Part shown: piece by piece, positions 1-32,000 of the stretch | Numbering within the stretch: position 1 is the first letter of the stretch | How the letters are laid out: every line of letters starts with the position of its first letter | From: Acaryochloris marina S15 | GTDB lineage: Bacteria; Cyanobacteriota; Cyanobacteriia; Thermosynechococcales; Thermosynechococcaceae | Length of the DNA stretch: 32,000 bases | Direction of reading: 5' to 3' | NCBI RefSeq assembly: GCF_018336915.1 | Contig: NZ_CP064923.1 | Location: 4,950,001-4,982,000 of the forward strand | Made by a program: the position numbers and the translations under genes | The notes under the pieces: model-generated | Told to the model about the DNA's origin: nothing | Databases searched by the model: none | Seen by the model: the letters and a program-made list of their open reading frames with translations, nothing else

Positions 1-812
1 GTTATTTATTACTGGCGGCGGAGGGGATGTGGTCAGTCTTAGTCGAAACAGAACCCTGGTTCGCAGGCTGGTGCGGCGTTCTAGTCAACGTTAGCGATAT
101 CTATGCCATGGGCGGTAAACCGATTGCAGTAGTGGATGCCCTCTGGAGTCGGTCCACCGATCAAGCTGAACAGCTGTGGGAAGGAATGAAGGCGGCGTCC
201 AAGGCATTTAATGTACCGATTGTAGGAGGCCATACCCATTGTCATAGTCCTTATGAAGCCCTTTCAGTAGCGATTTTGGGACGGGCACAGCAGTTGATAA
301 CTAGCTTTAATGCCCAACCTGGCGATATCGTATTGCTGGTCACCGATCTCAACGGTCAACCCCATCCTAAATATCCGTTTTGGGATGCAGCAACAATGGC
401 AGAGCCAAAGACACTACAAACCAATCTCAATTTACTCCCCACCCTGGCGGAATCGGGATTATGTGATGCCGGGAAAGACATTAGCATGGGGGGCTTAATA
501 GGTACCTTGTTGATGCTATTAGAAACTTCTGGTTGTGGAGCTGTACTTGACTTAGAATCGATTCCCTATCCTTCGGGTTTAGACTTCAAACAATGGTTGG
601 TGAGTTTCCCTAGTTACGGTTTTTTGCTCAGTGTCAGGCCAGATTGCGTTGAGCCGATTCAGCAATTATTTGAGCCGCATAATATAGTCTGTGCTGCCAT
701 TGGGCAAATCACGCCAGAGCATACATTAACCCTGAAATCTAAAGCTGAGTCCGCTTGCTTCTGGGATTTGAGCCAAGATGCCCTAACTGGATTCTCAAAA
801 TTCAGTTCCTAG
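1..812 (+). CDS. AIR synthase-related (PurM-like) protein, probably sll0787 family; 5'-partial
   Basis: The reading frame is open from the window edge, with no stop in frame 3 before the ATG at 27. The PurM-like pattern is present (DIYAMGGKPI, VGGHT, GKDISMGGL). It sits beside an MSMEG_0565-type glycosyltransferase, the usual neighbour of this family. The family name is from memory of TIGRFAM/NCBI naming. Confidence 0.65.
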   Translation, partial: YLLLAAEGMWSVLVETEPWFAGWCGVLVNVSDIYAMGGKPIAVVDALWSRSTDQAEQLWEGMKAASKAFNVPIVGGHTHCHSPYEALSVAILGRAQQLITSFNAQPGDIVLLVTDLNGQPHPKYPFWDAATMAEPKTLQTNLNLLPTLAESGLCDAGKDISMGGLIGTLLMLLETSGCGAVLDLESIPYPSGLDFKQWLVSFPSYGFLLSVRPDCVEPIQQLFEPHNIVCAAIGQITPEHTLTLKSKAESACFWDLSQDALTGFSKFSS

Positions 813-874
813 CCTTGTGCCTCTTGATTTTATGATTTTGGGTTTAAGGAATCTGAAGTTATTCTTTCCAAAAA

Positions 875-1924
875 CTACGGCAGGCTATACCATGCACCCC
901 GCCCACTCCCATGCAATACCAGTAAGTTTTGCTTAAGTAAACTCTTGAAGTGCGACTTGAGTGTGTTTCGACTCGCTCCAGTTAAAACCACAGCATCGCT
1001 CATGGTAATACGACCGTGGTTTCGGGCCTGGTCCAGAATTTGCACTGACAGATTTGGCAACTTTGCCAATAGCAGTTTTTCTCGTCCGACTTTTTCACGA
1101 AGCCCTAGCATCTGACGCTGGAGTGCTCTTAGGAAAAACAATAGCCATGGTGTCCAGTTAGGGGTATTGGTGCGAATAGTTCCCTGAGTTTGGCGCAATG
1201 CCAGATAATAGTCTTCTTTATTCTGTTCGACAATGCTCTCAAGTGAGCTATAAGGCACATAAGCATAGCCTGCTTGAAGTAACAATAATGTTGTCAGTAC
1301 TCGGCTCAGACGACCGTTACCATCCTGAAAAGGATGAATCTCCAAAAACACAACGGTAAAAAGGCCAATGGTTATCAGGGGGTGAAGCGCCTTATCTTGA
1401 GTCGTAGTATTAAACTCATCAATCAGTTCTGCCATGAAACGGGGAGTATCAAATGGAGTGGCCGTTTCAAATACAATGCCAATGGGTTGTCCATCTACAT
1501 CAAAAGCAGCAACGCTGTTAGAAGAGGTTTTGTAATTGCCTCGATGCCAGTTATCTTTGGCGCTATACCGTAGTAAATCACGATGAAGTTGTTTGAGATG
1601 GTTCTCTGTCATCGAAATCGCTGTCCATGACGAGAAAACAGTCTCCATCACCTCCGCATAACCTGCAACCTCCTGCTGATCCCGACTGGTAAATGACTGA
1701 ATCTCTAGATTGGACAGAAGTTGCTCAACTTCTCGATCAGAAAGTCTGCTGCCCTCGATCCGAGTTGAGGAGCCAATGCTCTCGATAGTAGCCACATGGC
1801 GAAGTGCTGAAAGTCTTTCTGGTGCAAGGGAACCGAGAGCACGCCAAGCGCCCTTGAATTCATCAATCTCGGCAATCAGCAAAAGCATTTCTTGACTGAT
1901 TTGTAGTGAGGTAGTATCGAACAT
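875..1924 (-). CDS. Fic family protein (AMPylase-type), class II with an N-terminal inhibitory helix and a C-terminal wHTH-like tail
   Basis: The canonical Fic motif HPFQDGNGRLSR is present. The upstream inhibitory motif (S/T)xxxE(G/N) appears as STRIEG. I prefer the ATG at 1924 (MFDTT..., GGAG just upstream). The track start, GTG at 1939, is also possible. Confidence 0.85.
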   Translation of the reverse strand: MFDTTSLQISQEMLLLIAEIDEFKGAWRALGSLAPERLSALRHVATIESIGSSTRIEGSRLSDREVEQLLSNLEIQSFTSRDQQEVAGYAEVMETVFSSWTAISMTENHLKQLHRDLLRYSAKDNWHRGNYKTSSNSVAAFDVDGQPIGIVFETATPFDTPRFMAELIDEFNTTTQDKALHPLITIGLFTVVFLEIHPFQDGNGRLSRVLTTLLLLQAGYAYVPYSSLESIVEQNKEDYYLALRQTQGTIRTNTPNWTPWLLFFLRALQRQMLGLREKVGREKLLLAKLPNLSVQILDQARNHGRITMSDAVVLTGASRNTLKSHFKSLLKQNLLVLHGSGRGAWYSLP

Positions 1925-2003
1925 GCTCCATTTATACACCCATTTACACCCAATTAAATCAGCGTTAAAAGCAAGCTATCTAACATTGACTCAGCTAACC
2001 CAA

Positions 2004-3164
2004 ATGGCCAATCCATCACTCTCAATTGCACTGCTCACCTATGCCACCAAACCACGGGGCAGTGTTATCCATACCCTAGAACTGGCAGCAGCGCTCACTG
2101 CTTTGGGCCATCAGGCTTGTGTTTATGCCCTGGATAAAGATGGGAAAGGATTTGAACGAGCCCTACCTCATCCCGTGCAGCTTATCCCCGCTCAAGCTGC
2201 ACCTGCCGACATTGATGCCTTAATCCAGCAACGCATTCAAGAATTTGTAGAGTTCTTAGCGGATCATCCTCATCACCACGATATCTATCATGCTCAGGAT
2301 TGCATTAGCGCTAATGCCTTAATCCAACTGCGCCAAAAGCAGCATCTTCCCCACGTGGTTCGCACCGTCCACCATATTGAAGATTTCCAGAGTCCCTATT
2401 TGCAGCAGTGCCAAGATCGCTCGATTCGAGACCCAGATTTATGTTTATGCGTCAGTGATCACTGGCAAGAGAGACTCGCCGCTGAGTATCAGATCACAGC
2501 TCCCCGCGTGACCAATGGCGTTAATTTAGAGCGGTTTTCTTCCACGACCACTGGACAAGAATTTGCTCTTAAACAGACATTGGGCTTAACTGGATCTCCC
2601 ATTTATCTGACGGTGGGCGGGATCGAACCACGCAAAAACTCCATCCGTTTACTGACAGCATTTGCCCAAGTGTTACAGCAAACTCCTCAAGCTCAGCTTG
2701 TCATTGTAGGAGGTGCGACCCTGTTTGACTACCAAGATTATCGAGACCAGTTTTTTCAACAAGTTCAGGCCTTGCAGATCGAGATTGGACGGTCTCTGAT
2801 TTTGCCGGGAGTCGTGTCTGATATCGATCTTTCAGTTCTGTATCGTTGCGCAGATGCCTTTTGTTTTCCGTCTTTGAAAGAGGGGTGGGGGTTGGTAGTT
2901 TTGGAAGCGATCGCATCTGGGTTACCGCTTCTCCTCTCAGATCAACCGCCTTTTACTGAATTTTTAGGTAGGGAACAAGCCGTTTGGGTCAACCCCCAAG
3001 ACACCAATCATATTGCTGAGGGCATGCGAACCCTTGATCCGTCCCATGACAGCCCATCTGCAATTTCCATAGCCACCCAGATATTGGATCAGTACTCCTG
3101 GCATCAGTCTGCCCTTTGCCATATTGAGCAGTATCACCGTTTACTAGATCACGGCATAAACTGA
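2004..3164 (+). CDS. GT4 glycosyltransferase, probably MSMEG_0565 family
   Basis: The N-terminus IALLTYATKPRGSVIHTLELAAAL and the C-terminal motif FPSLKEGWGLVVLEA (E-x7-E type) fit GT-B/GT4. The start is set at ATG 2004 (MANPSL...). The 27-codon extension in the track overlaps the Fic start region. Confidence 0.75.
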   Translation: MANPSLSIALLTYATKPRGSVIHTLELAAALTALGHQACVYALDKDGKGFERALPHPVQLIPAQAAPADIDALIQQRIQEFVEFLADHPHHHDIYHAQDCISANALIQLRQKQHLPHVVRTVHHIEDFQSPYLQQCQDRSIRDPDLCLCVSDHWQERLAAEYQITAPRVTNGVNLERFSSTTTGQEFALKQTLGLTGSPIYLTVGGIEPRKNSIRLLTAFAQVLQQTPQAQLVIVGGATLFDYQDYRDQFFQQVQALQIEIGRSLILPGVVSDIDLSVLYRCADAFCFPSLKEGWGLVVLEAIASGLPLLLSDQPPFTEFLGREQAVWVNPQDTNHIAEGMRTLDPSHDSPSAISIATQILDQYSWHQSALCHIEQYHRLLDHGIN

Positions 3165-3436
3165 AGCATCCGCACCTTGGGGTCGGTCAGATCTTGATAG
3201 TCTTGAGCACGAGTTTCTAGGGATTGGAGCTGGCCCAAAGCCAAACCACAAGGCATACCATACTTAGCCTTCACCCGATCACTACCCATCGTCAACGCCG
3301 TGCGAGATCGAGTCATAAAGTCATCCAAGTCATAGGTATTTCCTGGTTCCAGATAGTCTTTCACCACCAAGGAAGGGGAATAGCAGGTTTCTTGGGTACC
3401 GTCGGGCCATTGAATTTGAAAACGAGTTTCAGGCAT
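3149..3436 (-). CDS. Small MSMEG_0570-family protein (NCBI name: nitrogen starvation response protein)
   Basis: The 95-aa ORF starts MPETRFQIQWPDGTQETCYSPSLVVKDYL, which matches my memory of this family. It co-occurs with sll0787- and MSMEG_0565-type genes. It converges on the glycosyltransferase and overlaps it by 16 nt. Confidence 0.55.
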   Translation of the reverse strand: MPETRFQIQWPDGTQETCYSPSLVVKDYLEPGNTYDLDDFMTRSRTALTMGSDRVKAKYGMPCGLALGQLQSLETRAQDYQDLTDPKVRMLQFMP

Positions 3437-3518
3437 GGATTCGTTGCTTCTCGTGAATTGACAGGGATGGAAATTTTTTCCACTTTTTACGTTATCGGCG
3501 CAGTGAGAATCGCAAGTT

Positions 3519-3532
3519 GTACCTGCCGATAC
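3519..3532. promoter_or_regulatory. NtcA-type box GTA-N8-TAC (GTACCTGCCGATAC)
   Basis: The sequence matches the GTAN8TAC consensus exactly. On the minus strand a TAN3T -10 candidate (TAACGT, 3494-3489) lies 24 nt downstream, about 50 nt before the start codon at 3436. Confidence 0.4.
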
Positions 3533-3622
3533 AAAGTAAGGAGTCCTTTTTTAATTCAATAAAAAGGGGCCAAAGAATCTGTTCTCCTGAATCTCATCCA
3601 TCAGCAAACATCACGCCGCACC

Positions 3623-5032
3623 TTGCTAAATTCTGTTCAATTATTATTCGATCTTCAGGATGTCAATGTCATTGGCCAGAGTATTTCTGGTTGCTTAGAT
3701 CCAGAAGACATTGCCCGTCGAGTCACAGAAGCCCTAGTAGAGCGTTTTAAGTGCGCCTTTGCTCGCTTATGGCTGGCGGATACCGATCAGCAAGCCCTTA
3801 CTCTAGTGGCCTCTGCTGGGTTATATACCCATACCAATGGCTCCTTTGCCCATGTACCGATGGGTGCCTATAAGGTGGGCAAGATTGCCCAAAATCGGGT
3901 GCCTTTTTTAAGTAATTATCTGCCTGATGAATCCTGGGTAAAGGATCGGGACTGGGCTATTACCAATCGGATTCAAGGGTTTGCCGGATATCCCCTGATG
4001 GCGGGTGATCGCGTGTTAGGGGTCCTCGCAACTTTTAGCCATGACGCTTTGGCCCCAGAATTTCTCGAAGTGCTGCAAATGCTTTGTCTCACCACCACCA
4101 TTGCCTTAGATGCCGCCCTTCAGGCTCAAAAAACGGTTCCTAAGCGCATGGCCCAAAGTGGGACGATCGCCCTCTCCGATCAGCTTGCGAAAGTTCTGAC
4201 CTCCACCCAGTTAATGCTAGTGGGAACGGAACGAGAACTCCCGGCTTCCATGGCCTATGCCTTGCTGCGAGGGGTGGAGTTATTAACCCAATTGGACTGT
4301 AGCTATTGCCGCTTGACCTATGACGACATGGCCGTATCGTTGGATGCGATTGCAATCTCTCCCCCTTATATCCATGAAGATCTGCTAGAGCGAACCACCT
4401 CACCCTTGGCAGAGCTACAACGCATGGCCCTATGGCTAGGAGGGACGTTGACCACTCACCCGGATCCCCAAGATCGCGTGTTCGAGCTGACCTTAACCCT
4501 GCCCTATGGAGCAGAACTCAAGCATTTATCGGTATCAGTCCAGTGTCAACAGTCTGTCTTGCAACTGGCATTTACCCACCTATGCTTGCAAGCAGGCTTA
4601 AATCTGAGGGAGATGCCATCTGCTCCAACGGCAGCATCAGAAACTCAAGGAATTCTTCTGACGGATCGTCTGGATGCAACCCCGTCTAACTCACCCATCA
4701 TTTGGATTCAACATTCCTCTCGGGGACAGATTCCCGCTGCGGCTCAAGCGGTGGTGACACTAGATATCATTCCCCAGCAACTTTATACAGTCGTGGCTCA
4801 AGTCTCTCAAGGCCAAGCAGCATTACCTGAGCTGATCGCTCCTGCCTTATCCGACCGAGAACAGGAAATTATGCGGTTGCTATCTCAAGGGCTGAGAGAT
4901 CGCGATATTGCTAACCGATTGCATATCAGCGAAAGTACGGTTCGGTTTCATGTCAGCAACACATTGACCAAGTTAAAGGCCAAAAATCGATATCAAGCGG
5001 TCTATGAAGCCACGAGTCGAGCGTGGATCTAG
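3623..5032 (+). CDS. GAF domain / LuxR-type HTH transcriptional regulator
   Basis: The N-terminal ~160 aa are GAF-like (RLWLADTDQQALTLVASAG...GYPLMAGDRVLGVLATFS). The C-terminus is a LuxR/FixJ HTH (LSDREQEIMRLLSQGLRDRDIANRLHISESTVRFHVSNTLTKL). The start is TTG, so the exact start is uncertain. Confidence 0.8.
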   Translation: MLNSVQLLFDLQDVNVIGQSISGCLDPEDIARRVTEALVERFKCAFARLWLADTDQQALTLVASAGLYTHTNGSFAHVPMGAYKVGKIAQNRVPFLSNYLPDESWVKDRDWAITNRIQGFAGYPLMAGDRVLGVLATFSHDALAPEFLEVLQMLCLTTTIALDAALQAQKTVPKRMAQSGTIALSDQLAKVLTSTQLMLVGTERELPASMAYALLRGVELLTQLDCSYCRLTYDDMAVSLDAIAISPPYIHEDLLERTTSPLAELQRMALWLGGTLTTHPDPQDRVFELTLTLPYGAELKHLSVSVQCQQSVLQLAFTHLCLQAGLNLREMPSAPTAASETQGILLTDRLDATPSNSPIIWIQHSSRGQIPAAAQAVVTLDIIPQQLYTVVAQVSQGQAALPELIAPALSDREQEIMRLLSQGLRDRDIANRLHISESTVRFHVSNTLTKLKAKNRYQAVYEATSRAWI

Positions 5033-5073
5033 CAACGTTGCAGACAGTTCATGATCCGTCTTAGATAGCAAAA

Positions 5074-5736
5074 TTAAGTTGATGCCTCAGCATTATTCTC
5101 TATCCAACCTTTTAGTTCTCGGAGTGCCTGAGCCTCACCCACCGTTTTACCCTGTTGCAAAAAGTGGTAGAAAACCTCTTTCGGTACCCACGGAAAAGTA
5201 GGACTAAGATCCACCTCTTGGTACTGATTTTGCTCAAGCTGGTAGATGGTCAATACTGAACCGTTAAATCGCCAAAACTCGGGCACGCCTAGACTGGCGT
5301 AGAGGTTGTTTTTATCGATATCTGCATGGGTAATATCGACTTCTACCACTAAGTCAGGGGGTGGATCTTTTTCTAAATCCACGGTTCTGCCTCGAACGCA
5401 GGGCTCGTTTTGGATGTAATAGCATTTGTCTGGTTCGGCTCCTTTCTGCAAGGTTTGGCGACGGAGGGTGGTGGAAGCCATGCTTTTAATATTGAGGCCG
5501 CTTTCAATCACTAATGCTTTGATAAAGTCACCAATCACATCGCTGGGATTTTCATGGGCTTCTAAAGGGACCATAAACTCTAGTAGACCTTGGTCATAGT
5601 GCAACCGAACGGCTCGATGTTCGCCAAAGGTATCCAGTAATTTTTCATAAGTGTCCCAAGACACGTTGGTCAATGTGAGGCGCTGCTCAGCAGGTTTTGT
5701 CTCAATTGTTTCAGGTACAGGTAGCTGAGTTTGCAT
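5074..5736 (-). CDS. Uma2 family (DUF820) endonuclease
   Basis: The typical Uma2 pattern is present: N-terminal ...YEKLL...R..L.YD.G.LEFM.P, and the catalytic-region motif PDLVVEVD...D...K...Y...GVPEFW. Confidence 0.8.
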   Translation of the reverse strand: MQTQLPVPETIETKPAEQRLTLTNVSWDTYEKLLDTFGEHRAVRLHYDQGLLEFMVPLEAHENPSDVIGDFIKALVIESGLNIKSMASTTLRRQTLQKGAEPDKCYYIQNEPCVRGRTVDLEKDPPPDLVVEVDITHADIDKNNLYASLGVPEFWRFNGSVLTIYQLEQNQYQEVDLSPTFPWVPKEVFYHFLQQGKTVGEAQALRELKGWIENNAEAST

Positions 5737-5794
5737 GATCTCTAGACTCCTGGGTCTTCACCTCTTCCAGCATAAGCGGTGAAATTTATGTTGC

Positions 5795-5824
5795 AAAAAA
5801 AATCACTCATCTATGACAGATGAG
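5795..5824 (-). terminator. Rho-independent terminator (minus strand)
   Basis: On the minus strand: a 7-bp stem CTCATCT/AGATGAG (5806-5812 / 5818-5824), a 5-nt loop, then TGATTTTTTTT (the A-run at 5795-5802 on the plus strand). It lies just downstream of the ORF ending at 5866. Confidence 0.5.
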
Positions 5825-5865
5825 CGAGAGGAGAGTGCTATTACCCAATGAAAGATTTGAAATCT

Positions 5866-6186
5866 TTAGCAAGGTTCTGGAATCGAATGCTGCATTGAGC
5901 TTGGATTACTGCTAGATAAATTAAAACCAAAGCTTTTGGTTGTCTGCAAAGGTGTTGAACCCGCCTGTTGAGTGTAAGCAGCCATCTGCTCCACTGGAGA
6001 ATATCCCTCGGTTCTTAGGACTGAACCGAGTACTTTGCCTGCGATCGCAAATGAAATAAGGACAAGCATGGGATAACTCTCAACTGGCTGTAGAAAACGA
6101 TTAGGGCAACAAGACGGCAAACAAAATGTATCTTTATGTAAATCAATATAACAGCTATGTAAACAAAACGCAATATAAGTTGACAT
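5866..6186 (-). CDS. Hypothetical small protein; may start at ATG 6069, giving a 67-aa single-TM protein
   Basis: Support comes only from the ORF and the downstream terminator. There is a hydrophobic segment (MLVLISFAIAGKVLGSVL). I recognise no family. Confidence 0.3.
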   Translation of the reverse strand: MSTYIAFCLHSCYIDLHKDTFCLPSCCPNRFLQPVESYPMLVLISFAIAGKVLGSVLRTEGYSPVEQMAAYTQQAGSTPLQTTKSFGFNLSSSNPSSMQHSIPEPC

Positions 6187-6244
6187 AGTATTTTTTTCTT
6201 GCTAAGCAGTTTTACTTAGTCACCCAAAAACCATGGAACTTGAC

Positions 6245-6266
6245 ATCTACCTACTAGATGGTAGAT
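6245..6266. promoter_or_regulatory. Operator-like palindrome ATCTACCtaCTAGatGGTAGAT abutting a TTGACA -35 (6240-6245)
   Basis: A near-perfect 22-bp dyad overlaps the first ATG of the TetR ORF. A second copy lies at 6864-6883. Confidence 0.55.
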
Positions 6267-6848
6267 ACTCAAAATATGGAAAAGAACACTGCCACTCAAA
6301 TCCTAGATGTTGCTCAAGAGATGGTGCGGAATCGAGGCTATAGCGCCTTTAGTTACGCTGATATCTCTAAGCAAGTTGGGATTCGCAAAGCCAGTATTCA
6401 CTATCACTTTCCTTCCAAGGATGAGTTGGTGAAAGAACTGGTGAAGCGATATCGGGAAGGCATGATGCGGGCCTGCGATCGCATTACCCAATCCAACACC
6501 AAACCCGATCAGCAGATGTTTCAATTCGCCCATCTCTATCGCAATGGCTTAGAAGAAAAGCAAATCTGTCTCTGTGCCATGTTGGCCGCAGACTATGAGG
6601 TGCTTCCCCAGCCTGTCCGGGACGAGATTCAAACCTTCTTTCACGAGACCGAGGCTTGGCTCACAACCTTACTCCAACAGGGATGTGATGCCCAACATTG
6701 GACCTGCCAGCCCTCCGTCGAACAAGAAGCCAAAGGTTTGATTGCCATGCTCCAAGGAGCCCAGTTACTAGCCCGTTCTGCAGCGGGCACTGCCACCTTC
6801 GAGCAAGTGGTTTATCCACTCTTAGCAGCCAAGTTTCCCAGTCGCTAA
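6258..6848 (+). CDS. TetR/AcrR family transcriptional regulator
   Basis: The N-terminal TetR HTH is present (GYSAFSYADISKQVGIRKASIHYHFPSKDEL). The true start may be ATG 6276, because the palindrome/promoter covers 6258. Confidence 0.85.
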   Translation: MVDTQNMEKNTATQILDVAQEMVRNRGYSAFSYADISKQVGIRKASIHYHFPSKDELVKELVKRYREGMMRACDRITQSNTKPDQQMFQFAHLYRNGLEEKQICLCAMLAADYEVLPQPVRDEIQTFFHETEAWLTTLLQQGCDAQHWTCQPSVEQEAKGLIAMLQGAQLLARSAAGTATFEQVVYPLLAAKFPSR

Positions 6849-6863
6849 ATTTTTTTTCTCATC

Positions 6864-6883
6864 ATCTACCTACTAGTAGGTAT
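6864..6883. promoter_or_regulatory. Second copy of the operator-like palindrome (ATCTACCTACTAGTAGGTAT; perfect 14-bp core ACCTACTAGTAGGT at 6868-6881)
   Basis: It shares ATCTACCTACTAG with the site at 6245. It lies about 40 bp upstream of the SDR start and is followed by the AT-rich stretch TATTTAAAAT. Confidence 0.55.
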
Positions 6884-6921
6884 TTAAAATCAATTCACCC
6901 ATTTAATTAAAGGAGTTCATC

Positions 6922-7704
6922 ATGTCTCAATCATTTGCAGGTCAAAAACTGATCGTCGTGGGTGGCACTAGCGGCATGGGCAAAGCAGTTGCCCGGATCG
7001 TCCTTGAGAATGGGGGTTCTGCCGTTTTGATCGGTCGTCAACCAGCCAAACTCCATGCAGCCGTTGAAGAGTTGAAAGCCTATGGCCCTGTTTCAGGGGA
7101 GCAAACCGATATTGCCAAACCAGAAGCCCGACAAGCTCTGATCGCCCGCCTCAATCAATCCCATGCGGATGCCACCCTATTGGTCAATGCCGCCGGAGTC
7201 TTTCTGCCCAAGCCCTTTCTGGAGTATGAAGAAGCAGACTACGATCTCTATCATGACCTCAACAAAGCCACCTTTTTTATTACCCAAGCTGTCGCCCAGA
7301 ACATCATCCACCGCCATCAAAAAGGAGCCATCGTTAATGTCGGTTCCATGTGGGCCAAGCAAGCCGTGCAGGCCACACCTTCTTCGGCTTACTCCATGGC
7401 CAAAGCCGGACTACATTCCCTAACCCAGCATTTAGCGATAGAGCTGGCCGATAAAAAGATTCGAGTCAATGCCGTCTCCCCAGCCGTCGTAGAAACCCCC
7501 ATCTATGAAGGGTTTATTCCCAAAGACAACGTTCACGACGCCTTGCAGGGTTTCAATAGCTTCCATCCCATTGGTCGTGTGGGCAAACCTGAAGATATTG
7601 CAGAGACCATTGCCTTCTTACTGTCTGATAAAACCAGCTGGGCGACAGGTGCCGTATGGGATGTTGACGGTGGTGTGATGGCAGGTCGGAACCAGTACAA
7701 CTAA
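6922..7704 (+). CDS. SDR family oxidoreductase
   Basis: Cofactor motif [11 protein letters not shown], catalytic YSMAKAG (YxxxK), and an AGGAG RBS upstream. Confidence 0.9.
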
Positions 7705-7764
7705 GGCCAGTGGAGATTCAAACACTCCGCTGACAGCACAAACAACCTATTGGAGGTAGGCACC

Positions 7765-8445
7765 ATGAAAATTCACGCGGATCTGACTCAACGGGCTGTC
7801 GTCCATAGCGAAACCTTACCCTGGGTCGAGTCCCCCATGGCAGGAGTTCAACGTCGAATGTTAGAGCGGGATGGTAAGGAAGTTGCGCGGGCCACCTCTA
7901 TCGTGCGATATGCCCCCGGCAGTGCCTTCTCTGCCCACACCCACAGAGGTGGCGAAGAATATATTGTCCTAAACGGGGTGTTCTCCGATGAGCATGGAGA
8001 CTTTGGCCCCGGCACTTATGTCCGCAATCCTGTGGGGTCTAGCCACACCCCCCATAGCAAAGAGGGGGCAACGATCCTAGTCAAACTATGGCAAATGGAC
8101 CCAGCCGATCAACAGCAGGTTGTCATTGATACGACTCAAACGGAGTGGGTGCCGGGTTTAGTGCCTGGATTGCAGGTGCTACCGCTGCATACCCACGGTA
8201 CTGAGCAGGTGGCCTTCGTAAAGTGGGCACCGGGGACGAAGTTCCAAACCCACCAGCACTGGGGCGGTGAAGAAATCTTTGTCATCGAAGGCACCTTTGC
8301 CGACGACCAGGGAGTTTATCCCCAGGGGACTTGGCTACGCAATCCATCAGGCAGCATCCATACCCCCTTTAGTGAAGAAGGCTGTCTAATTTATGTCAAA
8401 ACGGGACATTTAGATCACGTCTATCACCCAGGAGAATCATCATGA
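7765..8445 (+). CDS. Bicupin protein, ChrR-like cupin (Cupin_7-type) repeated twice
   Basis: There are two repeats of the ...HTH.GGEE..VL.G.F.D..G.....Y.RNP.GS.HTP.S pattern. ATG 7765 is preceded by GGAGG, so the TTG at 7750 in the track is unlikely. Confidence 0.75.
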   Translation: MKIHADLTQRAVVHSETLPWVESPMAGVQRRMLERDGKEVARATSIVRYAPGSAFSAHTHRGGEEYIVLNGVFSDEHGDFGPGTYVRNPVGSSHTPHSKEGATILVKLWQMDPADQQQVVIDTTQTEWVPGLVPGLQVLPLHTHGTEQVAFVKWAPGTKFQTHQHWGGEEIFVIEGTFADDQGVYPQGTWLRNPSGSIHTPFSEEGCLIYVKTGHLDHVYHPGESS

Positions 8446-8828
8446 TTTCAGTCCAAGTTGCCTCCAATCATTCCCGGTATGGTCAAGACATTTCCATTCG
8501 CCATCTGCACCTGGCTGCAGATGAACCTCCTGCCCTAGGAGGTGATGATGTTGGCCCCACCCCCACGGAATTGATTTTGGCAGGATTAGGTTCATGTAAA
8601 GCAATTACCCTGCAAATGTATGCTGAGCGCAAAGGGTGGAAGCTAGAGTCTGTGGCGGTGGAGTTGAGTTACGACTCGGATGTTCAACAGCCCACCATCC
8701 AGGCCAAGCTCACTCTCGAAGGTGACCTCGATGAGCAGCAACGCCAGCGGCTCCGAGACATTAGCGATCGTTGCCCAGTCCATAAACTCCTGACTAATCC
8801 AGTCGCTATCCAGACACAACTCGCCTAA
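8442..8828 (+). CDS. OsmC/Ohr family peroxiredoxin-like protein
   Basis: Motifs GPTPTELILAGLGSC and ...RCPVHKLL. The start overlaps the upstream stop (ATGA), which suggests translational coupling. Confidence 0.85.
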   Translation: MISVQVASNHSRYGQDISIRHLHLAADEPPALGGDDVGPTPTELILAGLGSCKAITLQMYAERKGWKLESVAVELSYDSDVQQPTIQAKLTLEGDLDEQQRQRLRDISDRCPVHKLLTNPVAIQTQLA

Positions 8829-8867
8829 TACTCTAATCATCTGTCCCACCCACTGAAGGAGACTGTT

Positions 8868-9128
8868 ATGGATGCCTATCGTCTAGTTGCCTGTAGCTTT
8901 CATGATGAATTAGAAGCCTGGGCCACACTCCGTCAAACTTGCCAGATCATCTATCGCGATGCAGAAGGACAAGAACAAACCGTAACCAGCAAAATTATCG
9001 ATGTCTATGCAGCCAATCGGGCTGACTTTATCAAGCTCCAAGATGGAACCATCATTCGTCTGGACCACTTAATGTCAGTGAATGATAAACCGATTCAATT
9101 TGCCCATTCACCCTTCTCTTGTTCATGA
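8868..9128 (+). CDS. Rof (YaeO)-like small protein
   Basis: By eye the 86-aa ORF aligns with E. coli Rof: Y-x-x-V/I-x-C-x-x-H/Y-D-x-LE near the N-terminus and RLD-H/K-L/I near the C-terminus. Confidence 0.55.
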   Translation: MDAYRLVACSFHDELEAWATLRQTCQIIYRDAEGQEQTVTSKIIDVYAANRADFIKLQDGTIIRLDHLMSVNDKPIQFAHSPFSCS

Positions 9129-9199
9129 GGTATGGCAAGTTCTGGCATCACTCAAATCTTTGAACTCGATACTGAGAAATCATTTAGGAGAATATCATC

Positions 9200-9478
9200 A
9201 TGGCTAATGTCGAAATTTACACTTGGAGTACTTGTCCTTTCTGTCGTCGTGCCAAGTATTTGCTCGACCAAAAAGGGGTGACCTATACGGAACATGTGCT
9301 CGATGGTGATGAAGCTGCCCGAGATGCCATGGTTGCCCGAGGCACCCAGGGTCGTCGTTCGGTACCGCAGATTTTTATTAATGACCAACATATTGGCGGG
9401 AGTGATACCCTATATGACCTCGAACAGCAGGGCAAATTGGATATCTTACTCAACTCATCCATAGCTTATGCAAGCTGA
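9200..9478 (+). CDS. grxC: Glutaredoxin (Grx3/GrxC type)
   Basis: CPFC active site, TVPQIF-like SVPQIFI, and the GG(S)DD-like motif IGGSDTLY. An AGGAG RBS lies upstream. Confidence 0.9.
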   Translation: MANVEIYTWSTCPFCRRAKYLLDQKGVTYTEHVLDGDEAARDAMVARGTQGRRSVPQIFINDQHIGGSDTLYDLEQQGKLDILLNSSIAYAS

Positions 9479-9504
9479 TCATAGACATCCTCAATCAGGC
9501 CCCT

Positions 9505-10140
9505 TCAACGAGGCCGGAATATTTCTGGTACTTGATGAAATGGAGGGGGCTGGGAGAGATGATCGGCTATGAACGAGCAGGAAAATGCAATGCTAAGGAT
9601 GAAAATAATTCCTCGTCTGATGTTGAGCATCAAATTGTGTTGCTGTCGTACAGTGAGTCGTTGTCTCAAAATGATTCGGAATAAATCACTCCGAGTACGC
9701 TCTACTTCTACCCAGAAGGATATCCAGAAAATTACGAGGATGATGAGCGGTAACACCAATCTATCTTGAGCTGAACCATATTCCATATCCCCCGAAGACA
9801 AAAGCAAAAGGTGGAAGCCATACCAAAAGATAGACCAACACCCAAAAAAGATCAGCACTGAAGGATGTGGGGTAAGGGTTAAATGAATAACGGTGCCCCC
9901 TGAAAATGATTCAAACCGTCCCTTGATGTAAGGTTCGCTGGCATTTGGACGACCGACAGGAATGCGGTTCATCTTAAAACCAGACTGTGTCACTGATCCT
10001 TCATAGGGGGCATGGTTAAGGTCATATGTTGAGCGAAATGTTTTGGGAGGCTCTATTTGGGCTTCCAATCTCTCCATCACTGTTTGCAACGGGTCGGAAG
10101 TTTGAATTACAAAGCGATCGCGAGGTAAAAGGTGAACCAT
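9505..10140 (-). CDS. Membrane protein of unknown family, paralog 1 of 3
   Basis: The start is set at ATG 10140 (MVHLLPRDRF...) by alignment with paralogs 2 and 3. It has a soluble N-terminal domain of about 95 aa, about 3 hydrophobic helices, and a conserved tail PPP..(E/Q)VPE.FR. Confidence 0.65.
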   Translation of the reverse strand: MVHLLPRDRFVIQTSDPLQTVMERLEAQIEPPKTFRSTYDLNHAPYEGSVTQSGFKMNRIPVGRPNASEPYIKGRFESFSGGTVIHLTLTPHPSVLIFFGCWSIFWYGFHLLLLSSGDMEYGSAQDRLVLPLIILVIFWISFWVEVERTRSDLFRIILRQRLTVRQQHNLMLNIRRGIIFILSIAFSCSFIADHLSQPPPFHQVPEIFRPR

Positions 10141-10477
10141 AGATGATCCCTCACTCTTTAAACTTTTAGAAACAACAAATGAATGCCAGTGGGACTGAGC
10201 AGATGCGAAATCGCATGGCATGATTTTTCAGAAGCAGGTCAGTCAAATCGGAGAGCAAACTGAGAGACTGGCCATCTGTATCTAACGTTTTTGCCTGAAG
10301 CAATACTTATCGATCCGTTGGCCCTAGAAGCACTGTCTCTTAAACGATTTGATGCTGGTTTGTCCGCAGCTTTCTTATCAGTGCAGATCGCGATTGAACA
10401 TACTTGCGAGCATGACTTATTCCGTTTAATCGATAAGCTCGGGCACACAGATAACTGGCGGCCCCTATCCATCTCCA

Positions 10478-11104
10478 TTACTGAGACCGGAATGATTCGG
10501 GCACTTCTTTTGCTGGAGGTGGCTCGGAGATATGGGTTGATATCGACAAGAAGGAAAATATGATAACAAAGGCAACACCTTGAAGGAAGAAGAGTTTTTG
10601 GTGCTGATGCTGCCGTGATTTAGGGACTTGACCCACTATCATTTCCAGCAAATCATTATGGCTGCGCTCCACCTCTAACCAAAAACTGATCCAGAAGAGC
10701 CCTAGCATGAATAAGGGCATTCCCAGAGAAAGAAGAGCTACCGTATCGGTTATACTCCCTGAAATCCACATTGATAGAGAAGCGCTGTACCAAAAGAGAG
10801 GCCAAACCACCAAAAAGCTCATGTCGAAAAAGTGGAGTTTCATGGTTATGTGCACTGACGTTCCTCCTAAAGGTGTTTCAAAGTAACCTTCGATGCGGGG
10901 AATAAAAGAGTCGCGGCCCACGGGAATCCGGTGCATCGTAAAGCCTGACTCTGAAACAGATCCTTCATAAGGTGCATGGTTACGGCCAAATGACCGCCTC
11001 AGTGTCTTTGGGGGTTCTAGTTGGGTGTCCAGTCTTGCTATAACAGCTTGCAATGCATCGGGAGTCTGGATAATAAAGCGATCGCGCGGTAAAAGTTGAA
11101 CCAT
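10478..11104 (-). CDS. Membrane protein of unknown family, paralog 2 of 3
   Basis: MVQLLPRDRFIIQTPDALQAVIARL..., same architecture as paralog 1, tail EPPPAKEVPESFRSQ. Confidence 0.7.
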   Translation of the reverse strand: MVQLLPRDRFIIQTPDALQAVIARLDTQLEPPKTLRRSFGRNHAPYEGSVSESGFTMHRIPVGRDSFIPRIEGYFETPLGGTSVHITMKLHFFDMSFLVVWPLFWYSASLSMWISGSITDTVALLSLGMPLFMLGLFWISFWLEVERSHNDLLEMIVGQVPKSRQHQHQKLFFLQGVAFVIIFSFLSISTHISEPPPAKEVPESFRSQ

Positions 11105-11417
11105 AGATGATCACTCACTTTTTAAGTTGTTTGAAACGACACATGAATACCAGTGGTACTGAGCAGGTGTGATGTTGGATGGCATGATTTTCCAGAAATA
11201 GGTCAGTCGAATCGAAGAGCAAACTGAGAGACTGGCCATCTGTACCTAACGTTTTTGACAGATGTAATCCTTATCAATCAGTTGGCCCCATCCTTCAACT
11301 GGCTTGCCCCAGCTTCGATGTAGTGGAGATCGCGATTGAAGATACTTGCGAGCATGACTTATTCCGTTTATCGATAGCTCGGGCACACAGATAACTGGCG
11401 GCCCCTATCCATCTCCA

Positions 11418-12047
11418 TTACTGAGACCGGAATGATTCGGGTACTTCTCTTGCTGGAGGTGGCTCAGAATGGCTGACCATAAATATGAAGGGAAATATAC
11501 CACTGATAACGAAGGCGGTTCCACGCAGGAGGAAGAATTTTTGAAGCCGATGCTGCCGTGACTTAGGAACTTGCCCGACTATGATTTTCAGTAAATCATT
11601 ATGGCTGCGCTCCACCTCAAACCAGAAACTAATCCAGAAGACAAATAACACGAACAAGGGTAATCCTAGGACCAGTAGAGCTTCAGTAGCAGCAACACTC
11701 CCTGAAAGGCAAACTGCTAAAGCGCCGCTGTAAAACAAGAGAAACCACATCACGAGAAAGCTCATGACGAAAGGGTGGAGCTTCATGGTTATGCGCACTA
11801 CAGTTCCCCCTGAAGGTGTCTCAAAATGACCTTTGATCTGGGGGATAAAGGAGTTGCGGCCCTCAGGAATTCGGTGCATTGTAAAACCTGATTCCGAAAT
11901 AGATCCTTCATAAGGTGCGTGGTTACGGTTAAATGACCACCGCAATGCCTTCGGAGGTTCTACATTGGTTTCCAGTCTCGCGATAACAGCTTGCAATGCA
12001 TCGGGAGTCTGGATAATAAAGCGATCGTGCGGTAAAAGATTAACCAT
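11418..12047 (-). CDS. Membrane protein of unknown family, paralog 3 of 3
   Basis: MVNLLPHDRFIIQTPDALQAVIARL..., same architecture as paralog 1, tail EPPPAREVPESFRSQ. Confidence 0.7.
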   Translation of the reverse strand: MVNLLPHDRFIIQTPDALQAVIARLETNVEPPKALRWSFNRNHAPYEGSISESGFTMHRIPEGRNSFIPQIKGHFETPSGGTVVRITMKLHPFVMSFLVMWFLLFYSGALAVCLSGSVAATEALLVLGLPLFVLFVFWISFWFEVERSHNDLLKIIVGQVPKSRQHRLQKFFLLRGTAFVISGIFPFIFMVSHSEPPPAREVPESFRSQ

Positions 12048-12620
12048 AGTTGATCACTCACTTTTAAGTTTTTTGAAACGACAAATTAATGCCAGTGGTG
12101 CTGTACAGGTAGGATTTCAGATGGAATGATTGTCTAGAAACAGATCAGTCAAATCAGAGAGCAGACTGAGAAACTGGGCATCTGACCTTAGATTTCGCGT
12201 CAGAAGCAATACTTTATTACTCAGTCACCCTCATCCGAAGGGTCTCTTCTTAGATTTGATACTGGTTATATCCTGCCAGCCACTGCCTTTCAGTTCTGAT
12301 AGCGGTTAAATTTTCTTGCTATCGCTAGAACAGAGTTTCGATGAGCGGCTTCTTCACTGACATACAAAGAAGTAATCTTTTTTCCTCAGATTGCTTCTTC
12401 AAAATCTATGGTCTAACATTCATGACTTAAATGCAGTGATCGGCATCATATTGTGGGTGTCATCTCAGCTATAACCACCTCAAATGTCTTATGCCAGACA
12501 ATTAGTGGACTTCAATGTGCAGTTTAGTGCCATTTGTACATTCCAGAATTAATGGTTCAGTTGGCTCTTTATTGCTCAATAGTGACTTCTATAGATCTAC
12601 AGATAAAGATCCGTGATTAG

Positions 12621-13073
12621 CTAGGCAGCTTGTGTACCCAAGGTTTTGCAATATTTGCCCATTAAGACAGTAATTTCATTGGGAGTCTGACTAAAGTACA
12701 GTAGCCCCTCATCGACCTGCTGAACTAAGTCATCAAATTGCTTGAAGAACCGTAGGTGTGTGCTGCGTTTTTTGAGTTTCTTCCACAAGAATTCAATTGG
12801 GTTGAAGTCAGGAGAATATGTGGGTAATTGGAAAGGAGTAAGGCGAGCGGATTGCTGGTCAAAGAACTGCTTAGTTGCTTTACTGGTGTGATATCTAGCC
12901 CCGTCCTGAATGAGAATAATATGCTTGTGAGTCTGCTGGAGTACTTGAGTTAGAAAAGCAGTATACCCTTCAGAATTGAAGCGTCCCGTCTGACCTTGAT
13001 AGAAGAACTGACCAGAATGATAATCAATTAATCCAAACACCTTGTAAGCCTTCCGTTTACCACTGGTGGGCAA
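12621..13073 (-). CDS. IS630 transposase, DDE catalytic part (orfB)
   Basis: Contains ...LIQDGARYHTS...LPTYSPDFNPIEFLWKKLK (DDE_3). This frame is open upstream to about 13148 and there reads FGDEASFAQWGSLSYTWSLRGDQPTLPTSGKRK. It therefore joins orfA by a -1 shift near 13146-13150. Confidence 0.85.
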   Translation of the reverse strand: MPTSGKRKAYKVFGLIDYHSGQFFYQGQTGRFNSEGYTAFLTQVLQQTHKHIILIQDGARYHTSKATKQFFDQQSARLTPFQLPTYSPDFNPIEFLWKKLKKRSTHLRFFKQFDDLVQQVDEGLLYFSQTPNEITVLMGKYCKTLGTQAA

Positions 13074-13108
13074 TGTTGGCTGGTCTCCACGAAGACTCCA
13101 GGTGTAGC

Positions 13109-13705
13109 TTAACGACCCCCACTGCGCAAAACTGGCCTCATCCCCAAATAAATTAGGGCATCTTTGGCTGCTGATAAACGCAAAATCTCAGGCCATTTGT
13201 GTGTCATCCATTCTTGTCGCTTGGCTTCATTGAGATGAGCTGCAACAAACCGTGCTCTTTGAAATGAAAAGCCTAAGTTCCTCAGTAGAGTACTCACATA
13301 ATGGGGATGATAGGAAACATTGAAGCGTTTCGCAATCAGGTCTTGAACCATTAATGCACTCCAACAACCACACTCGTATCCAGCTTTGAGCGGACCTGCT
13401 TTAATCCATGACTTGAGCTGTTGTCGTTGCCGTGGAGTGAGTTTGCTGCGACGTCCTTGAGACGCTTTGTATCTAAAGCTAGCGATACCTCGTTTTAGAA
13501 ATGCATGCAGATAATCCCTGATCGTTTGTTCGCCTAGTGCCAATGTTTCAGCTACCTGTGCCACTGAACCACCTTGACCAAGCTGCAATAAAGCACTAAT
13601 ACGTTTGACCAGACGTAAATTCTGACTCCCGTATGCCTGGCGCAGTTTAGCTTCAATCTTTTTGCGTGTTGATTGGGTAAAGCGCAGTTTGAATTGTGCG
13701 AGCAT
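13109..13705 (-). CDS. IS630 transposase, N-terminal HTH part (orfA)
   Basis: IS630-type wHTH regions are present (VAQVAETLALGEQTIRDYL; HYVSTLLRNLGFSFQRAR). It ends ...DALIYLGMRPVLRSGGR*, where intact homologs read ...LIYFGDEASF. Confidence 0.85.
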   Translation of the reverse strand: MLAQFKLRFTQSTRKKIEAKLRQAYGSQNLRLVKRISALLQLGQGGSVAQVAETLALGEQTIRDYLHAFLKRGIASFRYKASQGRRSKLTPRQRQQLKSWIKAGPLKAGYECGCWSALMVQDLIAKRFNVSYHPHYVSTLLRNLGFSFQRARFVAAHLNEAKRQEWMTHKWPEILRLSAAKDALIYLGMRPVLRSGGR

Positions 13706-13943
13706 ACTGGATGACCTCTGATAATCTTGAAATCCTTGCCAGAGCTAAGAGTATCAGGAGCTAGTTACTATATTTAATGAAGATGTAGTGTCGCTAAAAC
13801 CACGGATGCTTTTCTGAAGATCTATAGCTGGGTAATCTGTCAGATAACACTTAACCGAATTATCGCTACAATAGCATCCGCAGTTGATAATTTTTTTGTG
13901 CGGAATAGATGCCGCTGAGCTATATGTTATTGGGTAAGATGAT

Positions 13944-14468
13944 ATGGCTAAGACTCACACAGTGCTTGAAGTATTCATCGCATCTCCTGGTGACGTAACA
14001 CCGGAACGCGAGGTGTTAGCAAACGTTGTTTCGGAATTCAACGTAACTTGGGGCGATAAACATCACGTACGTCTCGACATCGTCAAATGGGAAACACATT
14101 CACACCCTGCATTTGGCGAAGATGCCCAAGATATAATCAACCGCCAAATAGGAGATGTATACGATATCTTTCTAGGCATCATGTGGGGGAAATTCGGAAC
14201 TGCAACTGCACGAGCGGAGTCCGGTACAGAGGAAGAGTTCCAGCGGGCCTACGACCGACTGAAGAAGGGCGATCGAGTTCAAATAATGTTCTACTTTAAG
14301 GACGCCGGAATTCCGCCTAGCAAGATGGACGGAGAGCAGATTGCAAAAGTGCAAGCGTTCAAGAAAACGATCGCCGACGAATATGGCGGACTATATTGGC
14401 CATTTGAAACGACCGACGAATTTCAAACGAAGGCAAGAATACACCTCAGCAAAGTGGTGCAAGACTAG
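13944..14468 (+). CDS. DUF4062-like (TIR / nucleoside-deoxyribosyltransferase-like Rossmannoid) domain protein
   Basis: The pattern VFIASPGDVTPERE ... DIFLGIMWGKFGT ... SGTEEEFQRA ... IMFYFKD matches the DUF4062 signature I remember (vFiSS..D...ER ... D.fv.i.g.rYG ... S.TE.E...A ... v..F.kd). This was not checked by profile search. The ORF ends at TAG 14466-14468. Confidence 0.55.
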   Translation: MAKTHTVLEVFIASPGDVTPEREVLANVVSEFNVTWGDKHHVRLDIVKWETHSHPAFGEDAQDIINRQIGDVYDIFLGIMWGKFGTATARAESGTEEEFQRAYDRLKKGDRVQIMFYFKDAGIPPSKMDGEQIAKVQAFKKTIADEYGGLYWPFETTDEFQTKARIHLSKVVQD

Positions 14469-14600
14469 CTGGAAGCAAATACCGGTGCTATCGAATCAAA
14501 GACAGTTCCGAAAACAGATGAACCGGAAGCTGAAGAATACAACCCGTTAGCGAACTTTTCTGCACTTGATGATCTTGATGTAAATGAGGGCGTCGTTGAC

Positions 14601-15158
14601 TTGGTAGATCGCGGGATCGAGGCATTGTCTGAAGTTGTCCAGATCGTCAACCGAATGGGTGAAGCAATAACTGACCTCGGAGAGAATTTCACTCGGCGCG
14701 CCAAAGAGGTGGAGGCAAGCAACAATAAGACTGATCGAAAATCTGTAGAGCGAGTTGTGAACAATGCTGCCAACGATCTTGAAGTATTTGTTAAACGAAT
14801 GTCTGTGGAAATTCCCGAATTCTACAAACAGAATACAACTTTCGCTGAGTCCTTCAGCAAGATAGCATTGATATCAGAGAAAGATTTCGATGAAAATGTG
14901 GGTAACGTCGAGACTATTCTCAACACTATGCAGATATACCGGACTGCGATGGATAACAGCTCCAAAAATCTTGTTTCGTTTAGACAGCAGATTCTCAATT
15001 TACCTAGAAGAATAAGTACTCTCAATCAAGCCCGCCGGCGAGCTGCGGCAATAATGGATGACTTAGTAGATCAGTTGCGCGTAGCGTCCAGTCAGGCAGG
15101 GGATATTGAGAAGCTGCTCGAACGCTTGCTGAAGCCTAGTGGCAACGACGCACAATAA
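14601..15158 (+). CDS. All-helical / coiled-coil-like protein of unknown function, in frame with the preceding ORF
   Basis: The 185-aa ORF starts at TTG 14601, with GAGGG about 10 nt upstream. It is in the same frame as 13944-14468, and the 44 codons between the TAG and 14601 contain no stop. The charged heptad-like sequence suggests alpha-helices. I recognise no family. Confidence 0.45.
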   Translation: MVDRGIEALSEVVQIVNRMGEAITDLGENFTRRAKEVEASNNKTDRKSVERVVNNAANDLEVFVKRMSVEIPEFYKQNTTFAESFSKIALISEKDFDENVGNVETILNTMQIYRTAMDNSSKNLVSFRQQILNLPRRISTLNQARRRAAAIMDDLVDQLRVASSQAGDIEKLLERLLKPSGNDAQ

Positions 15159-15412
15159 CAACGCAATGAACGCGGAGTCTCTGACCGCGCATGTTTTGAA
15201 TAGAACGATCACACCGATGGCCTGGTGATCGTAGGCGATACGTAATGCGATATTAATTTCGGAAAAGCGTCATATTTAATTGTTGAATGTACGCCATCCG
15301 TGACAATTTGATAATCAGCGGGCAAGGATAGAGCGACATTCTGTTGTGCAGGTGGCAAGACGACAACGCTACTGTAGAGACAGCCATATCTGCCCTGCCA
15401 TGGAGACTGAGC

Positions 15413-16273
15413 ATGAGTAACGACTATACTCCCCCCAAAGTTTGGCAATGGGATTCTGAAAGCGGAGGGACTTGGGCAAAGATCAACCGCCCCATTGCTG
15501 GGCCGACCCATGATCAAGCTCTACCCATTGGAAAACACCCCTTGCAGCTCTATTCCATGGGAACCCCCAACGGCCAAAAAGTCACCATCATGCTAGAAGA
15601 ACTCTTGGCATTAGGTGAGACGGGGGCCGAATATGATGCCCACTTAATCAAAATTGGGGATGGCGACCAGTTCAGCAGCGGATTTGTTGAGGCCAATCCC
15701 AACTCCAAAATTCCAGCCCTTATGGATCACTCCACCTCCAACCCAATCCGCGTCTTTGAATCAGGAGCAATCCTGCTGTATCTAGCAGAAAAATGCGGCC
15801 AGCTCATACCAACAGAGTACGCAGCCCGCACCGAATGTTTATCCTGGCTCTTTTGGCAGATGGGGTCAGCGCCCTATTTGGGGGGTGGGTTTGGTCATTT
15901 TTATAGCTATGCCCCCATCAAAATTGAATACTGCATCAACCGTTTCACCATGGAGGTGAAGCGCCAGCTCGACGTTCTTAATCGTCATCTCGAAACCCAT
16001 CTCTTTATGGCTGGTGACGATTACTCCATTGCCGATATTGCCATCTGGCCTTGGTATGGCGGAGTAATTCGCAATACTCTATACGACGCCGCAGAATTTA
16101 TCGATGCCCCCTCTTATACCCATGTCGTTCAGTGGGCTCAGGAGATAGCCGATCGCCCAGCGGTCCAGCGGGGCCGCATGGTCAACCGGACTTGGGGAGC
16201 CTTGCCAGAACAGCTCCACGAGCGCCATGATGCCAACGATTTCAATACGAGCACGCAGGATAAGCTTAACTAG
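15413..16273 (+). CDS. yghU: Nu-class glutathione S-transferase, YghU family
   Basis: The match to E. coli YghU as I remember it is very close (PPKVWQWD...GKHPLQLYSMGTPNGQKVTIMLEELLALG..GAEYDAHLIKIGDGDQFSSGFVE.NPNSKIPAL...LHERHDA.DF). The start is set at ATG 15413 (MSNDY); the track start at 15344 is an upstream extension. Confidence 0.9.
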   Translation: MSNDYTPPKVWQWDSESGGTWAKINRPIAGPTHDQALPIGKHPLQLYSMGTPNGQKVTIMLEELLALGETGAEYDAHLIKIGDGDQFSSGFVEANPNSKIPALMDHSTSNPIRVFESGAILLYLAEKCGQLIPTEYAARTECLSWLFWQMGSAPYLGGGFGHFYSYAPIKIEYCINRFTMEVKRQLDVLNRHLETHLFMAGDDYSIADIAIWPWYGGVIRNTLYDAAEFIDAPSYTHVVQWAQEIADRPAVQRGRMVNRTWGALPEQLHERHDANDFNTSTQDKLN

Positions 16274-16341
16274 TAGCTCCCCTTGGGAGGTGATTGACGA
16301 AGGTAGGTGAATCCTTGTTTAGTACAATAAACGCTTTGACG

Positions 16342-16355
16342 TTTTAACGTTAAAA
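16342..16355. promoter_or_regulatory. Perfect 14-bp palindrome TTTTAACGTTAAAA upstream of the toxin-antitoxin operon
   Basis: It lies about 35 bp upstream of the antitoxin start. This is the typical position for an autoregulatory operator of an RHH antitoxin. Confidence 0.4.
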
Positions 16356-16388
16356 TGTTGTGATATCTATATTCATCAGGGCAACTTC

Positions 16389-16622
16389 ATGAGTGAGCCA
16401 TCCAAGCGTTCAACCATTTACTTTGAGGCAGAGTTGCATCAGGCATTACGCCTCAAAGCAGCATCAACCGATCGCACAGTATCGGATCTAGTCAATGAGG
16501 CAGTCCGTTTTGCCTTACAAGAAGATCAAGCAGATCTGGCTACCTTTGATGAACGAGAACAAGAGCCAACTATGACCTATGAAGAACTGCTAAATGATCT
16601 GAAAACTCATGGCAAACTATAA
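16389..16622 (+). CDS. Type II antitoxin, ribbon-helix-helix type
   Basis: The N-terminal RHH pattern is present (STIYFEAELHQALRLKAASTDRTVSDLVNEAVR). It overlaps the downstream toxin gene by 14 nt. Confidence 0.75.
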   Translation: MSEPSKRSTIYFEAELHQALRLKAASTDRTVSDLVNEAVRFALQEDQADLATFDEREQEPTMTYEELLNDLKTHGKL

Positions 16623-16869
16623 GGTCGTTTTCAAGCGATCAGTTGCCAAAGATCTTCGTCGTATTTCTAACCAGGATGTTGCTAGAATTCTCAGTCGTAT
16701 TGAAGCTCTTGCCCTTGATCCACGGCTAGGAGCGGAAAAACTATCGGGGCAAGAGAAGTATCGCATCCGACAAGGCGTTTACCGGATCATTTACGAGATT
16801 GTCGACAAAGAATTAATCGTAGTTGTTGTTAAAGTGGGCCACAGACGCGATGTGTACAAGAATCGCTAA
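16609..16869 (+). CDS. Type II toxin, RelE/ParE family
   Basis: The 86-aa ORF has the pattern ...KDLRRI...RI...I..L..DP...G.EKL.G...YRIR.G.YRIIYEI.D...IV.VV.VGHRRDVY. Confidence 0.8.
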   Translation: MANYKVVFKRSVAKDLRRISNQDVARILSRIEALALDPRLGAEKLSGQEKYRIRQGVYRIIYEIVDKELIVVVVKVGHRRDVYKNR

Positions 16870-16896
16870 CTGCGATTTCAGGCACTTAAGGAGAGA

Positions 16897-17298
16897 GTGA
16901 TGGCTGGAACAGATATTAAAACTCACCCCATTCATCTGGGGTTGAGCGCGACCGCAGAGACTGAACCCTTATTTACGGGGGCGATGGACTGGTACATCGA
17001 CTATGCTAAACGCCATGATGCTGACGGGTCTGAAGGACGTTTAGTCAGCATGCACTCCTTCTCAGACGCTTGGGATGTTTGGGAGATGCACCCGCAGGGG
17101 AGTGAGGTGGTCATGTGTATTGCGGGAACTGTGACCCTTCATCAAGAAGATCCAGAGGGTTCTCTAACGACTACCACTCTTAATCCTGGCGAATATGCCA
17201 TTAACCAGCCGGGTATTTGGCATACCGCCGATGTTGAGGAAGAGGCGACGGTGCTCTTTATTACTGCTGGCATCGGCACCCAACACCGGCCCCGGTAG
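16897..17298 (+). CDS. Cupin domain protein
   Basis: The 133-aa ORF contains a cupin-like core (WEMHPQGSEVVMCIAGTVTL ... PGEYAINQPGIWHTA). Confidence 0.55.
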   Translation: MMAGTDIKTHPIHLGLSATAETEPLFTGAMDWYIDYAKRHDADGSEGRLVSMHSFSDAWDVWEMHPQGSEVVMCIAGTVTLHQEDPEGSLTTTTLNPGEYAINQPGIWHTADVEEEATVLFITAGIGTQHRPR

Positions 17299-17302
17299 AT
17301 CG

Positions 17303-17596
17303 TTGCTTACAACACCTGACTGGCAATCAGGCCCATACCCAAATGCGATCGCACAGCTAGCAGCAGCCAAAGCCGGTCTAGGACTCGCCCGTATCCCCTG
17401 TTTTCTAGGCGATCCAGAACCCACCCTCAAACGAGTTCCTCCCGGTCAGAGTGCCCCCTGCCATGACGTCTGGATTTTGACCCATAAGGATCTAATCTCA
17501 ACGGTACGCATTCAAACTTTTATGGACTGTATGTCCAAAGCCTTTCAACAAAAACAGGACTTATTAGAAGGGCGTTGTCCTTCTACATTTGGTTAG
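17303..17596 (+). pseudogene. C-terminal remnant of a LysR-type regulator (effector-binding domain only)
   Basis: It reads ...AIAQLAAAKAGLGLARIPCFLGDPEPTLKRVPP.....VWILTHKDLISTVRIQTFMDCM, which resembles the last ~90 aa of LTTRs. There is no HTH or N-terminal part upstream; the frame upstream overlaps the cupin gene. Confidence 0.45.
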
Positions 17597-17795
17597 TGAA
17601 AAAGGAGATCCTGATGCCACTGCATCAGGTATTCAAGACACCAATAAATGAGCAAGTGGTGCGATGCTTGGAGTCGTTGGTAATTGCCAGCCATCGACAT
17701 CAATCAGGATAAGAGTCAGGGCTTTCTCAAATTCTTGAGAGAAAAATTTAGACTGCATAAAAATAGCGATCAAGAAGAGCTTTTAGTCCTATAAC

Positions 17796-18122
17796 TTAAC
17801 CCTGACATTTAGAATGTCTTGATATTATTGAACTGCATTTTTCCCGAATTAGCTCTTCTACATTAGGCAAAAACTCTTCTCTTTCTTTGTCAAGACGAGC
17901 CAAAGCTTCCTGTGACCATAGTTTCCTCTCTGCTTCATCCAAAGGGAACTCCTCTATCTGAGAAGCAATGCCCGTAAAAAAGAGTAATTCATCTTGAATA
18001 CGCTCTGTTTGAAAGCGATAACTGGATAAGAGCTGTGAACCTAGTAAAGGATCAACCTTATTGTCTAAAATCTTTTTTGCTAGGGAGAAAATTTCTTGTT
18101 CTATCTCTGACCATGAATCCAT
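17796..18122 (-). CDS. Hypothetical protein (orphan, helical, acidic)
   Basis: This 108-aa ORF has AT-rich codon usage and is flanked by about 200 bp and 440 bp of non-coding DNA. I recognise no family. Confidence 0.4.
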   Translation of the reverse strand: MDSWSEIEQEIFSLAKKILDNKVDPLLGSQLLSSYRFQTERIQDELLFFTGIASQIEEFPLDEAERKLWSQEALARLDKEREEFLPNVEELIREKCSSIISRHSKCQG

Positions 18123-18565
18123 ACTGTCTTGATATTGAGATATTTGTTTGCCTTCTTTGAATTATTACTATGCCCAAACAAACTGCTTAACGTTTGACCA
18201 CCCTTTTTTGGTGTGGCTCATTGTAAATTTCTAGGAAAATAATGAGAACTACAATCATCCTAGCCCCAATCCTAAAATGTAGTTTTACTGATCACTAATT
18301 CTCATCACTATCGAATTTCCTCTATCAAACTTCAAAAAGCTTCGAGAGAAAGAGTACCCGATTGAGGACTGTTTGTTGTGAGCTGCTACTCATAGGCTGA
18401 GTCTAAGGGAGCACTAGATCTGTTTTTCGAACAGTGTCCACTGATTAGCTGAAAATATTTCGCGCAATTCAGCTCCAGATTTTCTCAGAAGACACTTCTG
18501 GTTTCTAAGCTTAGAGCGTATAAAGCATCTACTACTGCCCCAATCGGTTATGGAGAGTTACCAGC

Positions 18566-18994
18566 ATGAATCAACAGGCAATTTTTGCCCCCATTTTGGC
18601 GATGTTCTTACTAACGTTGACGGTCTGGATCTACATGTACGCCCGTCGTATTTCCTTCATCATCCAAAACAACTTTCTACCTGAAAAAATGCAGCCCTTA
18701 GAATTGGCCCGCATATCTCCGCCCGCCGTTTCCAATCCCTCCGACAATCTCAAAAACCTCTTTGAGCTACCCGTGCTGTTTTATGCCCTCGGTCACTACC
18801 TATTTATCACTAGCCAAGTCGATAGGTTCTATATGCTCCTATCTTGGATATTTGTGGGTTTTCGCATCCTGCATAGCCTGGTTCATTGCACGATTAACCG
18901 AGTTTTGCTGCGGTTCTATCTCTATCTGACGGCTGCCGTCGCCCTATGGCTGATGATTTTGCGAGCAAGCTGGCACTATCTCGGTCGTATCTGA
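18566..18994 (+). CDS. MAPEG family membrane protein (probable)
   Basis: The 142-aa ORF has about 4 hydrophobic helices, a NLFE.P.LFY motif and a conserved R..HS..H region, as in bacterial MAPEG proteins. Confidence 0.5.
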   Translation: MNQQAIFAPILAMFLLTLTVWIYMYARRISFIIQNNFLPEKMQPLELARISPPAVSNPSDNLKNLFELPVLFYALGHYLFITSQVDRFYMLLSWIFVGFRILHSLVHCTINRVLLRFYLYLTAAVALWLMILRASWHYLGRI

Positions 18995-19090
18995 CGCCTA
19001 AACCCAAAACGACTGATGATTCTCAGCCAAATGCGTCAAAATTGAGAAAAGACAATACACCTAAAATTGCAGAGTAGGGTTGGTATCGAT

Positions 19091-19531
19091 ATGACTGTAT
19101 TACCCCAAGGCAAGCTTCGCAAGACCCATCACTTTGCCCTGAATGTGAAAGACCTGCAGGCCTCCCGGCATTTTTATGGCACTATTTTAGGCCTGCATGA
19201 GTTGACGGGTTCTGAAGTCCCAGCAACCTTAGTAGAACTGGTCAAACAGGGGCGCATCAGTAACTTTGTTACCCCCGACGGATGGGTATTGGACCTATTC
19301 TGGGAACCAGATTTATCCCCCCCGAATCTAGATCCAGGCCAGCAGTTTACCCGCGCCAATCATCTAGCCTTTGATATTGACCCCGACGCTTTCGACCAGG
19401 CCGTGCAGGTTTTGCAGGCGAATCAAGTTGCGATCGCACAAGGTCCCGTCACCCGACCCACCGGGCGGGGCATCTACTTCTATGACCCTGATGGGTTTCT
19501 CCTCGAAATCCGCTGCGACCCAGAAAATTAG
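19091..19531 (+). CDS. VOC (glyoxalase/bleomycin resistance/dioxygenase) family protein
   Basis: Contains HHFALNVKDLQASRHFYGTILGL ... NHLAFDI ... GIYFYDPDGFLLEI. I prefer the ATG at 19091 over the TTG at 19067. Confidence 0.8.
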   Translation: MTVLPQGKLRKTHHFALNVKDLQASRHFYGTILGLHELTGSEVPATLVELVKQGRISNFVTPDGWVLDLFWEPDLSPPNLDPGQQFTRANHLAFDIDPDAFDQAVQVLQANQVAIAQGPVTRPTGRGIYFYDPDGFLLEIRCDPEN

Positions 19532-20673
19532 CGATTCAAAGTGTACTTAAAGGCATCCAAAACCATATGGACATTCTCAGGGCGGCTATTAAAACCCATC
19601 AGTCCAACGCGCCAAGCTTTGCCAGCCAGTTCACCTAAGCCATTGCCAATTTCGATATTAAAGTTCTTGAGGAACTGCGAAGTGATAGCTTTTCCATCCA
19701 CCCCGTCAGGAATTCGCACTGTAATTAACGAAGGCAATCGATGCTGGCGTTCCACGTAGCACTCCATGCCCAGGGAAGCCAGCCCCTCCCACATCAACTC
19801 AGCATTGGCTTGATGTCGCGCCCAGCGTTCAGCCAATCCCTCTTCAGCAATCAAGCGAAGCGCTTCTCGAAAGCCATAGATCATATTAATCGGAGCCGTA
19901 TGGTGATAGGTTCGTTCCGACCCCCAATATTTGCCCACCATCGACATATCCAAATACCAGTTAGGCACTTTACTCTGGCGATTATTGAGCTTCTCTACCG
20001 CACGAGCCCCCAACGTGAAAGGGCTAATGCCGGGTGGGCAGCTCAGGCATTTCTGGCTACCGCTGTAGGCCATATCCACCCCCCACTCATCCAAGAACAG
20101 GGGTGCCCCTCCTAAGCTAGTCACCGTATCTGCCAACAGCAAACAATCATATTCTCGGCATAAGTCACCCACCCCTTCTAAGGGTTGGCAGGCTCCCGTA
20201 GACGTTTCGGCATGAACCAGACCCAAGATTTTGGGGCGATGCTCTTCTAGTCCAGCTTTCAATTCATCTAGGGAAAAGACTTCTCCCCAGGGTTTGTCTA
20301 TACGGCGCACATCCGCCCCATAACGCCCAGCCATATCCATCAGCCGATGACCGAAATAGCCATTGACGCCGACTAGAACCACGTCTCCCGGCTCAACGGT
20401 ATTGGCGAGGGTCGCTTCCATGGCCGCACTCCCCGTCGCACTCACCGGAATCGTAGTCGGACTCTCCGTTTGCCAAGCATATTTGAGCAGAGACTGGACT
20501 TCGTTCATCAGCTCAATAAAGCAGGGATCTAAGTGTCCCACTTGGCGCATTCCCAAAGCTTGCAGAACTCGGGGATGGGCATTAGACGGCCCCGGCCCCA
20601 TTAATAATCGGGGTGGAACGTTTAGCTGAGCGGTTTGCTGACGATGGGTCTCGTTGATAGCGACGTTGGTCAT
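19528..20673 (-). CDS. Class V PLP aminotransferase (alanine-glyoxylate / serine-pyruvate aminotransferase family)
   Basis: LLMGPGPSN at the N-terminus and the PLP-lysine motif SGSQKCL. Its stop overlaps the VOC stop (TTAG at 19528-19531). Confidence 0.85.
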   Translation of the reverse strand: MTNVAINETHRQQTAQLNVPPRLLMGPGPSNAHPRVLQALGMRQVGHLDPCFIELMNEVQSLLKYAWQTESPTTIPVSATGSAAMEATLANTVEPGDVVLVGVNGYFGHRLMDMAGRYGADVRRIDKPWGEVFSLDELKAGLEEHRPKILGLVHAETSTGACQPLEGVGDLCREYDCLLLADTVTSLGGAPLFLDEWGVDMAYSGSQKCLSCPPGISPFTLGARAVEKLNNRQSKVPNWYLDMSMVGKYWGSERTYHHTAPINMIYGFREALRLIAEEGLAERWARHQANAELMWEGLASLGMECYVERQHRLPSLITVRIPDGVDGKAITSQFLKNFNIEIGNGLGELAGKAWRVGLMGFNSRPENVHMVLDAFKYTLNR

Positions 20674-20939
20674 AGGAATGGGCCGGAATAGTAGAAGAGA
20701 GTCAAGCGATCAAGCTGATCCAGTGATAGTTGGAGATGACCCCATCGGGCTACATCTCGATTGGTCAGTGATCATGCATATCAGACGCTGCAGCCAAGGA
20801 ATAACAAACAGAATCTTAAACATGCTTTGCATATCCTACAATCAATCAGTCCTTGTACTATCAGAGTTTCTGGCCAACTCCATCTCTAGGCGAGAGCATT
20901 GTTGCTAGACTAGTAAGCAGTCCATTCCAGAGAAACTTT

Positions 20940-21170
20940 ATGTCTAAGCGCCTCACCATCGACACAACACATATTATGCGGCGAGCTGAAGAATTGATTG
21001 GCGCTTCTTCCAATCGTTACCGCATTACTGTGCAAGTTGCGAATCGGGCCAAGAAGCGTCGTCGACGTGAGAATTTAGAAGACTTTGAAGATGCAGGCAT
21101 GAAATCCGTCCTGCAAGCCATTATTGAAATGTCTGATGAACTGACGCAACCGGAGATTATTGGCGAGTGA
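20940..21170 (+). CDS. rpoZ: DNA-directed RNA polymerase subunit omega
   Basis: [18 protein letters not shown] and the size from ATG 20940 (76 aa) match cyanobacterial RpoZ. The track's N-terminal extension is unlikely. Confidence 0.8.
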
Positions 21171-21187
21171 ACCCTACCCTCACTCTA

Positions 21188-21856
21188 ATGGCGCGATCCA
21201 AGCGGGCACTGATTTGTGCCTCCTTGGTTGCCAGTGGATGGATCGTTGCACAGCCTGCGGTCGCCCAAAGAATTAATCCCAAGCTGGCAGCGGATGCGGT
21301 CTACTCTCAATTACCGGAGCTACCGCAAGAAAACCAGTATTTTCGCAGAAAAGGCAATAAACCGGCGACGAACAGCACTTTAGTGAGTCGGCTTATTCGG
21401 TATCACACCCTGGTCAAAGGCCGATCCCCCCAGTATCGGTTTGACTGGAAAATCACCTTGGCAGACTTCCTAGGGCTATACGAAAATCTGCGAGAAGAAG
21501 AGTATCCAGGGCAGTCGTACTTGAAGACGAATCCCATGGAGAGCGATCGCAAGTTGATACGACAGTTAACCCGCAAACAGCGCCTTGCGTTGACTCAAAT
21601 CCTCAGCGATCTATATACGAGTCAAGCACCACGGCGGGCAGCCCCTCCGACGGAGAAACAACAGCCAGAACCACCCAAGCCTGCGGCGGCTCCAGACCCA
21701 GAACCGATCTCTCGCCCGAAACTCATTCCATTACCCGGTTCAGGCAGTGCCGATCTCTTACGACCTCAAACAACACCCAAATCCAGCTCGCCTCAACCTC
21801 AATCAACCACACCTACTCGCAAGCCCACCAGTGAGTCGCAAAAGCTCACTTTTTGA
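21188..21856 (+). CDS. Secreted hypothetical protein with a Pro/Ser/Thr-rich C-terminal tail
   Basis: A signal-peptide-like N-terminus (MARSKRALICASLVASGWIVAQPAVAQ) and a low-complexity tail. It may start at GTG 21167 instead. Confidence 0.55.
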   Translation: MARSKRALICASLVASGWIVAQPAVAQRINPKLAADAVYSQLPELPQENQYFRRKGNKPATNSTLVSRLIRYHTLVKGRSPQYRFDWKITLADFLGLYENLREEEYPGQSYLKTNPMESDRKLIRQLTRKQRLALTQILSDLYTSQAPRRAAPPTEKQQPEPPKPAAAPDPEPISRPKLIPLPGSGSADLLRPQTTPKSSSPQPQSTTPTRKPTSESQKLTF

Positions 21857-22218
21857 TGGATCGACAGCTCAAAGAGGGTAACGGTTGGCGATTAGGATTG
21901 CAGCCTAATGCCGCTTTTTCCACCCTATTGGGCACCAATGAATGGGCAGTAGAGTTGACTGCTGCAGAATTTGCTGATTTTCGCCGCCTGCTCTTGCAAC
22001 TAGTCGATTCCATCACCCAATTACAAGATCAACTGATGGCTGAGGAGACTATTGCTTGTGAGGCGAGCAGTGATTTGGTTTGGCTAGAAGTACAAGGATA
22101 TCCCCAGCAGTTTGCTCTGAGTTTTATCCTCCTGAATGGCCGCCGTGCGGAAGGTTCGTGGTCTGCACAGAGCACTGCTGAATTGGTGGGCGCTATCCAA
22201 ACAATTGAGGTCTTTTAA
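21856..22218 (+). CDS. DUF1818 family protein (conserved in cyanobacteria)
   Basis: GWRLGLQPNA...EWAVELTAAEFADFRRL...NGRRAEGSW resembles the DUF1818 pattern I remember. The ATG overlaps the upstream TGA (TGATG). Confidence 0.6.
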   Translation: MDRQLKEGNGWRLGLQPNAAFSTLLGTNEWAVELTAAEFADFRRLLLQLVDSITQLQDQLMAEETIACEASSDLVWLEVQGYPQQFALSFILLNGRRAEGSWSAQSTAELVGAIQTIEVF

Positions 22219-22251
22219 TTCAGGGTTTTATGTTAGGCTTGTAAAGCAAAA

Positions 22252-22325
22252 CGGGGCGTAGCGCAGCTTGGTAGCGCACCACTTTGGGGTAGTGGGGGTC
22301 GCAGGTTCAAATCCTGTCGCTCCGA
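22252..22325 (+). tRNA. tRNA-Pro (anticodon GGG)
   Basis: A manual cloverleaf fits. The acceptor stem is CGGGGCG/CGCTCCG, the D stem GCGC/GCGC, the anticodon stem CCACT/AGTGG with loop TTGGGGT (GGG at 34-36, G37), and the T arm GCAGG-TTCAAAT-CCTGT. The discriminator is A and no CCA is encoded. Confidence 0.9.
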
Positions 22326-22334
22326 TTGACTTAG

Positions 22335-22365
22335 AACCTCCTCTAGTAGGGGGTTTTGTTATTTT
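22335..22365 (+). terminator. Rho-independent terminator after tRNA-Pro
   Basis: An 8-bp stem AACCTCCT/AGGGGGTT (one G-U pair), loop CTAGT, followed by TTGTTATTTT. Confidence 0.6.
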
Positions 22366-22491
22366 AAAAATGCGACTCATCGTTACAAGATGGAAGATTA
22401 AAGGATCAACCTGCTGTTCCGGCTACAGACACAGGGGTTGACCCTCTATTCCCAGTCATCACTCTGACTAAGACAATCTCATCACGATCTG

Positions 22492-23781
22492 TTAAATTTC
22501 AGTGCCATCAGGAATGATGGCATTCTTCAGAATAACAACAATCCCACTCCGGATATAGAAGCCTTCATCCTCATGATTAGCCTCCTCCACCTGGGCTTTA
22601 TTGACTATTTTGACGTTCTTGCCAATACGGGCATTTTTATCAACGATCGCTTTACGAATGACCGTGTTTTCCCCAATTCCTAAGGGAACTCTACCTTGGT
22701 CAAGATCAGCTTGCCGCTTAGACAGAGACTGATAATAATCTGACCCTAGCCACAGCACATTGTCCAGGGTGCAATGATCGTCGACATAAGAGCGAACCCC
22801 TAGAACAGAGTGGTGAATTTGACTTTTTTTAACAATACAGCCTTCACCAATAATGGATTCCGTGACCCGGCAGTCGAGGATTTTACTGGGTGGTAAATAT
22901 CGGGCTCGGGTATAGATGGGGGCTTGCTCATCGTAAAAACTAAACTTGGGCTTGGGCTGTTGAGCTAAAGCTAGATTGGCCTCATAGAACGCTTCAATCG
23001 TTCCAATATCTTCCCAATAGTCATCAAATAGGAATGCCTGAATATTATGATTCGCAGCAGCAGTAGGAATCACTTCTTTACCAAAGTCAGTATGCTCAAG
23101 ATTAGATTCCAATAAATCGATCAGAACCTCTTTTTTGAACACATAAATCCCCATGGAGGCAATATAAGGTTGCTCACGGGCTTGGTCTGCATTCAACCCG
23201 AGCAAAGTGGTATCCACCTGCATTTGGGTTAATTCATCTCCAGTGGGCTTTTCACAAAAATCTCCCACACGCCCTGATTCATCCAGTTTCATTAAGCCAA
23301 AAGCAGAGGCCCGTCGCTCATCCATGGGCACCACGGAAATCGTGATATCGGCATTGGTATCGCGATGTCGTTGAACAAATTGGCTGTAGTCCATGCGATA
23401 CAAGTGGTCTCCAGAAAGAATGAGATATTCATCCACATCCCATTCCTTGAGCAACTGCAAATATTGACGAACGGCATCCGCAGTTCCTTCAAACCAACCT
23501 GAGTTATCAGGAGTCTGCTGAGCAGCTAAGACCTCGACAAATCCTTCTGTAAAATTTGAGAAATTATAGCCTCGACTCAAATGTCGATTGAGAGACGCTG
23601 AGTTGAATTGAGTCAGGACATAGATTTTATTAATGTCTGAGTTAATGCAATTACTCACAGGTATATCAATCAGACGATACTTACCTGCTAAAGGCACAGC
23701 AGGTTTAGCCCTCATTTTTGTCAAGGGATAGAGTCGGGTGCCAGCACCGCCGCCGAGAATAATGGATAGTACGCGTTTCAT
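22492..23781 (-). CDS. glgC: Glucose-1-phosphate adenylyltransferase
   Basis: [41 protein letters not shown] at the N-terminus. The length is 429 aa, with a left-handed beta-helix C-terminus. Confidence 0.95.
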
Positions 23782-23820
23782 ATTTCCTCGCTAAATATAA
23801 TGTTTAATCACAAAGGCATA

Positions 23821-23853
23821 TTGAAAAGGCCCTGAGTCTATTGCTCAGGGCCT
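23821..23853 (-). terminator. Rho-independent terminator downstream of the FBP/SBPase gene
   Basis: On the minus strand: a 10-bp stem AGGCCCTGAG/CTCAGGGCCT (23827-23836 / 23844-23853), a 7-nt loop, then TTTTCAA. Confidence 0.6.
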
Positions 23854-23859
23854 GGGAGA

Positions 23860-24900
23860 TTAGTGTAGTTGCAGGGCTCGGTGTTTGTCGTCCAGTTTGT
23901 GGATAGTATCGACAAATCGGGCCGTTTTGGATTGCGTAGAGATAATGAGAGATTCAGTTCTCACGCCTCCTGGGAAAAAACGAGCCCCTTTCATCAGGGT
24001 TCCGGGGGTTATTCCGCAGGCGGCAAATAAAACGGTTTCGCCACAGGCTAGCTCCTCAGCTTCATAGATGCGATCCGGATCGTCAATCCCCATTTCCTTT
24101 AATCGAGCTAGGTTGCTTTCTTTACTCTCACCAATCAATCCAGTCTGGACAATTTCTGGGTCATAGATCAGTTGGCCTTGGAAATGTCCCCCTAATGCCC
24201 GCATGGCAGCCGCAGAAATCACGCCTTCTGGTGCGGCACCAATCCCCATCAACGCATGAATATTAGTCCCTGAAAATGCACAAGACAACGCAGCGGAGAC
24301 ATCGCCATCATCAATCAAGCGGACTCTAGCCCCTACATCGCGAATTTCTTTAATCAGTGCACCATGTCGAGATCGATCCATCACCACAACAACCAATTCG
24401 GCGATTGAGCGATCTAAGCATTCAGCAATGATTTTCAAGTTTTCAGTCGCGGATTTACGAATATCAACTTTTCCCTTCGCGGCAGGAGGAGCAGCTAACT
24501 TCTTCATATAGAAGTCAGGAGCAGCAAACAACCCTCCTTTCTCAGAAATGGCGAGAACAGCCATTGAACCATTCTGACCATAGGCCACTAAGTTCGTGCC
24601 TTCACACGGATCAACAGCAATATCGATCTCAACTAACTCATCAATCGTACAGAAGTCGGCGGCATCTTCCTGGGTACAGATACCAACTTGCTCACCAATG
24701 TAAAGCATGGGGGCATCATCCCGTTCTCCCTCACCAATCACAATCCGGCCTCGCATATGGATTTGATTCATGCGACTCCGCATCGCGTCAACAGCCACGG
24801 CATCGGCTGTATCTTTCTCGCCTTTACCCATCCATCGAGCAGATGCGATCGCAGCTTGCTCAACCACTTCTATAATTTCTAAACCAATCACATTGTCCAT
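23860..24900 (-). CDS. glpX: Class II (GlpX-type) fructose-1,6-/sedoheptulose-1,7-bisphosphatase
   Basis: [41 protein letters not shown]... is typical of the cyanobacterial F-I FBP/SBPase. The start is set at ATG 24900; the track's 25-codon extension is unlikely. Confidence 0.9.
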
Positions 24901-24987
24901 TTCGTTTTCCTCAAAGTCCGTTATTAATGGTTCGTGCAAGACAGTGTGGGTAAAACTCAAAGCTAGTTCTTCCAAATGAAACTGTCG

Positions 24988-25422
24988 TCATTTGGATTTT
25001 TTCTGATACAGGTGAATCGCAGGGCTTTGAAGCGAAATCACCTGGCAAGCAGCCATAGTTTCTGGGGTGTCTTGTTCCCAATAAATCAACAAAAACTCGG
25101 CATGGGGTTTATATCGCCTATAACTATCTAAAACAGTGGGATAGGCTAATCCAGCGTCTCGGATTTCCTCCATATTCATATAATCAGTGGGGATAATTTC
25201 AGGATCCTCAGATTGCCAGGGCGCAGCGACGACTGCGCCTTTCTGCTTCGATTCCAGATATCGACGCAGGGCCATACGCCCTAGACTTTTTGCATTATTC
25301 TCCCATCCCAAGAAGTCATACATTTTGAACAACACCCGCTCAGTATCCTCAGGATTGAGCGTACTGAGTACGGGTTTCATCTTCGGCTTCTTAGGGGAGT
25401 CTTGACCAAAACCTTTACCCAT
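24988..25422 (-). CDS. Hypothetical protein
   Basis: The 144-aa ORF has host-like codon usage. I recognise no family. Confidence 0.45.
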   Translation of the reverse strand: MGKGFGQDSPKKPKMKPVLSTLNPEDTERVLFKMYDFLGWENNAKSLGRMALRRYLESKQKGAVVAAPWQSEDPEIIPTDYMNMEEIRDAGLAYPTVLDSYRRYKPHAEFLLIYWEQDTPETMAACQVISLQSPAIHLYQKKSK

Positions 25423-26539
25423 CTTTAATTCCCTCGCTGACCAAATGGGTGTTTATCTTCCTCGTGATTAACGGATTAATGAAATAAATCAGGCATCAAT
25501 TAAGTGATTTATAACTAGAGGTCACGAACAGAGCCTAGTTTATGAAACAGGGCCTACTAGCTAGGCCATAACCTTAAGAATGTAGGCACCGTACACAAAG
25601 ACGACTCATTCGCCTTTCCGTGCTGATAACTGGATATCATTCAATGAATGGTAGCTCGGTCTGTATTATCTAAGTGACGTGAGCTCAGCGAAAAAAATAG
25701 GGAATCAAACTGAATCATATAATCTTGTACTTTTGTAAACTTAATTAATAAATTGAAATCATTTTAGATGAGTAATTTTACCTAGTCAACCCTAGTTTCA
25801 AATTTTCTATTGCTCTTTCCTCGACTTAAAGCACGGTAGTAGACATCCTATAAGCAGACCAAAAATCTATAAAACACAATTCATATAAGGGTTATCAGAA
25901 TTTAGTTTTAATACCTCTTCAAGCGGCAGACAAGGGCCATCACCGAAATAATAAGTGAGTAAAAGATTCTGAGATCTTTCTCAACAGCCAAAGACTCATC
26001 AATATAACTTCATGTTTTTCTAATAAATATGAAGTTATACAAAGTCAGCACAAGTTTAAATCGAGCTTGTTGAAACAGTGAATTGAGCTAATTCCGCCCA
26101 TCAAACAGTACAAGCAGAGCAAAGCACTTCTCATTAAAAGTGAGATGAGCAGAGCAATATCCTCTCTAACTCCTTCAGAAAAGATCCTAAACAGCCTGGA
26201 TGCTAAACAGAACCACAAGCGGCACAGCCACCACTACAGGTACAGGACCAAGGCCGTGATGACCATCGCAGGTGGTATCAGTAAACTTCGCCAGCAAACG
26301 ATTCAAGCCATACTGTCGATTGGCCTGATCAATATTTGTCCCCAATTTGAACTCACAACGTTACATCATCATGAGTGTGTTGTTTCAGTCGGGCCTGCAC
26401 CTGGATTGTCCTCAAGGCAGACCACTCAAGTGAATGCCGCACACTTTACACCATTATCAATTGGCTCAGGTTCATGTTGAAGAGGGTAAATACTGAAATG
26501 GAAAAAGTGGCTAATAATCAGTCAAAGCAATTCATATCA

Positions 26540-27544
26540 TTATGAAGATATGGCGTCTGATTGCTCTGCTATAGATGAGTGAAAATATGATTTTAAAATT
26601 TGCTTCTGAAACAGATCAGTAGTGCTTGGACGGTAATGCTTTAAGCTCTCTAAGACTGAAATTTTTTGCCTAATCATTAGATGTTTAATATCCACCTGGT
26701 GAAGTAATCCCAGCTCTAATTCCTTTTGGATAGACATTAACGGCACAAAGGCCGCACCTAAGCCAAACTGAACAGCATTTTTAATCGCTTCTAGAGAACC
26801 AAAACTCATTTCTGGCTGTAATCGTTTCAGATCAACATCACCTATAACCAAATCTTGATCAATCACTGAATGGGGCGGTTGTTGAGAGTCAAGGACAATA
26901 AACTTTAATTGATATAGATCTTGGAACTCAATGGCGCTAATTGAGGTGAAAGGATGAGATGAAGGCACAATCAGGACGATGGGCTCTTCTGATTCCATCG
27001 TCACTTGAGTGAGTTCTCGCAGTTTAAAGGGAATAGGCCCTTCTACAATGGCGATATCTGTTTGGCCATCTGCAATACCTTGGCAAATTTGAGAAGTAGT
27101 GCTGATTTGTAATTGCACTGGTGTCTGGGGGTAAAGTTGCCGGTAATGTCCTATTAATCTGGGCAATAAGTAACTCCCCAGCGTGGTACTGGCACCAATG
27201 ACTAAGTTGCCTGCCTCAAGATTCTTTTGTTCAAGAAGAGCTTGTTGGGCATCTTGGCAAAGCCCCAAAATACGATGACAATACCTGAGCAAAATTTCAC
27301 CCGAATGTGTCAACTGTACTTTTTGGTGAGAACGATGAAATAAAGTTACGTCCAAATCACGCTCAAGGTGATGAACTCTCTGGCTGGCTGTGGGTTGTGA
27401 AATGAACAGCTGATCTGCGGCTTTTGTGAAGTTACCAGTCCTAGCAATCGCATCCATTAACTGCAACTGGTTCAATGTAAAAGGTAAATTCAAAGGAACT
27501 TCAATATCTTCTAGAAGAGTCGTTGGCCCATTCGTCGTTAGCAT
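26540..27544 (-). CDS. LysR-type transcriptional regulator
   Basis: The N-terminal LTTR HTH is present (FTLNQLQLMDAIARTGNFTKAADQLFISQPTASQRVHHLERDLDVTLFHR), followed by a periplasmic-binding-protein-like effector domain. Confidence 0.85.
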   Translation of the reverse strand: MLTTNGPTTLLEDIEVPLNLPFTLNQLQLMDAIARTGNFTKAADQLFISQPTASQRVHHLERDLDVTLFHRSHQKVQLTHSGEILLRYCHRILGLCQDAQQALLEQKNLEAGNLVIGASTTLGSYLLPRLIGHYRQLYPQTPVQLQISTTSQICQGIADGQTDIAIVEGPIPFKLRELTQVTMESEEPIVLIVPSSHPFTSISAIEFQDLYQLKFIVLDSQQPPHSVIDQDLVIGDVDLKRLQPEMSFGSLEAIKNAVQFGLGAAFVPLMSIQKELELGLLHQVDIKHLMIRQKISVLESLKHYRPSTTDLFQKQILKSYFHSSIAEQSDAISS

Positions 27545-27648
27545 TAATTTCCCTCTGATTTAGCACTATCTCCTTACTGACTTAGGCTGATGTTGGCTCA
27601 ATTCAGAAACCAATTAAAAAAAAGCATTTATACCTAGGGCAGGACCTG

Positions 27649-27668
27649 TTACGATTCTTAATTATAAT
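27649..27668 (+). promoter_or_regulatory. LTTR-type dyad TTA-N7-TAA (T-N11-A) followed immediately by a perfect TATAAT
   Basis: TTACGATTCTTAA lies at 27649-27661 and TATAAT at 27663-27668, about 105 bp upstream of the LysR start and on the divergent (+) side. Confidence 0.35.
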
Positions 27669-28024
27669 TTTGTCTTCGTCAACAGTTGATAGATGAAAGG
27701 TTCTGTCCTTTCTAGTAAGGGCTACTTATGAATAGTCCAAAGCTGTCCTTGACAATGAAGATTATGGATTAAAGTTTTGGGCTTCTATCTCTCTGGTCCT
27801 ATGACTTATCCTCTACTAGTGAGTTATGACTAACTTAGGAAAGACAGATATAAAAATCAGGCCGATTGACTGAGCTTCAGGGAGCAGCTTGTAAAGATGT
27901 TTATACTTTGTCCTCAGCTCTTGTCCCTAGAGGTAGGATCTAATTACGCATAAATCTAAAGAAAAACTTAAAGAATCATCGAACCGACAAATTTATGCCT
28001 AACTAGCGTTTATGGTAATGTCTC

Positions 28025-28264
28025 GTGTTATCTCCTTCCTTGCTCCACGACCTATGGCAATTAATTGAAGAGCTGCCTAGTCATCCAGTCATGCGATTGA
28101 ATGATAGTCGCTTGGTCTCCTGGCTGTTGGCCCAAGTAGAGCGTCGGTTAATCCTGAAGGAAGAAGACGTCAATAATGTTGAGAGATATCTCGGCTCCCA
28201 TGTTCTGCTCATTCGAGAAATGACTGAATCCAGACAGTATCACTCTTGTCCCTTGGTAATGTGA
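28025..28264 (+). CDS. Hypothetical protein (doubtful)
   Basis: A 79-aa ORF with a GTG start and no clear RBS. I recognise no family. Confidence 0.2.
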   Translation: MLSPSLLHDLWQLIEELPSHPVMRLNDSRLVSWLLAQVERRLILKEEDVNNVERYLGSHVLLIREMTESRQYHSCPLVM

Positions 28265-28724
28265 CAAGTGAGGCTCTCCTGTGAAGTCTTTCCCCAAAAT
28301 CTTGGGAATACACCTAAAAAGTCTCCCATCCATAAAATCGCTTCGTAATACAACGGGGTCATTAACCCATATGTATCAGCCCCAAATATAGGGAGCTGGA
28401 ATATTGGCAACAAGAATGTAAGTGAATTGAAAGCAGTACCTTCAAATTCGTTCAGGCTCTGCTCAAAACCTTGGCCTTAGCAAGACAGTGAATCACTACG
28501 CGCTCCAGCAGATTGTTGACATAGGAAATGATGACCGAGTCGGTGTCAAATGCAATCAGGTGCATCTTTACCAATATCTGCAGACAGATGAGTCAAACTG
28601 AGAGCTAAGTAAACTCATGCCTGCAAAGGGCTCGCCCTTTGCTTTAATATCTATTTCTCATCAGGTGTTGGCCAATACATACCTGAGTGGATTCTTGTGT
28701 TGATTCACAGAGAGATATCTAAGC

Positions 28725-29261
28725 ATGAGAAAGGTAGAAGTTGTCCCTCACAATCCTGAATGGATAGCGATTTTTCAGGCTGAAGCCACGCGGATCAAGG
28801 ATGCTTTAGGTGAGAATATCGTTGCAGTCCACCATATTGGCAGCACGGCCATTACTGGCATACATGCAAAACCGATCATCGATCTGTTAGTTGAGGTGCA
28901 GTGCCTTACCCAAGTTGATGAGCAAAATTCACCGATGGAGCAACTCGGCTACGAAGTCATGGGAGATTTTGGTATCCCAGGTCGCCGGTTTTTTCGGAAA
29001 AATAACCAAGACGGTATTCGGACGCACCATATCCATATCTTTAACCACAACTCAGCACAGATAAAACGTCATCTGGCATTTCGCGATTATATGATTGCCC
29101 ACCCGACAGATGCTAAGCAATACAGCGAATTGAAATGCCAGTTAGCTAAACACACGAATATCGATGGCTATGTAGACGGCAAAGATAGCTTTATTAAAGC
29201 CATAGATGTAAAAGCAGCTCAGTGCAAAGCATTACAGGCAGATCAGCAGTCAGGGAGCTGA
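28725..29261 (+). CDS. GrpB family (UPF0157) protein
   Basis: V.PHNPEW...F..E...I...LG......HHIGSTAI.G..AKPIIDL matches the GrpB signature. Confidence 0.85.
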   Translation: MRKVEVVPHNPEWIAIFQAEATRIKDALGENIVAVHHIGSTAITGIHAKPIIDLLVEVQCLTQVDEQNSPMEQLGYEVMGDFGIPGRRFFRKNNQDGIRTHHIHIFNHNSAQIKRHLAFRDYMIAHPTDAKQYSELKCQLAKHTNIDGYVDGKDSFIKAIDVKAAQCKALQADQQSGS

Positions 29262-29499
29262 TTTACCTGTAATGCAAGTGGATGCATGATGAAGAGCTTG
29301 CCGGGAGCGCTATTCTTGGCTTTCTGCAATCAACGCCAGGCCAGCTTAAATATTGCATCCCTCTCAAAAAGCATCATCAAAAAAAGTTTTCCTTCACTGC
29401 TTCTTCTCAGAAGACCGATAACTTGAGAAGCGTGGTTTCATCCCACTCCATACAGATAACTGTTTACCCCAATGCCCCAACCATTGGGGTTTTCTCCAT

Positions 29500-29724
29500 T
29501 CAAGAATGAACCTCTCTGAAATTTTTATAGACTGTCAATACCCAGTGATAGGCTTCTTCAAGTCCATCGGTGGTATCGACGTCTATCCCTACCTTTTTCC
29601 ACTCCTCTACCCGTTGAGGAGAAAGTAGATTTCTGAATTCATCGATGGATGGTATTTCAATAATTTTAGGAGCCTTCAGCCCATGGTTATCAATATACCT
29701 AGGCGGTTTACCTTTGCGGTTCAT
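29500..29724 (-). CDS. Hypothetical small protein
   Basis: A 74-aa ORF. I recognise no family. Confidence 0.3.
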   Translation of the reverse strand: MNRKGKPPRYIDNHGLKAPKIIEIPSIDEFRNLLSPQRVEEWKKVGIDVDTTDGLEEAYHWVLTVYKNFREVHS

Positions 29725-30295
29725 GCTTTGGTTTAGATAATGCCATCACTTCAAGAATACCCAAAAAGAAACTTATTTTTAATAGCAGGTGAATGGGGCA
29801 GATTGTATAGTTTTATCAAATACCAGAAGTCGCCTGATACTCGTCAGCCCATTCTATAGAGGGCCTCACTTTCAGCAACCCAATCATTATCCAGGCAGTC
29901 GTACAGAACCCTATACAAATCTTACTCACTAAAAATAAAGAAAACTGGAAGAATAGTATATTTTCGATCCAACATACCGACCTGCATTGCAATCAATAAG
30001 CGTACTAGGATATGGCCCATATTCACATCCAGAACCTTACAAGTTCCGACTATTCCAAAGTTTAGGATCAGCAGATTGTCCAGATTCCCCCAGTCTTTCT
30101 GGCCCCTAGTGATCAACAGCGGAGTGAATCAACGATTTGCTGCCGCATGGCCTGATTAGAACTGATCACCCTGTCACCAAATAGCTCTCATTATTTCTGA
30201 GGCCTTGCTTGAGAAGCGTTAAAAGCTTAGCGCCATTCGGAGGCTCATCCACTAGAGTAGAGGTGGACGCCTTTGCTAATGGATTCGGGCAAGCT

Positions 30296-32000
30296 GTGGC
30301 ATACGAACCGCTGCATCATAAATATCGTCCCCAAGTATTTGCGGACTTAGTGGGACAAGATGCGATCGCAACCACGTTGACCAATGCGATCGAGTCCGAA
30401 CGGATTGCCCCTGCCTACCTATTTACTGGTCCCCGAGGCACGGGAAAAACATCCAGTGCCAGGATCCTAGCCAAATCTCTTAACTGTCTAAATAGCCAGC
30501 AACCCACACCCAGCCCCTGCGGTACCTGTTCCGTTTGCCAGGAAGTGGCCCTCGGTTCATCTCTCGATGTCATCGAAATTGATGCGGCCAGCAATACGGG
30601 TGTAGATAATATTCGCGACTTAATCGAACGGGCACAATTCGCACCTGTTCAGTGCCGGTTTAAAATCTATTGCCTTGATGAAGTCCATATGCTCAGCACG
30701 GCAGCATTTAATGCCCTGCTAAAGACCTTAGAAGAACCCCCAGATCGGGTGGTTTTCATCCTAGCGACGACGGATCCACAGCGGGTTTTACCGACGATTA
30801 TTTCTCGCTGCCAACGATTTGACTTTCGACGAATTGCCCTAGATCCGATGATTCAGCATCTGACCTATATTGCTGAACAAGAATCGATTGCCATTACCTC
30901 CACGGCTGTAGAGCTAATTGCTCAAGTCGCTCAAGGCGGGTTACGAGATGCGGAAAGTTTACTGGATCAGCTCAGCTTACTCGCGGGTGAAATTGATAAC
31001 ACTCAAGTCTGGGATTTAGTTGGTTCCGTCCCCGAACAGGCTCTCTTAGCCTTACTGCAAGCCATTATTGCGCAACAGCCCGCTTTGATGGTCGAGCGCA
31101 CCCATGCCTTGCTCGATCGCGGTCGAGAGCCCTTAACAGTCCTCCAAAATCTGGCTGGATTTTATCGGGATTTATTAATTGCCAAAACAGCTCCCGACCG
31201 TCGAGATTTAGTGGCCATCACGGCCCCGACTTGGACGGAACTCTGCCAAGTAGCTCAACAGTTTGAAGTCGAAGACATTCTGGCGAACCAACAACATCTG
31301 AGAAGTTGTGAAGGACAGATCAAAAATTCAACTCAACCTCGACTCTGGCTGGAAGTCTCTCTCCTCGGACTCCTGCCGAGAAAGGCATTACCCGAGGAGT
31401 CTCAACCCGTACAGCGTCCCCAGATTGAGGTCGGAACTGTACCTGCGATCGCAAGTTCTCCGGTCCCCATTGCTGCCCCAGTTTCAACTCCTAATCCTCT
31501 TCCAGTTCCGTCTCTACCAGAACCTGCGATCGCAACGACTCCAGTCCCCACTGCTGAAACCGTTTCAGCCCCTCATCCTCCTTCAGTTTCAGGAGAGACG
31601 GAATCTGCGATCGCAAATTCACTCCTCCCCGCGCCTCTCCCCACCCCAGATCCGCCTCCTTCTGTCATTCCGTCAACACCTGCCGCTGCTGTCCCCCCAG
31701 CTCCTGCCACCTCCTATCCAGACATTGAGTTTGACACACTCCAAGAACTAGAAAGCGCTATCCCCACCGTAGATGAAGAAAAAGAGGCTGAGGAGAGTCG
31801 ATCAGCACTGGATAATATTGCACCAGAGCCTCCCAGTAATCGTTCTGAGTCCTCCAAACTATCGATTACGCCTAGCGTACGAGAGCAACCTGGGCCAACA
31901 CCTATTCCTCAGCCCCCTTCACAAAAACCTACTGAGGCAGCCCCTCAAAGAGACCTCACAGACACTTGGCAGCAAGTATTACAGAACCTCAACTTACCGA
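30296..32000 (+). CDS. dnaX: DNA polymerase III subunits gamma/tau; 3'-partial, runs off the window
   Basis: This gene is not in the supplied ORF track because it has no stop in the window. Frame 2 is open from 30185 to 32000. It reads (M)AYEPLHHKYRPQVFADLVGQ, then Walker A GPRGTGKTS, a zinc module CGTCSVC, DEVHML, and SRCQRFDF. GTG 30296 was chosen because it gives the canonical N-terminus. Confidence 0.9.
   Translation, partial: MAYEPLHHKYRPQVFADLVGQDAIATTLTNAIESERIAPAYLFTGPRGTGKTSSARILAKSLNCLNSQQPTPSPCGTCSVCQEVALGSSLDVIEIDAASNTGVDNIRDLIERAQFAPVQCRFKIYCLDEVHMLSTAAFNALLKTLEEPPDRVVFILATTDPQRVLPTIISRCQRFDFRRIALDPMIQHLTYIAEQESIAITSTAVELIAQVAQGGLRDAESLLDQLSLLAGEIDNTQVWDLVGSVPEQALLALLQAIIAQQPALMVERTHALLDRGREPLTVLQNLAGFYRDLLIAKTAPDRRDLVAITAPTWTELCQVAQQFEVEDILANQQHLRSCEGQIKNSTQPRLWLEVSLLGLLPRKALPEESQPVQRPQIEVGTVPAIASSPVPIAAPVSTPNPLPVPSLPEPAIATTPVPTAETVSAPHPPSVSGETESAIANSLLPAPLPTPDPPPSVIPSTPAAAVPPAPATSYPDIEFDTLQELESAIPTVDEEKEAEESRSALDNIAPEPPSNRSESSKLSITPSVREQPGPTPIPQPPSQKPTEAAPQRDLTDTWQQVLQNLNLP
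31438..31680 (+). repeat. About three 81-bp (27-codon) tandem repeats inside dnaX, each carrying a HIP1 octamer
   Basis: HIP1 lies at 31445, 31526 and 31607, an exact 81-bp period. The peptide units are PAIASSPVPIAAPVSTPNPLPVPSLPE / PAIATTPVPTAETVSAPHPPSVSGETE / SAIANSLLPAPLPTPDPPPSVIPSTPA. Confidence 0.8.

Follow-up and report, generated by a model that had tools for sequence, protein, structure and literature searches.

The window analyzed here, 32,000 nucleotides of contig NZ_CP064923.1 from Acaryochloris marina S15, contains on its plus strand a 174-codon ORF that starts at ATG 13944 and terminates at a TAG codon (14466-14468), beyond which the same frame stays open for a further 229 codons up to TAA 15156-15158. 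The preliminary description of this locus had placed two ORFs in a single frame with this TAG as the sole interruption, which a reading-frame check of the window bears out. It had also put the chance of the 44 stop-free codons preceding the first possible restart, TTG 14601, at roughly 0.1; recomputation from the base composition of the window gives 0.099. The corresponding probability for all 229 codons is ~6e-6, and the continuity of the frame across the TAG is far beyond chance. In the NCBI annotation, the 174-codon ORF is WP_212663159.1, a "DUF4062 domain-containing protein," and part of the downstream half is a separate CDS coding for a 177-aa hypothetical protein, WP_212663161.1. A 1,233-bp IS630-family insertion sequence (IS) lies on the minus strand at 12592-13824, with a candidate promoter-like site (13844-13872) between it and ATG 13944.

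The upstream half (codons 1-174; 13944-14465, plus strand) is a DUF4062 domain, as had been proposed from its motif order. Its match to Pfam PF13271 scores 32 bits, above the gathering threshold of 24.7 (E=1.5e-7, residues 10-102), and it also matches positions 4-169 of the PADLOC profile PDC-S60 (E=2.7e-58); further, PF13271 is matched by all 99 of the 99 family members examined (see below). The AF2 model of an intact homologue displays a five-strand α/β fold spanning residues 6-154, followed by a helix at residues 157-178. The window copy retains F11, the W49-E50 pair, and the invariant motif S93-G-T-E-E-E98-F, in which Glu98 (GAG, 14235-14237, plus strand) is conserved without exception across the 99 homologues. 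Neither the window ORFs nor any of the 99 homologues showed an NTPase domain in Pfam searches, and none of these family members has a second Pfam domain.

The TIR-like, defense-linked nature ascribed earlier to DUF4062 is upheld by two 2026 preprints on Swarozyc and Evangelion, single-gene abortive-infection defenses in which DUF4062 is a TIR-like NADase (bioRxiv 10.64898/2026.05.01.722283; 10.64898/2026.06.25.731849). Because these single-gene defense proteins already combine DUF4062 with an auxiliary (AUX) domain, the description of the module as undescribed no longer holds. Defense by the Swarozyc protein KpSwz requires both E97 and the AUX domain (Osinski et al. 2026, bioRxiv 10.64898/2026.05.01.722283), and defense by the Evangelion protein Eva01 is lost in the variants L177*, W162A, and W162F (Ibarra-Chavez et al. 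2026, bioRxiv 10.64898/2026.06.25.731849). In a search of the PDB with a profile of the N domain from our family, KpSwz was the top match and the sole one naming a related protein (E=0.031, N domain only). The SGTEEEF segment of the profile aligns with SFTEKAF of KpSwz chain 10wc_A, a weak alignment at that E value and one in which 10wc_A is the E97A cryo-EM construct, its Ala being taken as residue 97 from an inferred index offset. We accordingly treat Glu98 as a predicted catalytic glutamate, at the presumed catalytic-Glu position of KpSwz. F11 and W49-E50 are conserved in the family and, judged by position rather than by alignment, may correspond to motifs of Eva01.

Codons 176 to 216 (14469-14591, plus strand) code for an acidic, Pro-rich linker, whose peptide had been quoted correctly in the preliminary description and which is predicted to be disordered, with residues 181-197 of the intact-homologue model having a pLDDT of <50. 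Its length varies among homologues, with a repeat expansion in P0114, and it holds a conserved PLANL motif that reads PLANF in the window copy. The remainder of the frame (codons 217-404 plus the TAA stop; 14592-15158, plus strand) is the remnant of the AUX domain, for which AF2 models four long helices with a pLDDT of 84.8 and a pTM of 0.76. This half is confidently predicted to be an all-helical four-helix domain of about 190 aa that belongs to no recognized family, in keeping with the earlier characterization of it as a helical region of no known family lacking an NTPase. The AUX domain has no match in Pfam, the PDB, or BFVD (viral), and a profile search of the PDB with the C domain did not recover KpSwz. 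Likewise, Foldseek comparison of the AUX model with the PDB and BFVD returned nothing at E<=0.001, the PDB library being that of April 2026, which may predate the KpSwz entries. In PADLOC, the C half has no match to PDC-S60.

Several weaker resemblances were considered and rejected. ClyA-type pore-forming toxins (AhlC, XaxB, Hbl-B, and SmhB) recur as weak Foldseek matches of the AUX model, with TM<=0.39 and an RMSD of >20 Å, which we treat as generic long-helix similarity and not as evidence for pore formation. The whole two-domain model yielded just generic flavodoxin-like and dynamin/Mx-stalk matches at TM<0.26, and these were discarded. Weak matches of the C half to ZorA (PADLOC, 6e-5), GldL, IcmG, a methyl-accepting chemotaxis protein, and designed bundles were set aside as coiled-coil noise.

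A query bridged across the TAG retrieved 213 homologues, nearly all of them about 400 aa long and uninterrupted, the best being 76% identical; the question of whether the two halves are fused or occur as two genes elsewhere is thus answered in favor of fusion. Among near-full-length copies in species-representative genomes, 66 of 71 are intact and 5 of 71 are inactivated. A profile of the AUX domain matches 1,574 clusters. In the 150 best of these matches, the full-length proteins have AUX located behind DUF4062, and AUX joined to other effector domains was not found. The AUX-only ORFs examined elsewhere are remnants produced by frameshifts, IS truncation, or contig edges. These observations bear on the earlier suggestion of a genuine two-gene effector-plus-partner module, with the C half translated alone from TTG 14601 or a nearby start. 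The separate 177-aa CDS in the NCBI annotation and a GAGG sequence ~10 nt upstream of the TTG would be consistent with it, but this TTG is merely the codon of the conserved Leu220, and a start there would omit the conserved segment from PLANL to G216. With the homologues being fusions, the solitary AUX ORFs being remnants, and the C half having lost constraint and conserved residues as detailed below, we find a two-gene module barely credible.

The TAG codon (14466-14468, plus strand) lies at the junction of DUF4062 and AUX, at the position of the codon for Trp175, a residue present in at least 90% of the 99 homologues. A tryptophan at this junction is also described in KpSwz (W176) and is essential in Eva01 (W162) (bioRxiv 10.64898/2026.05.01.722283; 10.64898/2026.06.25.731849). 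Codon 175 is TGG in all five of the genes compared (L006, L002, L005, L007, and L009), and the codon comparison indicates that the TAG arose by a single G-to-A transition from TGG. That a single base separates the TAG from its ancestral codon would also suit an error of sequencing or assembly, or a mutation acquired in the laboratory, the natural gene being intact. However, a stretch of 2,031 bases including the TAG recurs at 100% identity in another public assembly (Logan SRR12447961), although that read set may stem from the same strain, and a base-calling error would not explain decay of the C half spanning many substitutions. We consider an artifactual or laboratory origin of the TAG highly improbable.

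The evidence for decay comes from patterns of substitution on the two sides of the TAG. Comparison of the window copy with L006, a syntenic Acaryochloris metagenome copy, gives an omega of 0.17 for codons 1-174 and 0.54 for codons 217-404. Changes polarized to the window branch amount to 4 nonsynonymous and 8 synonymous (4N:8S) upstream of the TAG versus 33N:6S downstream (Fisher p=0.0014), the counts being small and the synonymous changes having been polarized with distant outgroups (dS ~0.76). Among residues conserved in at least 90% of homologues, window-specific losses affect 0 of 73 upstream and 4 of 27 downstream (hypergeometric p ~0.0045), namely, L205F in the PLANL motif of the linker, K269E, T357I, and F360L. 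Judged by these patterns, constraint on the region past the TAG is lost on the window lineage, and the C half appears to be decaying. As this decay spans many substitutions, the stop is probably not very recent.

Each of the three sampled Acaryochloris alleles is interrupted by one nonsense codon, different in each case, and none has an indel: the TAG of the window copy, a TGA at codon 101 in L006, and a TAA at codon 48 in L085, likewise a syntenic metagenome copy. The last of these is uncertain as a third independent nonsense allele, since it is found on a contig with 2x coverage in which other genes also look split, and it is possibly an assembly error. Readthrough of the TAG was also among the initial proposals; in a programmed or suppressor-mediated form, it would yield a functional full-length protein. 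The 229 codons open beyond the TAG would permit this, and the stop is followed by a C, which is a comparatively weak termination context in E. coli. In a recoding gene, however, the position of the stop would be expected to be shared, whereas here it is unique to the window copy, being absent from all homologues, falls on a conserved Trp codon changed by one transition, and is not matched by the related copies, which stop at other codons. Further, constraint downstream is lost (33N:6S), and there is no suppressor tRNA within the window, in which the sole tRNA is a tRNA-Pro. Low-level readthrough may occur in the window strain, but readthrough as the means of making a functional protein seems extremely unlikely.

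A different reading of the same counts is that the sensor-less 174-aa DUF4062 fragment is expressed and selected, for instance as a modulator or as an NADase that acts alone or under different regulation, with the AUX half alone being a pseudogene. The 4N:8S ratio of codons 1-174 differs from neutrality (binomial p=0.0009), but the reservations about small counts and distant outgroups apply to it as well. The neutral-looking downstream part suggests that much of the branch postdates the stop, yet a recent stop preceded by faster evolution of AUX would also give such a pattern. Although F11, W49-E50, and E98 are intact and none of the conserved residues of the N half has been lost specifically in the window copy, this copy lacks the junction Trp. 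The isolated DUF4062 domain of TEP1 is catalytically active in vitro (2026 DUF4062 preprints), whereas truncations of AUX abolish defense by both Eva01 and KpSwz. The promoter-like site upstream of the ATG could support expression of such a fragment. The sister copies L006 and L085 are, however, stopped within the DUF4062 domain itself, which implies that the Acaryochloris lineage does not generally preserve this domain. We therefore consider selective retention of the fragment to be quite unlikely, while noting that the truncated protein might not be inert, since codons 1-174 appear to have remained under constraint along that branch.

On the basis of the fused homologues, the ancestral TGG, and the decay downstream, we hold it very probable that 13944-15158 is one gene of about 404 codons that was pseudogenized and cut in two by a TGG-to-TAG change. 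This is the reading of the preliminary description in which a single gene was inactivated by a nonsense mutation, and it calls for a change in the annotation, in which WP_212663159.1 and WP_212663161.1 would become two fragments of a single pseudogene rather than a domain protein and a hypothetical protein.

The IS630-family element ends 119 bp upstream of ATG 13944. It has visible terminal inverted repeats, sits between the two copies of a duplicated TA target (12590-12591 and 13825-13826), and contains a transposase with Pfam HTH_33/HTH_29/HTH_32 and DDE_3 domains that is split into two ORFs (13109-13705 and 12621-13073). The orthologous locus in L006 lacks the element and has the empty site CTTC-TA-GCTGGG, which indicates that the IS630 is a later insertion beside the gene and did not bring the gene in. 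The preliminary description had located the gene next to an IS630 on a compositionally foreign segment; the IS630 is real, but the GC content across the locus (0.45-0.465) falls within the range of the window (0.39-0.53). By comparison with other A. marina genomes, the gene and the IS630 lie in a strain-variable segment (12476-15317) comprising a ~1.6-kb DUF4062 gene cassette and the IS. A. marina MBIC11017 and AP026075 both lack this segment, and in the "Moss Beach" strain the gene is likewise missing. In MBIC11017, the flanks matching the window up to 12475 and from 15318 onward are just ~60 bp apart, and tblastn detected no remnant of the gene there. The gene is accessory and was probably acquired horizontally.

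The family as a whole is large and widely dispersed, with at least 860 clusters at 50% identity matching at E<=1e-10 in numerous bacterial phyla and in at least one archaeon; the closest intact relatives of the window gene are from planctomycetes. No conserved partner gene emerged when 425 flanking ORFs from ~78 loci were clustered, as no cluster covered more than 3 loci. Searches of phage genomes gave no family match. Across 72,556 plasmids, the helical AUX domain was found on none, the matches there being made via the N domain and covering <=50% of the query; this domain is BLAST-detectably related to plasmid DUF4062 genes, mostly from Enterococcus. Integrases adjoin P0001 and the Mariniblastus homologue P0005, two of the three contexts having Pfam annotation. 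As to the suggestion that homologues might reside in defense islands, only a handful of the 150 immediate neighbors match defense models (PD-Lambda-2_B, PDC-S04, TIR-TM, mad3/6, PD-T4-6, MkoA, and PIN), but most are housekeeping genes, and the defense-island signal is modest.

By analogy with the characterized systems, we infer NADase activity and a role in defense for the family and a sensing function for its AUX domain, the intact protein most likely being a single-gene abortive-infection defense. The gene would code, from N to C terminus, for a TIR-like NADase domain, a disordered linker, and a four-helix AUX domain. The AUX domain might hold the NADase in an autoinhibited state and detect a cue of infection, upon which oligomerization would switch on the DUF4062 domain and lead to hydrolysis of NAD+. 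In the window copy, translation from the native start would yield the catalytic domain but no longer the linker or AUX. As loss of AUX abolishes defense in both experimental systems, this copy is predicted to be dead for defense. A more elaborate scenario is that the NADase gene was repeatedly switched off in Acaryochloris by selection and not drift, that the catalytic fragment of the window copy is kept by purifying selection, without its sensor, for a new or residual function, and that the intact family is a large defense lineage whose four-helix AUX senses a trigger unlike the portal (Swarozyc) or recombination proteins (Evangelion). Taken as a whole, we regard this scenario as unlikely.

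Beyond the fate of a single gene, the analysis delineates a large DUF4062 clade with a specific four-helix auxiliary domain, for which a literature search found no characterizing study. Should DUF4062-AUX proteins prove to be modular sensors linked to an NADase, members of this clade would be expected to recognize a new infection cue. Recurrent inactivation, as seen in 5 of the 71 species representatives, the three Acaryochloris alleles, and the remnants derived from IS insertion and frameshifts, offers a small natural sample for studying what abortive-infection genes cost and how they turn over.

Among the known systems, Swarozyc KpSwz (PDB 10wc, 11cq, and 11cv) shares with the family the N-terminal DUF4062 core with its conserved Glu (E98 in the family, E97 in KpSwz), a Trp where the core meets the helical stalk (W175 and W176, respectively), a C-terminal auxiliary domain within the same polypeptide, and a single-gene state without a fixed partner, combined with a patchy, horizontally transferred distribution. 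Sequence similarity between the two is nevertheless marginal and confined to the core (E=0.031). Further, KpSwz is a 326-aa protein with an HTH/winged-helix AUX domain that binds the phage portal, whereas the AUX domain of the family is a ~190-aa four-helix bundle situated behind a disordered acidic linker, and the window copy ends before AUX altogether. The family therefore falls outside a narrow, KpSwz-like definition of Swarozyc, and because the AUX folds differ, its trigger probably differs from that of KpSwz as well.

Evangelion follows the same single-gene plan, in which a conserved DUF4062 core is joined to an AUX that is specific to the lineage and needed for defense. Eva01 and the family may correspond, by position only, in F11, in the W-E pair (W49-E50 here and W51-E52 in Eva01), in the catalytic Glu, and in the junction Trp (W175 and W162, respectively). 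Eva01 differs in having a short AUX, in being plasmid borne in firmicutes, and in its link to phage recombination proteins. PADLOC PDC-S60, which went unmentioned in the literature found by our search, is a 906-position profile of which only positions 4-169 are shared, the remaining ~740 being unmatched by the C half. The STAND/NACHT proteins (TEP1, NWD1/2, NPHP3, and bacterial TEP1-like proteins) have the DUF4062 effector domain in common with the family, which is distinguished from them by its lack of NTPase, TROVE, and WD40 domains. The AUX fold of the family is unlike those of both characterized systems. The junction Trp and the AUX domain in the same polypeptide, features of Swarozyc and Evangelion, are present in intact family members and are both lost in the window copy. 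The window gene is hence a member, from an uncharacterized sensor-domain lineage, of a known kind of defense gene, now pseudogenized.

The DUF4062 half of the locus is a 174-codon open reading frame that runs from an ATG at 13944 to a TAG at 14466-14468, and past this TAG the frame is uninterrupted for 229 further codons, up to a TAA at 15156-15158. The earliest candidate for a restart after the TAG is a TTG at 14601, and re-reading of the coordinates found this layout to be accurate as given in the preliminary description. Under the base composition of the window, the chance probability of 44 stop-free codons is 0.099 and that of 229 is ~6e-6; the continuity of the longer stretch is therefore not accidental. 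In RefSeq, the two halves on this 5.88-Mb Acaryochloris marina chromosome are entered as separate normal CDSs, not as one pseudogene (WP_212663159.1, 174 aa, "DUF4062 domain-containing protein," for the N-terminal half; WP_212663161.1, 177 aa, "hypothetical protein," for the C-terminal half).

A query bridging the TAG recovered 213 homologs, nearly all of them uninterrupted proteins of ~400 aa at 98 to 100% query coverage, with the top match (76% identity) coming from a Planctomycetaceae genome. At the position of the TAG, at least 90% of the homologs have a Trp in the context VVQDWL (alignments of 25 and 99 sequences), and all five genes compared use TGG there; in the window, a single G-to-A change has therefore produced the nonsense mutation W175*. 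Judged from these alignments, 13944-15158 is one gene rather than two. The family is scattered over Planctomycetota, Cyanobacteria, Chloroflexota, Acidobacteriota, Pseudomonadota, Bacteroidota, Bacillota, and a Methanosaeta genome, a patchiness that is typical of horizontal spread.

The assignment of the N-terminal half to DUF4062, made earlier from motif order, was right: it scores 32 bits against the Pfam model (gathering score, 24.7) and matches the first 169 of the 906 positions of the PADLOC candidate profile PDC-S60 (E = 2.7e-58). DUF4062 is present in 99 of 99 family members; none of these has a second Pfam domain, and an NTPase is absent. An AlphaFold2 model of the closest intact homolog (mean pLDDT, 76.9) consists of a five-stranded α/β domain (residues 6 to 154), a long helix (157 to 178), a disordered linker (181 to 202), and four long helices (217 to 396). 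Comparison of the N-domain profile with solved structures gave as its top match, and the only one naming a related protein, chain 10wc_A of the Swarozyc protein KpSwz, a weak hit (E = 0.031) in which the family-invariant SGTEEEF is aligned on SFTEKAF of KpSwz. The construct solved was an E97A mutant (10.64898/2026.05.01.722283), and we take the Ala of SFTEKAF to be residue 97, the numbering offset being our own; on this alignment, Glu98 (14235-14237) is the predicted catalytic residue. F11 and W49-E50 are likewise present in the N-terminal half of the window and conserved in the family. The TAG deletes the junction Trp together with all of the sequence beyond it.

Modeled alone, the C-terminal half, or auxiliary (AUX) region, forms a confident four-helix domain (pLDDT, 84.8; pTM, 0.76). 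It matched no Pfam family, had no relatives among PDB sequences, and had no specific structural match in PDB or BFVD, where the best hits (E = 0.047 and 0.023) were set aside as generic long-helix bundles. An AUX profile searched against a library of 1.84 billion proteins matched 1,574 clusters at 50% identity, 860 of them with an E value of 1e-10 or better. In the best 150 of these clusters, the full-length proteins have the layout DUF4062-linker-AUX, are about 385 to 420 aa long, and carry the AUX at about residues 200 to 400; longer exceptions retain DUF4062 and are extended at the N or C terminus or have a linker enlarged by repeats. In one homolog, P0114 (547 aa), the linker is enlarged by four tandem 22-residue Pro/Thr-rich units (PETAKTPTTPPAPASTGTSMAD), an expansion which shows that the linker is a spacer tolerant of changes in length. 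Short "AUX-only" proteins, where they could be placed, are remnants, including a frameshift-split copy of 179 + 231 aa, a copy directly 3' of an IS4-type DDE transposase, and others at contig starts. Since the AUX of the full-length proteins among these 150 lies behind DUF4062 and the AUX-only forms that could be placed are remnants, this region belongs to DUF4062 as a dedicated partner domain and does not constitute a gene by itself.

Between the window and L006, a metagenomic Acaryochloris-type contig, dN/dS is 0.17 for codons 1 to 174 and 0.54 for codons 217 to 404. With changes polarized by four outgroups, 4 nonsynonymous and 8 synonymous changes fall upstream of the TAG on the window branch, compared with 33 nonsynonymous and 6 synonymous ones downstream (Fisher P = 0.0014), and no such contrast is seen on the L006 branch. 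Of the residues conserved at ≥90%, the window alone has lost none of the 73 upstream of the TAG and 4 of the 27 downstream of it (L205F, K269E, T357I, and F360L; hypergeometric P ~0.0045, our own calculation). Thus, the C-terminal half evolves as untranslated DNA, which speaks against a functional partner gene, a mere base-calling error, and the functional readthrough that had been considered for the TAG. A 2,031-bp contig in Logan assembly SRR12447961 is 100% identical to 13801-15831, TAG included, its reads possibly deriving from the same strain. Constraint still seems to act on the upstream half (binomial P = 0.0009 against neutrality); the DUF4062 fragment could still be in use, or small counts and imperfect polarization could account for the signal.

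Clustering of 425 flanking ORFs from about 78 genomes of many phyla revealed no conserved partner, no family occurring in more than three loci. The two-gene module considered in the preliminary description is not borne out, given that homologs are fused, AUX-only forms that could be placed are remnants, and the C-terminal half is decaying. Immediate neighbors at 44 loci are mixed; they include two PIN proteins and a handful of matches to defense models (PD-Lambda-2_B, PDC-S04, TIR-TM, mad3/mad6, PD-T4-6, and MkoA). Integrases adjoin the gene in two of the three contexts carrying Pfam annotation. A search of phage genomes found no carrier, and plasmids yielded matches through the DUF4062 domain only, not the full gene.

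The gene is absent from the syntenic site in A. marina MBIC11017, in AP026075, and in Acaryochloris sp. "Moss Beach," which makes it an accessory cassette of roughly 1.6 kb. The MBIC11017 flanks, corresponding to the window up to 12475 and from 15318 on, are separated by only ~60 bp, with no detectable remnant of the gene. In "Moss Beach," a 430-aa DAGK_cat/YegS-like gene (L092:15981-17273) occupies the same inter-flank position, a site at which accessory genes may insert preferentially. Two metagenomic Acaryochloris-type contigs carry syntenic orthologs with about 89% nucleotide identity, differing from each other at 13 of 1,209 bases. The copy at L006:259-1470 has Trp175 intact and a TGA at codon 101, an Arg codon (CGN) in other genes; that at L085:3036-4247 has codons 101 and 175 intact and a TAA at codon 48, which is AAA in the other two Acaryochloris copies. 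Each of the three sampled alleles thus has a single nonsense codon of its own, at a different position, and none has an indel; the L085 stop may be an error, as this contig has only 2x coverage and other genes on it also look split. Among 71 near-full-length copies in species-representative genomes, 5 are disrupted. Broken copies in unrelated bacteria (L020, L022, L026, L061, L086:240-1428, and L087:1798-3618) show in-frame stops, frame changes, a frameshift split, and an AUX-only remnant.

An IS630-family element at 12592-13824 (minus strand), flanked by a TA target duplication and carrying imperfect 24-bp terminal inverted repeats, lies 119 bp upstream of the ATG. Its transposase lies in two ORFs of 198 aa (HTH_33/29/32) and 150 aa (DDE_3 from profile position 31), reflecting either a programmed frameshift or a degenerate copy. 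L006 has the empty site without this element; the IS630 thus landed beside the gene and did not carry it in. At 17339-17342, the window lacks ~1.65 kb present in MBIC11017, "Moss Beach," and L085; the missing segment holds genes for a MAPEG protein and a polyketide-cyclase-like protein as well as the N-terminal portion of a LysR regulator, and of this regulator only a substrate-domain remnant is left (ORF 17195-17596). This loss, the IS insertion, and the nonsense codon mark the neighborhood as a zone of gene decay. An RHH antitoxin-ParE toxin pair at 16389-16869 (plus strand) is shared with L085 and MBIC11017 and absent from L006 and "Moss Beach," where 16268 is joined straight to about 16886; it is thus a strain-variable toxin-antitoxin cassette. 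Three tandem paralogous ORFs of 208 to 238 aa at 9505-12047 (minus strand), with hydrophobic C-terminal halves and no Pfam family, vary in count and order across Acaryochloris strains.

With its DUF4062 domain, conserved active-site residue, fusion layout, single-gene status, and truncation, the locus is a pseudogenized member of an already described kind of defense gene; new are only the uncharacterized AUX lineage and the recurrent inactivation. DUF4062 has been shown to be a TIR-like NADase, and Klebsiella KpSwz ("Swarozyc"), a single-gene system, acts by abortive infection and depends on both the catalytic E97 and a C-terminal AUX, an HTH/winged-helix domain that binds the phage portal, with W176 at the meeting point of the core and a helical stalk (Osinski et al., 10.64898/2026.05.01.722283). 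The name "Evangelion" was given to single-gene systems, Eva01 among them, in which the DUF4062 core is conserved and the AUX has diversified (Ibarra-Chavez et al., 10.64898/2026.06.25.731849). On the model of KpSwz and Eva01, the intact protein would be an autoinhibited NADase whose AUX would sense an infection-associated cue and drive oligomeric activation, upon which NAD+ depletion would abort infection; on the same model, the window product, devoid of the AUX and the junction Trp, should not defend. F11 and W51-E52 of Eva01 occupy nearly the same positions as F11 and W49-E50 here, a correspondence by position only, and with the 906-position PDC-S60 the N-terminal half shares only the first 169 positions. 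KpSwz is triggered by the portal and Eva01 by a recombination-associated cue, whereas the four-helix AUX of the present family probably senses a cue different from both.
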